A model generated the notes under the pieces. That model worked only from the letters and a program-made list of their open reading frames with translations, had not been told where the DNA came from and did no database searches. 64,000 nt of DNA, taken from positions 12,198 through 76,197 of the forward strand of contig JASHTS010000074.1 of the NCBI GenBank assembly GCA_030040425.1, written 5' to 3'. This document shows positions 1-64,000 of the stretch, piece by piece. Numbering within the stretch: the stretch's first letter is position 1; every line of letters starts with the position of its first letter. The translations under genes were made by a program, and so were the position numbers. The stretch comes from Acidobacteriaceae bacterium (GTDB taxonomy: Bacteria; Acidobacteriota; Terriglobia; Terriglobales; Acidobacteriaceae).

Positions 1-60
1 TCACCCGGCGGCCGGGGCCGCGTGCCGATCGAATGCATCTTGGGGCTATGTTCGAAGTGT

Positions 61-127
61 CCGGGCCTGAAGGCCGGATAGATTCTTTGCTCGCGAATTC
101 AGTGGCCTCAAGGCCACTGCGCCCTCC
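61..127 (+). repeat. Palindromic repeat family C (GGCCTGAAGGCC...GGCCTCAAGGCC...GCCCTCC)
   Basis: Two short GGCC-flanked hairpins; related copies at 19491-19557 and 55424-55483. Confidence 0.6.
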
Positions 128-140
128 TAGCCGTTAAGCC

Positions 141-1253
141 TTACAGCGTGCGCTTGAAGAGCGGCGTGGCGATGAGCAGCGTGCCGATCCCGAAGATGGA
201 GAGAAACAGCAGGTCCTGGTAGATGGAGACCCAGCCTCCGTCTTTGAGAAGGATCTGCTGCAATCCATGAATGGCATACGTAAATGGATCGACGATGGCG
301 ATCGACCGCAGCCACTTGGGAAAAGCGGAGATTGGATAAATGGCGCCGGAGGGAAAGAAGAGCAGCGTGTTGAGGACGCCGAACATAGCGCGGGGAACGA
401 GCGGATCGTCGACGCGCACCATCATCAGAAACATCATGCCGTTGAAAGCGATGGAGGTAACGAGGATGACGGCCAGGAGCTGAAGATCCTGCATGGGGTG
501 AAAGATCGCGCCCATCCCCGCCATGAGCGAGCCGATCACGGTGAGCGAGATTCCGGCCAGCACCGCTTTAGCGGCGCCGGCCACGTTGAGGCCCATCACC
601 AGCTCAAGGCCGGTGATGGGCGTGACCAGATAGCCCTCGTGCACGCCGCGCGCCTTGTCGTCGATGTAGAGCATGCCACCGCCGATCATGACGGAAACGT
701 ACATGGCCAGCGCGATGGAGCCGGAGAGAAGAAACTTCATGTAGGCCACGTAAGGATAAATCTCCACGACGTCGAGGGCGATGTTCTTGTCGATGGGATC
801 GGGAAGGAGAGGCGCATTCAGGGCATCGACGATCGATTGCAGCTCCGATTCGAGGCTCGAGGACATGAACTGGTCGGAGTTGTCCACAACGAGGCCGAGC
901 TGGGGCGCGTCCTGCGCGTAGACGCGGCGCGAGTATTGCGCGGGAATGATCACCGCGGCGTCGAGCTTGCCGGTTTGCACGGCTTCGCGCGCGGTGCGCT
1001 CGTCGGGGTAATCGAAGGTCTTGAAGGTCTTGATGGTGGCATTCACAGCGTCGAAGGCCTCGCGCACCTTCACCGCCTGCGGCCCGTGATCGTAATCGAC
1101 CAGGCCCACGCGCGCATTGGTGATCTTGCCGCCGAAGGCGTTGCCGAGGATGACGAGCTGCACCAGGGGCAGCATCATGGACATGATCATGAGGACGGGC
1201 GAGCGGAAGAACTTGCGCATCTCGCGCTCGACGATGGCCATCATTCTGTTCAT
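141..1253 (-). CDS. ABC-2 type transporter permease
   Basis: MNRMMAIVEREMRKFFR start; multi-TM C-terminus with FFPSGAIYPI...P.WL...DPFTYAI motif; overlaps ATPase stop. Confidence 0.9.
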   Translation of the reverse strand: MNRMMAIVEREMRKFFRSPVLMIMSMMLPLVQLVILGNAFGGKITNARVGLVDYDHGPQAVKVREAFDAVNATIKTFKTFDYPDERTAREAVQTGKLDAAVIIPAQYSRRVYAQDAPQLGLVVDNSDQFMSSSLESELQSIVDALNAPLLPDPIDKNIALDVVEIYPYVAYMKFLLSGSIALAMYVSVMIGGGMLYIDDKARGVHEGYLVTPITGLELVMGLNVAGAAKAVLAGISLTVIGSLMAGMGAIFHPMQDLQLLAVILVTSIAFNGMMFLMMVRVDDPLVPRAMFGVLNTLLFFPSGAIYPISAFPKWLRSIAIVDPFTYAIHGLQQILLKDGGWVSIYQDLLFLSIFGIGTLLIATPLFKRTL

Positions 1254-2287
1254 CGCTGATCTCCCGGCCGCTGCAGCATGGCCCACGAAGCCATCATCGG
1301 CTTCACCTGCTCGTCACGAAGCTGGCGGCCGGTGTAATGCACAAACACATCGTCGAGGGTGGTGTTCTGCACGCTCAACGAAGTGAGAGTTTCGCCCAGG
1401 CTGGCGGCCAGCTCCACAATCTGCATGGTGGTTTTGGATCCGGACCTGGTGATGACGCGATAGAAGCCGGAGCTCTCGGGCTGCACGCTGGTGACGCCTT
1501 CCAGGCCTTCGAGCCGGCCTTTCCACTCGTCCGTTTCGCGGTCGAAGTGGACTTCGACGACATTCGCGCCGGCCACGCTGTTCTTGAGTTCCGTGGGCGT
1601 GCCCAGCGCGACGAGCTTGCCGTGATCCACGATGGCGATGCGGTCGCACAGCTTGTCGGCCTCTTCCATGTAATGCGTGGTCAGCAGCATGGTGAGCTTG
1701 CGCGTGGCCTTGAGGTTGTTCAGCATCTCCCACACGGCGATGCGCGACACGGGATCGAGCCCCGTGGTCGGCTCATCGAGAAAGAAGATGCGCGGGTCGT
1801 GCACCAGCCCGCGCGCGATCTCGAGGCGCCGACGCATGCCGCCGGAGAGCGTCTTCGTGGGCGCCTCGCGCCATTTGATCAGGTCCACGGCTTCGAGCAC
1901 TTCAGTGATGTTCTTCTCCCGCTGCGCGCGCGGCACGCTATAGAGCTTGGCGTAGATGAGGAGGTTCTCTTCGACCGTCAAATCGGGATCGCTGGTGAGC
2001 GCCTGGGGGATGACGCCGATGCGCCTGCGCACGTCGTCGGGATCCACTTCGACATTGTGGCCGGCGACGATCGCCTTGCCGGCGGTGACGGGAATGAGCG
2101 TGGTCATCATGCGGATGAGCGTGCTCTTGCCTGCGCCGTTGGGGCCAAGCAGGCCGAAGATTTCTCCCTCGGCCACGCGGAAGCTCACGTCTTTCACAGC
2201 TTCAAAATCGCCGTAGCGCTTGACGATGTGCTCGACTTCCATGGCCGCGGGCCGCCCGGCCAGGCTGCCGTTGCCGGGCGCGCTCAT
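1250..2287 (-). CDS. ABC transporter ATP-binding protein (DrrA/CcmA-like)
   Basis: Walker A GPNGAGKS, LSGGM signature, FFLDEPT, TTHYMEEA. Confidence 0.95.
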   Translation of the reverse strand: MSAPGNGSLAGRPAAMEVEHIVKRYGDFEAVKDVSFRVAEGEIFGLLGPNGAGKSTLIRMMTTLIPVTAGKAIVAGHNVEVDPDDVRRRIGVIPQALTSDPDLTVEENLLIYAKLYSVPRAQREKNITEVLEAVDLIKWREAPTKTLSGGMRRRLEIARGLVHDPRIFFLDEPTTGLDPVSRIAVWEMLNNLKATRKLTMLLTTHYMEEADKLCDRIAIVDHGKLVALGTPTELKNSVAGANVVEVHFDRETDEWKGRLEGLEGVTSVQPESSGFYRVITRSGSKTTMQIVELAASLGETLTSLSVQNTTLDDVFVHYTGRQLRDEQVKPMMASWAMLQRPGDQR

Positions 2288-3348
2288 TGTTTCACCAGCC
2301 GGTTTTTAGGAATATAGACTTCGGCCGTCATGCCGGGAACATACTCCTCGCCGGGATTGGGAATGAGGAGCTTCAACTGCACCGTCCGGATGTCGCGCTT
2401 TTGCCGGCTCACGTCGCGCTGCGTGGCAAAGTCCGCTTCGGCGGCTTTGGCAATCACTTTTCCCTGCACGGGTGCACCGCTCGGCATGACCACGCGCAGG
2501 CTGTCGCCCAGCTTGACGGCGTCCGCCTGCGTCTCGGGCAGTGGCGCGTAGACCCAGGTCTGCTTGAGGTCCATGATGGTGACGATCGGCGTTCCCGCGG
2601 CCACCACTTCGCCCTGGCGCGCGGCCCACTCGTTGACCACGCCGCTCACGGGCGCGTCCACGCGGGCATAACCGGCTTCAACCTGCGCTTCCTGCGCCAG
2701 CGCGCGCGCGTTGGCTTCGGCGTCGCGCGTTTCATTCACTGTCCGCTTGGAAACCGCGGTCAGCAGTTCGTGCGCCTTTGCCTCTCGAAGCTGGGCCTGG
2801 GCCGCGCTCAGATTGCCTCGCGCGGTGTTGACTGCCGCTTCGGTGGCGTTCAGGCTGGTTTCGGCATCTTCTTTCGCCTGCGCGCTCATGATGCCCTGAT
2901 TCGCCAGGGCTACGGTGCGGGTCGTGTCAGCCTTCTGGTGATCGTAGTTAGCCTGCGCCTGTTGGAGCGTGGCCTGCGCTGCTTTCACCTGCGCTTCGGC
3001 TGCCTGCGTGGCGCTATCGGTTTCGCCGCGATTCTCATCCACGGTTTCTTCGGCCTCGTTGAGCTTCCATTGGTCGCCGGCCGCAGTGGCCTGCGCCGCC
3101 TTGAGGGCGGCATCGAGATCCTTACTTTCGATCACCGCAATCAAATCGCCCGCATTGACCTTCTGTCCTTCGACCACGGTAAGCTTTTCGATACGGCCGG
3201 GAATCTTCGAGCTCACCACGACTTCGTTCGCATCCACCGTACCGATCAGCTGCAGATCGCCGCCGTGCGGAACGGTCAGGAAATACCAGAGGAGCGACCC
3301 CGCCGTGAGCAGTCCCAGAATGAGAAACACCCGATTACGTGCATTCAC
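2284..3348 (-). CDS. HlyD-family efflux periplasmic adaptor
   Basis: N-terminal TM, lipoyl-like SSKIPGRI..VVEGQKV, Ala/Gln coiled coil, APVSGVV, PGMTAEV. Confidence 0.9.
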   Translation of the reverse strand: MNARNRVFLILGLLTAGSLLWYFLTVPHGGDLQLIGTVDANEVVVSSKIPGRIEKLTVVEGQKVNAGDLIAVIESKDLDAALKAAQATAAGDQWKLNEAEETVDENRGETDSATQAAEAQVKAAQATLQQAQANYDHQKADTTRTVALANQGIMSAQAKEDAETSLNATEAAVNTARGNLSAAQAQLREAKAHELLTAVSKRTVNETRDAEANARALAQEAQVEAGYARVDAPVSGVVNEWAARQGEVVAAGTPIVTIMDLKQTWVYAPLPETQADAVKLGDSLRVVMPSGAPVQGKVIAKAAEADFATQRDVSRQKRDIRTVQLKLLIPNPGEEYVPGMTAEVYIPKNRLVKQ

Positions 3349-3355
3349 TCGGCTT

Positions 3356-4096
3356 TCACCTCAATCCGTTTGATTTTTGCCGCTTGATTTCGGAGCTCTC
3401 CGGCATGGGCGTGGCCGCGAGCACGCGTGCAGCTACGTGCGCCCCATGGCGGCGGTCGCAGAAGATCGTCTGCCCGAGGTATTCAACCGCTGCTCTGCGC
3501 CGCGCCCGCAGCGCCCTGGGCGCGAATACGTCGCTTCCGCGGAGCATTCCCATGACCGGGCCGGAAAGAAAATAAAAAACATTGGCGCCCAGCGCGGCGT
3601 ACATCATCTGCCACTCGTCCACGCGGATCAGCTCTCCGGTACGCATGCCCTCGGCCAGGAGTTCCTTCACGCGCCCCAGCATGGGCCGGAAGACCCTCTC
3701 CACCAGCGGCGTGAGCGCATTTTCTTCGCCGCGCTGCAGACGCATGAGCTCCTGCTGCATCAGGCTCTGAAAGGCGCGCTGCGAGTGGATGCGGTCAAAA
3801 TGATTGAGCGCAAAATGCACCAGCCGCTCGCCCGCCGAGCGCTTGCTGCCCAGAACGGCGAGGCCGCTGGAGACAACGCGCTCCGCCACCTTTTCGAGGG
3901 CCGCCGCATACAACGCGTCTTTGCCTTGAAAGTAGTAGTAGAGCAGCGCCTTGTTGACCTGGGCGGCTTCGGCAATCTGCTCCGTGCGCGCGCCGGCCAA
4001 CCCGTTTTCGCTGAATTCGCCGATGGCGGCGTCGAGAATCCGGGTCCGGGTCACGTCCGCCCGCTCGGTTTGCGTCTTGTTCGAAAGCGCCTGCAT
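3356..4096 (-). CDS. TetR/AcrR family regulator
   Basis: RILDAAIGEFSENGLAGARTEQIAEAAQVNKALLYYYF HTH; heads the efflux operon; ATG at 4096. Confidence 0.9.
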   Translation of the reverse strand: MQALSNKTQTERADVTRTRILDAAIGEFSENGLAGARTEQIAEAAQVNKALLYYYFQGKDALYAAALEKVAERVVSSGLAVLGSKRSAGERLVHFALNHFDRIHSQRAFQSLMQQELMRLQRGEENALTPLVERVFRPMLGRVKELLAEGMRTGELIRVDEWQMMYAALGANVFYFLSGPVMGMLRGSDVFAPRALRARRRAAVEYLGQTIFCDRRHGAHVAARVLAATPMPESSEIKRQKSNGLR

Positions 4097-4101
4097 GAGG
4101 G

Positions 4102-4129
4102 TTTTAACTAACTGGTTAGTAAAATAGCA
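4102..4129 (-). promoter_or_regulatory. Putative TetR operator overlapping an extended -10 promoter
   Basis: Inverted repeat ACTAAC-TG-GTTAGT (4107-4120) with T/A flanks; minus strand reads TGcTATTTT just upstream. Confidence 0.6.
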
Positions 4130-4175
4130 CAGAAGAGAACTCGCACGCAAGGCGGTGCAGGCGCGAAACGCCCGC

Positions 4176-4916
4176 TTACCAGGGCAGGGGCTTGCCCAGG
4201 TGGAAGAAACCGCCTGTCGGCCCGCTGTCGGGAAGCGTCGCGAGCGCGGCGCTGGTCTTTGCTCCTTCTTCGAGGCCCATGGGCGCCTGCGGCCCGCCCA
4301 TATCGGTCTTCACCCATCCCGGATGGGCGGAGTTGACTTTGATTCCGGTGTCGCGCAATTCGTAGGCAAGGTGCACGGTGAAGGCATTGAGCGCCGTCTT
4401 CGAAGCGTCGTACGCAAAGGACTTGGCGTCGTAGATGGGCGAGCCGGGCGTGGCCTGCAGGGTGAGCGAGCCAAGAATGCTGGAGAGATTCACAATGCGC
4501 GCCGCCGGGCTCTTGCGCAGCAGCGGCAGAAGCGTCCTGGTCAGCGCGACCTGGGCAAAGAAGTTTGTCTCGAAGACCTTGTGCAGCAGCTCGGGGGGAA
4601 CGTTGGCAGTGGAATGCTCGGGGCCGTTGCCGGGGAACGGTCCGGCGGCGATGCCGGCATTGTTCACGAGAATATCCAGGTGACCATAATGCGAGCTGAA
4701 ATAGTCGAACGCGGCCTGGTGGCTTTGTGGCTGGGTTATATCGAACTGGAGCACGTCCGCATCGACGCCGGCGGCGCGCAGTTTTTCGAGCGCACTTTCG
4801 CCCTGTTCCCGATCTCTGGAACCGATAACAACTTTGGCCACATCCTTCAGTTCGAGCGCGGTCTGGAAGCCGATGCCGCGATTGCCGCCGGTGATGAATG
4901 CAATTTTCTTCGCCAT
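4176..4916 (-). CDS. SDR oxidoreductase (carbonyl reductase-like)
   Basis: TGGNRGIG, NNAG, YDASK, HPGWVKTDMGG. Confidence 0.92.
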   Translation of the reverse strand: MAKKIAFITGGNRGIGFQTALELKDVAKVVIGSRDREQGESALEKLRAAGVDADVLQFDITQPQSHQAAFDYFSSHYGHLDILVNNAGIAAGPFPGNGPEHSTANVPPELLHKVFETNFFAQVALTRTLLPLLRKSPAARIVNLSSILGSLTLQATPGSPIYDAKSFAYDASKTALNAFTVHLAYELRDTGIKVNSAHPGWVKTDMGGPQAPMGLEEGAKTSAALATLPDSGPTGGFFHLGKPLPW

Positions 4917-5002
4917 AAGGGAAATTTTCTCCTGCGATGGATTGGATTCGCGCACATTGCCAAACGGTGCAGGGAAATATGATCAGCCGAAAAAAGAACA
5001 AC

Positions 5003-5059
5003 CGCAAATCCTTCGACTCCGATCGTCCGCGGGCACGGCCGATCTCGCTCAGGATGACA
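5003..5059 (+). repeat. Palindromic repeat family A (GCAxxTCCTTCGACTCC...CGCTCAGGATGACA)
   Basis: Conserved ends with variable central hairpin; copies at 26812, 34955, 63659. Confidence 0.85.
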
Positions 5060-5088
5060 ACCTGCCGCGGCGTCTTCACGGCGACTGT

Positions 5089-5943
5089 TCAAAAAAGCGG
5101 CGTGTACGCGGGCAGTACGCCGTACTGGGCGGCCATGCGAAAGAAGGCGCGCATGCCTTCCATGCACTCATCATCGAGAAGGTAGTGAATGTTTTCGGCG
5201 AGGTAACTGCGGATGGAGCTCTGCGGCAAGGGAAACCTTGGCGCCCACTCCGCGGCGAGCGCATTGATGTTCGCCAAACCGTGGTCGCGCGAGCGGATCA
5301 GATCTTCGACGACGCTCTCGTCCCAAGAGCCGACCGTCGCAGCAGCGGCCCAGACGGCGGAGACGAAGGGAAGGCGATTGAGGGTGTGCCACTCCTCGGC
5401 GAGATCGTGATAAGCGAGTTCTTCTCCGGTACGGGCAAACCGGTTTGCCTGATCCTCGAGCGCAAGCAAAGCCGGATCGCCGATGAGGATGGCGGCATCG
5501 GCGAGCTCGAGCATCCGTTCCAGATCGGCAGTATGCGGGATGAACGAAACCGCGGGATTGCCCCATTGGTGAAAGAGAATGCGCGCGTAGGCAAGGGTGG
5601 TGCGGCTGGCAATATCGGCAGCGACGGTGCGAAGCCCATTGAGAGGCAGGCGGGCGCGGCGCACCAGGATCAGCGAACGGACGCGGCCTTTCGAGGCGAT
5701 GGTGCACCCAGGGAGGATGCGCAGGCCGGGCGTGGCAGCGAGCGCTGCAATGGGCACCAGACCGATGTCTGCTGTGCCCGATTCGAGCCGGACCGCGCAC
5801 TCGGCGGGCGACATGCGGTCGATGGAGTAGCGTTGCGCGAGGACTTCGTCGAGCGGCGGATGTTCGAAGTCCCACATGAGCGGGGCGGGATTGAGAAAAC
5901 CAATGGCGGCTACGCGCAGGTGTGCGTCGTGCGGAACGGTCAC
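5089..5943 (-). CDS. mqnA: Chorismate dehydratase MqnA/MqnD family (futalosine menaquinone pathway)
   Basis: AIGFLNPAPL, SRTT, AAILIGDPAL, DLAEEW...LPFVSAVWA; GTG start at 5943. Confidence 0.85.
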   Translation of the reverse strand: MTVPHDAHLRVAAIGFLNPAPLMWDFEHPPLDEVLAQRYSIDRMSPAECAVRLESGTADIGLVPIAALAATPGLRILPGCTIASKGRVRSLILVRRARLPLNGLRTVAADIASRTTLAYARILFHQWGNPAVSFIPHTADLERMLELADAAILIGDPALLALEDQANRFARTGEELAYHDLAEEWHTLNRLPFVSAVWAAAATVGSWDESVVEDLIRSRDHGLANINALAAEWAPRFPLPQSSIRSYLAENIHYLLDDECMEGMRAFFRMAAQYGVLPAYTPLF

Positions 5944-5989
5944 GCAGTTTAGAGTAACAAGCCCGAAGGAAGGATTCGCTGTGGACGGA

Positions 5990-8900
5990 TCACTGCACCG
6001 TAAGAGCGATGTTGGTCGTCGCGGTGACGGCGCCGGAAGTTCCGGTGACGGTGATGGAGTAAGTGCCGGGGGTGGTGGCGTTGCTTTCCGCGCCGGTCGA
6101 GGTTCCGGATGGCGCAAGGCTGCCGCCACAGGCGATCATTCCGCCGGCGAGCACAAAGAACAGCGCCACCATCCCAAAGAAGGCGCGCCACTGACGCCGG
6201 CGCGGAAGGCCGACGAGGAAGAGGCAGGCCAGTACGGCCCCGCCCGACGCAAGAAATCCGGGCCCGCCGCGCGGCGCGCTGGCCACGCTCGAGGAGTCGG
6301 CGGAGGTGGAGATGGCGAGGACCGCGGTTGCCGCACTCGAAGCGATGGGGACGGGCGTGGTGGCGCCGAAGCTCAGCACGGGAAGATTTCGGGCGCCGGC
6401 GGGTGCGGCGACGATTTGAGCCGTCAAGTTCACCGATCCCGTAAAACCGCCGGTGGGCGTGACGGTGATTGTCGAGGTATTGCCGGTGATGGCACCGGGC
6501 GCGAGGGTCACCGAGGTGGCCGCGAGCGCAAAGGCCGCGGGCGTGACGGTGGTGATCGATTCATCCAGCGCGCCGGATGCGCTGGATGCAAATCCGGCAG
6601 CTCCCTGATAAGCGGCCGAGACGCTGAGATTGCCGGCCTGAGAAGGAGCCGTGGCGGCGAGCGTTGCCACGCCCGCTGCATCGAGCGCCGCGGTTTCGGT
6701 TTGGCTGCCGATGGTAAAGGTGACTTGCCCTCTGGGCGCACTCGCTCCGCCGGCCGGCGTGACGGTGGCGGTGAGCGTGAAGGACGATCCGGCTGCGAGC
6801 GCGCCTCCGCCTGGGGAGATGCTGAGCGCCGTCGCCGTGGGCATGATGCCGGCAGCCGCAATGTTCAAGGGGATTGTCGTGGTCACGGTGCGCCCGCTCG
6901 CGGTACCCGAGAGCGTCAGAGGATAACTTCCCGGCGCTGCGGAGTAATTCGCGGCCAGGGTGAGCACGCTGCTGCCCGTGGTTGCATTGGGCGCAAATGA
7001 CGCCGTCAAGCCGCCGGGCAGCGCAGACGCTATGGCGAGATTGACGATGCCGCTGAATCCAGACTGCGGAATGACGGCTACCTGGTCCGTCGTTCCCGCG
7101 CCCTGCGTCACAGTGACTGCGCCGGGCGATGCGGAGAGCGTGAATCCGGGAGGCGGATTCACCGTAAGGAAGATGGTAGCCACCGTTGATTGCGAACCCG
7201 ACGTCCCCGAGATCCAGAGCGTATAAAATCCTGCCACGGCGGTGTTCGTGGCCGAGAGCGTCAACTGGCTGCTTCCTTTAGTCGAGCTGGGAGCAAAAGA
7301 CGCCTGCACGCCGCCGGGCAATGTCGACGTGACGGCCAGATTCACGCTCCCCTTGAACCCATTCTGCGGAGTGATGGCAATGCCGTCGGAGGCCGTTCCG
7401 CCCTGCGCGATAGAAAGCGAGGATTGTCCGACACCGATGGTGAACGAGGGAGCCGGCGCCGCTGTGACCGCCACGTTGAACTGATTAAGGGTTTCAGAAT
7501 ACGAGCCGCGAGCCTCAATGTCGGCGGCCGCTGACCCTATGGGCGCGGAACTGCCGGCGGTAAGCGTAAGCGTGCTGGTTTGGCCGATTTGAACGATCGC
7601 CGGATTGAAGACGGCCGTGACTCCGGGCGGCAGCGCGGGCGCGGAGAGCTGGATCACGTCGCTAAAATGATCGACGGGGACCAGGGACACCGTGGTGGTG
7701 ACCGTGCTTCCCTGGGAGATGGTCATCGGATACGGAGCAATGTCGAGATAAAAGAGCGGAGGGCTCACGACCAGCGCGAGCGTGGCCGTGGCGGTCAGAT
7801 TGCCGGCTGTGCCCGTGACTGTGACTTCCGCATCGCTGTTTTCGGGCGCCGAACTGCTCGCCGTGAGGGTAAGCGTGCCTGCTCCCGTGGTCGGGTTATT
7901 CACCCAGGAAGCCGTCACGCCGCTGGGCAATCCCGAGGTGACGGCCAGGTTCACACTGCCGTTGAAGCCCGCAAGTCCGGTCATCTGGATGGAAACGGTT
8001 CCGGAGGTGCCGGGATAGATCTTCAGATTCGCGGGCGAGGGCTCAAGCGTGAATCCGGGCGCATTCACGGTGAGTGCAAGGCTGGCCGACACGGTCTGCG
8101 CGCCCGAGGTTCCGGTCACGGCGAGGAGATAGGAGCCGCGCGTGGCCGAACTCCCGACGGAGAGGGTAAGCACGCTCTTGCTGGAAACCGGATTGGCGCT
8201 CCAGGTGGCGGTCACCCCGCTGGGCAGCCCGGAGACGGCCAGTGTGACGTTGCCCGAAAATCCAGCGTTCTCTGTGACGGTGATGGCGGCCTGGCCGGAA
8301 CTGCCGGGATCGATTGTTAACGCGCTCATGGAGGAGGCGAGCGCGAAGCTCGGCGGCGCCTGCGGTGCGAGGGCGTCAATCAGGCTTTGGCCGTCCGGGC
8401 TTCCCCACCCGGTGACCAGATCGTAGCCGGGAACGGCGTTGTAGTAGGGCCAGCCGCAGCAGTTGTTGCGCGCGTCGTTGTTGCCGATGACAATATCGTG
8501 AAGATCTTCGCTATAGCTTGAATCCGACCCGAGACCGATTGCGTAGATGGCCGGGTTGAGGAAGCCGACGGCGGGATCGCCATTTCGCACGGCCTGCTGG
8601 TTGACCAGCGCCATGAAGCCAGCCCAGCGCGGCGCGGCGAAGCTGGTGCCTCCGTAGTCGCCCGCGCAAACGCCCATATCGCAGGCATAATTATCCGTGT
8701 TTGCCTCGGCGGCCACATCGGGAACGTTGCGCAGCGAGTTCGAGCCGCCGTTGCTGGAATTGGCCACACCCGCCTGCCAGGAGGGAAGCGGGATTCCGTC
8801 CGGACTCACGCCTCCGCCGCTCCAGGTCCACGCCGTCTCCGCCTGCCACGCCTGCCCCGCTCCTCCGGTGGTCAAGTCCGTTCCGCCCACCGCGGTTACA

Positions 8901-10039
8901 TAGGCGTCCTCGGCGGGATAAAAGCTGTCGAAGTACGGATCGAACTCGCCCCAATCGCCTGACGCAGCAAAGACGCTCTGGCCCTGCGCGGCAAGCTCTT
9001 CAAAGAACTCATCGTCGGTCGCGGGATCTTCGGGGCTCCATGACCACGAGATGCTGATCTGCTGGGCAATGTCTTCACAGGCCGCGGCGTTCAACAGGTC
9101 CACGTCGTTCGAGCCGATATAAACGCGCACCTGGCTCAGCCCCGGCGCCATGCCGATGGCCTGGGCGATATCGATCACCTCTTCGCTGTCGTCGCCGGAG
9201 ACCGATGCGCCGGTTTGCCCGTCGAGAAGCACGTTGTTGATGGGAACGCTGGCCGACTGGCCTGCGCTCGAAAAAGTCTGACTCACGTCGCTCAGGTTGT
9301 AGCCGTCAAACTCCACCAACCCGACTGTTTGCCCCGTGCCGGTAAGAGCGCTTCCTCCGTAATAAGCAGCGCGCATGTCGCTGGCGAGGTACGAGCCGTC
9401 CGGCCCCGATCCCGCACCGGCGCTCGCCGCGTCCGCTGCTGCCTGCGCGGCGTTGGCGCGCGTAACCATCGGCTGCGGAAGGGAGAAATTGTCCAGTCCG
9501 GCAATGTGCGCGAGGGGCACGGCCAGGTCGAGGCTTGGCTCACGGTCGGGCGAATAGAAAAGACGGTTCTCGGTGGGATGGTGATAGAGGCCCATCCTCA
9601 AGTTGAAGGCCTTTTCCACCTGGGCCACGGTGCCGCTGATGGGCACCACCAGCCGGTTGGCCGGTGATGCCGTCACCGCAAAGCCGTTCGCGCGCGCGAA
9701 ACTCACAACGGCGTCGTAATCCGCTGCCGAGGGTCCGAACTGCTGCGTAAACTGCGCCTGGTTAAGGAAGTGCCGGTAGTCGGGGCTGGAAGGATCGTAG
9801 AGGCGGCTGAGCAAACCGGTGAGCCCGGCCTGGTTCCGCAAGGGCAGCACAAGGGAAAGATACAGGCGCGTCTGGGGCGCCATCAGGCCGGCCGGTGCGG
9901 CTTGGCCGTTGAGGACGGCCGGGCGGACGTGGCCGCGCAGCACTTGCAGCGATGGTTGCGCAAGAGCGAGAGAGCCAAGGAATAAATAGGCCGCGGCGAA
10001 CGGGCGGCACCACGCGCAGTTTTTCACGTCTAAGCCCAA
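5990..10039 (-). CDS. Secreted S53 (sedolisin/kumamolisin-like) serine protease with prodomain, Ig-like repeats and C-terminal membrane segment
   Basis: Pro-kumamolisin motif LYDPSSPDYRHFL...FGPS; EEVID, ASGD, VPDVA, GGTSFAAP; GYDLVTGWGSP; repeated Thr/Ser-rich beta domains. Confidence 0.92.
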   Translation of the reverse strand: MGLDVKNCAWCRPFAAAYLFLGSLALAQPSLQVLRGHVRPAVLNGQAAPAGLMAPQTRLYLSLVLPLRNQAGLTGLLSRLYDPSSPDYRHFLNQAQFTQQFGPSAADYDAVVSFARANGFAVTASPANRLVVPISGTVAQVEKAFNLRMGLYHHPTENRLFYSPDREPSLDLAVPLAHIAGLDNFSLPQPMVTRANAAQAAADAASAGAGSGPDGSYLASDMRAAYYGGSALTGTGQTVGLVEFDGYNLSDVSQTFSSAGQSASVPINNVLLDGQTGASVSGDDSEEVIDIAQAIGMAPGLSQVRVYIGSNDVDLLNAAACEDIAQQISISWSWSPEDPATDDEFFEELAAQGQSVFAASGDWGEFDPYFDSFYPAEDAYVTAVGGTDLTTGGAGQAWQAETAWTWSGGGVSPDGIPLPSWQAGVANSSNGGSNSLRNVPDVAAEANTDNYACDMGVCAGDYGGTSFAAPRWAGFMALVNQQAVRNGDPAVGFLNPAIYAIGLGSDSSYSEDLHDIVIGNNDARNNCCGWPYYNAVPGYDLVTGWGSPDGQSLIDALAPQAPPSFALASSMSALTIDPGSSGQAAITVTENAGFSGNVTLAVSGLPSGVTATWSANPVSSKSVLTLSVGSSATRGSYLLAVTGTSGAQTVSASLALTVNAPGFTLEPSPANLKIYPGTSGTVSIQMTGLAGFNGSVNLAVTSGLPSGVTASWVNNPTTGAGTLTLTASSSAPENSDAEVTVTGTAGNLTATATLALVVSPPLFYLDIAPYPMTISQGSTVTTTVSLVPVDHFSDVIQLSAPALPPGVTAVFNPAIVQIGQTSTLTLTAGSSAPIGSAAADIEARGSYSETLNQFNVAVTAAPAPSFTIGVGQSSLSIAQGGTASDGIAITPQNGFKGSVNLAVTSTLPGGVQASFAPSSTKGSSQLTLSATNTAVAGFYTLWISGTSGSQSTVATIFLTVNPPPGFTLSASPGAVTVTQGAGTTDQVAVIPQSGFSGIVNLAIASALPGGLTASFAPNATTGSSVLTLAANYSAAPGSYPLTLSGTASGRTVTTTIPLNIAAAGIMPTATALSISPGGGALAAGSSFTLTATVTPAGGASAPRGQVTFTIGSQTETAALDAAGVATLAATAPSQAGNLSVSAAYQGAAGFASSASGALDESITTVTPAAFALAATSVTLAPGAITGNTSTITVTPTGGFTGSVNLTAQIVAAPAGARNLPVLSFGATTPVPIASSAATAVLAISTSADSSSVASAPRGGPGFLASGGAVLACLFLVGLPRRRQWRAFFGMVALFFVLAGGMIACGGSLAPSGTSTGAESNATTPGTYSITVTGTSGAVTATTNIALTVQ

Positions 10040-10188
10040 ACGTGCCTCGGAAGGTTTCTAAGCCGGGCACCAATCCTTCTCACTTATCTCTGAAAAAGCG
10101 GTCGAGCTGCTTTCCGAAGAACCTCGAGTTCGATGATCGCTGAATCTCGCTGCGCACGGGCTGGAGAAAGTGTGACCTGACCGGCGCG

Positions 10189-10230
10189 CAGTAACCGAAA
10201 TTTGACTTTCAGTAACTCGTACTTGACTTA
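10189..10230. promoter_or_regulatory. Tandem 21-bp direct repeat CAGTAAC-N6-TTGACTT in the divergent promoter region
   Basis: cagtaaccgaaatttgacttt followed by cagtaactcgtacttgactta. Confidence 0.55.
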
Positions 10231-10336
10231 CCTCGACTAAGCGGAATAAGGTGAGCGCAATTTCCCCTGAATGAATAACCGGTTTTCGGCGTGGCGGGTT
10301 TCGCACGCCTGCGGGCTTTCCGCAGAGGTTGTTGCC

Positions 10337-11518
10337 ATGAAGTCAGATGCTGAATGTGCCCGAGCAGACTGTTTGCAGAAGCTGGACGAGGACCAGCTCG
10401 CCTGGCTGGCGTTGGCATTGGCTCCCGGCCTGGGGCCGAAGCGGATTCTCGACGCAGTGAAGGAAATTGGAGCGCCAAGCCGGATCTTCGAGCTCAGATT
10501 GACGGAGCTCGAGGGTTTGCGGTTTCCAGCTGAGGCAGCGCAGTTCATCTTCGAAGGCAAAGCAAGGGCCGCGGCCGAGGCGGAATGGGCCCAGGTAGCG
10601 GCGCAGAATGCTTCCATAGTGACGTATGGATGCGAAGCGTATCCGGAGCAGTTGAGGGAGATCTACGATCCGCCACCAGTGCTTTGGGTGCGCGGCGAGG
10701 TTCGCCTGCTGAGCCGACCCGCAATTGCCGTGGTGGGAACGCGGCACCCGACGCCTTACGGCACCGGTGTGGCGGAGATGCTGGCCCGCGACCTGGCTGC
10801 GCGGCGCCTGTTGATCGTCAGCGGGATGGCGCGCGGGATCGATTCCTGTGCCCACAAGGGAGCCCTGGCTGCCCGGATGCCCACGGTGGCGGTATGGGGA
10901 ACCGGCATCGATGTGGTCTATCCCAAGGAAAACAAAAAACTCGCAGAGGAGATTCTTGCATTGGGCGGTGCCATCGTCAGCGAGCTTCCCATGGGAACCT
11001 TCCCGGCGCCGCAGAACTTTCCCCGCCGAAACCGGATCCTGAGCGGGCTTTGCCTGGCCGTGCTGGTGGTGGAAGCCGGCGAGAACTCGGGCACCCGCGT
11101 GACCGCCCGCTGCGCCGCCGAGCAGAACCGCGACCTGTTCGCCGTACCGGGCAACGTGACCAGCAAGGGATCGTGGACGCCTAACACATTGATAAAACAG
11201 GGCGCAAAGCTGGTGGCGACCTGGGAAGATGTGTGGGAGGAACTCACATCGGAGGTGCGCCTGCAACTGCAAGCCGAGGCCCCGGATGAATCGAAGCGGG
11301 AGACCCAGGCATCGTTATTGCCTGAACCGGTGCTGCGGGCCGAGGAAGCGATGGTGCTGGAGGTTCTGCGCGCTGACCAAAGTTTGCAGATCGACGAGAT
11401 TCTCGACCTCCTGGAGACGCAACTCACTTCTTCTGAAGTGTTTACGGCGCTCTTTGAGCTGGAGCTGACGGGACGGATTCGGTGCCTGCCGGGCAAGAAT
11501 TATGTGAAGACGCTGTAA
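10337..11518 (+). CDS. dprA: DNA-processing protein DprA
   Basis: YP..LREIYDPPPVL, VVGTR, IVSGMARGIDSCAH, NFPRRNRI, C-terminal winged helix; upstream of topA. Confidence 0.95.
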   Translation: MKSDAECARADCLQKLDEDQLAWLALALAPGLGPKRILDAVKEIGAPSRIFELRLTELEGLRFPAEAAQFIFEGKARAAAEAEWAQVAAQNASIVTYGCEAYPEQLREIYDPPPVLWVRGEVRLLSRPAIAVVGTRHPTPYGTGVAEMLARDLAARRLLIVSGMARGIDSCAHKGALAARMPTVAVWGTGIDVVYPKENKKLAEEILALGGAIVSELPMGTFPAPQNFPRRNRILSGLCLAVLVVEAGENSGTRVTARCAAEQNRDLFAVPGNVTSKGSWTPNTLIKQGAKLVATWEDVWEELTSEVRLQLQAEAPDESKRETQASLLPEPVLRAEEAMVLEVLRADQSLQIDEILDLLETQLTSSEVFTALFELELTGRIRCLPGKNYVKTL

Positions 11519-11984
11519 CATGGTATTGGTTATTCCGGGATTGCAGCTTCGGAGTCTGGGGCCTGCGCCGGACTCCGGCCCCCCAGCCGACGGTGCGGAA
11601 CGCGAGAAATTTCCGTTTCACCGTGCCGGAAGCAGTTTTTCCCCACCAAACTTGACTTCCAATCGAAGATTTGGAAGGGTTTAACGCGAGGACACGCCCT
11701 TCTGGAGGAATGGCGATTTGCGCCCGGAAACCTGTCGCCTGCTGAAAAACCGGCCCGCGTGCAGTGGAAATGAAGCAGCGATCCGTGATACGGTGCAAAC
11801 CTTGCAGGTTTGTTTTGCCTGCAGCGGAAGGGCCCGGGAGCGACTTTGGGGGGCGTGGAGCGATTTCAGTCATTCGATGAGCAGCAATAAACCAAGAGCC
11901 TGAGAATGAGTCGAACAGGACAAAAGATCGGGCCAGTCGAGACAGGGACGAGCAAGTCAAGAGATGGAGAAGAACTGAAGCAGA

Positions 11985-14672
11985 ATGGCAACGAGTAAAT
12001 CATTGGTGATCGTCGAATCCCCCGCGAAAGCAAAGACGATCGAGAAATACCTCGGCAAAGGGTTCGAAGTACGCGCGTCGGTTGGGCACATCATGGATCT
12101 GCCCAAGAACGAAATCGGCGTGGAGTTGAAGAAGCGGACGTTTGCGCCGGAGCTGGTGGTTTCTCCGGGCAAAGAGAAGGTGGTTGACCAGCTCAAGAAG
12201 CTGGGCGCCAAAGCCGACGAAATCTATCTTGCTCCCGATCCCGATCGCGAGGGCGAAGCCATTGCGTATCATCTGGCTCTGCAGCTGGGGACGAACGCCA
12301 AAGAGAGAAAGAAAATCCGCCGCGTGACCTTCAACGAGATCACGAAGAAGGCTGTGCAGGAGGCGTTCAATCATCCGCGCGACATCGACCAGAATCTTGT
12401 GGACGCGCAACAGACGCGGCGGGTGCTCGACCGCCTGGTGGGGTATCAGATTTCACCGCTTCTCTGGGACAAGGTGCGGCGCGGGCTTTCCGCAGGCCGC
12501 GTGCAGACGGTAGCGGTTCGTTTGATTGTCGAGCGCGAGCGGGAGATCACGGCCTTTCGCCCGGTTGAATACTGGACGATTGACGCGATTCTCCATCCCG
12601 AACACCAGGCCGATGCAAAGTTCAAGGCGCGGTTTATCGGCATCGACGGCGAGTCGGCGCGCGTGGCCAACGGCAAAGACAAAGACGGGAAAGAGCAATT
12701 CCTTTCGAGTGCGCTGCCGGACAAGAAGACCGCGGATTCGATTCTGGCCGATCTGAAGGAGGCAAGCTGGTGGATCGCATCAGTGCAGGCGCGCGAGCAG
12801 CAGCGACGGCCGCTGGCGCCGTTCATCACCAGCCAGCTGCAGCGCGATGCGGCGAACAAGCTGGGATTCAACGTGCGCCGCACCATGGGCGTGGCGCAGC
12901 GGCTATATGAAGGCGTGGAGATCGGCTCGGAAGGCACGACCGGCCTGATCACGTATATGCGCACGGATTCTCCGCGCATCGCGCCGGAAGCGATCACGGG
13001 CGCGCGCGAGTGGATCGCGAAAGAGCTGGGGCCGCAGTATCTGCCGGCTTCGCCCAACGAGTACCGCGGCAAGAAAGAGGCGCAGGACGCGCACGAGGCC
13101 ATCCGTCCAACGGATGCCGCACGGACGCCGGAGTCGCTTGCGCGCTACTTGAGCGACGAGCAGCTCAAACTGTACACGCTGATCTGGAAACGCTTCGTTG
13201 CTTCGCAGATGGTGCCCGCGGTCTACGACGTGACCACGGCCAATATTGCCGCGAAGGCGAAGCGGTCCGGCAGGACGTACGACTTCCGCGTGAGCGGCTC
13301 GGTGCTGCGCTTTGACGGATTCCTGAAGGTTTACGAAGTCTCAGAAGAAAAGAGGAACGAAGACGATGAGACGGCCAACCGGCTGCCCAGCCTGGATGGC
13401 GTGACCGCGCTGGGACTGAATGAGCTCTTGCCGGAGGAGCACGCCACGCAGCCGCCTCCGCGGTACAACGAGGCTTCGCTGGTGAAGGAACTGGAAGAGC
13501 GGGGAATCGGGCGACCCTCGACGTACGCTTCGATCATCAATACCATCCAGGACCGCGAATACGTGGTGAAGCATGGAGGCTCGCGCGGGCGGTTTTATCC
13601 GACGGAGATCGGCGTCGTGGTGTGCGATCTCCTGGTGGAGAATTTTCCTTACATTTTCGACACCGCGTACACGGCCAAGCTGGAGACGGAGCTCGACGAC
13701 ATTGAAGAAGGCACGGAGAAGTGGACCGACCTGCTCAACGGTTTTTACGGATACTTTGAGAAAGAGCTGAAAACGGCGGGCAAGAAGATGCGCAACATCA
13801 AGCGCATGGAGGAAGTGACGAACGAGAAGTGCGAGCTGTGCGGATCTCCCCTGGTTTTGAAGTGGGGCAAGTTCGGCACCTTCTACGCCTGCTCGGCCTA
13901 CAACAAAAAGGACCCGACGAGCTGCACGTTCACCAAAGAGAACATCGCCTCCAAGCCGGACCTGAATACGCCCGAGGCGCAGGAAGCGGGCGACACGGAG
14001 GAGTACTGCGAAAACTGCGGCAAAGTGATGGTGATGCGCCGCGGGCTCTTCGGGCCGTTCATGGCCTGCCCAGACTACAACGCCGATCCGCCGTGCCGGA
14101 CCTTCCGCAAGCTGAGCCAGAAGCAGCAGCAGAAGCCGCCCGAGCCCACGGGCGAAGATTGTCCGGTGTGCGGAAAGCCGCTGGTGTTGCGGCAGGGCGC
14201 CTACGGGGAGTTCGTCTCCTGTTCCGGTTACCCGAAATGCAAATACGTGAAGCAGAACTTGATTGAAGGCATGAAGTGCCCCAAGTGCGGCGAAGGTGAC
14301 ATTGCCGAACGCAAAGCACGGCGCGGGAACGTGTTCTGGGGATGCACGAATTACCCGAAGTGCGACTTCACTTCGAATCTGAAGCCAGTGGCGAAGAAAT
14401 GCCCGCAGTGCGGCAGCCCGTACCTGGTGGAAAAGACGCTCAAGAGCGGCGTGTTTCTCGAATGCCCGAACAAGAAAAAGGGCGCGGAGGAAGAGGCAGC
14501 GCCGAAGAAGCGCGGGAAAAAGACCGCGGCGGTGGCGGACGCGGAAGAGAAGAAAGTGGTGTGCACCTATTCGAAGCGCATCGGCGATGCACCGCCCCCG
14601 CCTACGGCTGAAACGCACGGGCCGCTTCCGGAAAAGAGCAGGGAAGAGAAGCACGAATTACAGCCGGCGTAA
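11985..14672 (+). CDS. topA: DNA topoisomerase I
   Basis: LVIVESPAKAKTI, DPDREGE, SAGRVQ, ITYMRTD, GIGRPSTY; five C4 zinc ribbons. Confidence 0.98.
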   Translation: MATSKSLVIVESPAKAKTIEKYLGKGFEVRASVGHIMDLPKNEIGVELKKRTFAPELVVSPGKEKVVDQLKKLGAKADEIYLAPDPDREGEAIAYHLALQLGTNAKERKKIRRVTFNEITKKAVQEAFNHPRDIDQNLVDAQQTRRVLDRLVGYQISPLLWDKVRRGLSAGRVQTVAVRLIVEREREITAFRPVEYWTIDAILHPEHQADAKFKARFIGIDGESARVANGKDKDGKEQFLSSALPDKKTADSILADLKEASWWIASVQAREQQRRPLAPFITSQLQRDAANKLGFNVRRTMGVAQRLYEGVEIGSEGTTGLITYMRTDSPRIAPEAITGAREWIAKELGPQYLPASPNEYRGKKEAQDAHEAIRPTDAARTPESLARYLSDEQLKLYTLIWKRFVASQMVPAVYDVTTANIAAKAKRSGRTYDFRVSGSVLRFDGFLKVYEVSEEKRNEDDETANRLPSLDGVTALGLNELLPEEHATQPPPRYNEASLVKELEERGIGRPSTYASIINTIQDREYVVKHGGSRGRFYPTEIGVVVCDLLVENFPYIFDTAYTAKLETELDDIEEGTEKWTDLLNGFYGYFEKELKTAGKKMRNIKRMEEVTNEKCELCGSPLVLKWGKFGTFYACSAYNKKDPTSCTFTKENIASKPDLNTPEAQEAGDTEEYCENCGKVMVMRRGLFGPFMACPDYNADPPCRTFRKLSQKQQQKPPEPTGEDCPVCGKPLVLRQGAYGEFVSCSGYPKCKYVKQNLIEGMKCPKCGEGDIAERKARRGNVFWGCTNYPKCDFTSNLKPVAKKCPQCGSPYLVEKTLKSGVFLECPNKKKGAEEEAAPKKRGKKTAAVADAEEKKVVCTYSKRIGDAPPPPTAETHGPLPEKSREEKHELQPA

Positions 14673-14678
14673 GAGGGC

Positions 14679-14765
14679 ATGAAAGACATCGTGCTGCTGG
14701 GAGGGCCGAACGGCACGGTGTATGACATCAAAGGAACTCCACAAGGCGATCTGGCAGGGGCCTAG
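14679..14765 (+). pseudogene. Internally deleted remnant of a zeta-toxin-like P-loop ATPase
   Basis: GAGGG SD + ATG; MKDIVLLGGPNG-TVYD...; Walker A broken after GPNG; only 28 codons. Confidence 0.5.
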
Positions 14766-14919
14766 GGAGGTTTCTCGCCGAGTGGCTTGCGGCAAGCTCG
14801 ATCAATCCGGCCGCTATTACACTGGCGAAGAACTGGCCGCAGGCGCGACGACGGGCGAACTCAAGAAGGCGGGGGATCGGAAAACGGCAAATAACCCAAA
14901 GGCCGCACCCGCTGCGTAG
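14722..14919 (+). CDS. Small hypothetical protein (possible partner of the ATPase remnant, may be degraded)
   Basis: 65-aa ORF overlapping the remnant. Confidence 0.3.
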   Translation: MTSKELHKAIWQGPREVSRRVACGKLDQSGRYYTGEELAAGATTGELKKAGDRKTANNPKAAPAA

Positions 14920-14966
14920 CGTCCACTCATCCTTGATAGACTTTTAAGGTTTTCAAGGAGGAAGAA

Positions 14967-16454
14967 CTGAAAGCTGCGCAGAATCCGTACGACGTAATCG
15001 CCTATCCCGGCCATTCCTACTCCGACACACATCCCAGCAACCTGGCGTCGATGGCGATCCTGCATGGGCTTTCGCCTGCCCCGGTCGAGCGCAGCCGCGT
15101 GCTTGAGATTGCATGCTATGACGGCGCCAATCTGATTCCCATGGCTTATGCAATTCCGGCAAGCGAGTTCGTGGGGTTCGACCTGGCCGGAGCGCCGATT
15201 GAGCGGGGACAATCTCGGGTGCGCGAGCTTGGCCTCAACAATGTACGCCTGTTCCAGGGCGACGTGCTCGAGGTGGGCGCGGAGATGGGCCGGTTCGACT
15301 ACATCATCGCTCACGGCATCTACGCCTGGGCGCCGGAGCCGGTGCGGGATCGCGTGCTCGGCCTGTGCTCCGAATTGCTCACCGAACATGGCATCGCCTT
15401 CGTCAGCTACAACGCCATGCCCGCCGGCTACATGCGCCTGATGCTTCGCGACATGATGCTCTTTCGCACGCAGGACAGCGAGGACTCATTGAAACGCGTG
15501 GAAGAGGCGATGGCTTTTCTCCGTCTTGTCTGCGAGTCGAGACCCGAAAAAGACCCCTTGCGTTCCATGCTTGACGCTCAATTGAAGCGGATGAATAAGC
15601 CCGATCTTGGCTTGGTGCGGCACGACGAGATGTCGGATGCCTACCAGCCTGTGTACTTCATGGAACTGGCTCGCCACGCAGAGAGACACGGATTGCAATA
15701 TCTTTGCGAATCCGTGCTGCCTCCGCCGCCCGATCCCGCATACCGGGCGGAGATCGACCAGGCCGTGGAGAGCGCCGCCGGCGGAGATTTTCTGCGCAAG
15801 GAGCAGCTCCTGGATTTCCTGCGCATGCGCGCGTACCGGGAGACGCTATTGTGCAGGAAGGAGCGGGTAGTGCGGCGCGATTTTCCCGCGGAGAGTTTCC
15901 GGCATCTGCTGTTTGCATCGCAGACCGCACAGGCCGAAGGTGAAAAGCCAAGCGCAACCGCCTTCGTGCTTCCGGGCGGAATCAAGATGGAATCGAATCA
16001 CGCGGGGGCGACGGCGCTGCTTCGGGAGCTGGGGAAAGCCTGGCCCTACGCGTTGAGCTGGGAGAGCCTGGAGCCACACCTGGCCGGAACGGGACTTACG
16101 CTCGATGCGCAGGGCGTGGCATTGCTTGTGCGCCTGGCCATTTCCCGGATGATCGAATTTCGCACCTGGAATCCCTCGCTGGCTCGCACCATTCCGGAGC
16201 GGCCCAAGGCGAGCGTGGTGAGCCGGCTGGAGGCTCACACCCGCGACCGATGCACCTCGCTGCTGCATCTGCTGGTGAGCCTCGACGATGCCAAGGTGAA
16301 AATTCTGCTCAAGCTGCTCGATGGCACGCGCACGCGTGCAGAGCTGGCGAAAGACATGGCCGCGGAGTTCCCCGATGCGCCCTTCGCAGACCTCGAGGAG
16401 GGGATCGCGGACGCTCTCGTGAATATGCAGCGAAGCGGTATTCTCGAGGGCTGA
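14967..16454 (+). CDS. Class I SAM methyltransferase with methyltransferase-regulatory domain (probable CTG start)
   Basis: YDVIAYPGHSYSDTHP N-terminal motif, VLEIACYDGANL, FDYIIAHGIYAW, VSYNAMP, YRETLLCR; AAGGAGG 5 nt before CTG. Confidence 0.85.
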   Translation: MKAAQNPYDVIAYPGHSYSDTHPSNLASMAILHGLSPAPVERSRVLEIACYDGANLIPMAYAIPASEFVGFDLAGAPIERGQSRVRELGLNNVRLFQGDVLEVGAEMGRFDYIIAHGIYAWAPEPVRDRVLGLCSELLTEHGIAFVSYNAMPAGYMRLMLRDMMLFRTQDSEDSLKRVEEAMAFLRLVCESRPEKDPLRSMLDAQLKRMNKPDLGLVRHDEMSDAYQPVYFMELARHAERHGLQYLCESVLPPPPDPAYRAEIDQAVESAAGGDFLRKEQLLDFLRMRAYRETLLCRKERVVRRDFPAESFRHLLFASQTAQAEGEKPSATAFVLPGGIKMESNHAGATALLRELGKAWPYALSWESLEPHLAGTGLTLDAQGVALLVRLAISRMIEFRTWNPSLARTIPERPKASVVSRLEAHTRDRCTSLLHLLVSLDDAKVKILLKLLDGTRTRAELAKDMAAEFPDAPFADLEEGIADALVNMQRSGILEG

Positions 16455-16539
16455 AGCAAACCGGGAGGCGCGGCAGGAGATCGATGGCGACATGCCTTCC
16501 GGCAATCTTGTAGTATGGGACGCAGCAGAAAGGCTTCCC

Positions 16540-16983
16540 ATGGAGCGAATGCTGGCCAGCCCCGCCGATGCGGAGATCATCCTGAAGCTCTACGCGCTGC
16601 GCACGGAAGCGGTGATGCGGCAAGCGCGCGCGTGGGTGACGGGAGAGTTCTGGCCGAAGACGGCGGAAGAATATTTCGCGGTATTGGAGAATCCCCGCGA
16701 TCCGCACAATCCTTGGCTACGGCAGGTAACCACCTATTGGGAGATGGCCGCTGCCCTGGTGCTGCACGGTGCGGTATCGGCCGAGTTGTTCGTCGATTGC
16801 AATGGGGAAGGCTTCTTTCTGCTGGCCAAGTTTGCGCCCATTCTCGAGGCCATTCGGGAAAAATATCCGGCCTTTCTGTCGAAGACGGGCGAACTGGTGA
16901 ACCGGTTTTCGGCGGCGGCGCAGCGCTATGAGGCGACGGTCAAGCGTATCGAGGCGACGCGCGGCAGGCTGGCTACGAAATAA
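16540..16983 (+). CDS. Conserved hypothetical protein (DUF4760-like)
   Basis: DAEIILKLYALR.E..MR.AR.W; RQVTTYWEMAA. Confidence 0.7.
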   Translation: MERMLASPADAEIILKLYALRTEAVMRQARAWVTGEFWPKTAEEYFAVLENPRDPHNPWLRQVTTYWEMAAALVLHGAVSAELFVDCNGEGFFLLAKFAPILEAIREKYPAFLSKTGELVNRFSAAAQRYEATVKRIEATRGRLATK

Positions 16984-17111
16984 GTTCCGTCGCCACGACA
17001 TGTGCCGGCGGACTCGATGACAATTCGCTGACATTGTTTCTCTTGTATAAAATCAGCGGCGAAAGGCATGATAGGAGAGGGTTACCGATCTCGATTCCCG
17101 CGGAGGTAGCG

Positions 17112-17435
17112 ATGAAGCGTTTTCTGGCAGTAGCAGCAGCGGCGTTTGCCCTTACCATACCGGCTGCGCGGGCAGCCGATTCAACCCAGATCAACGGCTG
17201 GATTTCCGATTCGATGTGCGGCGCCAAACATGCGGGCAGCGGCGCCGCGTGCGTGAAAGGCTGCATCAAGAACGGAGAAAAGCCGGTGTTTGTGGATGAG
17301 GCCAAGAAGCAGGTCTGGGCGATCGACAATCCGGATGCGGTGAAGGATTTTTACGGGGACCACGTGACGGTGAGCGCAACCGTCAATTCGGACAAGATGA
17401 GCGTGCATATCGATTCCATTGCCGAAGCCAAGTAG
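17112..17435 (+). CDS. Small secreted Cys-containing protein
   Basis: GGAGG SD, signal peptide (ARA/AD), GWISDSMCGAKH...CVKGC. Confidence 0.8.
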   Translation: MKRFLAVAAAAFALTIPAARAADSTQINGWISDSMCGAKHAGSGAACVKGCIKNGEKPVFVDEAKKQVWAIDNPDAVKDFYGDHVTVSATVNSDKMSVHIDSIAEAK

Positions 17436-17675
17436 CGGCGGCGCGGGCGCCGAAGCCGGGTTCGGCTCCAGAGTTTGAGGGCGCGGACGCGGGACCGGGC
17501 GATGGCGCGCCGGCCCGTTGCCTGTTGCGCGAAAGCCAGGGGGACTCGCCACAAGTCGGCGATCTCTGGTAGTGTCGTATCCGTTGACCCTTTTCGGGCG
17601 CGGCGAAGCTGTCCCGCGAGGGGGTGGGGCTCGCCTGCGGGCGACCGGAATCCTCTGAAATCGACCAAGAGCGAC

Positions 17676-17960
17676 ATGGCGCGAGCGATCTGGAACGGCA
17701 AAGTCGTTGCCGAAAGCAATCAAACCGAAGAAGTGGAAGGGAATGTCTACTTTCCCGAATCCAGCCTGAAGCGGGAGTACTTTCGGCCCAGCAGTACTAC
17801 CTCCACATGCCCCTGGAAAGGCCAGGCACGGTACATGAGCCTGATGATCGACGGCCAGGACAACCAGGACGCGGCCTGGTATTATCCCGATCCCAAGCCG
17901 GCGGCGCGCAAGATCAAGGGTTATGTAGCCTTCTGGCGCGGCGTGGAAGTGGAGAAGTGA
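17676..17960 (+). CDS. DUF427 family protein
   Basis: VEGNVYFP, TCPWKG.A.Y, AAWYYPDPK, IKGYVAFW. Confidence 0.9.
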   Translation: MARAIWNGKVVAESNQTEEVEGNVYFPESSLKREYFRPSSTTSTCPWKGQARYMSLMIDGQDNQDAAWYYPDPKPAARKIKGYVAFWRGVEVEK

Positions 17961-18478
17961 AGGACAGGGATCAGCGTTCAGGGATCAGGGTTCAGCACAG
18001 ACAGAAGAGCCATGGGTCGCGTTGGCTGCTGGCGTGCGCGCTCAGCGCGGCGGTTTTTGCAGGGTGCGCGCACCCGGCGCAAGCGCCTGCGGCGGCCGCG
18101 GCCGCGCCGCCCGCTCTTGCGGGCGATTCTGCGCATCCGGGACACGCCCAGGGGTGGGTGGAGACGAAGCTCTACTTCGGGCTCGGCCCCGCCGACGATC
18201 TCGCCAGAGGCGTGAGCGAAGCGGCATGGCGCGAGTTTCTCGACAAGGAAGTGACGCCGCGGTTTCCTGACGGGCTGAGCGTTCTGGACGTCTACGGGCA
18301 ATGGCGCGGCCAGGGCGGCGGCCGCGTTGAGCGGGAACGCTCCAAGCTCCTGATCATCGAGCACCCCGATACCGCGGAAGATCACAGCAAGCTGGAAGCC
18401 ATTCGATCGGCGTGGAAGACGCGGACCGGGGACCAGTCCGTGCTGATGGTGACGATGCCGGCGGATGTTTCTTTTTGA
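17957..18478 (+). CDS. DUF3574 family lipoprotein
   Basis: Lipobox FAGC; TKLYFG, FLDKEVTPRFPDGLSV, QSVL; GTG overlaps upstream TGA. Confidence 0.8.
   Translation: MKDRDQRSGIRVQHRQKSHGSRWLLACALSAAVFAGCAHPAQAPAAAAAAPPALAGDSAHPGHAQGWVETKLYFGLGPADDLARGVSEAAWREFLDKEVTPRFPDGLSVLDVYGQWRGQGGGRVERERSKLLIIEHPDTAEDHSKLEAIRSAWKTRTGDQSVLMVTMPADVSF
17965..17995 (+). repeat. Tandem heptamer repeat (CAGGGAT-like)
   Basis: CAGGGAT CAGCGTT CAGGGAT CAGGGTT. Confidence 0.75.
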
Positions 18479-18692
18479 GCGAAGCGCGGCGGATTCCCGG
18501 GTTCGAAATGCGCGCGCCCAGGTTTCCCGATCTTTTTGGGGATGATGCCCAAGGAAGTGGGCGTCGGCTTTTTCAGCAGCGTGAAGGCCGATGCTCCCTC
18601 CGGCGAGCCCGGCGAAGGACTGGAATTGTGGCACACTGGAGGGACGCGGCTTTCCGGGGGTGCGGCGCGGGCGCAAGAGAGGTGCAGCGGCG

Positions 18693-19322
18693 ATGAAGAA
18701 CCTGTCAAAGGCGCGGAGACGGGCGCTGGGAGTGGTGGCGCTGTCGCTGGCGGTGCATTTTGCCTTATCGACGATTGCGTGGATCGGGGCTTCGCTGCAT
18801 CGGAAGCCGGCGCCAGTGGTGCAGGCGGAGATGAAGTTCTATCCCGCGGCTCTGTTCCTGCCGGGAGGCGCGCATGTGAAGGCGAGCAAGCTGCCGGCGG
18901 GACGGAAGAAGCACGTGCCTGCGGCGAACAGAATCAGCACCGACCTGGCCATGAGCGCGAAGGCAGCGCCGCCGGCGGGCCATCCGGTAGCCGCGGACCA
19001 CGCGCCGATGGCGGGGAATGGATCCGATACGGCGAGCGCGGACCCGGCGTACCCGATCTTTTCGCCGCGCCCCGAGGTAACGGACCGGAGGCTGTTGCCG
19101 GCCACGGACAAGCAGGTGATTGTGGACGTGAAAGTGAGCGCGGCGGGCGAAGTGCTCGAAGCCACGCTGGTGGAGGGGTTGGGGAACGCGCTGGATACGG
19201 TTGTTCTGGCCACGGTGAAGACTTGGCGCTTTCATCCGGCCATGATGCACGGCAATCCGGTGCCCACGGAGGCTGAGTTGATCTTCCCCTTCAGTGAGCG
19301 GACGGTGACGGAGCCGTCGTGA
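18693..19322 (+). CDS. TonB C-terminal domain protein
   Basis: TM with SLAVH, linker, VIVDVKVSAAGEV...VKTWRFHPA...GNPV. Confidence 0.8.
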   Translation: MKNLSKARRRALGVVALSLAVHFALSTIAWIGASLHRKPAPVVQAEMKFYPAALFLPGGAHVKASKLPAGRKKHVPAANRISTDLAMSAKAAPPAGHPVAADHAPMAGNGSDTASADPAYPIFSPRPEVTDRRLLPATDKQVIVDVKVSAAGEVLEATLVEGLGNALDTVVLATVKTWRFHPAMMHGNPVPTEAELIFPFSERTVTEPS

Positions 19323-19327
19323 AGGCG

Positions 19328-19359
19328 CAGGGGTCAGGGTTCAGGGATCAGGGGTCAGG
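19328..19359 (+). repeat. Tandem heptamer repeat (CAGGGAT-like)
   Basis: CAGGGGT CAGGGTT CAGGGAT CAGGGGT. Confidence 0.8.
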
Positions 19360-19442
19360 AGGGCGACCGCAGATCCCAATCGATTTGGTCGCTGATGCGC
19401 CCTCGTTCAGTTTGACAACGCAGTCAGCGCGCAGGCCGAGGC

Positions 19443-19594
19443 TTCCCGTCTTCACATCAAAGTGAACAGAAAGGGTGGGGCAACAAGCTCCGTGCCTAAA
19501 GGCCCCGTCTCGTCATGTGCGGCGCCGTCAGAGGCCTGTAGGCCCCTGCTCCCTCCGATGGCCCTTGTTCCCTCGATCCCTTGCTCCCTTGCTC
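19443..19594. repeat. Composite intergenic repeat cluster (families B and C, plus CCCTTGC heptamers)
   Basis: TTCCCG...GGGTGGGGCAAC, then GCCTAAAGGC...GGCCTGTAGGCC, then cccttgt/ccctcga/cccttgc units. Confidence 0.6.
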
Positions 19595-19603
19595 GCGGCT
19601 TTT

Positions 19604-21085
<1,482 letters not shown>

Positions 21086-21313
21086 CCGGGACCTCCGTGA
21101 GGCACAGCTCAAGGATAGACGAATGGGGGAGTTCGTGCGGGAAGAATGAGCCGGAGGCCAGCGAGTCAGCAAGTCCGCAAGCCGGCGATTTAGCGAGTTG
21201 GCAGGTTAGCGAGTTCGCGTCCGCTCGAGCGGACGTTGTCTGGTTGGCGGGGTTCGTGCTTTTCCGCGCTTTTCGCAAAAAACGCGAAAAAGGATAGGGC
21301 GAGGAGCAAGGGT

Positions 21314-22627
21314 TCAGCGGTGGGTGGGCGCGGCAGCACGACGCTTTCGGCCGAGAGAAAGCGCGCCGGCGACGGCGAGCACCACGATGGCCGGCTCAAT
21401 AGGCTCGCGGTAGTCCATGAGAACGAGCGAGAGATAGTACGTGAGGGGAAAGATGACGACGAGAATCAGGTAAGGGACGGCGGCCACCGCGTTGCTGCGC
21501 GTGAGGCGGATGAGGCCGATGAGCATGAGGACGGTGACCGAGCAAACGTAGAACATGTTGGGCAGCTCCGTGGGCTCGATTGCGCGATACTCAGGCCGGA
21601 GCGACCAGTAGCCGGTCCAGTAGTAGAGGACGCGGCGGCGGATGGCGCGGAGGAAGCCGCCGGGATGGGCGCGAATCCATGCGGCGGCGAGAGCATGTTT
21701 TTCGGCGAGGTAGGGGACTTCGCCCATGGAGAGGAATTTGCGCATCTCGTCGGGGTTGCTGGGCGGATGGGCGGAGGGATTCGAGGGAGGGTTGATGGGC
21801 GAAGTGTTCGAGTAGTTGCCGGCGTAGATGTTGATCCAATAGTCGTCGCGTACGGGGCAGAGAACATGGAGGGCGCGATAGTTGCGGAGGGTCCAGGGCG
21901 CGAGGGCGACGACCAGGGCAGCCACTGCGCAAGTGCCGAGGAGGAGCCGGTGCGGATTGGGGCCGCGGGCGCGACCGAGGGCGAAGACGAGCAGGAAGGG
22001 GAAGACCGAGAGCACGCAGGGATTGGATTGCGCGGTGATGCCGTAGAGCAGGCCGAAGCCCGCCCAGGGCAGCCACTTCTCAGCGGTGTGCAGGCGCTGC
22101 GCGATGCAGAAGCAGGTGGTGAAGAGAAGCGAGGTGAGCGCGTACTCCCAGACGCGGTCGGCGGAAAAATAGATGGCGAAGGGATAAAGGGCCCACGCCC
22201 AGGCGGCGATGCGGGCCGCGCGCGGGCCGAGGGAGTATTGGGCGCTGAAATAGACGGCGATGCAATTGAGAGACGAGAAGAGGCTGTTCAACGTGAGGAC
22301 GATGAAGCCGGAGGTGAGGGAGTAGATGCCGAAAAGCTTGAAGATGCCGGCGAGAAGAAAGGTGTAAAGCGGAGGCACCATGGCGGTGGGGCCGGTGATG
22401 GGCCAGACGGGAGAGCTGAATCCGTGGCCGGAGGCAAGGGCGCGCGCCACCCAGCCGACTTCCCACCCAAATTGCTCGTAGCAAAGATTGGCGTCAGGCA
22501 ATTGCCGGAAATAGAAACACACGACGATGAGGCGGACGGCGAAGGCGACGAGGACGGGGGAAAGCAGACGCCCGCGCAGGGCGGTCTTCTGGTCGTCGCG
22601 GATAACCGGCGCAGCTAAAGTTGCCAT
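21314..22627 (-). CDS. Membrane glycosyltransferase (GT39/ArnT-like)
   Basis: Multi-TM, GHGFSSP...GPTA..PPLY, PWTLRNY; ATG at 22627. Confidence 0.75.
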   Translation of the reverse strand: MATLAAPVIRDDQKTALRGRLLSPVLVAFAVRLIVVCFYFRQLPDANLCYEQFGWEVGWVARALASGHGFSSPVWPITGPTAMVPPLYTFLLAGIFKLFGIYSLTSGFIVLTLNSLFSSLNCIAVYFSAQYSLGPRAARIAAWAWALYPFAIYFSADRVWEYALTSLLFTTCFCIAQRLHTAEKWLPWAGFGLLYGITAQSNPCVLSVFPFLLVFALGRARGPNPHRLLLGTCAVAALVVALAPWTLRNYRALHVLCPVRDDYWINIYAGNYSNTSPINPPSNPSAHPPSNPDEMRKFLSMGEVPYLAEKHALAAAWIRAHPGGFLRAIRRRVLYYWTGYWSLRPEYRAIEPTELPNMFYVCSVTVLMLIGLIRLTRSNAVAAVPYLILVVIFPLTYYLSLVLMDYREPIEPAIVVLAVAGALSLGRKRRAAAPTHR

Positions 22628-22834
22628 GATGGCGAAGGAGTAAAGATGGGAGCCGCTCCTAGTGTAAACGGAAGGGGCGCGCGAATGCGGATCGATTCGG
22701 GGAGCGGGGAATTTTCTCCTCGGAAATGGGCCGAGGCATGGAATAAGCCGCGGTCCTTCGGGCGGGTGCAAAACCGCGTGGAAACCTTTCGCGGGGCGGG
22801 TGCTATGATGGGTCGGCTCGGATGGAGGGCGGGA

Positions 22835-25078
22835 ATGTTGAAAGCCTTTACAGGAGGCGCGGCGATGGCAGGCATGTGGGCAGTTGCCGCGCTGGCCGCG
22901 GCGGCGCAGCCGGCCCAGCCGGCATGGGTACGGTTCGATGCGGCGACGAAGGTGTTTCGCCTCGACGGCGGAGAGGTTTCGTACGTCTTCGGCGTGAATA
23001 CGCGCGGGGAGTTGCAGCAGCTCTATTGGGGCGGACGGCTGGCCCCGACAGACAACTTTCCCGCGGCGCAGCCGATGCCGGAGTGGTCCTCGTTTGACGG
23101 TTCCTACACCAATACGCCGCAGGAGTACGCAGGGTGGGGCGCAGGCATGTATAACGAGCCGGCGCTGAAGATCACGTTCTCTGACGGGAACCGGGACCTG
23201 GTGCTGCACTATGTGAGCCACACGCAGACGGACGACGGATTCGAGGTTGTCCTGAAGGATATCGAGCGGCCCATCTACGTGACGCTGCATTATGGGATGG
23301 ATGGCGAGAGCGGAGTGCTGGCGCGCTCGGCGACTATTGAAAACCGCGGAACGGAGCCGGTGACCATTGAGCAGGCCGCGGCCGCCGCGTGGGCGCTGCC
23401 GGCAGGGAATTACACGCTCAATACTTTGACCGGGCGATGGGCCGGCGAATTTACGCTGAACCAGGAGGCGATCGATCACGGCGCGCAGGTGATCGAAAGC
23501 CGCCGAGGCTCGACGGGGCACCAGGCGAATCCCTGGTTCGCCATCCAGGCCGGCGCGGCGGATGAGAACCACGGCGAGGTGTGGTTCGGCGCGCTGGCGT
23601 GGAGCGGCTCGTGGCGGATCACGGTGGAGCGGGATCAACTGGACGCGATACGCATTACGGGAGGGTTCAATCCCTTCGATTTCGGATACGTGCTCAAGCC
23701 GGACGAGAAGCTAGAGACGCCGGTGTTTTACGGAGGGTATGCGCGCGACGGGCTGGGCGGGGCTTCGCGCGTGCTGCACCGGTTCGAGCTCGAAAAGATT
23801 TTGCCGCGCACGAACGAGAACAGCGATGCGCGCATGCCGCGGCTGCGGCCGGTGCTTTACAACTCGTGGGAAGCGACGGAATTCAATGTGAACGAGGCGG
23901 GACAAATGGCTCTGGCGGAAAAGGCTGCGGCGCTGGGCGTGGACCGGTTCGTCATGGACGATGGATGGTTCGGGCAGCGCAAGAACGATCACGCGGGACT
24001 GGGCGACTGGTATGTGAATCCGCAGAAATTTCCGCACGGCTTGAAGCCGCTGATCGACAAGGTGCACGCGCTGGGGATGGACTTCGGGCTGTGGGTGGAG
24101 CCGGAGATGGTGAATCTGGATTCCGATCTGTACCGCGCGCATCCGGACTGGGTGCTGCATTTCAAGGGAAGGCCGGAGACCGAGCAGCGGAATCAACTGG
24201 TGTTGAACCTGGCGCGGCCGGATGTGCGCGACTTTGTGCTGAACACGCTGGACCGGCTGCTGAGCGAGAACGATATTGCGTTTCTGAAGTGGGATTACAA
24301 CCGCAACTGGAGCGAGCCGGGATGGGACCAGTTGCCACCGGCGGAGCAGAAGGCGGTGTACGTGGACTACACGCGCAATCTCTACTCGATTCTCAGCGAA
24401 CTGCGCCGCCGGCATCCGAAAGTGGAGATCGAGTCGTGCTCGGGCGGCGGCGGGCGCGTGGATTTGGGCATTCTGCGCTACGTGGACGAGGTGTGGCCGT
24501 CGGACAATACCGATCCCTTTGACCGACTGAGCATTCAGGATGGATTTACGTATGCGTACACGCCGCAGATCATGATGGCGTGGGTGACGGATTCGCCGCA
24601 CTGGCTGAACCATCGCAGCACGTCGCTTGCTTATCGGTTTCTGAGCTCGATGCAAGGATCGTTGGGCATTGGCGCCGACATTACGAAGTGGACGCCCGAG
24701 GAGACGGCGACAGCGAAGCGGCTGATTGCGGCCTACAAAGAGGTACAGGCGACGATCGCGCAGGGCGATCTGTACCGGCTGATCTCACCCCGCGATGGGA
24801 GCGAGTTTTCCTCGACGGAGACGGTGCGCGCGGACAAGAGCCAGGCGGTGGTGTTTGCGTTCATTCATTCCACGCAGGAGGGACGCGGCTTTCCGCTGCT
24901 AAAGCTCGAGGGGCTGGACCCGGCTGCCGAGTACGTGTTGAGCCCGATCGAGGGCAAAGCGCGCGCGGACACGCCGCAGACCGCGAGCGGAGCGTGGTGG
25001 ATGCATCATGGCCTGGCTATGGACGAGAACTTCAGAGGGGATTTTCAGGCTGCGGCGTTCCGGCTGGACCGGAAGTAG
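22835..25078 (+). CDS. Alpha-galactosidase GH36
   Basis: LYNSWEA, FVMDDGWFG, FGLWVEPEMV, LKWDYNR, CSGGGGR, WPSDNTD. Confidence 0.95.
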   Translation: MLKAFTGGAAMAGMWAVAALAAAAQPAQPAWVRFDAATKVFRLDGGEVSYVFGVNTRGELQQLYWGGRLAPTDNFPAAQPMPEWSSFDGSYTNTPQEYAGWGAGMYNEPALKITFSDGNRDLVLHYVSHTQTDDGFEVVLKDIERPIYVTLHYGMDGESGVLARSATIENRGTEPVTIEQAAAAAWALPAGNYTLNTLTGRWAGEFTLNQEAIDHGAQVIESRRGSTGHQANPWFAIQAGAADENHGEVWFGALAWSGSWRITVERDQLDAIRITGGFNPFDFGYVLKPDEKLETPVFYGGYARDGLGGASRVLHRFELEKILPRTNENSDARMPRLRPVLYNSWEATEFNVNEAGQMALAEKAAALGVDRFVMDDGWFGQRKNDHAGLGDWYVNPQKFPHGLKPLIDKVHALGMDFGLWVEPEMVNLDSDLYRAHPDWVLHFKGRPETEQRNQLVLNLARPDVRDFVLNTLDRLLSENDIAFLKWDYNRNWSEPGWDQLPPAEQKAVYVDYTRNLYSILSELRRRHPKVEIESCSGGGGRVDLGILRYVDEVWPSDNTDPFDRLSIQDGFTYAYTPQIMMAWVTDSPHWLNHRSTSLAYRFLSSMQGSLGIGADITKWTPEETATAKRLIAAYKEVQATIAQGDLYRLISPRDGSEFSSTETVRADKSQAVVFAFIHSTQEGRGFPLLKLEGLDPAAEYVLSPIEGKARADTPQTASGAWWMHHGLAMDENFRGDFQAAAFRLDRK

Positions 25079-25119
25079 GGGTCAGTGATCAGTTCTCAGT
25101 GGTCGGGGGTCAGGGATCG
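25076..25119 (+). repeat. Tandem heptamer repeat (CAGGGAT-like)
   Basis: Six degenerate 7-mers CAGTGAT/CAGTTCT/CAGTGGT/CGGGGGT/CAGGGAT. Confidence 0.7.
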
Positions 25120-25276
25120 GTTTGTTCTGGCTGGCGAGGGCGGCCGCGCGCAACGCGCGGGGGTTGGAATGGCCGCGTAGTAGACTGCGCTTTACGGCGC
25201 TTCAGGAATCGGCCTTCGGTTGCAGTATTTCCTAAAGTGCTTTGCAGTTGAAGCCCGCGGGGAGAATTCGCTCAAA

Positions 25277-26746
25277 ATGCACATTGTGTTTGCAGCCTCA
25301 GAGTGCGTTCCGTTTGCAAAAACGGGAGGGTTAGCCGATGTGGTGGGAGCCTTGCCGCGGGAGATGGTGAAGCTGGGCCATGAGGTGACGGTCTATTTGC
25401 CGCTTTACGCGCGCGTGCGGCCGCTGCTCAGCGAAGGGAACGGGGGCAAGAGCCGCGAGGCGGTGCAGTCGATTACGATTCCTTTCCGCTATTACAACCG
25501 GTTTGCGGCGATTGTGGATGGAGGCAGACGCGAGGGGGTGCAGTTCTACTTTGTCGATTGCCCCGAGCTCTTCGATCGGCCGGAACTCTATGGCACCGCC
25601 GGCGGCGAATACGCCGACAACGCGGAGCGCTTCGGACTGTTTTGCCGCGCGGTGGTGGAGGCGACGAAGTGGCTGGGCGTGCCCGAGGTCTTTCATGTGC
25701 ACGACTGGCAGGCGGCGCTGATTTCCGTGTATCTGCGCACCACGTATGCGGACGATTCCGCGTTGCATGGAGCCGCCGCGGTGCTGACGATTCACAATGC
25801 CGCGTACCAGGGAAAATTTCCGCCGCAAACGACGGAGCAACTGCTGTTTCCCTGGAGCCTGTTCACCATGGACAAGCTGGAGCAGTACGACCGTTTCAAT
25901 TTTCTGAAAGGCGGCATCGTCTACTCCGATCTGCTGACTACGGTAAGCAGGAAATATGCAGAGGAGATTCAGACGGCGGAGTTCGGCGAGCAACTGGATG
26001 GAATTCTGCGCATGCGCGGGCCTGACCTGCGCGGCATTTTGAACGGCGTGGACTACGCGCGCTGGGATCCGGCGGCGGACAACAACCTCGCTGCGCATTA
26101 CACGGCGGAGAACCTCCAAGGCAAGCGCGCCTGCCGGGCGGATTTGCTGCACGCTTTTGGCCTCGAAGCAGTGGGGGATGGCGTGCCGGTGATGGGGATC
26201 GTTTCGCGGCTGGCCACGCAAAAGGGAATCGACCTGGTCTCGAGGATTGCCGAAGAGCTGGTTTCGCGCGATGTGGTGGTGACGGCGCTGGGCTCAGGCG
26301 AGCCGATCTACGAGAACTTCTTCCGCGGCTGGGCATTCCGGCACCCGGGGAGTGTGGCGGTGCGCGTGGGTTACGACGACGCACTGGCGCACAAGATCGA
26401 AGCGGGCGCAGACATGTTTCTGATGCCCTCGCGCTATGAGCCTTCGGGGTTGAACCAGATGTACTCGCTCAAATACGGCACCGTGCCTGTGGTGCGCGCG
26501 ACGGGCGGGCTGGACGACACGATCGAAGAGTGGGACGCTGACGCGCGGAGGGGGACGGGCTTCAAGTTTGCGGGTTATGACCCGAAGGATTTGCTGGCCG
26601 CCGTGGACCGGGCCCTTGAGGCATTCCAGGATAAAGAAGCGTGGGCGCGGCTGATGCGCAACGGCATGGCGCTGGATTATTCGTGGGAGGGTCCGGCGCG
26701 GGAGTATGCCGAGGTCTATGAGGAAGCGGCGCGGAGGCGGGCGTGA
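25277..26746 (+). CDS. glgA: Glycogen synthase
   Basis: ECVPFAKTGGLADV, HVHDWQ, TIHN, PSRYEP, TGGL.DT. Confidence 0.95.
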   Translation: MHIVFAASECVPFAKTGGLADVVGALPREMVKLGHEVTVYLPLYARVRPLLSEGNGGKSREAVQSITIPFRYYNRFAAIVDGGRREGVQFYFVDCPELFDRPELYGTAGGEYADNAERFGLFCRAVVEATKWLGVPEVFHVHDWQAALISVYLRTTYADDSALHGAAAVLTIHNAAYQGKFPPQTTEQLLFPWSLFTMDKLEQYDRFNFLKGGIVYSDLLTTVSRKYAEEIQTAEFGEQLDGILRMRGPDLRGILNGVDYARWDPAADNNLAAHYTAENLQGKRACRADLLHAFGLEAVGDGVPVMGIVSRLATQKGIDLVSRIAEELVSRDVVVTALGSGEPIYENFFRGWAFRHPGSVAVRVGYDDALAHKIEAGADMFLMPSRYEPSGLNQMYSLKYGTVPVVRATGGLDDTIEEWDADARRGTGFKFAGYDPKDLLAAVDRALEAFQDKEAWARLMRNGMALDYSWEGPAREYAEVYEEAARRRA

Positions 26747-26811
26747 GCGTGAAGCAGGCAAGGGTTGCGCTGGACCTTGATGGTTGGAAACAAGAGCTCC
26801 CGAAAGTCAAC

Positions 26812-26863
26812 CGCAGGTCCTTCGACTCCGTCCCGCTCATGCGAGACTCCGCTCAGCATGACA
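26812..26863 (+). repeat. Palindromic repeat family A
   Basis: CGCAGGTCCTTCGACTCCG...CCGCTCAGCATGACA, between convergent genes. Confidence 0.85.
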
Positions 26864-26926
26864 GTGAGGTGGATGGGGCAAGGTGCGCTTAGGGTGGGAC
26901 AAGTTGTGTGGGAGCGTGGACGGGAA

Positions 26927-28411
26927 CTAGACGGTCTGCGGGATGGATACTTCGGCCTCAGGCTGCTGCGCGCTGAGGGGGAGGAAGACAGAGAAGACGG
27001 TGCCGCTTTTGCCGGGTGTGGTGGCGCTGCGGACATGGATGGAGCCATGATGATTTTCAACGATGCTCTTGCACACCCAGAGCCCCAGGCCGGTGCCCAC
27101 GTCTCTCTTGGTGGTGAAGAAGGGCTGAAACAGCTGAGAGAGCGCTTCGGGCGGGATGCCGCTGCCGGTATCAGCCACGGTGAGGCGAACACCGCTAAGC
27201 CCGCTTCCGCTCCATTGCGTGGCGGCGGAGACGCGGATGCGCACCCGGCCGCCGGTTTCGAGCGCGTCGATGCTGTTGCTGACCAGGTTGGCCACGACCT
27301 GGCGAATCTCGCCGGGCACAGCATAGAGCTCAACGTCGCTCGCGATCTCCGGCGAGACGACGATTCCCTTGTTGCGCGTCCGTGAAGAGAAGACGGAGAT
27401 GAGAGAGGTGACGATTTCCCCGAGATGGAAATGGGTGGCGCCTTTGGTTTCGCGATAGAAGCCGAGGGTCTGCCGGGTGAGGTGCGAGACGCGCTCGAGC
27501 TCTTCCTCGGCGAGGTCGAGGTAACGCCTGGCTTCATTCTGCGTGGGCGCATGCCGGGCGAGGTAGATGAGATTGATGACCGCTTCGAGGGGGTTGTTGA
27601 TCTCATGCGCGACCGTTGCCGCGAGCCGGCCGACGGAGGCAAGACGCTCCGTGATCTGCAGCGCGCGCTCGGTCTTCTTGCTCTGCGTGATGTCGCGCGC
27701 GATCTTGGCTGCGCCGACGATCTTGCCGCTGTTGTCGCGGACGGGCGAGACCGTAAGCGAGACCTCAACCAGCTCGCCGCTCTTGTGCATGCGCACGGTT
27801 TCGAAAAGGTCGATGCGTTCGCCCCTGGCGATGGTGGAAAGAATCTGGGTTTCCTGGTCCTGCAGATCACGAGGGATGATTTTCGTGATCGGCTGGCCGA
27901 TCATCTCTTCCGCAGTAAACCCGAAGATGCGTTGAGCGCCCTGGTTCCAACTGGTGACGATTCCGTTGAGATCCTTGCTGACGATGGCGTCGTGCGATGA
28001 CTCGACGATGGCGGCCAAGCGGTGCAAACCCTCCTCGGCGATTTTGCGTGCGGTGATGTCCTGGACGATGCCGAACATGCGCGTCTCATTGCGGAACCTG
28101 CGGCCCTTGCAATAGAGCCAGCGCAAGCCGAGCTGGGGATGACGATAACGGTAGTGGAAATCGATGGTCCCGGTGCGCAGGGCTTCCCGCATGTGTGCCT
28201 GCACCTTGGGCCAATCCTCAGGGAAGACGCGCGCAGCCCATTTCTCCACACGATCGGGGTCGCCGGGTTCCGTGCCGAAGATGCGATGCAACTCGTCAGA
28301 GAGCGACTGCGAGGATTCGGCGGGGCCCCACTCCCACATGCCGAGCTGTGCAGCCGCCTGCGCCAATTCCAAGCGCTCGCCATACTCTTCGTTTTGATTG
28401 GGTGAAATCAT
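26927..28411 (-). CDS. PAS/PAC sensor histidine kinase
   Basis: LGMWEW PAS_3, AAIVESSHDAIVSK PAS, AHEINNPL, FFTTK..GTGLGLW; start MISPNQ. Confidence 0.9.
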   Translation of the reverse strand: MISPNQNEEYGERLELAQAAAQLGMWEWGPAESSQSLSDELHRIFGTEPGDPDRVEKWAARVFPEDWPKVQAHMREALRTGTIDFHYRYRHPQLGLRWLYCKGRRFRNETRMFGIVQDITARKIAEEGLHRLAAIVESSHDAIVSKDLNGIVTSWNQGAQRIFGFTAEEMIGQPITKIIPRDLQDQETQILSTIARGERIDLFETVRMHKSGELVEVSLTVSPVRDNSGKIVGAAKIARDITQSKKTERALQITERLASVGRLAATVAHEINNPLEAVINLIYLARHAPTQNEARRYLDLAEEELERVSHLTRQTLGFYRETKGATHFHLGEIVTSLISVFSSRTRNKGIVVSPEIASDVELYAVPGEIRQVVANLVSNSIDALETGGRVRIRVSAATQWSGSGLSGVRLTVADTGSGIPPEALSQLFQPFFTTKRDVGTGLGLWVCKSIVENHHGSIHVRSATTPGKSGTVFSVFLPLSAQQPEAEVSIPQTV

Positions 28412-28658
28412 GCGAGGGCCCGGCCCTACCGCGAGAAGGCGGCGGTTGCCGTTTCTCTTAGCATGGATGCGCAGTCCGGTCAAAGGTTGATCTGGCGGGG
28501 CAGCGGCGTTCCCGTTGCTTCGGGACAGGAAGGGCGGCGAACGACCGGGCCCCTGAATTTGGAGCTTTACGAAGGGTCGGATGCCGCGAAGGCAGATTTG
28601 GTTGGGTGGGCGCAGGCCTGCCGGCTGACAGGCAGCCGCTGCTTCCGGCGCCCCGGAG

Positions 28659-30272
28659 CTAGCTGTGCTTGCCCTTCCACTCCTCGTACGGTCCCTGGAA
28701 GTCCTCGATGGCGCCGTCGTGGAAGACCCAGAGGCGCGTGGCCACTTCATCGATGAGGTCGTGATCGTGGGTGACGAGCAGGACCGTGCCTTCGTAGCGC
28801 TGCAGCGCGATGTTGAGCGCATTGATGGCCTCGAGATCGAGGTGATTGGTGGGCTCGTCGAAGACGAGGAAGTTGGGCTTGGTGAGGATGAGCTTGCAGA
28901 AGGCCAGCCGCGCCTGTTCGCCGCCCGAAAGCGCTTCGGTGGGCTTGGAGCCTTCCTCGCCCGAGAACAGCATCTGGCCAAGGATGCCGCGAATGTCTTC
29001 GACGTGCGCGGCGGGGCTCCAGCGATGAAGCCATTCGGCCACGGTGAGGCCCGGCTCGATTCCCGGTCCAGTGAGGGTTGAGCCGACGTCCTGGGGAAAG
29101 TAGCCCACCTGCGCCTCGTGGCCCCAGAAGACGGAGCCGGAGTCGAGGGCGAACTCCTTGTCGGCGAGGCCGGGGTAATTGGCGAGCAGGCTCTTGAGCA
29201 GGGTGGTTTTGCCCGCGCCGTTGCGACCCATGATGCAGATTTTTTCGCCGCGCAGGACGTTGGCGGTGAAACCGTCGATGACTTTGAGGTCGCCGTAGTA
29301 CTTGGTGAGGTGCTTGAATTCAAGCACGTGCTTGCCGCTGGGGCGCACCTGGTCAAAGCGGATGTAGGGGCGCTGGATGTTGGAGCGGGCAAGCTCGTTG
29401 CTCTGCAAACGCTCCACCTCTTTGCGGCGGCTGGTCACCTGCGAGGAGCGCGTGCCGGCGGCGAAGCGCGCGATGAACTCGTTGAGCTGCGCGATTTTTT
29501 TCTCGCGCTGCGCGATCTCAGATTCGAGCCGGGAGCGAATCTGGGTCTTGGCCATCACCATGTCGTCGTAGCCGCCGGTGTAAGTGATGATGGTCTGGTA
29601 ATCGATGTCGGCGGTGTGCGTGGTGACGCTGTTGAGAAAGTGGCGGTCGTGGGAGATGGCGATGAGCGTGCCGTCGTAGGCGAGCAGAAAATCCTGCAGC
29701 CAGTGGATGGAGTCGAGATCGAGGTAGTTGGTGGGCTCGTCGAGGAGCAGAGCCTCGGGCTTGCCGAAGAGCGCCTGCGCCAGCAGCACGCGCACTTTCT
29801 GGCCGCCCTGCAACTCGGCCATTTTGCGCTCGTGCAGCGGCTCGGGGATGTCGAGGCCGTCGAGAAGAACGGCGGCGTCGCTCTCGGCGGTGTAGCCGTC
29901 CTCGTCGCCGATGATGCCCTCGAGCTCGCCCAAACGCATGCCGTCCTCGTCGGTCATCTCGGCTTTTGCGTAGATGCGGTCGCGTTCTTCGAGCGCGGCC
30001 CACAGCGGCTGGTTGCCCATGGTCACGGTGTCGAGGACGCGATAGGCGTCGAAGGCGAACTGGTCTTGCCGCAAGACACCGAGCTTGCGCGGGCGCACGA
30101 CGTTGCCCTTCTGCGGGTCGAGCTCGCCGGTGAGAATCTTCATGAAGGTGGTCTTGCCCGCGCCATTGGGGCCAGTGAGCCCGTAACGGCGGCCGGGCGC
30201 GAACGCGGTGCTGACATCCTCAAAAAGAATCCTGGCGCCGTAGCGCATGGTGATGTTGGAGACGCTAAGCAT
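28659..30272 (-). CDS. ABC-F family ATPase (YbiT-like)
   Basis: Two NBDs (GPNGAGKT, GRNGAGKT), ISHDRHFL, no TM segments. Confidence 0.92.
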   Translation of the reverse strand: MLSVSNITMRYGARILFEDVSTAFAPGRRYGLTGPNGAGKTTFMKILTGELDPQKGNVVRPRKLGVLRQDQFAFDAYRVLDTVTMGNQPLWAALEERDRIYAKAEMTDEDGMRLGELEGIIGDEDGYTAESDAAVLLDGLDIPEPLHERKMAELQGGQKVRVLLAQALFGKPEALLLDEPTNYLDLDSIHWLQDFLLAYDGTLIAISHDRHFLNSVTTHTADIDYQTIITYTGGYDDMVMAKTQIRSRLESEIAQREKKIAQLNEFIARFAAGTRSSQVTSRRKEVERLQSNELARSNIQRPYIRFDQVRPSGKHVLEFKHLTKYYGDLKVIDGFTANVLRGEKICIMGRNGAGKTTLLKSLLANYPGLADKEFALDSGSVFWGHEAQVGYFPQDVGSTLTGPGIEPGLTVAEWLHRWSPAAHVEDIRGILGQMLFSGEEGSKPTEALSGGEQARLAFCKLILTKPNFLVFDEPTNHLDLEAINALNIALQRYEGTVLLVTHDHDLIDEVATRLWVFHDGAIEDFQGPYEEWKGKHS

Positions 30273-30455
30273 TTCTGGCTGGTTCCTAAATGCGGGCCGC
30301 AGCGGGGTATGGGGCACCGACAGCCCAGATGAAGCTGGGGTTGGGTCGTGGTTTGGGCGCGCGTGGGCAGCGCCCCGGAGAACTTCTGCTTCTCCAGTTT
30401 CTCATAGAGACGTGCTCGGCGGCCTGTAATGCCGGAGTGGAGCGCAGCGGTTCGC

Positions 30456-31232
30456 CTACTCAACTGTTTCGTATAAAGACATCGGATAGATGTCGTTTCT
30501 CTTCGGATGATTGCGCAGATAAATCACGCGGATCATAGATCCACTTCGATATTCGTCAGAAGAAGTACCCGATCCTTCGACTGACTCATTGTCCTGGGTA
30601 AGAAACTCGTAATACACAGTGAAAACCTTACGGTTCGGCGCACAGCCGGTGACTTTGCCTTCCACCACCCATCCCTTGCGCGCCAAACGTCTATCCCGGT
30701 ACAGGTATCCCGCCATGGCGATGCCGCCGCCGAAAAAGAGGGCTCCGAAATAATGGGGGAACACGTCGTTCCACCAGGACCACCACGCCCAGCCGATGGG
30801 ATGATTGACCAGCGGATTAGAAGGCAGATACTGGACCGCAATCGGATCTCCTACGTGGAGGTAGGGGAGATCGCCGCCGGGCGACGGAGGCTCGTAGTCC
30901 AGGTTGATGTTGTCGCCATATTCCACGCCGTCGACGCGGAACGCGTAATGCGCATACGTCGCGCTCCGGCCGCTTGAGAATCTCGTGATTTTTCCCGGCA
31001 CCACACGCCCGTCCCGGCTCAGCGCCTGCCGATGGCCCGCCCGATAAATGAAGTAGTAGTAATAGGCTCCGCCAAACCAGATCGCGCCAATCCCAAGGAG
31101 AATGACGACACCCGCAAGCGCTGTATATCCACCATCCGGGTTGAGGCGAGTTCTCCTCGGGATCCTCGCGTTGATTTCGTGAATGCTCGGTTCTTCGGGA
31201 ACGCGGATCTGATCGTCGGAAACTCCGAACAT
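30456..31232 (-). CDS. Membrane protein with two DUF3592-like domains
   Basis: TM + G.I/VT...Y.F...G..I.V.YLP/R..P module repeated twice; more AT-rich codons. Confidence 0.65.
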   Translation of the reverse strand: MFGVSDDQIRVPEEPSIHEINARIPRRTRLNPDGGYTALAGVVILLGIGAIWFGGAYYYYFIYRAGHRQALSRDGRVVPGKITRFSSGRSATYAHYAFRVDGVEYGDNINLDYEPPSPGGDLPYLHVGDPIAVQYLPSNPLVNHPIGWAWWSWWNDVFPHYFGALFFGGGIAMAGYLYRDRRLARKGWVVEGKVTGCAPNRKVFTVYYEFLTQDNESVEGSGTSSDEYRSGSMIRVIYLRNHPKRNDIYPMSLYETVE

Positions 31233-31302
31233 CGTCTTCTTCCTTGCAGGCCGCCGCGGTTTCCAATAAGGGCCGAATGCAGCCAGTCTCGCACGATCTT
31301 GT

Positions 31303-32007
31303 TCAAAAAATGTCCCGGAGTTTGGCGAAGGAATCGAGCTCGATAAGATGCCGGCCTGCGGGCGGCTGTGCGAGTTCGGCGTGCTCGAGGACCCAGGTGT
31401 CTTTGTGGAAGAGGAAGACGGCGTGGAGGCCGGCGGCGAGCGCGGGATTGATGTCGCTCTTGGGGCTGTTGCCGATCATCCACGCGAAGCCAAGCGCCAC
31501 GCCGTGCCGCGCGACGACGGCGTGGTACGCGGCGGCGTCCTTTTCGGGAAGGATTTCGACGGCGCTGAAATACGGAGCGAGACCGGAGCGGGCCAGCTTG
31601 CCGGCCTGCTCGGCGTGGTTGCCCTTGGTCATGAGAATGAGGTGATGGCGAGTGGCGAGCGAGGCGAGGGTTTCGGCAACGCCGGGGAGCAACTCGATCT
31701 CCTGCTCGGCGATGGTGCGGGCGAAACCGCGGATGCGCTCGCGCTTTTCTTCGCTGACGGGCGCGGGCGAGAGGCGCTCGAAGCAATCGACCAGCGAGCG
31801 GGTGAAGCTCGAGAGGCCGTAGCCATGGGCGAGGATGGTCTCGCGCTCGACGGCGTTGAGGGTAGAGCGCACGGCAGCGGGCGAGAGTTCCTGGTGGTTC
31901 AAGAGGCCGATGAACGCGGCGATGGCGCGCTCAAAGTAGATGTTGTTTTCCCAGAGCGTGTCATCGGCGTCGATGAGCAGGGTTTGTCCGGCGGGGAAGC
32001 GGGGCAT
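31303..32007 (-). CDS. HAD-superfamily hydrolase
   Basis: IDADDTLWEN, TKG, EKD, MIGNSPKSDINP. Confidence 0.9.
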   Translation of the reverse strand: MPRFPAGQTLLIDADDTLWENNIYFERAIAAFIGLLNHQELSPAAVRSTLNAVERETILAHGYGLSSFTRSLVDCFERLSPAPVSEEKRERIRGFARTIAEQEIELLPGVAETLASLATRHHLILMTKGNHAEQAGKLARSGLAPYFSAVEILPEKDAAAYHAVVARHGVALGFAWMIGNSPKSDINPALAAGLHAVFLFHKDTWVLEHAELAQPPAGRHLIELDSFAKLRDIF

Positions 32008-32050
32008 GGAGGCAGGATACAGGGAACAGGGAGCGAAGGAGCAAGGGCAC

Positions 32051-33427
32051 TCACGCGCCGAGCTCGGCGCGGATGGCCGCGGCGATGGCGTCTGCATGGT
32101 GATTCATCTGCGACTCATCTTCGGCTTCGATCATGACGCGGGCGAGCGGCTCGGTGCCGCTAAAGCGGACGACCACGCGGCCTATGTCTTTGAGCGCCTC
32201 TTCTGCACCGCGGATGGCGGCGGCGACGGAGGGGATCGCAGCGAGAGGCTTTTTCTCACGCACCTTCACATTGACGATGGTCTGCGGGAAGACTTTGAGA
32301 TCGGCGCTGAGCTCTTCGATGGAGTGGCCGGTGCGCGCGATGAGATCGAGGACGACGAGCGCGGTGAGCAGGCCGTCGCCGGTGGTGGCGAGATGCGGGA
32401 AGAGGATGTGGCCGGACTGCTCGCCGCCGAGCGCGGCGTTCGATTTCTGCATCTCTTCGAGCACGTAGCGATCGCCGACGGGCGCGCGCGTCATGCGAAT
32501 GCCGCTGCGCTTAAGCGCAGCCTCGAGTCCCATGTTGGACATGGTGGTGGCGACGACGAGATTGCCGGTGAGCAGGCCGCGGGCCTTGAGATCGCGCGCG
32601 GCCACGAACAGGATGGCGTCGCCATTGATGACGTTGCCTTGCGCGCCGGCCAGCATGCAGCGGTCGGCGTCGCCATCGAATGTGAGGCCGAGATGGGCGC
32701 CGCGAGCCTTTACTTCGGCGGCGACGAACTCGGGATGAAGAGCTCCGCAGCCGGCGTTGATGTTGCGGCCGTCGGGGGCAATGTTGAGGAGATCGGCGTG
32801 GGCGCGGCCGTGGGGATTGAGGCGACGGAAAAGCTCCGGCGCAACGGCAGCAGCGGCGCCGTTGGCGCAATCGACGACGAGGTGAAGCGAGCGCAGCGAG
32901 AGGCCGGGCACGCACGCGACGAGGAAGTGAATGTAGTCCTCTGCGACTGCGGCATTGTCGCGAACCGGCGCGAGCGATTCAGGATCGGGCGGCTCGATCT
33001 GCGCGGCGTGTTGAAAGATTTCGTCTTCGATGGCGAGCTCGACCGCATCGGGGAGTTTGAAGCCGTCGCCGCCGAAGAGCTTGATGCCGTTGTCAGCCCA
33101 GGGATTGTGCGAAGCGGAGACGACGATGCCGGCGTGGAAGCCGTGCTTGCGCGCAAGGTATGCGACGGCCGGGGTGGTGATGACGCCGGCGCTCTCGACC
33201 CGCGCGCCGGCTTCGCGCAGTGCGGCGGCCAGCGTGGCGGCGATCCAGGGGCTGGATTCGCGCGTGTCGCGGCCGAGGAGGACACGCGGTTCGGGCGTGG
33301 ATTTGCGCAGCGAGTGCGCGAGCGCGAGGCCGACGGCGTAGATGGTGGTGGGATCGAGCGGCGCTTCGCCGGCGACGGCGCGGATGCCATCGGTGCCGAA
33401 GAGCCTGCGTGTGTCGGATGGGGTCAT
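32051..33427 (-). CDS. glmM: Phosphoglucosamine mutase
   Basis: LFGTDGIR, SASHNP, DGDADR, GGEQSGH, RFSGTEP. Confidence 0.96.
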   Translation of the reverse strand: MTPSDTRRLFGTDGIRAVAGEAPLDPTTIYAVGLALAHSLRKSTPEPRVLLGRDTRESSPWIAATLAAALREAGARVESAGVITTPAVAYLARKHGFHAGIVVSASHNPWADNGIKLFGGDGFKLPDAVELAIEDEIFQHAAQIEPPDPESLAPVRDNAAVAEDYIHFLVACVPGLSLRSLHLVVDCANGAAAAVAPELFRRLNPHGRAHADLLNIAPDGRNINAGCGALHPEFVAAEVKARGAHLGLTFDGDADRCMLAGAQGNVINGDAILFVAARDLKARGLLTGNLVVATTMSNMGLEAALKRSGIRMTRAPVGDRYVLEEMQKSNAALGGEQSGHILFPHLATTGDGLLTALVVLDLIARTGHSIEELSADLKVFPQTIVNVKVREKKPLAAIPSVAAAIRGAEEALKDIGRVVVRFSGTEPLARVMIEAEDESQMNHHADAIAAAIRAELGA

Positions 33428-34893
33428 GACGGCCGGCGCTTCCCTCTTTTGCCGCGGTGGAGCGCATGGGGCGTGACGGTCTCCACGCGGCTCGAGAAGG
33501 CGCCATCGGCGAGGCGCGTGGTGACGGTCGAGCCGGGCGCGAGCTGTGCGGTGGAGCGGATGAGTACGCCTTCGGGCGAAAGCACGAGGGCGTAACCGCG
33601 GTCGAGGACGGCGAGCGGCGAAAGCGCATGCAGGCGCGCGGCGAGTGCATTCGCGGTCAAGGTGGAGGTGTGAAGGGCGCGCTCCATGGCCTGGTGGAGA
33701 CGGGCGTGGAGCGTGACGAGACGCTCGCGGGCCTGGGCGAGCCGACGGCGCGGATCGTGGCGAAGGACGGCGGCGGCGAGCTCGGCGACGCAGCTCTGGC
33801 GGCGGCGAAGCTGTTCGGCAAGCGCGGACTCCCGGCGAAAGGCGAGATCGTCGAGACGCTGAGCGTAGCGGTGCAGGAGCGCGGGGACGCGCGATGCAGC
33901 GCGATCGAAGCCGAGACGGTCAAGACATTGGCGGGCATGAAGCAATTGAAAGCGCGCCGCGCGCTCCAGGCGTGCGACAAGCGCGGCGAGATGCTCGGCG
34001 ATCGAGTGCTGGGCTTCGGTGACGAGCTCGGCGGAGGCGGAGGGAGTGGGCGCACGCAGGTCGGCGACGAAATCGGCGATGGTGAAGTCGGTCTCATGAC
34101 CGACCGCGGAGACGACAGGAAGCGTGCTCGATGCAATGGCGCGGGCGACGCGCTCGCTGTTGAAGGCGGCGAGATCTTCAAGCGAGCCGCCGCCCCGGGC
34201 GAGGACGATAAGATCGATAGCCATGGCGCCCTCGCGCGAGGCGGCGTTGAGCTCGGCGAGCGCTGCTTCAATCTCCGCGGGGGCGGAATCGCCCTGCACG
34301 GAGACGGGATAGAGCAGCACGTTGAGGCCGGAGTGGCGGCGGGCGACGATGGAGAGGAAGTCGCGGATCACTGCGCCGGTGGGCGAGGTAACGATGGCGG
34401 CGGTGCGGGGAAAGCGGGGGAGCGGGCGCTTGCGCGCGGCGTCGAACAGGCCTTCGGCCCTGAGGCGTTCGCGGAGCTGCTCGAAGGCAAGCTGCAGTGA
34501 GCCGGCGCCGACGGGCTCCAGGGTTTCGGCAACAAGCTGCGTCTGACCGCGCTGCTCATAGACGCTCACGCGGCCGCGGACGAGAACGTGGAGGCCGTCT
34601 TCCGGGCGAAAGCGCAGGAGAAGCGCCTGGCGGCGAAAGAGCACGACCGGGAGCTGGGCTTCGGCGTCCTTGAGGGTGAAATACACGTGGCCGGAGGGCG
34701 CGGAGCGGCAGTTGGAGATTTCGCCTTCGACCCACACATCTGCGAAGACCTGTTCGACGAAGGCGCGCGCCTGAGCGACGAGCTCGCTGACAGGCCAGAT
34801 GCGGCGGGCGGGGACGGGGCCCGACTCAGGCTCAGGCGCAGCGAAGTTGAGGCCGAGTTGAGCGGTGGATTCGGGATGGCCGTGCGCGGTCAT
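33424..34893 (-). CDS. xseA: Exodeoxyribonuclease VII large subunit
   Basis: VWVEGEISN, SGHVYFTLKD, RGGGSLEDL, GHETDFTIADFVADLRAPTPS, LSPLAVL.RGY. Confidence 0.96.
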   Translation of the reverse strand: MTAHGHPESTAQLGLNFAAPEPESGPVPARRIWPVSELVAQARAFVEQVFADVWVEGEISNCRSAPSGHVYFTLKDAEAQLPVVLFRRQALLLRFRPEDGLHVLVRGRVSVYEQRGQTQLVAETLEPVGAGSLQLAFEQLRERLRAEGLFDAARKRPLPRFPRTAAIVTSPTGAVIRDFLSIVARRHSGLNVLLYPVSVQGDSAPAEIEAALAELNAASREGAMAIDLIVLARGGGSLEDLAAFNSERVARAIASSTLPVVSAVGHETDFTIADFVADLRAPTPSASAELVTEAQHSIAEHLAALVARLERAARFQLLHARQCLDRLGFDRAASRVPALLHRYAQRLDDLAFRRESALAEQLRRRQSCVAELAAAVLRHDPRRRLAQARERLVTLHARLHQAMERALHTSTLTANALAARLHALSPLAVLDRGYALVLSPEGVLIRSTAQLAPGSTVTTRLADGAFSSRVETVTPHALHRGKRGKRRPS

Positions 34894-34954
34894 GCCTTTC
34901 AAAGTGTAATTGGTGGGGAGGCGAAGGATGCGTTCCCAACATTGAAGGATCAAT

Positions 34955-35006
34955 CGCAGATCCTTCGACTCCGTCCCGCTCACGCGGGACTCCGCTCAGG
35001 CTGACA
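34955..35006 (+). repeat. Palindromic repeat family A
   Basis: CGCAGATCCTTCGACTCCG...CCGCTCAGGCTGACA. Confidence 0.85.
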
Positions 35007-35026
35007 GTGTTCGTGTGAACGCGGTG

Positions 35027-35365
35027 CTATTTGCGGTGGTCGAGAAGGGTGCGCAGTCCCGAGGTGAGTTCGGTGAGGCGCGTCGCGGCGGAGGGATGGG
35101 GTGCGGACTCGAAGAGGAGCTCGAGCTCGCGCGCAAGCTCGGTGCCGCGCTCGAGATTGAAGGTGCCGAGGACGCCGGCGAGCTTGTGAGCGGCGGCGTG
35201 GGCCTCTTCCTGCTTCTCCGCTGTAAGCGTGCCGGCGGCGAGAGAGTGCACGGCGGACTCAAGCACGGCCACGCGCTCGCGCAACTCGGGCAGAAAGCGC
35301 GCCCACAGCCGGTCAAGAGCGGCGGCAAGATCGGGAGGAGCGGCGTGGTTGGCAGCGGGATTCAT
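35027..35365 (-). CDS. Hpt phosphotransfer protein
   Basis: AHKLAGVLGTF motif. Confidence 0.85.
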   Translation of the reverse strand: MNPAANHAAPPDLAAALDRLWARFLPELRERVAVLESAVHSLAAGTLTAEKQEEAHAAAHKLAGVLGTFNLERGTELARELELLFESAPHPSAATRLTELTSGLRTLLDHRK

Positions 35366-35380
35366 GGCGGAAGAAGCCGA

Positions 35381-35755
35381 TCAGTTCCAGCCGAGGACGC
35401 TCGAAATCTCGGCGGAAAGGGTCATGGGATCAAAGGGCTTGAAGAGCACGGCTTCGACGCCGAGATCTGCAAAGCGCTTCTGGTCGCTGCTTTGCACTTT
35501 GGCGGTGAGCAGCAGGACGGGAATGCGTGCGGTGCGCGGATTTTTGCGCAGCTCGCGGAAGGTGGTGGGTCCGTCCATGCCCGGCATCATGACGTCGAGC
35601 AGGATGGCGTCAGGAAGGTACTCGGCGGCGCGGGAGAGGCCCTGCGCGCCGGAGCTGGCCATGATCACCTCCCAGCCGGCGACGCTTTCCAGGCTCATCG
35701 CGGCCACTTCGCGGATATCGTCTTCATCGTCGATGATCAGAATTCGATGAACCAA
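35381..35755 (-). CDS. Single-domain response regulator
   Basis: ILIIDDE, ILLDVMMP, LTAK, KPFDP. Confidence 0.92.
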   Translation of the reverse strand: MVHRILIIDDEDDIREVAAMSLESVAGWEVIMASSGAQGLSRAAEYLPDAILLDVMMPGMDGPTTFRELRKNPRTARIPVLLLTAKVQSSDQKRFADLGVEAVLFKPFDPMTLSAEISSVLGWN

Positions 35756-35824
35756 TGCGGGAATCCTCTGGAATATTGTGCCGAACCGCGGCGGCGTTGT
35801 CGATGGCAGCCGCGCAGGAGCAGG

Positions 35825-38800
35825 TTACGGATTGTGTACGGAAGATTCCCGCGAGGGGACGTCTTCCAGCATGCGTGAGCGGCGCAGCATGGTCAACACC
35901 AGAGCTTCGAGCTGCTGCGGCTGAACCCGGGCTTTGGCGAGGAAATGGGTGGGGCCCAGCGTAAGATGGCGGCGCTCAGTAGGGGTGAGGTCGCGGCCGG
36001 AGTAGACCACCAGCGGCAGGCGCGCGAGGCTCTCATTCTGGCGTAGCCAATCGACGATGTTGAAGCCGTTGCCGTCGGGCAGGCCGATATCCAGCACGAT
36101 GAGATGCGGCTGGAAGGCGAAACAGGCGTCGATTGCTCCCTGGAGGGTTTGTGCGCATTGCACCTGGATGCAATCGCGGGAAAAGACCTCCGCAATCACA
36201 CGGGCCAGATCGCGGTCGTCCTCGACCACGAGGATGCGCGCCTTGTCGCCGGGTCCGCAAAGAACGCGGGCGAGCTCGGCGAGGAGCACGTCTTCAGCGA
36301 CCGGCGTGGAAATTTTGCCGTCGACCTCCAGGGGCAGCGGAGCGGGCGCGTGGGCGTTGTCCACGCTGAGCAGAACCACGGGCGTGCGCGATTCGGGATC
36401 GAGGCGGCGCAGGAGGGGAAGAATCTCCCACCCATTCATGCCGTCGATGGCGGTATCGAGGAGAACGGCCTGCACGGATTTTTCCGCGGCGGCCAGGGTC
36501 TGCTCCACGGTGGAGGTTTCAATGACGCGGTAGCCGTGGCGCATCAGCTGCGCGGCGATGCGCGGACGAACCTCCGGTCCGGCGCCGGCGAGAACCACAG
36601 TTCCGGAGCGGGGTTCGCCGGTGACCGGCTCGCCGGGCTCGAGGGGCACGGGCTTATAAGGCAGGAAGAGGCGGAAGGTGGAACCGCGAACGGGATTGCG
36701 CTCAGCCCAGATGCGGCCGGAGTGCTGCAAAACGATGGAGCGGCAGATGGCGAGGCCCAGGCCGCTGCCGCCTTTCTGGCGCGAATCCGAAGCGTCAACC
36801 TGCTGGAAGCGGTCGAAGATGGATTCGAGCTTGTCGGCAGGAATGCCGCGGCCGTGATCGATGACCGAGAGCGTGACGCCGGTGACGCCGGGGCGCAGCA
36901 TGATGGAGACCGACGATCCGGGCGGCGAAAATTTAACCGCGTTGGAGAGCAGGTTGGTGAGCACCTGCAGCAGGCGGTCGGGATCGGCGGAGACTTCAAC
37001 CTGCGTGGTGTCATGGAAGAGCTGCACGCCGGCCGCATCGGCCACGGGCTGCATGCCGTCGATGGCCTGGCGGATGAGCTCGGCCAACTGCACGCTGCGG
37101 AAGGCGAGAGGCTGCTTGCCGCTCTGGATGCGCTCGAGATCGAGAATGTCGTTGATGAGGCGGACGAGGCGATCGGAGTTGGTGAGCGCGATGCGCAGAA
37201 GGTTGGCAGCCTTTTCGTTGACCTCGCTGAGGATTCCGGAAGAGAGCAGACCGAGCGCACCGCGGATGGAGGTGAGCGGGGTGCGCAGCTCGTGGCTCAC
37301 GGTGGAGATGAATTCGTCCTTGAGGCGGTCGAGCGCGTAGCGCTGGCTGATATCGCGGAAGCTGAGCACGGAGCCGGAGAAGCGGCCCTGATCGGGGATG
37401 GGCGTAAGCGCGTACTCGGCGGGAAAGGCGGAGCCGTCGGCGCGGAAGATGTTGTCCTCGCCGGCCGTGGGGCGCGGCAGCAAGGCGTTGCGCTGGAGAA
37501 GGCAGTCGTTGCCGCAGGCGCGGTCAGCGGCCGCACAACCGTGGAGCAGCTCGTGCACCGTTTTTCCCGTAAGCGCGTCCGGCTCGGCGCCCAGCATACG
37601 CGCCGCGGCAGGATTGGCGAAACTCACGCGGCCTTCATAATCGAGGCCGCAGATGCCGTCGGCGACGGAGTCGAGCAGAACCTGCTGGCGGCGGAAGAGC
37701 TCTTCGGCGCGGCTGCGTTCTTCGCTGCGTGCCAGCATCTGGCCGAGCGACGTGGCCACTGTTTCGACCGTAGCGATGGCGTCAGGGTCCTGACGCAGAG
37801 CGTAGCGGCAGAAGAACTCGAGAACGGCCAGGGTCTTGTCGCCAACGCGAACGGGCGCGGCCCAGCCGGAGACCATGTCCTGCTTGAGAGCCAACTGCAT
37901 GCGCGGACTGCCGGGAAGGCCGGCGAGATCGGAGACCCAGACGGGACGGCCCTCCTTCCAGGCGCGGCCGGCCAGATCGGCTCCGCACACCACGGTGACA
38001 CCCATGCTTTCGAGAATGAGAGATTCTGCGCGGCGATCCGGATAGGCCCAGGCGGTGGAGAACTCGAGGCCATCCTGTTTGTCGTTGAGCTTCCATTTGA
38101 TGGCTGCGTCCCAGCCATGCGCGACGCAGAGGGCTTCAAGGATGCGCATGGAAGCGGCGTCAGGAGCGATGTTCTCGCCCAGGATCTGGCTCACGGCGAG
38201 CTGCAGGGTGAGGCGATGCTCGCGCTGGCGCTGCTGGGTGACGTCGCGGAGCAGGCAGCGAATGGCCAGCGGATTGCCGGCCTTCTGGCGCTGGCTGAGG
38301 CTGATTTCGAGATCGTGGATGCGGCCATCGGGGGAGTGATGGCGCAGGGGGGCGCGCTCGACGGACTCGCCGGCAAGGGCGCGCTGAAAGAGCGCGGCCG
38401 CCGGGGCGCGGCATGCGGGCGCGAAAACTTGCTCAAACGATCCCAGGCCGAGGAGCTCGGCGTCTTCGCGGCCAAAACAGCGCTTCCACGCCGGGTTCAC
38501 GTAAAGAAAGCGGCCCGCGGGACTGAGCGTGGCGATCATCTCGCTGGAGTTCTCGAAGAGATCGCGGTAACGGTCTTGCGACTCGCGCAGGTTCTGCTCG
38601 CGATGGCGGGTTGCGCTCTGGTCCACGGCCACGGCAACCAGGCCGGTGATGCCGGCCGAGGCGGAGCGCAGCGCAGAGATGTGCAGCGTGACAGAAACAG
38701 GCACGCCATCCTTGCGCAGGAGCTGCACGTCGAAACTGGGAACCATGCTGGGAGGCAGCGCGCGCACACACTCGAGGTACACGTTCAAGGGGCCGGCAGC

Positions 38801-39286
38801 GGCGAGACCCGCGGAGTGCTCGATGCCGGCGAGCGCCTGCATCTCTGCAACCAGGCGCCCGCCCTCGCCCGGAGCGAGGATGCGAGCTCTGATCCAGGCG
38901 CCGGCGAGCTCGTCGGCGTGATAGCCGAGCAAACGCTCGGCCGTGGAGTTGACGTAGATGAGCCGGCCTTCGAGATCGACGGCGGCGATGGCTGCTCCGG
39001 CAGACTCGAGGAGCTCGCCGCTCTGGTCGAGTCCGGCGGGTGCGTCGCGGTGCGCATCGGAGCTGCCCCGGCCGCGCATGCGCACCACCAGGACCGCAGC
39101 CGCAGTGACGGCGGCCAGCATGAGCAGGCCATCGTAGCGTTCCCCGCCCACGATGCGAGCGACGATCGCTCCCGCGGCGAGAGTGAGGGCCAGACTTGCG
39201 AGGAATGGCCACAGAACCATCCTGGCAAACCGGGCCGCGCGATGTTCCCCTTCGGATCTTCCGATCTCCGCCGACCGGACCGCCAT
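35825..39286 (-). CDS. Hybrid sensor kinase (TM-PAS-PAS-GAF-PAS-HisKA-HATPase-REC-REC)
   Basis: SHELRTPL, NLLSNAVKFS, GSGLGL, two receiver-like domains. Confidence 0.92.
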   Translation of the reverse strand: MAVRSAEIGRSEGEHRAARFARMVLWPFLASLALTLAAGAIVARIVGGERYDGLLMLAAVTAAAVLVVRMRGRGSSDAHRDAPAGLDQSGELLESAGAAIAAVDLEGRLIYVNSTAERLLGYHADELAGAWIRARILAPGEGGRLVAEMQALAGIEHSAGLAAAGPLNVYLECVRALPPSMVPSFDVQLLRKDGVPVSVTLHISALRSASAGITGLVAVAVDQSATRHREQNLRESQDRYRDLFENSSEMIATLSPAGRFLYVNPAWKRCFGREDAELLGLGSFEQVFAPACRAPAAALFQRALAGESVERAPLRHHSPDGRIHDLEISLSQRQKAGNPLAIRCLLRDVTQQRQREHRLTLQLAVSQILGENIAPDAASMRILEALCVAHGWDAAIKWKLNDKQDGLEFSTAWAYPDRRAESLILESMGVTVVCGADLAGRAWKEGRPVWVSDLAGLPGSPRMQLALKQDMVSGWAAPVRVGDKTLAVLEFFCRYALRQDPDAIATVETVATSLGQMLARSEERSRAEELFRRQQVLLDSVADGICGLDYEGRVSFANPAAARMLGAEPDALTGKTVHELLHGCAAADRACGNDCLLQRNALLPRPTAGEDNIFRADGSAFPAEYALTPIPDQGRFSGSVLSFRDISQRYALDRLKDEFISTVSHELRTPLTSIRGALGLLSSGILSEVNEKAANLLRIALTNSDRLVRLINDILDLERIQSGKQPLAFRSVQLAELIRQAIDGMQPVADAAGVQLFHDTTQVEVSADPDRLLQVLTNLLSNAVKFSPPGSSVSIMLRPGVTGVTLSVIDHGRGIPADKLESIFDRFQQVDASDSRQKGGSGLGLAICRSIVLQHSGRIWAERNPVRGSTFRLFLPYKPVPLEPGEPVTGEPRSGTVVLAGAGPEVRPRIAAQLMRHGYRVIETSTVEQTLAAAEKSVQAVLLDTAIDGMNGWEILPLLRRLDPESRTPVVLLSVDNAHAPAPLPLEVDGKISTPVAEDVLLAELARVLCGPGDKARILVVEDDRDLARVIAEVFSRDCIQVQCAQTLQGAIDACFAFQPHLIVLDIGLPDGNGFNIVDWLRQNESLARLPLVVYSGRDLTPTERRHLTLGPTHFLAKARVQPQQLEALVLTMLRRSRMLEDVPSRESSVHNP

Positions 39287-39481
39287 CGAGTCCCCCGTGA
39301 AGCTTCAGGGCCGTTCGAGCCAACCGACTCGAGAGCGCCCGAAGCCCTCCGCAATTGCAATGCACCAACCCACTCGTACGCCGGAGCCAACCCCAAGTCA
39401 GTTCCGCCACCGGCGCTTCAAGGGGAAGTATCCGGAGCGCATCGCGGCCGATGAAAGTCTAGAACGCGATTTGAAGAACAG

Positions 39482-39509
39482 TATAAGGGCGCGCGTGCGC
39501 ACCCTTATA
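39482..39509. promoter_or_regulatory. 28-bp near-perfect palindrome in the divergent intergenic region
   Basis: TATAAGGG-CGCGC-GT-GCGCA-CCCTTATA. Confidence 0.5.
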
Positions 39510-39674
39510 GCAATTTCGAGGCGGACGTACCAAATTGGGTTCTGCCCGCCTGAAGCGCAGTTGCACGCCCTCGAAACGCTGTCCGCGGCCTTATGAGGAA
39601 AACCTGCCCGAAAGCGTTTCCGGCGTCGCGAATCTTGAAAGCCCGGCAAAAATGCGGGCCGTATACTGGCTCGT

Positions 39675-40607
39675 ATGATGCGAAAATCCATTTTTTCTGT
39701 CTCCTATGCGACGGTAGCTTTGGTAATGTCGGGCGTGGTTTGCAGCGCGGCTCTTGCGCCTGCGGCGCACGCGTGGGGCAATGAGGGACACCGGCTGGTG
39801 AACAAACTGGCAGCCAGCGCCCTACCCGTCGACGTTCCCGAGTTTCTGCGCACGCATGCGGCCATTGATGAGATCGAATACCTCGGCCCGGAGCCCGATC
39901 GTTGGCGGTCACAGGCGGAGCCGGAGCTGGCTGCGGCGCAGGCGCCGGATCATTTCATCGATCTCGAACTGGCCGATGCGCTGGGGCCGCTGCCGCACCG
40001 GCGCTACGAATTTCTGGCGGAGGTTTACGCCGCGCACCAGGATCCGGCGAAGATCGGATTGCAGCCGTGGCAGACCGACGAGGTGTGGGAGCGGCTGAAG
40101 GCCGCGATGCGCCAGTATCGGGAGCTGAAGGCAGCCGGCAAGGATACCGCGCCGGTGGAGCAGGCGATCATTTTCTACGCGGCGTGGATGGGGCACTACG
40201 TAGGCGACGGCTCGCAGCCGCTGCACGTGACCGTGAAGTACAACGGCTGGGTGGGACCGAATCCCAACGGCTACACCACTGAGCACGGCATTCACTCCCA
40301 GTTCGAGAGCCAGTTCGTGTCTCAAAACATCCATGAGGCGGACGTGATGCCGAAGATGACGCCGGTGAAAGCGATCGACGGCGACATGTTCGACGCGTAT
40401 GTGGCTTACCTGCGCCACACCGCGACGTATGTGGAAAAGGTGTACCAACTGGAAAAGGCAGGCGGGTTTGTGGGCGCGGGCACGGCGGAATCGCGCGCGT
40501 TTACGGCCGAGCGGCTGGCGGCCGGAGCCAGCATGTTGCGCGACATGATTTACACGGCATGGATTGACAGCGCGCAGCCGGTGCCCGATCCGTATGTGGG
40601 CAAGTGA
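39675..40607 (+). CDS. S1/P1 family nuclease (secreted)
   Basis: Signal peptide AHA/WGNEGH, HFID, HYVGDGSQPLH, IHSQFE. Confidence 0.88.
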   Translation: MMRKSIFSVSYATVALVMSGVVCSAALAPAAHAWGNEGHRLVNKLAASALPVDVPEFLRTHAAIDEIEYLGPEPDRWRSQAEPELAAAQAPDHFIDLELADALGPLPHRRYEFLAEVYAAHQDPAKIGLQPWQTDEVWERLKAAMRQYRELKAAGKDTAPVEQAIIFYAAWMGHYVGDGSQPLHVTVKYNGWVGPNPNGYTTEHGIHSQFESQFVSQNIHEADVMPKMTPVKAIDGDMFDAYVAYLRHTATYVEKVYQLEKAGGFVGAGTAESRAFTAERLAAGASMLRDMIYTAWIDSAQPVPDPYVGK

Positions 40608-40628
40608 GGCAGGACAGGAAGAGGGAAC

Positions 40629-41135
40629 TCAGTCGCCGGCTTCGGCTGCGGCGAGCGCCGGAATGCGGCGCAGCATGAGGGTGAGAATTGCGGTCATCAG
40701 CACCACCGCCGGAACGGCAAGAAGCAGCCAGGCCACCAGCGCGTGGCCGGTGAGCGCGCCCAGGTGGAGCATGAACCCGGAAGCGGAAAGAGGGAGCAGG
40801 GCGCCGGCGGGAAGCGCGGGCCGCGCGGCGAAGTGGAAGATGCGCTCGCCCAGGCGCACAAAGGGAAGAATGAGCGCCAGCTGCAGGGGCATGGCGGCAT
40901 AGTTGGCTGCCTGGATGGCGCCGAGATTCAGGCGCAGGCCGAAGGCAAGCGCCGCGCACAGCACCGTGGGAACGCCGACAACCGGGATGCAGCCGATGGC
41001 GAAGCCCAGCGCAAGTGTAATGGCGAGTCGTCGAGGCGAGATGCCCTGGCGCAGCCAGAGAAGCATGTGGCGCTTGAACTGATGCCTGATGCGCTCGCTC
41101 ACCGCGCGTCCCTCCCCCTGCCTCAGTATCGACAC
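40629..41135 (-). CDS. DUF2062 family membrane protein
   Basis: QGISP..LA, G..P..G..T, RLN..A.QAAN; start uncertain. Confidence 0.75.
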   Translation of the reverse strand: MSILRQGEGRAVSERIRHQFKRHMLLWLRQGISPRRLAITLALGFAIGCIPVVGVPTVLCAALAFGLRLNLGAIQAANYAAMPLQLALILPFVRLGERIFHFAARPALPAGALLPLSASGFMLHLGALTGHALVAWLLLAVPAVVLMTAILTLMLRRIPALAAAEAGD

Positions 41136-41325
41136 GATTCTGTCTCCGATAGTTGCCCGAACGTAAAACTTTCGTCAATGAACCAAAAGGTGCACGGAGG
41201 TGTACTTCCTTAATTACTAGCGGGAGGGTGTTTCCCTGCGGGCGCAGTGCGGCGCCGAAAGGCGGCCAGCGACGGTGATTTGGCGCTGCTCCAGGCAGCC
41301 GATTTCTGCGGTACACTTGATTCGC

Positions 41326-41850
41326 ATGCGGGTATTCGGCATCGACTGCGGGACCGAGGTGACCGGGTTCGGGGTGGTGGAATCGGACACGAGCGCACGC
41401 GAACCGCAGCTCAAATGCCGGGCCCTGGGAGCAATCCGGCTCAAAAAGACGGAGACCCTCCCCGTCCGGCTGGAGCGGGTCTTCCGCGCATTGGGCGCCG
41501 AGCTCGAGCGCTGGCAGCCCGATACCGTGGCCATCGAGGAAGTGTTCTATTCCGTGAACGCGAAATCGGCGCTGAAGCTGGGCCAGGTGCGGGGAGTCGC
41601 GCTGCTGGCAGCGGCGCGGGCCGCAATTCCGGTGGCCGAATACGCGCCGTTGAAGATCAAATCGAGCGTAGTGGGCTACGGGTTGGCAGACAAGAACCAG
41701 GTGCAGTTCATGGTGGCGCGGCTGCTGGGGCTGGAGGTGTTGCCGGAGCCGGCAGACGCAGCCGATGCCCTGGCGATCGCCATCTGTCACGTGCACACGG
41801 CGGAGACGCTCCTGATCCAAGGATCGATGACGGAGGGAGCTCTCCGATGA
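41326..41850 (+). CDS. ruvC: Holliday junction resolvase RuvC
   Basis: VFGIDCG, AIEEVF, LGQVRG, EYAP..IK, DAADALAIAICH. Confidence 0.95.
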   Translation: MRVFGIDCGTEVTGFGVVESDTSAREPQLKCRALGAIRLKKTETLPVRLERVFRALGAELERWQPDTVAIEEVFYSVNAKSALKLGQVRGVALLAAARAAIPVAEYAPLKIKSSVVGYGLADKNQVQFMVARLLGLEVLPEPADAADALAIAICHVHTAETLLIQGSMTEGALR

Positions 41851-42530
41851 GGCGAGGGTGGGCGCTTGCGGGGGCCGCTCTGGCGCTCGGCGCAGGCAGC
41901 CATGCCGGATGGGCGCAGAAGCCGGTGACGGATGGGGCGAATGCTCCTGTGATTCAGGTGGATTTCGCCGATCCGGAGCTGAACCCCTCGCACTGGACGC
42001 TGACGCTGCATCCGAACGGCTCCGGGCATTTCAGCTCGCAGATGGGCGCAACGGCCGATGACGACAAGGAGATGGAGATTCCCGATATCAACCGCGATGT
42101 GCAATTGAGCGCCAGCTTTGCCGGCCACGTCTTTGAAGAGGCGCAGCGGCACAGCTGGTTCAACGAAGGTTGCGAAAGCCATTTGAAGGTCGCCTTCCAA
42201 GGCTGGAAGACGCTGGCGTATCGCGGGCCCGAGGGCCGGGGATCGTGCACTTACAATTTTTCCAAGGACAAGGAAATCGAGTCGCTGGGAGACTCGCTGG
42301 AGGCCGTGGCGGAGACGATCCTGGAGGGCGAGCGGCTGGAGATGCTGCTGGAACACGACCGGCTGGGACTGGATAAGGAGATGGAATTCCTAGTGGATGC
42401 GGCCGGAAACGGCCGGGCGCAGCAGATTTGCGCCATTCGCGGGATCCTGGTGCGGCTGGCCCAGGATGACGAAGTGCTCGAACGGGTGAGAAAACGGGCC
42501 AAGATGCTTTTGGCACAGGGCGATACGTAA
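41847..42530 (+). CDS. Secreted hypothetical protein
   Basis: ATGA overlap with ruvC, signal peptide, coding-like codon pattern. Confidence 0.75.
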   Translation: MRRGWALAGAALALGAGSHAGWAQKPVTDGANAPVIQVDFADPELNPSHWTLTLHPNGSGHFSSQMGATADDDKEMEIPDINRDVQLSASFAGHVFEEAQRHSWFNEGCESHLKVAFQGWKTLAYRGPEGRGSCTYNFSKDKEIESLGDSLEAVAETILEGERLEMLLEHDRLGLDKEMEFLVDAAGNGRAQQICAIRGILVRLAQDDEVLERVRKRAKMLLAQGDT

Positions 42531-42676
42531 CGCATGGCGAGCGGTAACGAGGAAATGGATGGAACGGCGATTTGGCGCGACTTTTTCGCGCCGGCGCATG
42601 TCCAATAAAGTGTTGGCTGCCGGTTGAGCAAGCACGGGGTTCGCCGTCGCGGGAAAAGGCGGAAAGGCGGGTCAGC

Positions 42677-44290
42677 ATGACGAAGTGCATGGGAAGTCTC
42701 AATTCTCCTGAAAACAATCGAGCCGGGAAGGGTCCCAAAACGGCCTTCCGATCGAGCTGGGGATGGCTGGCGCCGGCGGCGCTGCTTGCCGGCGTTTTGT
42801 GCCTGGCGCCTGCCTTGCGCGCCGATCCGGGGCAGGCTGGGCGCGCGGTGCGCCTGAGCTACGTGGACGGGCACGTGCGCATCACCCAGGGCAACCAGGT
42901 GCTGGCCGAGCAGGCCAATGCGAACACGCCGCTGTTTGAGGGCATGCAGATCACGACGGTGGACGACGGGCGCGCGGAGATCCAGTTTGAGGATGGAAGC
43001 GTGGCCCGGATTTCGCCCGATTCCTCGCTGACGCTGATGGTGCTGCGCGGCGAGGGCGCGGACGGCGATGCGGAGCTGACGCTCAACGGCGGTCTGGCTT
43101 ACTTCGAGCTCGAGGGCGGAAATCAGTCGGGGCAGATGAGCATTCACTTTGGCGATACCACCGCGACCGCGAGCGGCTTTACTGTGCTGCGCGTGCAGAT
43201 GGATACGCCGCCGGGCGAAGTTGCGGTTTTCTCAGGCAATGCGCACCTGGAGGGCGGGAATGGTGCGCTGTCGATGGACCTGCACGGCGGCGAGAGCGTG
43301 GCGCTGCTTGCCGGCAATGAGAGCAACTCGGTGGTTTCGGAGTCGATTGAGCCCAATTCGTGGGACGCATGGAACTCCGACCGCGACCAGGCGCTGATGG
43401 CGGAAAATGGTGCGGACACGGGCACGGGCGTGAATGCGGGCGGCGCGGAAAATCAGAACCCGGCGTGGAGCGACCTGGATGCGAACGGCAACTGGTACAA
43501 CGTGCCCGGCCAAGGCTACGTGTGGTCGCCTTACGACGCCTCGAATCCGTCGTGGGATCCGTACGGAAACGGCGACTGGATGTTTGAACCGGGATACGGC
43601 TACGTGTGGACCTCGGGCTATCCGTGGGGTTATCTGCCGTACCAGTGCGGCATGTGGAATTTCTACGACGGCTTTGGCTGGGGCTGGGCGCCGGGTTTTG
43701 GCGGGTGCCAGCCGTGGTGGGGGCTGGGTTATTACGGTGGACCATGGTTCGGCACGCGCTTCCTGCCCGGCTGGTATCATCCGCCGCACCGGCCGGTTTT
43801 GCCGCACCAGCCGTTCTCCGGCCATCCGGTTCCGATGATTGCAGTGAATCGCAAGCCGTTCACGGCGCCGGTGGGCGTGCTGCCGCTGCGCGGCGATCGC
43901 GGGGCGGTGACGATTGCGGGCAACTCGGTTGAGCCGCTCCACCCGCTGCCCGTTCGGCCGGGCTATGAAAGGCCGGCCGCTGCCTTTGCCAATCGCGAAG
44001 CGACGGTGTACGGCGAGGGCGCCCGCACCTTCAACTCCAGCACCCGGGAGGGTTATGTTCCTTCACGGGGTTCGTACCCGGCAGCGGCCGGCAGCGGGCA
44101 GAACCGTCCCGAGGCCGCACCGCGCGGCTACTCCGCGCCCAGCCATGGCTCAGCGCCTGCTCCCGCAAGCCATCCCTCCGGCGGAGGCGGCGGAGCCTCG
44201 CATGGCGGCGGAGGCGGCGGGGGTGGGGGAGCTTCGCATGGAGGCGGTGGAGGTGGAGGCGGCGGTGGAGGCGGCGGTTCGCACAAGTGA
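42677..44290 (+). CDS. FecR-domain / DUF6600-like secreted protein with Gly-rich tail
   Basis: AVRLSYVDG.V, GRAEIQFEDGS; DLDANG.W...YVW.P..W.PY.G W/Y/G-rich region. Confidence 0.8.
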   Translation: MTKCMGSLNSPENNRAGKGPKTAFRSSWGWLAPAALLAGVLCLAPALRADPGQAGRAVRLSYVDGHVRITQGNQVLAEQANANTPLFEGMQITTVDDGRAEIQFEDGSVARISPDSSLTLMVLRGEGADGDAELTLNGGLAYFELEGGNQSGQMSIHFGDTTATASGFTVLRVQMDTPPGEVAVFSGNAHLEGGNGALSMDLHGGESVALLAGNESNSVVSESIEPNSWDAWNSDRDQALMAENGADTGTGVNAGGAENQNPAWSDLDANGNWYNVPGQGYVWSPYDASNPSWDPYGNGDWMFEPGYGYVWTSGYPWGYLPYQCGMWNFYDGFGWGWAPGFGGCQPWWGLGYYGGPWFGTRFLPGWYHPPHRPVLPHQPFSGHPVPMIAVNRKPFTAPVGVLPLRGDRGAVTIAGNSVEPLHPLPVRPGYERPAAAFANREATVYGEGARTFNSSTREGYVPSRGSYPAAAGSGQNRPEAAPRGYSAPSHGSAPAPASHPSGGGGGASHGGGGGGGGGASHGGGGGGGGGGGGGSHK

Positions 44291-44554
44291 CGGCCGCGGC
44301 CTAGCCCCGATTTCCTGAGAGAAAAGAGCGCTTCTTCATCGGTCCGGAAACACGGCCGGAGTTGAAGCGCTTTCCCTTTTTGCGGCTACTGTGCGGAGAA
44401 TCTTCCCTTCGCCGGGATAAATCGGATACCGTAGAGGGCAAAACCGGGGGAATGCCGATACGGAGCGGTCTCTTCGCGCACCAATAGTCGGGGAATGGTA
44501 AGGAGAGGCCGCTCTTGCCTGGGGTGGGAATGCCCGCCGGGCCGGCAGGAACGG

Positions 44555-45640
44555 ATGGTGGCCAGTGCGATGGAAGAGCAACTGAAGAAGATCGAAGCCG
44601 AGGTGAAGAAGGAGTGGCCGGCGGTGATCAGCGGCGTGGGAGGCATTACGGCGCTGATCGGGCTTTTCGCGAGCCTGGGCGGCGGGGTTACGTGGCTGCT
44701 CAATCACCACCGGCACGCGGAGGAGCGGCAGTCGCAGATGGCGCAGGCGGAGGCCGAAGACGACCAGGGCGAATACCAGACGTCGATGCAGGCCTACAAC
44801 CAGATTCTGAAGGACGAACCTACCGATAACGCCGTGCTCGACGGCCAGCTGAAGGAAGCGGAACACTGGGTGGAGAACTTCCAAATCGCGGGGCAGGAAG
44901 GTCAGGATACGTCGCAGGCCGCGGGGGCGATGCTGGACCAGATCATGGCCGTTTTGGATGCGGGCATGACGCGGGCGCAGAGCGCGACGGAAAAAGCGGA
45001 CATTCAGGCGCACATCGGCTGGGCGCATTTTCTCAACGAGAAGATTGCGGAGCGGGAGTTCGGTTCAGCCGCAGAGGATAATCTGCGCGCGGCGCTCAAG
45101 CTGGACCCGAACAACGTGTATGCGAATGCGATGCTCGGCAATTGGCTGCTTGAAACCGACGGCGACTTTGACGAGGCGATGCACCACTTCGACACGGCTG
45201 TGGCCACCGGACAGGAGCGGCCGCTAGTGCGCACGTTTGAGCTTGGCGGGCTGGACGACCTGGACCACAAAGGCGCGCGAGCCGCGCAGATGCGCGTGGC
45301 CAACGAGATGCGCAAGGGCGGCGAGCCTTTGGGCGCGGATGACAAAAGCCGCATCGTAAGCTTCTGCTTCGCCTTCGTCGATGAACGCGAGGAGCTTATG
45401 GAGGCGCTGACGGCGGTCCCGCCGGATGACGAGTGGAAGACATACCTCTGGCTGGACGATGGATCGGAGAGCGACGACCGCCAGGTCATGCATGACTTCA
45501 TCCATGCGAGCCTGCTGGAAATTGGCGGAGATAAGGCGGGATCGCTCGAGAAATTTCGCGCCCTGCAGGCGCAGCTCAAAGACGAGCCGGGTTCGCTCCA
45601 AAGAGCAGTGGATGCGGCCATCAAGAGACTGCAGGGATAA
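44555..45640 (+). CDS. Membrane-anchored TPR-like protein
   Basis: N-terminal TM, ALKLDPNNVYANAMLGNW; start uncertain. Confidence 0.7.
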   Translation: MVASAMEEQLKKIEAEVKKEWPAVISGVGGITALIGLFASLGGGVTWLLNHHRHAEERQSQMAQAEAEDDQGEYQTSMQAYNQILKDEPTDNAVLDGQLKEAEHWVENFQIAGQEGQDTSQAAGAMLDQIMAVLDAGMTRAQSATEKADIQAHIGWAHFLNEKIAEREFGSAAEDNLRAALKLDPNNVYANAMLGNWLLETDGDFDEAMHHFDTAVATGQERPLVRTFELGGLDDLDHKGARAAQMRVANEMRKGGEPLGADDKSRIVSFCFAFVDEREELMEALTAVPPDDEWKTYLWLDDGSESDDRQVMHDFIHASLLEIGGDKAGSLEKFRALQAQLKDEPGSLQRAVDAAIKRLQG

Positions 45641-45888
45641 CGCCGCAGGCGAGGCGCATGGCCGCCGCGGAGCGCGGGATTCGTGGGCGGGATGGATTGG
45701 GTTGAGGGACCAATCCGAGCGGCAGATCCGTGCGGCCACCTTCAAGCTGCTTATTTTCATCGAGTTATGGATGAGCACGGAGCGGGCTCCCCTTATCCTT
45801 CAGGTAACACATTAGAGTTATTTTGGTCACTAACAAAGTTAGTTACTATGGGGTCATATTTCAGGACATCTTGAGGGAAGCAGATCGC

Positions 45889-46080
45889 GTGATTCGATCG
45901 ATTGGATTTCCAGGTGCTCCACGATTCGGGCAGGGGGTGTTCGGGCTGGCGATCCGCGGCCCGGCCAAGCCGCCTGCCAGCACCAGGACCGGGCTCTCGA
46001 ATCAGTTCGTGAAGACGCTGTTCTGGTTCGTGCTGGCCATTTGTGCGATGGTCCTTACCGGATGCGGCGCCGTGCTCTGA
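45889..46080 (+). pseudogene. Lipoprotein signal peptide followed by only 4 residues (truncated gene or micro-lipoprotein)
   Basis: GAGGG + GTG; ...KTLFWFVLAICAMVLTG-CGAVL-stop. Confidence 0.4.
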
Positions 46081-46174
46081 CTCTGCTTTCGCGCAGCGGC
46101 TTTCCATCTCCGGCGCTCATATCTGCATCGGCTCTGGCGCATAGAGCCGGTGATCTGCGATAACCGAATTCATC

Positions 46175-46528
46175 GTGGGAAGCGCAACCATCTTTGTCTA
46201 CGGCACACTGAAGCGCGGATGCCGCAATCACTCGTTTCTCCAATCGGCCGAATATCTGGGCGAAGCCTGGACAGAGCCGGGTTATTCCCTGGTCGATTGC
46301 GGCACGTACCCGGGAATGATCTGGGGCGGTGAGAGAGAAGGCGTAGCCGGCGAGGCGTACCGCGTGAATGCGACGCAGCTCGAGGCGCTGGACCGGTTAG
46401 AAGATGTGCCCCATGAGTTTGAACGTGCGACGATCCGGCTGCGCGATGGAAGAGAAGCGCAGGCTTATCTCTATTGCGGCGACACGGCCCACTTGCCGCG
46501 GTGCGATGTGCCGTGGAAAGAGTGCTAG
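46175..46528 (+). CDS. Gamma-glutamylcyclotransferase family protein
   Basis: IFVYGTLKRG..NH, YPG, GE.Y, LDRLE. Confidence 0.9.
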   Translation: MGSATIFVYGTLKRGCRNHSFLQSAEYLGEAWTEPGYSLVDCGTYPGMIWGGEREGVAGEAYRVNATQLEALDRLEDVPHEFERATIRLRDGREAQAYLYCGDTAHLPRCDVPWKEC

Positions 46529-46535
46529 CGAAGAG

Positions 46536-46665
46536 TTTCCCGCCCTCAACTAGAAGAAGCGTTCGGGATGGGGCAAGCTGCGGGGGAGCAAGGGAGCGAG
46601 TCAGCCGCAGTGCGGTCCCACCCTTTCCGCATCCGCCACGGCGGACGCGGAGAGAATGGGGCAAC
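46536..46665 (+). repeat. Two palindromic repeats of family B (CCCRCCC...GGATGGGGCAA)
   Basis: 46536-46577 and 46616-46665. Confidence 0.8.
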
Positions 46666-46764
46666 GGGTCTATGCGCAGCGAGCGAGGCGTGGGCGCGCG
46701 TGTATACTTGCTGCGCCTTCAATTCCCCGAAAGAAGAGAATTCTCGCAAGGAGAGGAGTATTGC

Positions 46765-47097
46765 ATGCCCAATTACCTGGTGCAGGTTTCCTACAGTAGT
46801 GAAGCGTTGGCGTCGTTGATCGCGAACCCGCAGGATCGTTCCGAAGTGGTCAAGAAGGTGGCCAAGAAGCTGGGCGGCAAGGTTCACGGGTCCTGGCTGG
46901 CGTTTGGCGACTACGACCTGGTGATGGTGATGGAGATGCCCGACAACGTCAGCGCTGCCGCCATTGCACTGGCTGCGGCGGCGGGCGGCTCGTGCAAGAC
47001 GGTCAAGACCACGCCGCTGCTGACGGTCAAAGAAGGAATGGCTGCGCTCGAAAAAGCAGCGACCTCGGGGTACAAGCCGGTCACGCCGGCGCAATAA
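46765..47097 (+). CDS. GYD domain protein
   Basis: GAGGAG SD; KLGGKV...FGDYD...EMPD..SAAA. Confidence 0.85.
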   Translation: MPNYLVQVSYSSEALASLIANPQDRSEVVKKVAKKLGGKVHGSWLAFGDYDLVMVMEMPDNVSAAAIALAAAAGGSCKTVKTTPLLTVKEGMAALEKAATSGYKPVTPAQ

Positions 47098-47119
47098 GCA
47101 GCGAGTCAGCCGGCGTGCG

Positions 47120-47161
47120 TTCCCGCCCTTCGAGCAGAGAACGCTCGAAGGATGGGGCAAC
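47120..47161 (+). repeat. Palindromic repeat family B
   Basis: TTCCCGCCCTTCGAGC...GCTCGAAGGATGGGGCAAC. Confidence 0.85.
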
Positions 47162-47169
47162 GCAAGGGA

Positions 47170-47610
47170 TTATTGCGCGGGGTTTGCGCTCGCGGCAGCG
47201 TCCGCTGCGAGGGGGTTGTCGGTCCGCGGCGTCATCGAAACCACGACGTAAGGACGATCTTTGCCGTCGAGCCCATCGACGCGCAACAGCAGCTTGTCTT
47301 TATCGATGCGGAACTGCGCCGTTCCGCCCACCGGCAAAAGCTCCGGATGCTTTTGATCGCGCGGGCGAATGTGGTAGATCACCGCGTCCGCCTGCAGCAC
47401 GTACTCCTGGCAGAGGAGATCCTGGGTCTTCGTGTTGGTGTTGTCGGTGCCCACGATCTCGCTGAGTGCGGAGTGGTCGTCTTTTTGGGTTGTGCCGCAG
47501 TGTACGGAGTTCATCTGCAGCAGCTTGCCGGTCTGATAAGGCTGGGGCGAGTGCGCGTAGGCCGCCGTGGCCGCACCCAGCAGTGCACAAAGCATCCACC
47601 TGGATTGCAT
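47170..47610 (-). CDS. Secreted hypothetical protein
   Basis: Signal peptide AYA/HS, GKLLQM.SV.CG, LCQEY, LPVG. Confidence 0.75.
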   Translation of the reverse strand: MQSRWMLCALLGAATAAYAHSPQPYQTGKLLQMNSVHCGTTQKDDHSALSEIVGTDNTNTKTQDLLCQEYVLQADAVIYHIRPRDQKHPELLPVGGTAQFRIDKDKLLLRVDGLDGKDRPYVVVSMTPRTDNPLAADAAASANPAQ

Positions 47611-47817
47611 CCTCGATACGCTCCTTACTGAAGATAAAGAGAACCCTCGATTCAGGGTGAAGCGAAGCTTCTCAGGCTCTCTGCTATGCCGTTTGGAGTT
47701 GGGATGGCGCGGGGAGGGCGGAGGGTTGGCGCGACCGCCGAGGGGAAGGATTACGCAGGTAATGGGGAGCACGTCAGCGAGGCAGCGAGCCAGCAAGTTC
47801 GCGCGTTGAGTTCGTGC

Positions 47818-47925
47818 TTTCCCACCCAAGGCGCACAAAACGCGCTATTGGATGGGGCCCCCGGCGAGTCAGCCGCTGTGTGGACCCGCCCCTTCCGCGA
47901 AGGACGCGGAAAGGATGGCGCAACC
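47818..47925 (+). repeat. Two palindromic repeats of family B
   Basis: 47818-47862 and 47884-47925. Confidence 0.8.
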
Positions 47926-47957
47926 TGCCCAAAGTACGGGTCAACGGCGAGATTGCT

Positions 47958-49022
47958 TCAGGCGCTGGCGCTGCGCGAGGCGTTCGATTTGATGAGCTGA
48001 TTGAATTGGTATTTCAAGTTGGCCTTGAATTTTTCAAACATGCCTTTTTCGGCGAACGTGCCCTTGTTCTGCTTGAGGCCTTCGAGCGTGAGGTGCGAAG
48101 TGGTGATGGCCTGGTTGGCGTTCTTGATCAGCGGGTCCAACTGGGTCTTCTTCATTCGCTCCACTTTGTCCATCCAGCCGGGCAGGCCCATATCGGAGAT
48201 GAAGAAATTGACGACCATGCTGGTGTCAGAGCAGGCGATCAGGTAGCAGCCGAGCAGCGGGCACACCTGGAACACACCGATGTTGAGCTTGGATGGATCG
48301 GGATCGTCGAGCACCGCGTTGCCGGCTTTCATCTCGGTGTAATCGCGGCCCAGGATGGCCAGCTCCTGAATGAGCTTGGCCAGCGCGCTGGCTGCGCCCA
48401 CCGCGGCCGTGGTGGCCGTGCCCAGGTCGGCAAAGAGCCCCGCCACCTTGGTCGCGGCCGAAGCCGTGTTGCGCACCGCGTCCGCGGTATTGGCGGCCAG
48501 GAACCGCTTGATGCAGGTCAGAACCGCGTTCGCCGCTGCCGAGGGATCTCCGGGCAGCACGCCCTCGAGGTAGTAATCGCCTTTGTAGAGATCGCGCGAA
48601 TTGGCCACCACCGCGCGCCAGGATTTGGCGGCCTTGTAGGAGCTGCTCACGACTCCGATGAATGGCGTCATCTCCGAGATCATGGAGTGCAGCACCTCGC
48701 TGCCCACCGCGCTCACCACGTCGGAGATGTCATGCAGGTTGGTGGCGATCTTGACGAACTCAATGGCGTTGGAGCGCAGGTCGCCGACCTGCGAGATGGC
48801 CGAAGCGGTCTTCGCGCCGGACTTGATGCCGCTCACCAGGCTGCTCGTCGAAGTGCCCAGCGAAGTTGCGTCCGAGATCGCGTTCTTGAGCGTTTTTTCC
48901 TTGGCATGCTTGGCGAAGGTGAGATGGGTTCCGGTGAACATCTCCTTGAAGTTGTCTTTGCGCGCGCGGGCGACCACGCCCATCGCCTTGAAGTCCGCAC
49001 TGCCGAGCTTGGTTGTCGCCAT
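47958..49022 (-). CDS. Hypothetical protein, family not recognised
   Basis: 354-aa ORF with AAGGAG SD and strong GC3 coding bias. Confidence 0.8.
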   Translation of the reverse strand: MATTKLGSADFKAMGVVARARKDNFKEMFTGTHLTFAKHAKEKTLKNAISDATSLGTSTSSLVSGIKSGAKTASAISQVGDLRSNAIEFVKIATNLHDISDVVSAVGSEVLHSMISEMTPFIGVVSSSYKAAKSWRAVVANSRDLYKGDYYLEGVLPGDPSAAANAVLTCIKRFLAANTADAVRNTASAATKVAGLFADLGTATTAAVGAASALAKLIQELAILGRDYTEMKAGNAVLDDPDPSKLNIGVFQVCPLLGCYLIACSDTSMVVNFFISDMGLPGWMDKVERMKKTQLDPLIKNANQAITTSHLTLEGLKQNKGTFAEKGMFEKFKANLKYQFNQLIKSNASRSASA

Positions 49023-49092
49023 CGCATGCTCCTTTGCCGCGAGTTTTCCTGAGGGTACTCAGGATACTACGGCTGCGCGCTCGGGCGGTGGG

Positions 49093-49126
49093 TTCCCGCC
49101 CTTCGCTGCGCGAAGGATGGGGCAAC
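49093..49126 (+). repeat. Palindromic repeat family B
   Basis: TTCCCGCCCTTCGC...GCGAAGGATGGGGCAAC. Confidence 0.85.
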
Positions 49127-49143
49127 AACCTTCGTGGGGCGTT

Positions 49144-50388
49144 TTACATCAGCTTGCGGCGCACTAAATCGAGGGCCTGTTGCGCGGCCCAGGCGCGCAC
49201 GCGCTCGCGGTCCCCGCGAAAGGTGCGTTCGACGACGTCAGTCTTCTGCGCGTCGGCGATGGCGAAGTGGACGAGGCCGACGGGTTTGGATTCCGTGGCG
49301 CCGGTGGGGCCGGCGATGCCGGTCACTCCCAGTCCAAGGGTTGCGCCGGTGCGCTGGCGAATGCCTTCGGCGAGGCCGCGGGCCACCTGCTCGCTGACGG
49401 CTCCGTGCTGCGCGATGAGCTCGGCGGGCACGCCGGCAAAGGCGGTCTTGAGCGAGTCAGAGTAAACGACGGCGCCGCCTAGAAAGGAGCGCGAGCTGCC
49501 GGGGACGGAAGTGATGCGCTCGGCGACCATGCCGCCGGTACAGCTCTCGGCCACGGCCAGTGTGGCCTGGCGCAGGCCCAGGCAGTAGAGAACGATCTGC
49601 TCGAGAGATTCGCCTTCCGAGGAGTAGAGCCATTCTTCGAGAACTTCTTCGAGCTTGCCGGCGAGCTCATTGACACGCGCCTGCGCGGCTTCGAGCGTGG
49701 GCTTGGAGCACTCGAGCGTGAACTGGATGTCGCCGGTGTGGGCGAGGATGGTGGTTTCGACGTCTGTGAATTGCGTGTAGACGGGCGCAGCCAGCTTGTC
49801 GGCCTGCGATTCGGCGATCATGGCGGCTTTGAGCGTGCGCGTGGCGATGTGGCGCGGCGGAGCGAGATCGCGCAGGCGGGGAAGGCACTCCGTGTCGAAG
49901 AGCGCTTTGCACTCGTGGGGCGGGCCGGGGATGAGAAAAATGAGCTTGCGGAAGCCGGAGAAGGTGGTGTCGAGGAATTGTCCCGGCGCGCTGCCATTGG
50001 CATTGGGGAGGAGTGTTGCGCCCTCGAGCACGTCGGCCTGCTTGAGGTTGTTGGACGGGATGGTGATGCGCCAACTGGCAGCGCGGGCGTGCAGCGCGGC
50101 CACTTGCGTGGCGTCGCGGCGCAGCGTGAGCGAGAGCGACTCGGCGACGGCTTCGCGGGTGAGGTCGTCTTCCGTGGGGCCGAGGCCGCCCATGAGGATG
50201 ACGATGTCCACGCGGCCGAGAGCGGAACGGATGGCGTTGACGAGATCCTTGCGGCGGTCGCCGACGATGGTTTTGAAGGCGACGGTGACCCCGATGGAGT
50301 TGAGTTTTTCGGTGAGGTAGAGGGAGTTGGTGTCCTGACGGTGCGGGGTGAGCATCTCAGAACCGACGGCGATGATTTCAGACTTCAT
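49144..50388 (-). CDS. cinA: Competence/damage-inducible protein A (MoCF-like + PncC domains)
   Basis: IIAVGSEML, GGLGPTEDDLTRE, AESCTGG, TGIAGPTG. Confidence 0.95.
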   Translation of the reverse strand: MKSEIIAVGSEMLTPHRQDTNSLYLTEKLNSIGVTVAFKTIVGDRRKDLVNAIRSALGRVDIVILMGGLGPTEDDLTREAVAESLSLTLRRDATQVAALHARAASWRITIPSNNLKQADVLEGATLLPNANGSAPGQFLDTTFSGFRKLIFLIPGPPHECKALFDTECLPRLRDLAPPRHIATRTLKAAMIAESQADKLAAPVYTQFTDVETTILAHTGDIQFTLECSKPTLEAAQARVNELAGKLEEVLEEWLYSSEGESLEQIVLYCLGLRQATLAVAESCTGGMVAERITSVPGSSRSFLGGAVVYSDSLKTAFAGVPAELIAQHGAVSEQVARGLAEGIRQRTGATLGLGVTGIAGPTGATESKPVGLVHFAIADAQKTDVVERTFRGDRERVRAWAAQQALDLVRRKLM

Positions 50389-50391
50389 GGG

Positions 50392-50429
50392 CAGTGGTCA
50401 GGGATCAGAGATCGGGGGTCAGGGATCAG
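50392..50429 (+). repeat. Tandem heptamer repeat (CAGGGAT-like)
   Basis: Five units immediately upstream of the cinA start. Confidence 0.75.
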
Positions 50430-50897
50430 CCAGCCGCGGCCCGCCGCATCATCGACCTCCTCCATTATTTCTTATCGGAGCCGGGAGACGATCTCCAGCC
50501 GGCAGCCGTCGTGCCACGGTTGGGGAGCCGACTCCGATTCTCGCGCTTTTGGAAGGGAGCATCCGCACCCGCTGCAAAGAACGCTGCGCACGCTCGTGCA
50601 GTGATTTGCCTCCTGCGAAAATGCCTGTTGAGGTCTGCAGGCAGCGCACGCCATGCGTTGCAGACGGGCAACGTCAACGCAAGGTGCAAATATTGAGGAG
50701 CTTGCGTAAATCCTCTATTGAAATAATTTTCCACTTGACAGCGATAGAGTGAACCCTTCATTTTATTGGCCGACGTCCAGACCCGGGAAAGCGCGTGCTG
50801 CGTTTTTCCACCCGGGTCACGTCTCGCACTCAGCCTGAAGACCCGAAAGACCCCTGAGTGGGTTTCCCCAACGGATGTCAACAGGAGGACTTCCTAC

Positions 50898-53441
50898 ATG
50901 TCCAAGAAGCATTTCACGAAGAGAGCACCGGTGTGCCTTTTCGGCGCCGTCGCAGCAGTGTTCCTGCTGTCGCCGGCGGCGCCGCGCGCTCAGACGCAGA
51001 CGAATGGCTCGCTGAGCATCAACACATCGAACCCGAGCGACTGGATTATCAGCAATGGCGCGTTGACCATCGATTACAACAGCAACTCCGGCGCCATCTG
51101 GAGCGTGGTGCCTGCGGGCTCCAATGACCAGCTCATCGATTTCGATCCCGGCGAGTCGGTGGTGAACGGAAGCGTGTTCGACGCCGCGGACGGAGAGAGC
51201 GCAGTGGGCGGCACACCGCTGCCCGCGACCTGGAGCGGGCCCACGGGCCCGGAGGGCCGAAACGGCCCGTGGGTTGGCTCAACACCTCCGAACCCCAACG
51301 CCACGTGGCCTGCCTACAACGAGCCCAAAGGTTTCTATATGGATCTCTCCGGGTTCAGCGGCGGCACCAATGTTCCCGGCTACCAGCTTGCCGCGAGCTA
51401 TCTGGACTTCTGGGTTACCACCACGGCGGTGAACAACTTCATTTACGCGCAGCACTTCATCGTGACCCCGAACGACCCGGGAATCCACATCTACTTCAGC
51501 GTCAGCCGCCCGAGCAGCTACGCGGGCAGTTCCTCCATCGGGCAGGTGCAGTGGATCTTTCGCGACGACACCGGCCTGTTCACCAATCTCTACAATGTGA
51601 ACGCCGACCTGAGCATGAGTCACCCGGTGATTACGCCCTTGCCTTCGGTGGACGATTGTTTTTCCTCCGATGACGGGCGCAACGTGCAGGACACCACAGG
51701 GCGCGACACCATCGATCTGCATCCGCAGGTGGGAGTGACCAATGCCTTCTCGCCGTATACGGATTTTTCGCCGGGCGCGAACGTCGCCATTCCGGAGGGT
51801 TTCCATCGGCATTTCTGCGTGAAGTACGATTACTCAAGCTACGAGTACATTCACCCGGCCCACGGGGTATTCGGCAGCAAATACGGCCTCTGGGTTGTGT
51901 TCACGCCGGGGCACGACACCTTCATCGGCGGCCCGGAAAAGCAGAACCTCGATTTCACGGGCGGCATTCTGACCATTGAGCCGCTTTCCGATCACTACAT
52001 GACGGGCGGCCTCACCGTAACCAGCGCGCCCAACCCCGGGAATACGCAATACGTCTCCGGCACCACGCTCACCAACCGCATCTTCGGTCCGTTTTATGTG
52101 CGGATCAATAAATTCGGAGGCGATATCCGGACCCCGGACGATATGTACGAAGATGCTGTAACTGCGGGCACCGCGCATAGCTGCTTCAACTACGACCCGG
52201 TGAGGAAAAACTTCTTCCGCAGTTCTTCCGGATCGTGCGGAGACACGCGAGCTTCGGACGATCAAACCGACGGGGGATTCTCCGACATGCCCTTCGAGAA
52301 TCTATATGACAACGAGGCCGAACTTCAGTCTTCCGGCTTTGTTCCCTTCGATACGCGCGGCGATGTCAATGTCGATGTGAGGCGTGTCGAGGGCGCGCCC
52401 AAGACAGCGTGGGCGGTACTGAGCCAGAACGGCGAGAATCAGATCGTCAGCGCGAAAAGCTACCAATACGTGATGGACATCAGCCGCACCGGGCAGGGAA
52501 CATTTCACGACGTTGTTCCGGGGACTTATCGGCTTTCGGTGTTCGACCTGGGTAAGTTCGGCGAGTATCGCGATGACAACGTGGTTGTGAACGGCAATCA
52601 GGCCACGGTGGTTCCGACGTTCACCTTCCAGCCAGAGGATTTCGGCAGGACCCTCTGGACGATCGGAACGCCCGACCGGTCATCGCACGAATTCCTGCAC
52701 GGACACGATACGTACAATCCGCCTTTTGGTTACGAGGATCAGCCGTACGGTTTCGACGACCGCGAGTACTGGGGCAACTGGAATTACTGGGCCGATTTCG
52801 CCTCGACCAACGGCGCGGTGATCTACAACGCCACCAGCGGACCCGACGGCCCGGCGACCAACAATCCCGATGCGTGGAACTACGCGCACTGCGGCACGTT
52901 CGATCCCGGAATCTACGGCGGCGCGTACGTGGCGAGCGACGACTCGACCGACGGCTACATGTACGAGATTCCGTCCTACGTGAGCACGCTCAGCGGCGCA
53001 AGCGGCACCAATGGCGTGACGACCAGGACGCCCCCGTGGCAAATTCATTTCACCACCGGATCCACTTCGGGCTACAGCTACGTGGTTCTGACGCAGGGAC
53101 TGGCGGCGACCCAAGCAGGCGAGACGATCAGCCTCAATGGCAACGCGCTCACTTACACGCCCGCTTCGACCTACAACAGCGACGCTTATGAGCGCTCGGG
53201 TTTGAGCGGTTATTACGAGTGGGTGGCGTATCAGTGGCCGGTTGCGGACCTGAACCCTCCCGGCAAGGACAATGTGATCACGATCCAGGTTTCGTCTCCG
53301 GGGAGTTGCAACATGGACGATGCGCTGCGCTTCGAGTTGTCGGCCAACGGCGCGCAGCCTTCCGTGACGGGTTGGAACGATTACACATTTGTGACTGCGG
53401 CTACAACCGCGCCGGCTGACGATACCGTGCCTAATCCGTAA
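50898..53441 (+). CDS. Secreted polysaccharide lyase family 4 (rhamnogalacturonan lyase)-like protein
   Basis: AGGAGG SD, signal peptide; GGP.KQ.L, FGP, YQY...F..V.PGTYRL, LWTIGTPDRS..EF, DALRFE. Confidence 0.78.
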   Translation: MSKKHFTKRAPVCLFGAVAAVFLLSPAAPRAQTQTNGSLSINTSNPSDWIISNGALTIDYNSNSGAIWSVVPAGSNDQLIDFDPGESVVNGSVFDAADGESAVGGTPLPATWSGPTGPEGRNGPWVGSTPPNPNATWPAYNEPKGFYMDLSGFSGGTNVPGYQLAASYLDFWVTTTAVNNFIYAQHFIVTPNDPGIHIYFSVSRPSSYAGSSSIGQVQWIFRDDTGLFTNLYNVNADLSMSHPVITPLPSVDDCFSSDDGRNVQDTTGRDTIDLHPQVGVTNAFSPYTDFSPGANVAIPEGFHRHFCVKYDYSSYEYIHPAHGVFGSKYGLWVVFTPGHDTFIGGPEKQNLDFTGGILTIEPLSDHYMTGGLTVTSAPNPGNTQYVSGTTLTNRIFGPFYVRINKFGGDIRTPDDMYEDAVTAGTAHSCFNYDPVRKNFFRSSSGSCGDTRASDDQTDGGFSDMPFENLYDNEAELQSSGFVPFDTRGDVNVDVRRVEGAPKTAWAVLSQNGENQIVSAKSYQYVMDISRTGQGTFHDVVPGTYRLSVFDLGKFGEYRDDNVVVNGNQATVVPTFTFQPEDFGRTLWTIGTPDRSSHEFLHGHDTYNPPFGYEDQPYGFDDREYWGNWNYWADFASTNGAVIYNATSGPDGPATNNPDAWNYAHCGTFDPGIYGGAYVASDDSTDGYMYEIPSYVSTLSGASGTNGVTTRTPPWQIHFTTGSTSGYSYVVLTQGLAATQAGETISLNGNALTYTPASTYNSDAYERSGLSGYYEWVAYQWPVADLNPPGKDNVITIQVSSPGSCNMDDALRFELSANGAQPSVTGWNDYTFVTAATTAPADDTVPNP

Positions 53442-53464
53442 CCAGACCTGCGATTCGCAAAATG

Positions 53465-53504
53465 CGCCGGGCGGCTTCGATGAGTGTTGCGGAGCCGCCC
53501 GGCG
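53465..53504. terminator. GC-rich hairpin between convergent genes
   Basis: CGCCGGGCGGCTTCG...CGGAGCCGCCCGGCG. Confidence 0.65.
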
Positions 53505-53534
53505 AAGCGGAAAGGTTTTTCTTAGAACAGGTCT

Positions 53535-54584
53535 TCAAAAGAGATCGAGGCCCTCGACGCCGAGATCGACCTCGAAGACGGCGTCGTGCGTGGCGAGGAT
53601 GGTTGTGCCCAGCGGCGAAAATGCGACGCCGACGAGGTTGGGTCCGGCGACGGCGAGAGAAGCTTTGCCAGCGGGCGTGATGCGCACCAGGCCGCGCAAA
53701 CCATGCAGGCAGGCGACCACGTAAAGATCGCCATCTTTGGCTAGCGCCAGGCCCTGCGGGCGGCCGAGACCGCGGAACCAGGGGCGCGTATCGCCGTTGG
53801 GCGCGATGGCCCAGACGGCCTCATTCGAAGAGAGCGTAGGCCCGGTGACGAAGAGCGTGCCTTGGGCGTTGATGGTCAGGTGATAGGCGGCCACTGAGGG
53901 TTCGAGCGTGGCGTGGACGAAGATCTGGCGCTGGGGATTGATCTTGAAGATGGTGCCGCTCCGGTCGCCGACGTAGAGATTGCCGGCGGAGTCAAAGACG
54001 GCGCCGGTAGCCACACCCATGCCTTCGGCGTAGACGGTGTGCTCGCCGGCGGCGTCGACGCGGTAGACGTTGCCTTCAGCGCGCGAGGTGACGTAGAGGT
54101 CGCCATCGGGTGAGAAGGCGAGGCCGGTGGCGTTGAGAATGCCGGTTACGAAGGGAGTGCCGCGGCCATCGGGACTCACGCGGACGATGGAGACCGGCGT
54201 CTGCTTGCCGCGCTGGCCGGAGATGGTGGCATAGATCATGCCGGAGCGGCTGACCGCCGGGTTGGTGACGGGATGCAGACCGTCATTGAGCTGGTGCGCG
54301 ATGCGGATGGGCACGGTGTTGCCGGCGCCGGCGGGGCTGCGCACTTCAATGAGGCCGGTAGTTGCGTTTTCCGGAATGCGGAAGGCGAGGCGCGCGGGGC
54401 GGCTCATGAGGATGTGCGCGGAATCGCCATCGACGAGCACGGCAGGCGGACCGAAGGCATGCGGACCCAGGTTTGCGCCCACCAGCTCGACCTCGCCCAA
54501 TGGCAGAGCCGCGGAAGGAACCACCTCATCGATGCGCGGCACGGGCACGGCTGCGGGCGTATTTTGTGCGGGCGTACGAGCCAT
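53535..54584 (-). CDS. IPT/TIG + NHL/gluconolactonase-like beta-propeller protein
   Basis: ATGLAFSPDGDLYV, FDSAGNLYVGD, PQGLA repeats. Confidence 0.8.
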   Translation of the reverse strand: MARTPAQNTPAAVPVPRIDEVVPSAALPLGEVELVGANLGPHAFGPPAVLVDGDSAHILMSRPARLAFRIPENATTGLIEVRSPAGAGNTVPIRIAHQLNDGLHPVTNPAVSRSGMIYATISGQRGKQTPVSIVRVSPDGRGTPFVTGILNATGLAFSPDGDLYVTSRAEGNVYRVDAAGEHTVYAEGMGVATGAVFDSAGNLYVGDRSGTIFKINPQRQIFVHATLEPSVAAYHLTINAQGTLFVTGPTLSSNEAVWAIAPNGDTRPWFRGLGRPQGLALAKDGDLYVVACLHGLRGLVRITPAGKASLAVAGPNLVGVAFSPLGTTILATHDAVFEVDLGVEGLDLF

Positions 54585-54595
54585 TCAGGGGTCCT

Positions 54596-55111
54596 TCAAT
54601 ACCACAAGCGCACGAGCGACGCTATACCCAAAGCATACAGCCCGGCAGCCACATCGTCGAAGACGATGCCCCATCCTGCGGGAAGCTGCTCCAGTTGCCG
54701 CGCAGGCGGTGGTTTGAGGATATCGAAGAGGCGAAATAGCACGAGCGCGATGAGCGCGTGGGCCCAGTTGGCGGGGCAGAAGAGCAAAGCGATCCACTGG
54801 CCGATGACTTCATCGATGACAACGAAGCCGGGGTCTTCAATGCCCGACTCGCGCGCGGCGATGGTGGATGCAGGAATGCCGAGGACGAGCGCGAGCGCGA
54901 TGCCGATGCAGAGCGCGGCGACGAGCGCGTGCGGCGCCAGATGCACGGCGCGCGCGGCGATGGCCCAGAGAATCACAGCGGCGATCGAGGCCCAGGTGCC
55001 GGGACCGGGCTTGAGGCGTCCGATGCCGAAGACCGTGGCGACGGCAAAGGCCCAGCCCTTCGGGCCGTTCTCGTTTTGGACAGAAGAATGAGTGGAACTC
55101 TCAGTCGTCAT
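54596..55111 (-). CDS. pgpA: Phosphatidylglycerophosphatase A
   Basis: PGTWAS, DPG.VVIDEVIGQ, FRLFDILKP, DDVAAG. Confidence 0.93.
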   Translation of the reverse strand: MTTESSTHSSVQNENGPKGWAFAVATVFGIGRLKPGPGTWASIAAVILWAIAARAVHLAPHALVAALCIGIALALVLGIPASTIAARESGIEDPGFVVIDEVIGQWIALLFCPANWAHALIALVLFRLFDILKPPPARQLEQLPAGWGIVFDDVAAGLYALGIASLVRLWY

Positions 55112-55331
55112 GCCGGCCTTTGTCGCGCTGCGCGCCGGAGCTGCCGAGATCTTCGAGGACTTCGGGGTCGAGGACGGGCGAACTGATCTTGTAGGCGCCG
55201 GTGGCCCATTTGCCGAGGTCGATCTTGCGGCAGCGGTCGCTGCAGAAGGGAAAGTCCTCATCTTTGGGCTGGACGAGCTGGCCGCAGGAGGGACAACGGA
55301 AGAGCCTGGCGGATTTTTTCTTTGCGGGCAT
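55101..55331 (-). CDS. yacG: DNA gyrase inhibitor YacG
   Basis: CPSC...FPFCSDRC..IDLGKW. Confidence 0.92.
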   Translation of the reverse strand: MPAKKKSARLFRCPSCGQLVQPKDEDFPFCSDRCRKIDLGKWATGAYKISSPVLDPEVLEDLGSSGAQRDKGRHDD

Positions 55332-55423
55332 CGAGAGCAGACCCCGAGCAAGACCCAGTTTATCGCGCACGCTGCAGACGAGGCGCACCTGGCGTGAGCA
55401 GCTTAGCAGACCTCCATCGCTCT

Positions 55424-55483
55424 CCGGGCCTGAAGGCCACAACCATTTTGTGGGCCTTTCCGGCACGGCTGAAGCCGTGCCCT
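55424..55483 (+). repeat. Palindromic repeat family C
   Basis: CCGGGCCTGAAGGCC...GGCACGGCTGAAGCCGTGCCCT. Confidence 0.7.
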
Positions 55484-55572
55484 CGCACTTCGCGCCTCTT
55501 CCGGTGGTTTTTCACCAAACCCTAAGACCATGTCTCTTCAAAGCACGCGCGAATTGACTTGCTGAGCGCTCG

Positions 55573-56154
55573 TCAAGGCTTGAGGAACGGCGAGGGGCCG
55601 ATCCACTTGAGCTCATAGCGGTCCATGAATTCCGCCGTCTGCGCGAGCTTTGGATCGGACGCGCTGTCCATGAAGAACTTTTCCATCATGCCCGCAGGCG
55701 TGAAGGCGATGAGCAAACGGCTTTGGGGAACGGCTGAGGAGAAGGTGTGCGGGATGCGGCGCGGGCCGAGGACGGATTCACCGGCGCCGAGTGCGAGGCG
55801 CTGATCGCCGACCTGAAAGGCGACTTTGCCTTCCATCACGTAGAACCACTCGTCCTGATAAAGGTGCAAGTGGAGCGGCGGTCCGCCGGGCACGAGGTGA
55901 CTGTGCTCGATGACGAACAGATTGCCGCCCGTGTCGGTGGTGAGTACTTTGAAGGCGAGGGAGTCAAAGCCTCTGGTGCGTGGAGCGCCGAGGCGATCCT
56001 GGCCCCAGCCGACGACGTGGAGGTCAAGCGGCGTGGAAGGTGATTGTGCGAATGCCGGCTGGGCGTCCCACCCTAGCGGCAAAGACAAAGATGCCGCGAG
56101 GGTGGGGCACCCGACAGCGGCGGATTTGAGAAAACTGCGGTGTGGAAGGGGCAT
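55573..56154 (-). CDS. Cupin-2 domain protein with Tat-like signal
   Basis: GPPLHLH..QDEWFYVMEG, PRRIPHTF; HRSFLK...AFA/Q; TATGAT 7 nt before ATG 56154. Confidence 0.85.
   Translation of the reverse strand: MPLPHRSFLKSAAVGCPTLAASLSLPLGWDAQPAFAQSPSTPLDLHVVGWGQDRLGAPRTRGFDSLAFKVLTTDTGGNLFVIEHSHLVPGGPPLHLHLYQDEWFYVMEGKVAFQVGDQRLALGAGESVLGPRRIPHTFSSAVPQSRLLIAFTPAGMMEKFFMDSASDPKLAQTAEFMDRYELKWIGPSPFLKP
56066..56112 (+). repeat. Family B repeat lying inside the cupin CDS
   Basis: TCCCACCCTAGCGGCA...TGCCGCGAGGGTGGGGCACCC. Confidence 0.75.
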
Positions 56155-56189
56155 GGAGGCCATCATAGCGCGAAGCGTTGCTGCCGCTG

Positions 56190-57563
56190 TCAGCTCAGAT
56201 GAGAAACGAACCGGCTGAGCTCATGGAGCCACGACTGCCAATCAGCCAAGACCGCCTGCTCGCCAATCTTGCCCGCGGCCCCTTTGAGGGCTTCTGCAGC
56301 AAGATTCTGAATCAGGCGAATGCTCTTTCTCAGAACCGATTGGTCAGGATTTCGCTTTTGCAGCTCGCTCTTGGCGGAGTCGAGCTCAGTTTCGAACCGC
56401 GACGCCTCCGGAGCAGGAAGTGGCAATTCGGCGCGGCGATCCGTCATGCGTTCGAGGACAGCTAGTAAAGCGGCGTTGTCGTTGAGGGTTTGGTGAAAAT
56501 CCACCTTTGACTCTCCGCTCGCCTGCACAAATCCCGTGACGGGCGCGTTGAAGACGTTTTGCGTCGCGCCTGCCGAAAGCATCGCTGGAATGAGCTTGCC
56601 GACGAACAGGCTCTCGAGGTAATTCTTTTCGATCTGGAGCCGTTCTGTTTCCTTATCACGAAGAGCGAGCTGCGCCTGGTAGACCTGCATGGCGTCGGTT
56701 TTGATCTTTTCGGCCGTTTGCGAGTCGGTTTTGCCTACGCTAATGGAAATGCGCGCGCCGCCTCCGGTCTCCTCAATCGATTTGAGGCGGATGTTGTTGT
56801 CCGGGTGGATCGAGGCAAGGTGCTGCAGCAATGCAGGAAGCGTATTGAGCTCGAATGTGGAAACACCGCCCTGATAGAAAAGCTCAATGCAGGTTTGTTC
56901 GGAATAGAGACGCTCAAATTCCCCAGGAGCATAGTAAGTAGGGGCGCTTGCGTCTTCGCCCCAGAAAGCGCATTCACAACGAATGCCCTTAATTGACCAT
57001 CCCCCTCGCTGGGATTCCCACAATCGAATCTCGGTCACGTTGGCATCATCGAGAACCGCCCACTGCAGGGTCGCAGAGCGCAAGTCAGCGCCGAAGAGAT
57101 TTGCGCTGCTGAGATTCGCACGATAAAGGCTTGCCTCGGAAAGGTCGGCCCCACAAAGATTGGTCTGCACAAGACTTGCATCGTGCAACTTTGATTGCCG
57201 CAAATCAACTCCAGAGAGGTCTGCGCCAAACAATCTTGCCCCGCTCAGGTTGGCCCCGAATAGATCGGCTTTCGAGAGATTTGCCCTGGTCAGATCGACT
57301 GCAACCAGGTTCGCTGAAGTCATTTCTGCATTGTGGAGGTCGGCAAGACTCAAATCCGAGTCCCGCAGATCCGCTCCGCGCAGCTTGGTGCGGCTGAGAT
57401 CAGCCCCGCTGAGGCCAACGTCTTTGAGATTCGCCTGGCGCAAGGTACGCCATGCAAGAGAAGCGCGGCTCAGGTCGATATCCAGATCGGGATTCTGGTC
57501 TCGCCACGTATTCCACGACTCAGCCCCGTCACGGATCTTGGCAAGATGTTCGGGGTTTGCCAT
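56190..57563 (-). CDS. Pentapeptide-repeat protein with unknown C-terminal domains
   Basis: MANPEH...WNTWR cap, long A(D/N)LXX run; more AT-rich codons. Confidence 0.9.
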   Translation of the reverse strand: MANPEHLAKIRDGAESWNTWRDQNPDLDIDLSRASLAWRTLRQANLKDVGLSGADLSRTKLRGADLRDSDLSLADLHNAEMTSANLVAVDLTRANLSKADLFGANLSGARLFGADLSGVDLRQSKLHDASLVQTNLCGADLSEASLYRANLSSANLFGADLRSATLQWAVLDDANVTEIRLWESQRGGWSIKGIRCECAFWGEDASAPTYYAPGEFERLYSEQTCIELFYQGGVSTFELNTLPALLQHLASIHPDNNIRLKSIEETGGGARISISVGKTDSQTAEKIKTDAMQVYQAQLALRDKETERLQIEKNYLESLFVGKLIPAMLSAGATQNVFNAPVTGFVQASGESKVDFHQTLNDNAALLAVLERMTDRRAELPLPAPEASRFETELDSAKSELQKRNPDQSVLRKSIRLIQNLAAEALKGAAGKIGEQAVLADWQSWLHELSRFVSHLS

Positions 57564-57623
57564 GGAGGAAGGATAGCGACAATTCCCCAGCCTAGAAAGA
57601 AAAATATGGCGCCGTAGACTACC

Positions 57624-59345
57624 TCAAAGCGGCGAGAGGATGTGCGCGACGAGGTCGTAGTCGTGAGCCTCGGTGATCTGGGCGTGGTAGAAGCGGCCGG
57701 ACCGCAGGGATTCGAGGGCGCCGAAGTCGTTGATGAAGACCTTGCCGTCGATCTCGGGCGCGTGGAGCTCCGTGCGGCCTTCCCAGAGGAGCGGGGTTTC
57801 GGCGCTCTCGCCTTCGGCGAGCAGCGTGACTTCGCGGCCGATCCAGTCTTGCTTGGCGCGGCGCGAGATGGATTGCTGCCTCTTCATGAGGCGGCGCCTG
57901 CGCGCTTCGATGGTGCGCTTCGGAAGCTGCCCGTCGAGCGCGTAGGCCGCCGAGCCTTCTTCGTGCGAATAGTTGAAGACACCGAGCCAATCGAACTTTG
58001 CTTCGCCGATGAACTGCTCCAAAAGTTCAAAGTCGCGGATCGACTCGCCGGGGAAGCCGACGATGAAGCTGGTGCGCAGAGCGATGCCGGGCACGGCGGC
58101 GCGAACCTTTTCGAGAGTCTTTAGAAAAATCTCCGCGCCGGCGCCGCGCTTCATGCGCTTCAACACATCGGGCGAGGCGTGCTGCAGGGGCAGATCGAGA
58201 TATTTGCAGATGTTCGCGTGGCGCGCGACAGTGTCGAGCAGACGGCCGGTGATGCGGTTGGGATAGGCGTAAAGAAAACGCAGCCAGCGCAGATCTGGAA
58301 TGCGGGCGAGCGCGTCGAGGAGTTGCGCGAGGCCGTCCTTGAGGCCGAGGTCTTCGCCGTAGCAGGTGGTGTCCTGGCCGATAAGCGTGATCTCGCGCAC
58401 GCCGCGGGCAACGAGCTGCTCGGCTTCCGCCACGATGGACTCGAAGCGGCGCGAGCGGAATTTTCCGCGCAGATTGGGAATGATGCAGAAGCTGCAGGGG
58501 TGGTCGCAGCCTTCGGCGATTTTGATGTAGGCCGAAGCACGCGGCGTGGAAAGGAGCCGCGGGGTGTTCTCGTCGTAAAGATAGGTGGGCAGCAAGTGGG
58601 ATGCGCCAGCCCAGTGGTCGCGGCGGAAGCGGCCCTGGCGCTCGCGGCGGTCGCCTTCGGAGCGGGAGGTTGAGATGGGGGCTAGCACCCTTTCCGGGTT
58701 TTCACCGGTCCCCAAATGCGGGGGTCCTCCACCCCACGGACGAAGACCTGTCCGTGGAGACCCCGAACCGGCGGCGCCCAGGATCAAGTTTTGATGTGGA
58801 CTGCCTGCGAATTTGTGCGTGCCGGCGAGGGATTCTTTGCCGGCGCGTGTGTCGGCTTGGACCGTTGTGATGATGTTGAATGGAGACGGCGTCGATGCTT
58901 TCTCTGGTTCGAAAATCGGGGCCGGGGGCACGCCGGATTCGATGCCGGCGGCTGCGAGAATCGATTCGAGCTCGCCGGTGCCGAGGACGGCGTCGACTTC
59001 AGGGATATTTTTCTGGATCTCGTCGCGGTAGCGCTCGACCAGACAACCGGCAACGATGAGCTTGCGCGCGCGGCCCTCGCTCTTGTGACGGGCCATTTCG
59101 AGGATGGTGTCGACGGACTCCTGCTTGGCCACGTCAATGAAGCTGCAGGTGTTGACGACGAGGATCTCGGCCTCCTCGAGACGGGCGGTGAGCCGCGCCC
59201 CCGCGCGATCGAGCAGGCCCATCATAACTTCCGAATCGACCAGGTTCTTCGGGCAGCCAAGGGAGACAAAGCCGACGACGGGCTTTGCGGTTGGTGTGGC
59301 TGCGGCGACTGCAGCCGGCGCGGGTTTTTCCTGCGTTATGCTCAC
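57624..59345 (-). CDS. rimO: Ribosomal protein S12 methylthiotransferase RimO with a long linker insertion
   Basis: SLGCPKNLVDSE, NTCSFI, GCLVERY, EGCDHPCSFCIIP, APEIDG TRAM domain; GTG start at 59345. Confidence 0.95.
   Translation of the reverse strand: MSITQEKPAPAAVAAATPTAKPVVGFVSLGCPKNLVDSEVMMGLLDRAGARLTARLEEAEILVVNTCSFIDVAKQESVDTILEMARHKSEGRARKLIVAGCLVERYRDEIQKNIPEVDAVLGTGELESILAAAGIESGVPPAPIFEPEKASTPSPFNIITTVQADTRAGKESLAGTHKFAGSPHQNLILGAAGSGSPRTGLRPWGGGPPHLGTGENPERVLAPISTSRSEGDRRERQGRFRRDHWAGASHLLPTYLYDENTPRLLSTPRASAYIKIAEGCDHPCSFCIIPNLRGKFRSRRFESIVAEAEQLVARGVREITLIGQDTTCYGEDLGLKDGLAQLLDALARIPDLRWLRFLYAYPNRITGRLLDTVARHANICKYLDLPLQHASPDVLKRMKRGAGAEIFLKTLEKVRAAVPGIALRTSFIVGFPGESIRDFELLEQFIGEAKFDWLGVFNYSHEEGSAAYALDGQLPKRTIEARRRRLMKRQQSISRRAKQDWIGREVTLLAEGESAETPLLWEGRTELHAPEIDGKVFINDFGALESLRSGRFYHAQITEAHDYDLVAHILSPL
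58705..58779 (+). repeat. Nested palindromic element in frame within rimO
   Basis: CCGGTCCCC..GGGGGTCC-[CCACGGAC gaagacct GTCCGTGG]-AGACCCC..GGCGCCC. Confidence 0.7.
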
Positions 59346-59452
59346 ATCTTGATTGTACCGGGGAGGAAATGCGAGGACCAAGGGCCAAGGGAACGAGGGA
59401 GCGGGGGAACGGGAGAGCGACGCGAAACTATGAGAGAAGGCGGTGTAAGGCG

Positions 59453-59752
59453 ATGATTGCACGGCATTGGCGGGGATGGACGAGGGCTGAGAACGCGGAT
59501 GGATATGAGGCGTTTCTCAAACGGAAGGTTTTGCCGGGCCTCAGGGCGATCGAGGGATACAGGGACACAACCATTCTGCGCCGTGACGGCGCGGAGGAAT
59601 GCGAGTTTGTGGTGATTAGTCTTTTCGATTCGCTGGAGGCGGTGAAGCGGTTCGCGGGCGAAGATTACACCACGCCGGTGTTCGAGCCGGAGGCGAAGAG
59701 ATTTTTGAGCCGGATCGAGGAATTCGCCACGCACTATGAGGTGCGGAACTGA
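59453..59752 (+). CDS. Antibiotic biosynthesis monooxygenase (dimeric alpha-beta barrel) family protein
   Basis: MIARHWRG, FDSLEAVKRFAGEDY, HYEV. Confidence 0.85.
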   Translation: MIARHWRGWTRAENADGYEAFLKRKVLPGLRAIEGYRDTTILRRDGAEECEFVVISLFDSLEAVKRFAGEDYTTPVFEPEAKRFLSRIEEFATHYEVRN

Positions 59753-59771
59753 ACGCTGTGACCGCGCGCAA

Positions 59772-59981
59772 CTAGCTGTCTTTGCGGTAGAGCAGATTGC
59801 GCATGGCGTTGCGGCGGGCGGCGGATTGCTCACGGCTGGCGCCCTGCTCGCGGAAGTTGCTTGCCTGTTCTTCCGCTTCAGGCTCACTGCACGCGGGGCA
59901 GCGGTTGGCAAAGCCGGGTTTGCCTGGACGGAGTTCGAACTCCTCACCGCAGACGGCGCAGGTTTTGATGGGGAAGGCCAT
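59772..59981 (-). CDS. Small CxxC...CxxC zinc-binding protein
   Basis: CAVCGEEFEL.P.KPG...CPAC; TACCAT 6 nt before ATG. Confidence 0.75.
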   Translation of the reverse strand: MAFPIKTCAVCGEEFELRPGKPGFANRCPACSEPEAEEQASNFREQGASREQSAARRNAMRNLLYRKDS

Positions 59982-60294
59982 AGAAATATGGTAGCGAAGT
60001 TGGGCTGGCGGGTCGAGGCGGCGCGTTTGTATGGCGCGAAACCCGTGCGGCGTTACCGATCCGAAACCCCAAACTGAAGCGAAGTAAGAACTTTGCATTG
60101 GATGGGCAATGGCCGTCATTCCCGTGATCGAGGATCGCCGCACAATTGACCGGTCTCTCAGGTTCAGACCGCTAAGGCGCCGCCGGCGAAGAGCGGCTCA
60201 TGAGATAATCTGCGGGTTCCCTTTCTTCCAGGCTCCCCCGCCTTAGCTGAAGCTTCCATTGCAGTATCAACCGGACGTCTCAAAGGAGCACATT

Positions 60295-62265
60295 ATGTGC
60301 GGAATCGTGGGTGTCTTTTCCCGTCGTGAGCCGATTCATGCCACCACGCTGGAGAGAGCGACGCGGTCGCTCTATCATCGCGGACCTGACGGACAGCGGC
60401 AGTGGGTATCGGCGGACTGTCGCGTGGGACTGGGGCATGCCCGGTTGAGCATTATCGACCTGATGACCGGCGATCAGCCCATAGCCAGCGAGGATGGACG
60501 CACACGAATCGTGGTGAACGGCGAGTTCTACGGGTACGAAGCGATACGCGAGGAACTGCAGCAGCGGGGGCACCGTCTAAAAACGAAATCAGACAGCGAG
60601 ATCGCTCTTCATCTTTACGAGGATCTTGGCGTACATTGCCTGGAGCATCTGCGTGGCGAGTTCGCGCTGGTGCTCTGGGATGAAAATCGGCGCCGGTTGC
60701 TTGTGGCGCGCGACCGTTTCGGCATCAAGCCGCTGTTCTATGCGTGGGTAGATAAGACTCTCTACATCGCTTCCGAAGTGAAGGCGCTGTTTGCCGCGGG
60801 CGTGCCGGCACGCTGGGACGAAGAGAGCGTGTATCACTCGATGAGTTACGGCGGACACCAGGTGCGGACGCTCTACGATGGTGTGCTGCAGGTGCCGCCC
60901 GGCTACTTCATGGTGGTGACCGACAAGCACCTGCAGTTGAACCAGTACTGGGATTTCAACTATGCGGCGAGCGATCGGACCGCGACCCCGCGCGGTGATG
61001 CCGAACATGCGGCAGAGTTCCGGGAGGCGCTCGAAGAATCCGTGCGGATCAGGCTGAGGGCGGATGTACCGGTGGGCGTGTACCTGAGTGGAGGCCTCGA
61101 CTCCTGCTCGGTGCTGGGATTGGCTGCCCGGCATCATCCCGAGCCCATCAAAGCCTTCACCCTCACATTTGAGGATGCAGCTTACGACGAAGGTCCGATT
61201 GCGCGGGAGATGGCGACCAGGGCGGGCGCGGAGTTTTATCCGATTCCGATCGGACAACTGGACCTGGCGGATGCCTTTGCCGATGCCATTGCCCAGGCAG
61301 AGACGGCATGCGTGAACGCTCATGGCGTGGCCAAGTTTCTGCTGAGCCGGGCCGTGCGGGACGCGGGCTACAAGGTGGTGCTGACGGGAGAGGGATCGGA
61401 TGAGATCCTGGGCGGATATCCGCATTTCCGGCGGGACATGCTGCTCTACAACCAGGAAGGCCAGGATACGCAGGCGATTGCCGACCTTTTGCGCTGGCTT
61501 GACGATCACAATACGGTGAGCCGCGGACTGCTTCTGCCGGATGGCGAGATTGGCAACCTGGACGCAGTGAAACGCGTGCTGGGTTTTGTGCCGTCATGGA
61601 TCGAAACGTTTTCGTCGCGCGCAGTGAAGCTGCGGTCCCTGCTGGCCGATTGGTTCCTGCGGAAGTACGGGCATCGCGAAGGCGAATACAACATTTTGGA
61701 CGATACCGACGTGCTGCGACAGCTGAAAGGGCGCGATGCGGTGCACCAGTCGCTCTATCTCTGGTCGAAAACCGTCATGGCCGGTTACATCCTGACCATG
61801 CTGGGGGACCGCATGGAAATGGCGCATTCCATCGAGGGGCGCGTGCCGTTTCTCGATCACAAGCTCGTGGAGCTGATCGCCAGCCAGCCCGTCAACCAGA
61901 AGATTCGCGGCATGACGGAGAAGTATGTCTTGCGCGAAGCTGTCAAGGACGTGATTACCGAGACCGTGTATAAGCGGCAAAAGCATCCATTCCTGAGCCC
62001 TCCGGCGACTTTGAATCCGGACGACACCTTCCAGACGTTTGTCCAGGACATGCTGCGCGGCGAGACCATGCGGGCAATTCCCTTTTTTAGCCAGAAAGCG
62101 GTGATCGCTCTTCTTGACAAGCTGCCGGCAATGGATGTGGGCGCGCGGACGGCGTTTGACCAGATACTGATGTATCTAGTGAGCCTCTGCGTGCTGCAGC
62201 AGCGGTTCGGGTTGTCCAGCGAGAGAGTTTCAGCGGTGCATGAGTCAGCGGTGCCGGCGGACTGA
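60295..62265 (+). CDS. asnB: Asparagine synthase (glutamine-hydrolysing) family amidotransferase
   Basis: MCGI, HRGPD, RLSIID, NGEFY, LSGGLDS, LTGEGSDE, R.PFLDH. Confidence 0.93.
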   Translation: MCGIVGVFSRREPIHATTLERATRSLYHRGPDGQRQWVSADCRVGLGHARLSIIDLMTGDQPIASEDGRTRIVVNGEFYGYEAIREELQQRGHRLKTKSDSEIALHLYEDLGVHCLEHLRGEFALVLWDENRRRLLVARDRFGIKPLFYAWVDKTLYIASEVKALFAAGVPARWDEESVYHSMSYGGHQVRTLYDGVLQVPPGYFMVVTDKHLQLNQYWDFNYAASDRTATPRGDAEHAAEFREALEESVRIRLRADVPVGVYLSGGLDSCSVLGLAARHHPEPIKAFTLTFEDAAYDEGPIAREMATRAGAEFYPIPIGQLDLADAFADAIAQAETACVNAHGVAKFLLSRAVRDAGYKVVLTGEGSDEILGGYPHFRRDMLLYNQEGQDTQAIADLLRWLDDHNTVSRGLLLPDGEIGNLDAVKRVLGFVPSWIETFSSRAVKLRSLLADWFLRKYGHREGEYNILDDTDVLRQLKGRDAVHQSLYLWSKTVMAGYILTMLGDRMEMAHSIEGRVPFLDHKLVELIASQPVNQKIRGMTEKYVLREAVKDVITETVYKRQKHPFLSPPATLNPDDTFQTFVQDMLRGETMRAIPFFSQKAVIALLDKLPAMDVGARTAFDQILMYLVSLCVLQQRFGLSSERVSAVHESAVPAD

Positions 62266-62267
62266 AC

Positions 62268-62334
62268 GCGCGGTGCCAGAGTCAGTCAGTGCCGGGTCCT
62301 ACGCGACGTAATTCCGCCAACTCCGCCAGTTCGG
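62268..62334 (+). repeat. Degenerate direct-repeat copy of the ffs promoter and 5' half (att-like scar)
   Basis: Matches 63485-63551 colinearly with a few substitutions; lacks the GGAA/AGCA domain IV end and the 3' arm. Confidence 0.88.
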
Positions 62335-62384
62335 GGCCGGCTGAGGGCGTTTTCGCTCAGAAGGACAGCCGCGCGCCCGACGAT

Positions 62385-63128
62385 TCAGATCGCGGTGCGT
62401 CCGCCATCGACGGCGAGCTTGGCGCCATGGATGAAACTGGAGCGCTCGGTGGCCAGGAAGACGATGGCCTCGGCAATCTCATCGGCTGAAGCCGGGCGAC
62501 GCGCCGGCGCCTGCGAAGCCAGCTGCTCGAGACCTTCGCCCATGGCGTCTGTACCCTCAGTGCGCGTAGGCCCCGGGCTTACTGCGTTTACGCGGACGCC
62601 GCGCGGTCCATATTCGGCGGCCCAGGCCTTGGTAAGGAGGTTGATCGCTGCCTTGCTCGCCCCGTAGAGGCTCATGCCCGGCGCGCCGTAGTCGGCGACC
62701 ATGGTCGACACATTGACGATCGCTCCTTTGCCCCTGCCAGCCATCCGCGGAGCCAACTCCGCCACCAGGAAATAGGGCGCCTTTACATTGAGCGAGAAGA
62801 CGCGATCGAAATCCTTTTCCGTCATCTCGTGGGTCGCGCCGAAGGGAAAGATCCCCGCATTGTTGACAAGCACGTCCACAGTTCCATTGCCCAGCTCGAG
62901 CGCCTTCGTGGCCACGGAGCGGGCGCTGGCCGCGTCGCCGAGATCGGAGGCAATGAAGGCGGCCTGGCCGCCCGCGGCGCGGATTTCGCTGACGGTCTTC
63001 TCTCCGCGCTCCGCATTGCGCCCGACAACGAGGACATGGAAGCCAAGCTTGGCCAGTTGATTGGCCGTTGCCCGTCCGATTCCGCTCGTTCCTCCGGTAA
63101 TTAGTGCAGTGGGGGAGTTGGTTGTCAT
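62385..63128 (-). CDS. SDR oxidoreductase
   Basis: TGGTSGIG, NNAG, YGASK, VNAVSPG, VDGG. Confidence 0.93.
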   Translation of the reverse strand: MTTNSPTALITGGTSGIGRATANQLAKLGFHVLVVGRNAERGEKTVSEIRAAGGQAAFIASDLGDAASARSVATKALELGNGTVDVLVNNAGIFPFGATHEMTEKDFDRVFSLNVKAPYFLVAELAPRMAGRGKGAIVNVSTMVADYGAPGMSLYGASKAAINLLTKAWAAEYGPRGVRVNAVSPGPTRTEGTDAMGEGLEQLASQAPARRPASADEIAEAIVFLATERSSFIHGAKLAVDGGRTAI

Positions 63129-63490
63129 GGGGAAATCTCCTGGTGAAGGTTCAGGTCACGCGCACTCGCCTCGTGAAAGCCGGTGCGTGCCGGCGGGTCG
63201 AGACCTCACCGCCATCGAGAGGCGCGAAGACGGTTTCGCGCCACCACTACACGATGCGCGTACCCAAGCTGAGGATGCGAAAACACAAAGCGGACCGTCA
63301 GAAGAATCGACGGTTCTGCCAGTGGTGGCCAAGAGAGTCCGAGGTGCGGCCGACGCGCCATCCGCGGCCCTCTACGACCGTTCCTGATGCCTGGACTGCG
63401 TTCGCGAAGGCGAACTCCACCCAGCATGACAGAGGTGGAGAATCGGCCTTTCCGGTGATGCTGGATTCAGATATTGGAGGCTGGGCGCGG

Positions 63491-63499
63491 TGCTAGAAT
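63491..63499 (+). promoter_or_regulatory. Extended -10 promoter of ffs
   Basis: TGcTAGAAT ending about 5-6 nt before the RNA 5' end. Confidence 0.7.
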
Positions 63500-63504
63500 C
63501 AGTC

Positions 63505-63603
63505 AGTGCCGGGTCCTACGCGACGTAATCCCGCCAACCCCGCCAGGTCCGGAAGGAAGCAACGGTAACGGGCTAGTACGGGCGCAGTAGGTCACCCGGT
63601 ACT
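63505..63603 (+). ncRNA. ffs: Signal recognition particle RNA (4.5S, small bacterial type)
   Basis: Domain IV CAGGTCC-GGAA-GGAAGCAAC; terminal stem AGTGCCGGGT/ACCCGGTACT followed by a T-run. Confidence 0.95.
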
Positions 63604-63612
63604 TTTTTGCGC

Positions 63613-63647
63613 CAGGGTTCAGTGGACAGTGGTCAGGGGTCAGGGGT
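63613..63647 (+). repeat. Tandem heptamer repeat (CAGGGGT-like)
   Basis: Five units downstream of ffs. Confidence 0.75.
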
Positions 63648-63658
63648 GGGGAGGCAGT

Positions 63659-63755
63659 TGCGGGTCCTTCGACTCCCTCCGCTGCGCTCCGGTCGCTCAG
63701 GATGACATCGGTTTTCCCGCTGAGGATGACAAGGGGCTTCCCGCTCGGGATGGCA
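63659..63755 (+). repeat. Family A repeat plus two tandem partial 3'-end echoes
   Basis: TCCTTCGACTCC...CGCTCAGGATGACA, then CCGCTGAGGATGACA and CCGCTCGGGATGGCA. Confidence 0.8.
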
Positions 63756-63778
63756 GCCGTTTTTGAAGGAGAGATGCA

Positions 63779-64000
63779 TTGAGTTTGACTGTACGTCCCG
63801 TGGTGGGCCGGCGCGCGAAGATCACAGCGCTGGGCACCTACGTTCCTCCCGATGTGCTGACCAACCAAGACCTGGAAAAAATGGTGGAGACCAGCGACCA
63901 GTGGATCGTGGAGCGCACGGGCATCCGTGAGCGGCACGTGCTGGCGCAAGGGCTGGGCGTGAGCGACATTTGCACGGAGGCGGCGAAGAAGTGCCTGGCG
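63779..64000 (+). CDS. fabH: 3-oxoacyl-ACP synthase III (5' part, runs off the window)
   Basis: GAAGGAG + TTG; ITALGTYVP..VLTN.DLEKMVETSDQWIVERTGIRERH. Confidence 0.93.
   Translation, partial: MSLTVRPVVGRRAKITALGTYVPPDVLTNQDLEKMVETSDQWIVERTGIRERHVLAQGLGVSDICTEAAKKCLA

Follow-up and report, generated by a model that had tools for sequence, protein, structure and literature searches.

A lipo-invert tail on an acidobacterial sedolisin: a candidate internal lipoprotein signal inserted in a split Ig-like domain

The window analyzed here, a 64,000-nucleotide stretch of an Acidobacteriaceae genome, carries on its reverse strand an open reading frame (ORF) for a kumamolisin-type protease that is exported, contains Ig-like repeats and ends in a lipo-invert tail. 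The features of the protein are collected in Table 1. By inspection of the translation, the N-terminus is basic, then hydrophobic, and closes with ...ALA-QP. The structure of pro-kumamolisin (1t1e) aligned to residues 31–562 at E 9.5e-49; the Glu/Asp motifs and the Ser motif GGTS(F)AAP were in register. The cargo has both the pro-domain and the catalytic Glu/Asp/Ser motifs that characterize sedolisins (peptidase S53). Note that the start codon is uncertain: translation may begin at TTG 10039 or, a few codons downstream, at a GTG in the same frame. A MqnA-like gene lies downstream of the protease ORF, and a divergent dprA lies upstream. An earlier note on this DNA had described an S53 domain, five repeats, a Big_3-like domain and a last repeat interrupted for about 70 residues by TM-RRRQWR-TM-MIA-C, with the Cys1304 codon at 6130–6128; when all positions were recomputed, this anatomy proved correct in every detail.

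Table 1. Features of the protease ORF and its C-terminal tail (positions are those of the window)
Feature	Residues	Position	Strand	Basis
Whole ORF, 1349 aa plus stop (5990–5992)	1–1349	5990..10039	(-)	Translation, domain searches
Sec-type signal peptide, N-terminal	~1–28	9956..10039	(-)	Read from the translation by inspection
Pro-kumamolisin activation (pro) domain	51–184	9488..9889	(-)	Pfam PF09286, E 1.5e-23
Sedolisin (S53) catalytic domain	~216–562	8354..9394	(-)	Kumamolisin 1gt9/1t1e, E 3e-36 to 9.5e-49
Five complete ~95-aa Ig-like repeats	564–1060	6860..8350	(-)	Self-comparison
Big_3_5 Ig-like domain	1080–1159	6563..6802	(-)	Pfam PF16640, E 8.4e-12
Split last Ig-like domain, first part	1168–1251	6287..6538	(-)	Self-comparison and model, pLDDT 94–98
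Linker to membrane	1252–1265	6245..6286	(-)	Homologue alignment
TM helix 1 (putative stop-transfer, out to in), GG...LAC...G.P	1266–1279	6203..6244	(-)	Alignment and model (helix 100–109)
Predicted cytoplasmic basic loop RRRQWR	1280–1285	6185..6202	(-)	R 86–95%, W1284 91% conserved
TM helix 2, candidate h-region (18 aa) with lipobox G-M-I-A	1286–1303	6131..6184	(-)	Sequence and homologue alignment
Cys1304, candidate diacylglyceryl acceptor, first residue after predicted LspA cut	1304	6128..6130	(-)	Invariance in homologues
Gly/Ser/Thr-rich tether	1305–1321	6077..6127	(-)	Length varies among homologues
Split last Ig-like domain, last two beta-strands (TTPGTYSITVTGTSG...ALTVQ)	1322–1349	5993..6076	(-)	Self-comparison and models, pLDDT ~98

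The insert that splits the last Ig-like domain spans residues 1252–1321 (70 aa). When it was removed and the flanking parts (1168–1251 and 1322–1349) were joined, the spliced domain aligned end-to-end across the junction with the repeat at 564–658 (36.6% identity, E 1.3e-13). It also aligned with the repeats at 671–758, 767–868, 873–960 and 967–1060, confirming five complete repeats, since the spliced domain aligned with each of the five. In addition, the last 28 residues by themselves matched three repeat ends at 58%, 60% and 54% identity.

In an AlphaFold2 model of residues 1168–1349, the beta part and the tail strands had pLDDT values of 94–98 and the helices 55–78. Residues 1168–1251 formed seven strands (2–7, 10–12, 20–29, 34–44, 54–56, 63–65 and 70–77), and the last 28 residues are predicted to supply, from across the hairpin, the two strands that this sandwich lacks. 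A 99-residue Ig-like domain of a sialidase (1eut 404–502) aligned with the model through 97 residues distributed over model positions 1..182 (Z 11.9, rmsd 2.1 Å), more than the 84 residues that are available before the hairpin, and the fold matches also included PapD/FimC/Caf1M-type domains (Z 9–10). Furthermore, the 46-aa tail starting at Cys1304 (residues 1304–1349) is predicted to bind the half-domain even when the two are separate chains. Specifically, a two-chain model of 1168–1251 with 1304–1349 scored 0.61, whereas the best of three controls scored 0.00. Of 80 solved complexes, 58 attain the mark reached by this model, as do 2 of 110 mismatched pairs; these counts are a rough guide only, as our own alignment was used. 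At least 94% of the contacts were common to the two-chain runs, and the partner chain had pLDDT of at least 70. The wealth of solved Ig domains may by itself be enough for two halves of an Ig fold to receive a high score from such a predictor. A paralogue, L046, has about 105 extra residues, enough for one entire Ig-like domain, inserted after the Cys and before the terminal strands. In its model, for which the alignment was borrowed from ordinary tails, the terminal strands were still placed in the split sandwich (pLDDT 93–97), and 2ber 404–502 aligned through 98 residues over positions 13..300 (Z 12.2). The completion of the beta-sandwich by the tail, for which the earlier note had suggested an AlphaFold check, was thus borne out in the models, both across the hairpin and between separate chains.

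We then compared the second half of the insert with type II (lipoprotein) signals. This copy has a RRRQWR n-region, an 18-aa h-region and G-M-I-A-C, which fits the type II pattern allowing an h-region of 7–22 aa and [AGS] before the Cys. Among the best 150 of 1784 homologues, the Cys was invariant (150/150), as it was in all of the about 20 paralogous tails of the genome. The residue preceding it was always Ala, Gly or Ser in both groups. A PROSITE-type lipobox was recognized in 149 of the 150; their h-region, preceded by RRR.W, measured 16–21 aa in 146 (14–25 overall), and position +2 was Gly in 131 and Asp in none. Judged from its sequence, therefore, the segment carries every feature of a type II signal, as the earlier note had proposed, and RRRQWR would be the n-region of an internal signal. 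Loss of the Cys among homologues and failure of the strands to pair, either of which would speak against that proposal, were not observed. The lipobox Cys of a canonical lipoprotein lies within about the first 40 residues; here it is residue 1304 of 1349, and for this reason we do not class the protein as a canonical lipoprotein and propose only that it works like one. A pattern scan for N-terminal lipoprotein candidates of the genome returned, among others, large proteins with the same ...LAGC-GGGG pattern. To our knowledge, a lipoprotein signal at residue ~1280–1304 has no characterized precedent. Upstream, the linker keeps P1256, G1259 and P1261 within the close subfamily, and position 1262 is Trp in 89% of homologues and Phe here.

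The tail is already catalogued. NCBIfam (release 20.0, June 2026) NF058595 'invert_tail' (lipo-invert putative C-terminal anchoring domain) matched residues 1237–1349 over its full length (model 1–113 of 113, E 5.8e-22), ending at the last residue of the protein, 1349 of 1349. The scores were 73.4 bits for the whole protein, 78.2 bits for residues 1150–1349 and 80 bits in the genome scan, as compared with a cut-off of 37. The layout found here is that of the family, namely a TM helix, an Arg-rich loop, a second helix with the lipobox Cys and terminal beta-strands, and the lineage and the spread among paralogues agree with it as well. On this match, the tail is a member of NF058595, and the copy has no distinguishing feature within the family. 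The earlier note mentioned similar acidobacterial C-termini and knew of no described mechanism; this needs amending, as the curated name already states the anchoring idea. A literature search on this family found neither a publication nor an experiment. Searches on an internal or C-terminal lipobox gave nothing relevant, and none was found on an acidobacterial lipoprotein signal with a transmembrane hairpin. A preprint on Deinococcus HPI mentions a 'C-terminal lipoprotein signal', which is loose wording for an ordinary N-terminal signal and is no precedent.

The genome has 16 frames over the NF058595 cut-off and about 20 recognizable tails in all, which ride on unrelated cargo: three sedolisins, GH113, GH53 with ricin, chitobiase-C, lectin, NHL and FG-GAP proteins. 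In a library of 1.84 billion proteins, 1784 cluster representatives matched the tail at E<=1e-3, and nearly all of the matches ended at the last residue of the protein. Every genome of the same family (22/22) had the tail, whereas it is rare elsewhere in the phylum, of which only 28/301 genomes scored over the cut-off (a set that includes one unpublished genome, G024, on which alone no claim rests); of the controls, 0/14 did. Most likely, then, the tail is a lineage-specific tag that Acidobacteriaceae place on many exported enzymes and adhesin-like proteins, and not a one-off.

The reading we favor, to which we give a probability of roughly 55%, is that this NF058595 tag holds an internal type II signal whose product, a lipopeptide, is retained by the split Ig-like domain. 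The N-terminal signal peptide would take the protease and the Ig-like repeats through Sec, TM helix 1 would act as a stop-transfer sequence leaving the RRR loop in the cytoplasm, and the second helix would serve as the internal type II signal. Since this helix would re-initiate export, Cys1304 and the last 45 residues would come to lie on the periplasmic face, where Lgt would lipidate the Cys and LspA would cut between Ala1303 and Cys1304. Both enzymes would have to accept a signal that has no free N-terminus and comes after another TM helix. The resulting 46-aa lipopeptide would be retained on the protein by its last 28 residues, the predicted two strands missing from the final Ig-like sandwich, and the complex is presumed stable. 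The hairpin would then be the topological price of a lipoprotein signal placed downstream of an exported domain, and the split domain would serve to hold the lipid on the protein once the chain is cut.

An LspA cut alone would leave TM1-RRR-TM2 on the body, and the lipid would add nothing to this anchor unless the hairpin were removed by another cut, for which the linker at 1252–1265 is a possible site. We accordingly put forward an extended version as a tentative possibility, less probable than not, in which the ordinary N-terminal lipoprotein machinery yields a non-covalent C-terminal lipid anchor: LspA cuts, and the 46-aa peptide, triacylated or diacylated, stays clamped through the two complementing strands. 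Another cut would then take off the hairpin, so that Lol could carry the enzyme of >1300 aa by its small lipopeptide handle to the outer membrane or the surface. The NCBI name anticipates anchoring; what would be new to biology is the handle held by strand complementation, together with the route by two cuts.

As for the enzymes, the genome, which is 75% complete, has an lspA over the cut-off (119.6 bits) and a LolA-like gene. There are two lgt-like ORFs, the better of which is nearly full length and scored 85.1 bits, below the NCBIfam cut-off of 118.9, and the other scored 50.8 bits. No lnt was found over the cut-off, which at this completeness is uninformative either way. The earlier note had also suggested a search for co-occurring processing enzymes, and no dedicated enzyme came to light. 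No rhombosortase exceeded the cut-off (TIGR03902 best 29.6 vs 84 bits, a general rhomboid), no downstream ORF family recurred among 19 tail genes (BLASTP E<=1e-5), and the lgt copy number across the 301 genomes did not track the tail (1–3 in the tail-bearing family, 1–4 elsewhere).

The tail resembles several known systems in part. It shares with canonical bacterial lipoproteins (Lgt, LspA, Lnt, Lol) the basic n-region, the 18-aa h-region, the lipobox in which a small residue precedes the invariant Cys, and the tether rich in Gly behind it, whereas its signal starts near residue 1280, after a stop-transfer helix, and the lipidated product would be a 46-aa peptide and not the protein. C-terminal tags include PEP-CTERM/exosortase, GlyGly-CTERM/rhombosortase, MYXO-CTERM, archaeal PGF-CTERM/archaeosortase and the eukaryotic GPI signal; these signals stop at the basic cluster and require a dedicated transpeptidase-like enzyme. 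Like them, the tail is a one-lineage tag on unrelated exported proteins with a helix followed by an Arg cluster, and the lipid is presumed to be at the C-terminal end. However, it continues beyond that cluster with another helix, the lipobox and the two strands. Neither the rhombosortase search nor the neighbors of the tail genes pointed to such an enzyme, and the lipid link would be non-covalent. In donor-strand complementation of chaperone-usher pili and in engineered split Ig-like domains such as SpyTag/SpyCatcher, a separate polypeptide supplies the strands that an unfinished Ig-like sandwich lacks. The likeness is at the fold level only: here tail and body come from a single chain that would be divided later, there are two strands instead of one, and neither exchange nor a covalent bond is implied.

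Three other explanations were weighed. The two helices could be a permanent inner-membrane anchor that holds the protein on the periplasmic face, with Cys1304 perhaps lipidated by Lgt as a third anchor; LspA would then not cut, or would cut without effect, because the hairpin stays on the body. The hairpin is indeed well formed, its two helices being joined by a loop that obeys the positive-inside rule, and neither the rhombosortase search nor the neighbors of the 19 tail genes revealed an enzyme to remove it. Moreover, TM helix 1 and the loop (W1262, GG, LAC, G.P, RRR.W) are conserved beyond the need of a passive spacer, so that they could have a lasting role. However, the invariant Cys, the strict small residue before it and the split domain would all be needless for such an anchor, for which a single C-terminal TM helix is enough, and cargo such as glycosidases and proteases that attack polymers could do little if confined to the periplasm. 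We consider this explanation unlikely. Somewhat less probable still is a sortase-type signal, in which TM helix 1 and the Arg cluster correspond to those of PEP-CTERM, GlyGly-CTERM or MYXO-CTERM and a dedicated putative enzyme cuts before or in TM helix 1; the lipobox would serve another purpose, or both cuts would excise the hairpin, keep the lipopeptide and allow Lol transport to the outer membrane.

By eye, GG...hydrophobic...P-RRR does resemble such signals, the family is lineage-restricted and highly paralogous like sortase substrates, and the conserved P..PG.PW linker before TM helix 1 could be a cleavage site; the LolA-like gene and the absence of Asp at position +2 are also consistent with it. 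On the other hand, no known sorting-signal NCBIfam model (PEP-CTERM, GlyGly-CTERM or MYXO-CTERM type) matched the tail even at E<=1, the rhombosortase search of this 75% complete genome gave no more than a weak rhomboid hit, a conserved neighboring gene was not found, and the chain runs on for 64 residues after the basic cluster, which no known signal of the type does. Lastly, the gene end could be frameshifted or fused, or low-complexity T/G/S-rich sequence could mimic a split repeat, given that the region is 68% G+C with many T, G, S and A codons. We reject this explanation as extremely improbable, considering the 1784 homologous representatives with the same end, the match to a curated HMM, the alignment of the spliced domain across its junction and the confident models.

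If the favored reading of an internal signal and a retained lipopeptide is true, this would be the first known case of Lgt and LspA acting on an internal signal and the first known lipid anchor held on a protein by beta-strand complementation. It would give diderm bacteria a new way to fasten large enzymes by the C-terminal end, would account for the display of proteases, glycosidases and adhesin-like proteins by the dozen in Acidobacteriaceae, which are abundant in soil, and might offer a compact genetically encoded split-domain lipid tag. The module itself being already curated, the window adds one more NF058595 member, with sedolisin cargo, and the supporting models. A related-locus search with this single protein returned two loci only, one in an Acidobacteriaceae MAG and the other in a Terracidiphilus MAG.

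The protease gene is a single open frame of 1349 codons (window 5990-10039, minus strand), and its sedolisin Glu/Asp pair and GGTS Ser motif were conserved in the alignment with pro-kumamolisin (1t1e). The coordinates that the earlier note had assigned were all correct when recomputed, and the features are listed in the table. We examined the claim that the last Ig-like repeat is split by a membrane hairpin. When the insert was excised, the last domain matched the repeat at 564-658 over its full length, spanning the junction (36.6% identity, E 1.3e-13), and it likewise aligned with the four other repeats, so that the split was borne out. Furthermore, the final 28 residues on their own showed 54-60% identity to the ends of three repeats, indicating, together with the spliced-domain alignment, that the hairpin occupies the loop preceding the last two strands. 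Note that a second Cys, Cys1272 (window 6221-6223, minus strand), lies within the LAC motif of helix 1 (TM1); 80% of the 150 nearest homologues retain it, but most paralogues in the window's own genome (G000) lack it.

Features of the kumamolisin-type protease and its C-terminal tail (residues of the 1349-aa product)
Feature	Position	Strand	Remark
N-terminal segment	start of ORF	-	basic, hydrophobic, ALA-QP; reads as Sec signal
Pro-kumamolisin activation domain	51-184	-	Pfam, E 1.5e-23
Sedolisin catalytic domain	31-562 aligned (with pro-kumamolisin 1t1e)	-	E 9.5e-49
Five ~95-aa Ig-like repeats	564-658, 671-758, 767-868, 873-960, 967-1060	-	self-comparison
Big_3_5 domain	1080-1159	-	Pfam
Last (split) repeat	starts at 1168	-	
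Insert in last repeat	1252-1321 (70 aa)	-	recomputed from translation
Helix 1 (TM1)	1266-1279	-	
RRRQWR	1280-1285	-	
Second hydrophobic stretch	1286-1303	-	ends G-M-I-A
Cys1304	codon window 6130-6128	-	directly after G-M-I-A

The tail observation itself is thus confirmed, and the tail is a further member of a curated putative anchoring family. The NCBIfam model NF058595 'invert_tail', titled 'lipo-invert putative C-terminal anchoring domain-containing protein', covered residues 1237-1349 at full model length (73-78 bits; curated cut-off 37), and none of the other NCBIfam sorting-signal models matched the tail at E<=1. The visible curated description consists of this name with 'putative' only, and a literature search found no paper using the NF058595 name or reporting this arrangement. 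The mechanism had been taken as undescribed, a view that does not hold, because the family was already curated and its name implies the same anchoring idea.

Next, we characterized the spread of the tail. In G000 (312 contigs, 75% complete), 16 frames were above the NF058595 cut-off and about 20 tails were recognisable, all of them C-terminal and all carrying the Cys. The cargo comprised two further sedolisins, GH113, GH53 with a ricin lectin, chitobiase-C/Fn3-associated domains, He_PIG, a legume-lectin fold, NHL and FG-GAP propellers, and ASH-type Ig arrays; such diversity is the pattern of a sorting or anchoring tag. In a survey of 301 genomes of the phylum and 14 controls, NF058595 was above cut-off in 22/22 genomes of the window's own family, in 2/4 genomes drawn from three other families within the class and in only 28 of the 301 genomes overall, and none of the 14 controls exceeded the cut-off. 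The closest public loci to the window protein were in an Acidobacteriaceae MAG (67% identity) and a Terracidiphilus MAG.

A search with residues 1165-1349 against a library of 1.84 billion proteins gave 1784 cluster representatives at E<=1e-3 (173 at E<=1e-30), nearly all of the matches terminating at the protein's final residue. Among the best 150 of these 1784, Cys1304 was invariant, in line with the predicted conservation, and was preceded by Ala, Gly or Ser in every case; a PROSITE-type lipobox was found in 149/150, an uncharged run of 16-21 aa separated the last basic residue from the Cys in 146/150, position +2 was Gly in 131/150 and Asp in 0/150, and the Cys lay 33-55 aa from the C-terminal end. 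In the close subfamily, TM1 and the loop were conserved at W1262, GG1266-7, LAC1270-2, G1277, P1279, RRR and W1284.

To see whether the tail completes the sandwich, as had been proposed, residues 1168-1349 were modelled by AlphaFold2 with a 150-homologue alignment. The mean pLDDT was 83; the pre-hairpin strands and the terminal pair (model positions 158-168 and 171-181) reached 94-98 and the two helices 55-78, and the terminal strands were predicted within the split sandwich. The single 99-residue Ig-like domain of Micromonospora sialidase (1eut 404-502) aligned over model positions 1..182 with 97 residues (Z 11.9, rmsd 2.1 A); since the pre-hairpin part has only 84 residues, the terminal strands must belong to this sandwich in the model. 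When residues 1168-1251 and 1304-1349 were modelled as separate chains, the score was 0.61, that of the best of three controls was 0.00, and the mark of 0.61 was reached by 58/80 solved complexes and 2/110 mismatched pairs, calibration counts that hold only roughly because the alignment was our own. Contact agreement between runs was at least 94%, partner pLDDT was at least 70, and strand 158-168 contacted 34-44 and strand 171-181 contacted 10-12 (model positions). The two-chain model thus supports predicted binding of the tail to the half-domain; alternatively, two halves of so common a fold may score well because the predictor has learned from many solved Ig domains.

Two paralogues in G000 carry variant tails. 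In L046, a 1689-aa sedolisin (G000:C286:4177-9243, minus strand), the lipobox Cys is followed by a complete additional Ig-like domain of ~105 residues, and only then by the two terminal strands. In a model of its last 300 residues, with an alignment drawn from ordinary tails, the terminal strands were still predicted inside the split upstream domain (pLDDT 93-97), and 98 residues over 13..300 aligned with the same sialidase domain (Z 12.2). At the C-terminal end of L054 (G000:C214:8317-11814, plus strand; 25.8 bits, below the NF058595 cut-off), the hairpin is seemingly one loop later, leaving ~20 residues, a single strand, downstream of the Cys. Both fit one rule, in which the chain's end, regardless of what comes after the Cys, is the strand or strands missing from the upstream half-domain.

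The best-supported reading of the tail is that of the earlier note, likewise implied by the family name. The N-terminal signal would drive Sec export, TM1 would act as a stop-transfer helix, the Arg loop would be kept inside and helix 2 would serve as an internal type II signal; Lgt would lipidate Cys1304, LspA would cut before it, and the lipopeptide would be held by strand complementation. The hairpin would then be a topological requirement for a lipoprotein signal placed after an exported domain. We infer lipidation, cleavage, persistence of the complex and final location; the reading is partly supported, in that it passes those of the proposed computational tests that were run, but it is not new and is as yet unproven. 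Demonstrated at the bench, this would be remarkable biology, but the window contributes one more example with supporting models, not a discovery.

As for the machinery, lspA and a LolA-like gene were present in G000, as were two lgt-like ORFs (G000:C223:21507-22235, plus strand, and G000:C246:3340-4098, minus strand) with 85.1 and 50.8 bits, both under the NCBIfam cut-off of 118.9. Matches to lgt were unusually weak in several genera of the window's family relative to the phylum at large, and lgt copy number did not correspond to the tail across the 301 genomes. An N-terminal lipoprotein pattern scan of G000 returned large proteins in which the ...LAGC-GGGG arrangement recurs. After the LspA cut the body would stay joined to both helices, and, unless the hairpin were removed, the lipid would be superfluous for anchoring; Lol transfer of the complex to the outer membrane could likewise occur only if the hairpin were cut off. 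A possible site for such a cut is the conserved P..PG.PW linker together with the Gly-rich beginning of TM1. For a candidate enzyme, no rhombosortase was over cut-off in G000, and no gene recurred among the neighbours of 19 tail genes there.

The protease gene adjoins an MqnA-like gene downstream (5089 to ~5920), and dprA (10271-11518, plus strand) and the topoisomerase I gene (11985-14672, plus strand) are divergent upstream; these two are housekeeping genes, and therefore the tail gene stands alone, outside any secretion or sorting cluster. A 323-aa ORF between the MqnA-like and TetR genes (4108-5079, minus strand) had no Pfam match at E<=0.01. Further along the minus strand are genes for a TetR-family regulator (3356-4150), an HlyD-type membrane-fusion protein (2284-3348), an ABC ATPase (1250-2287) and an ABC-2 permease (141-1286), which look like an ordinary efflux operon (window 141-4150).
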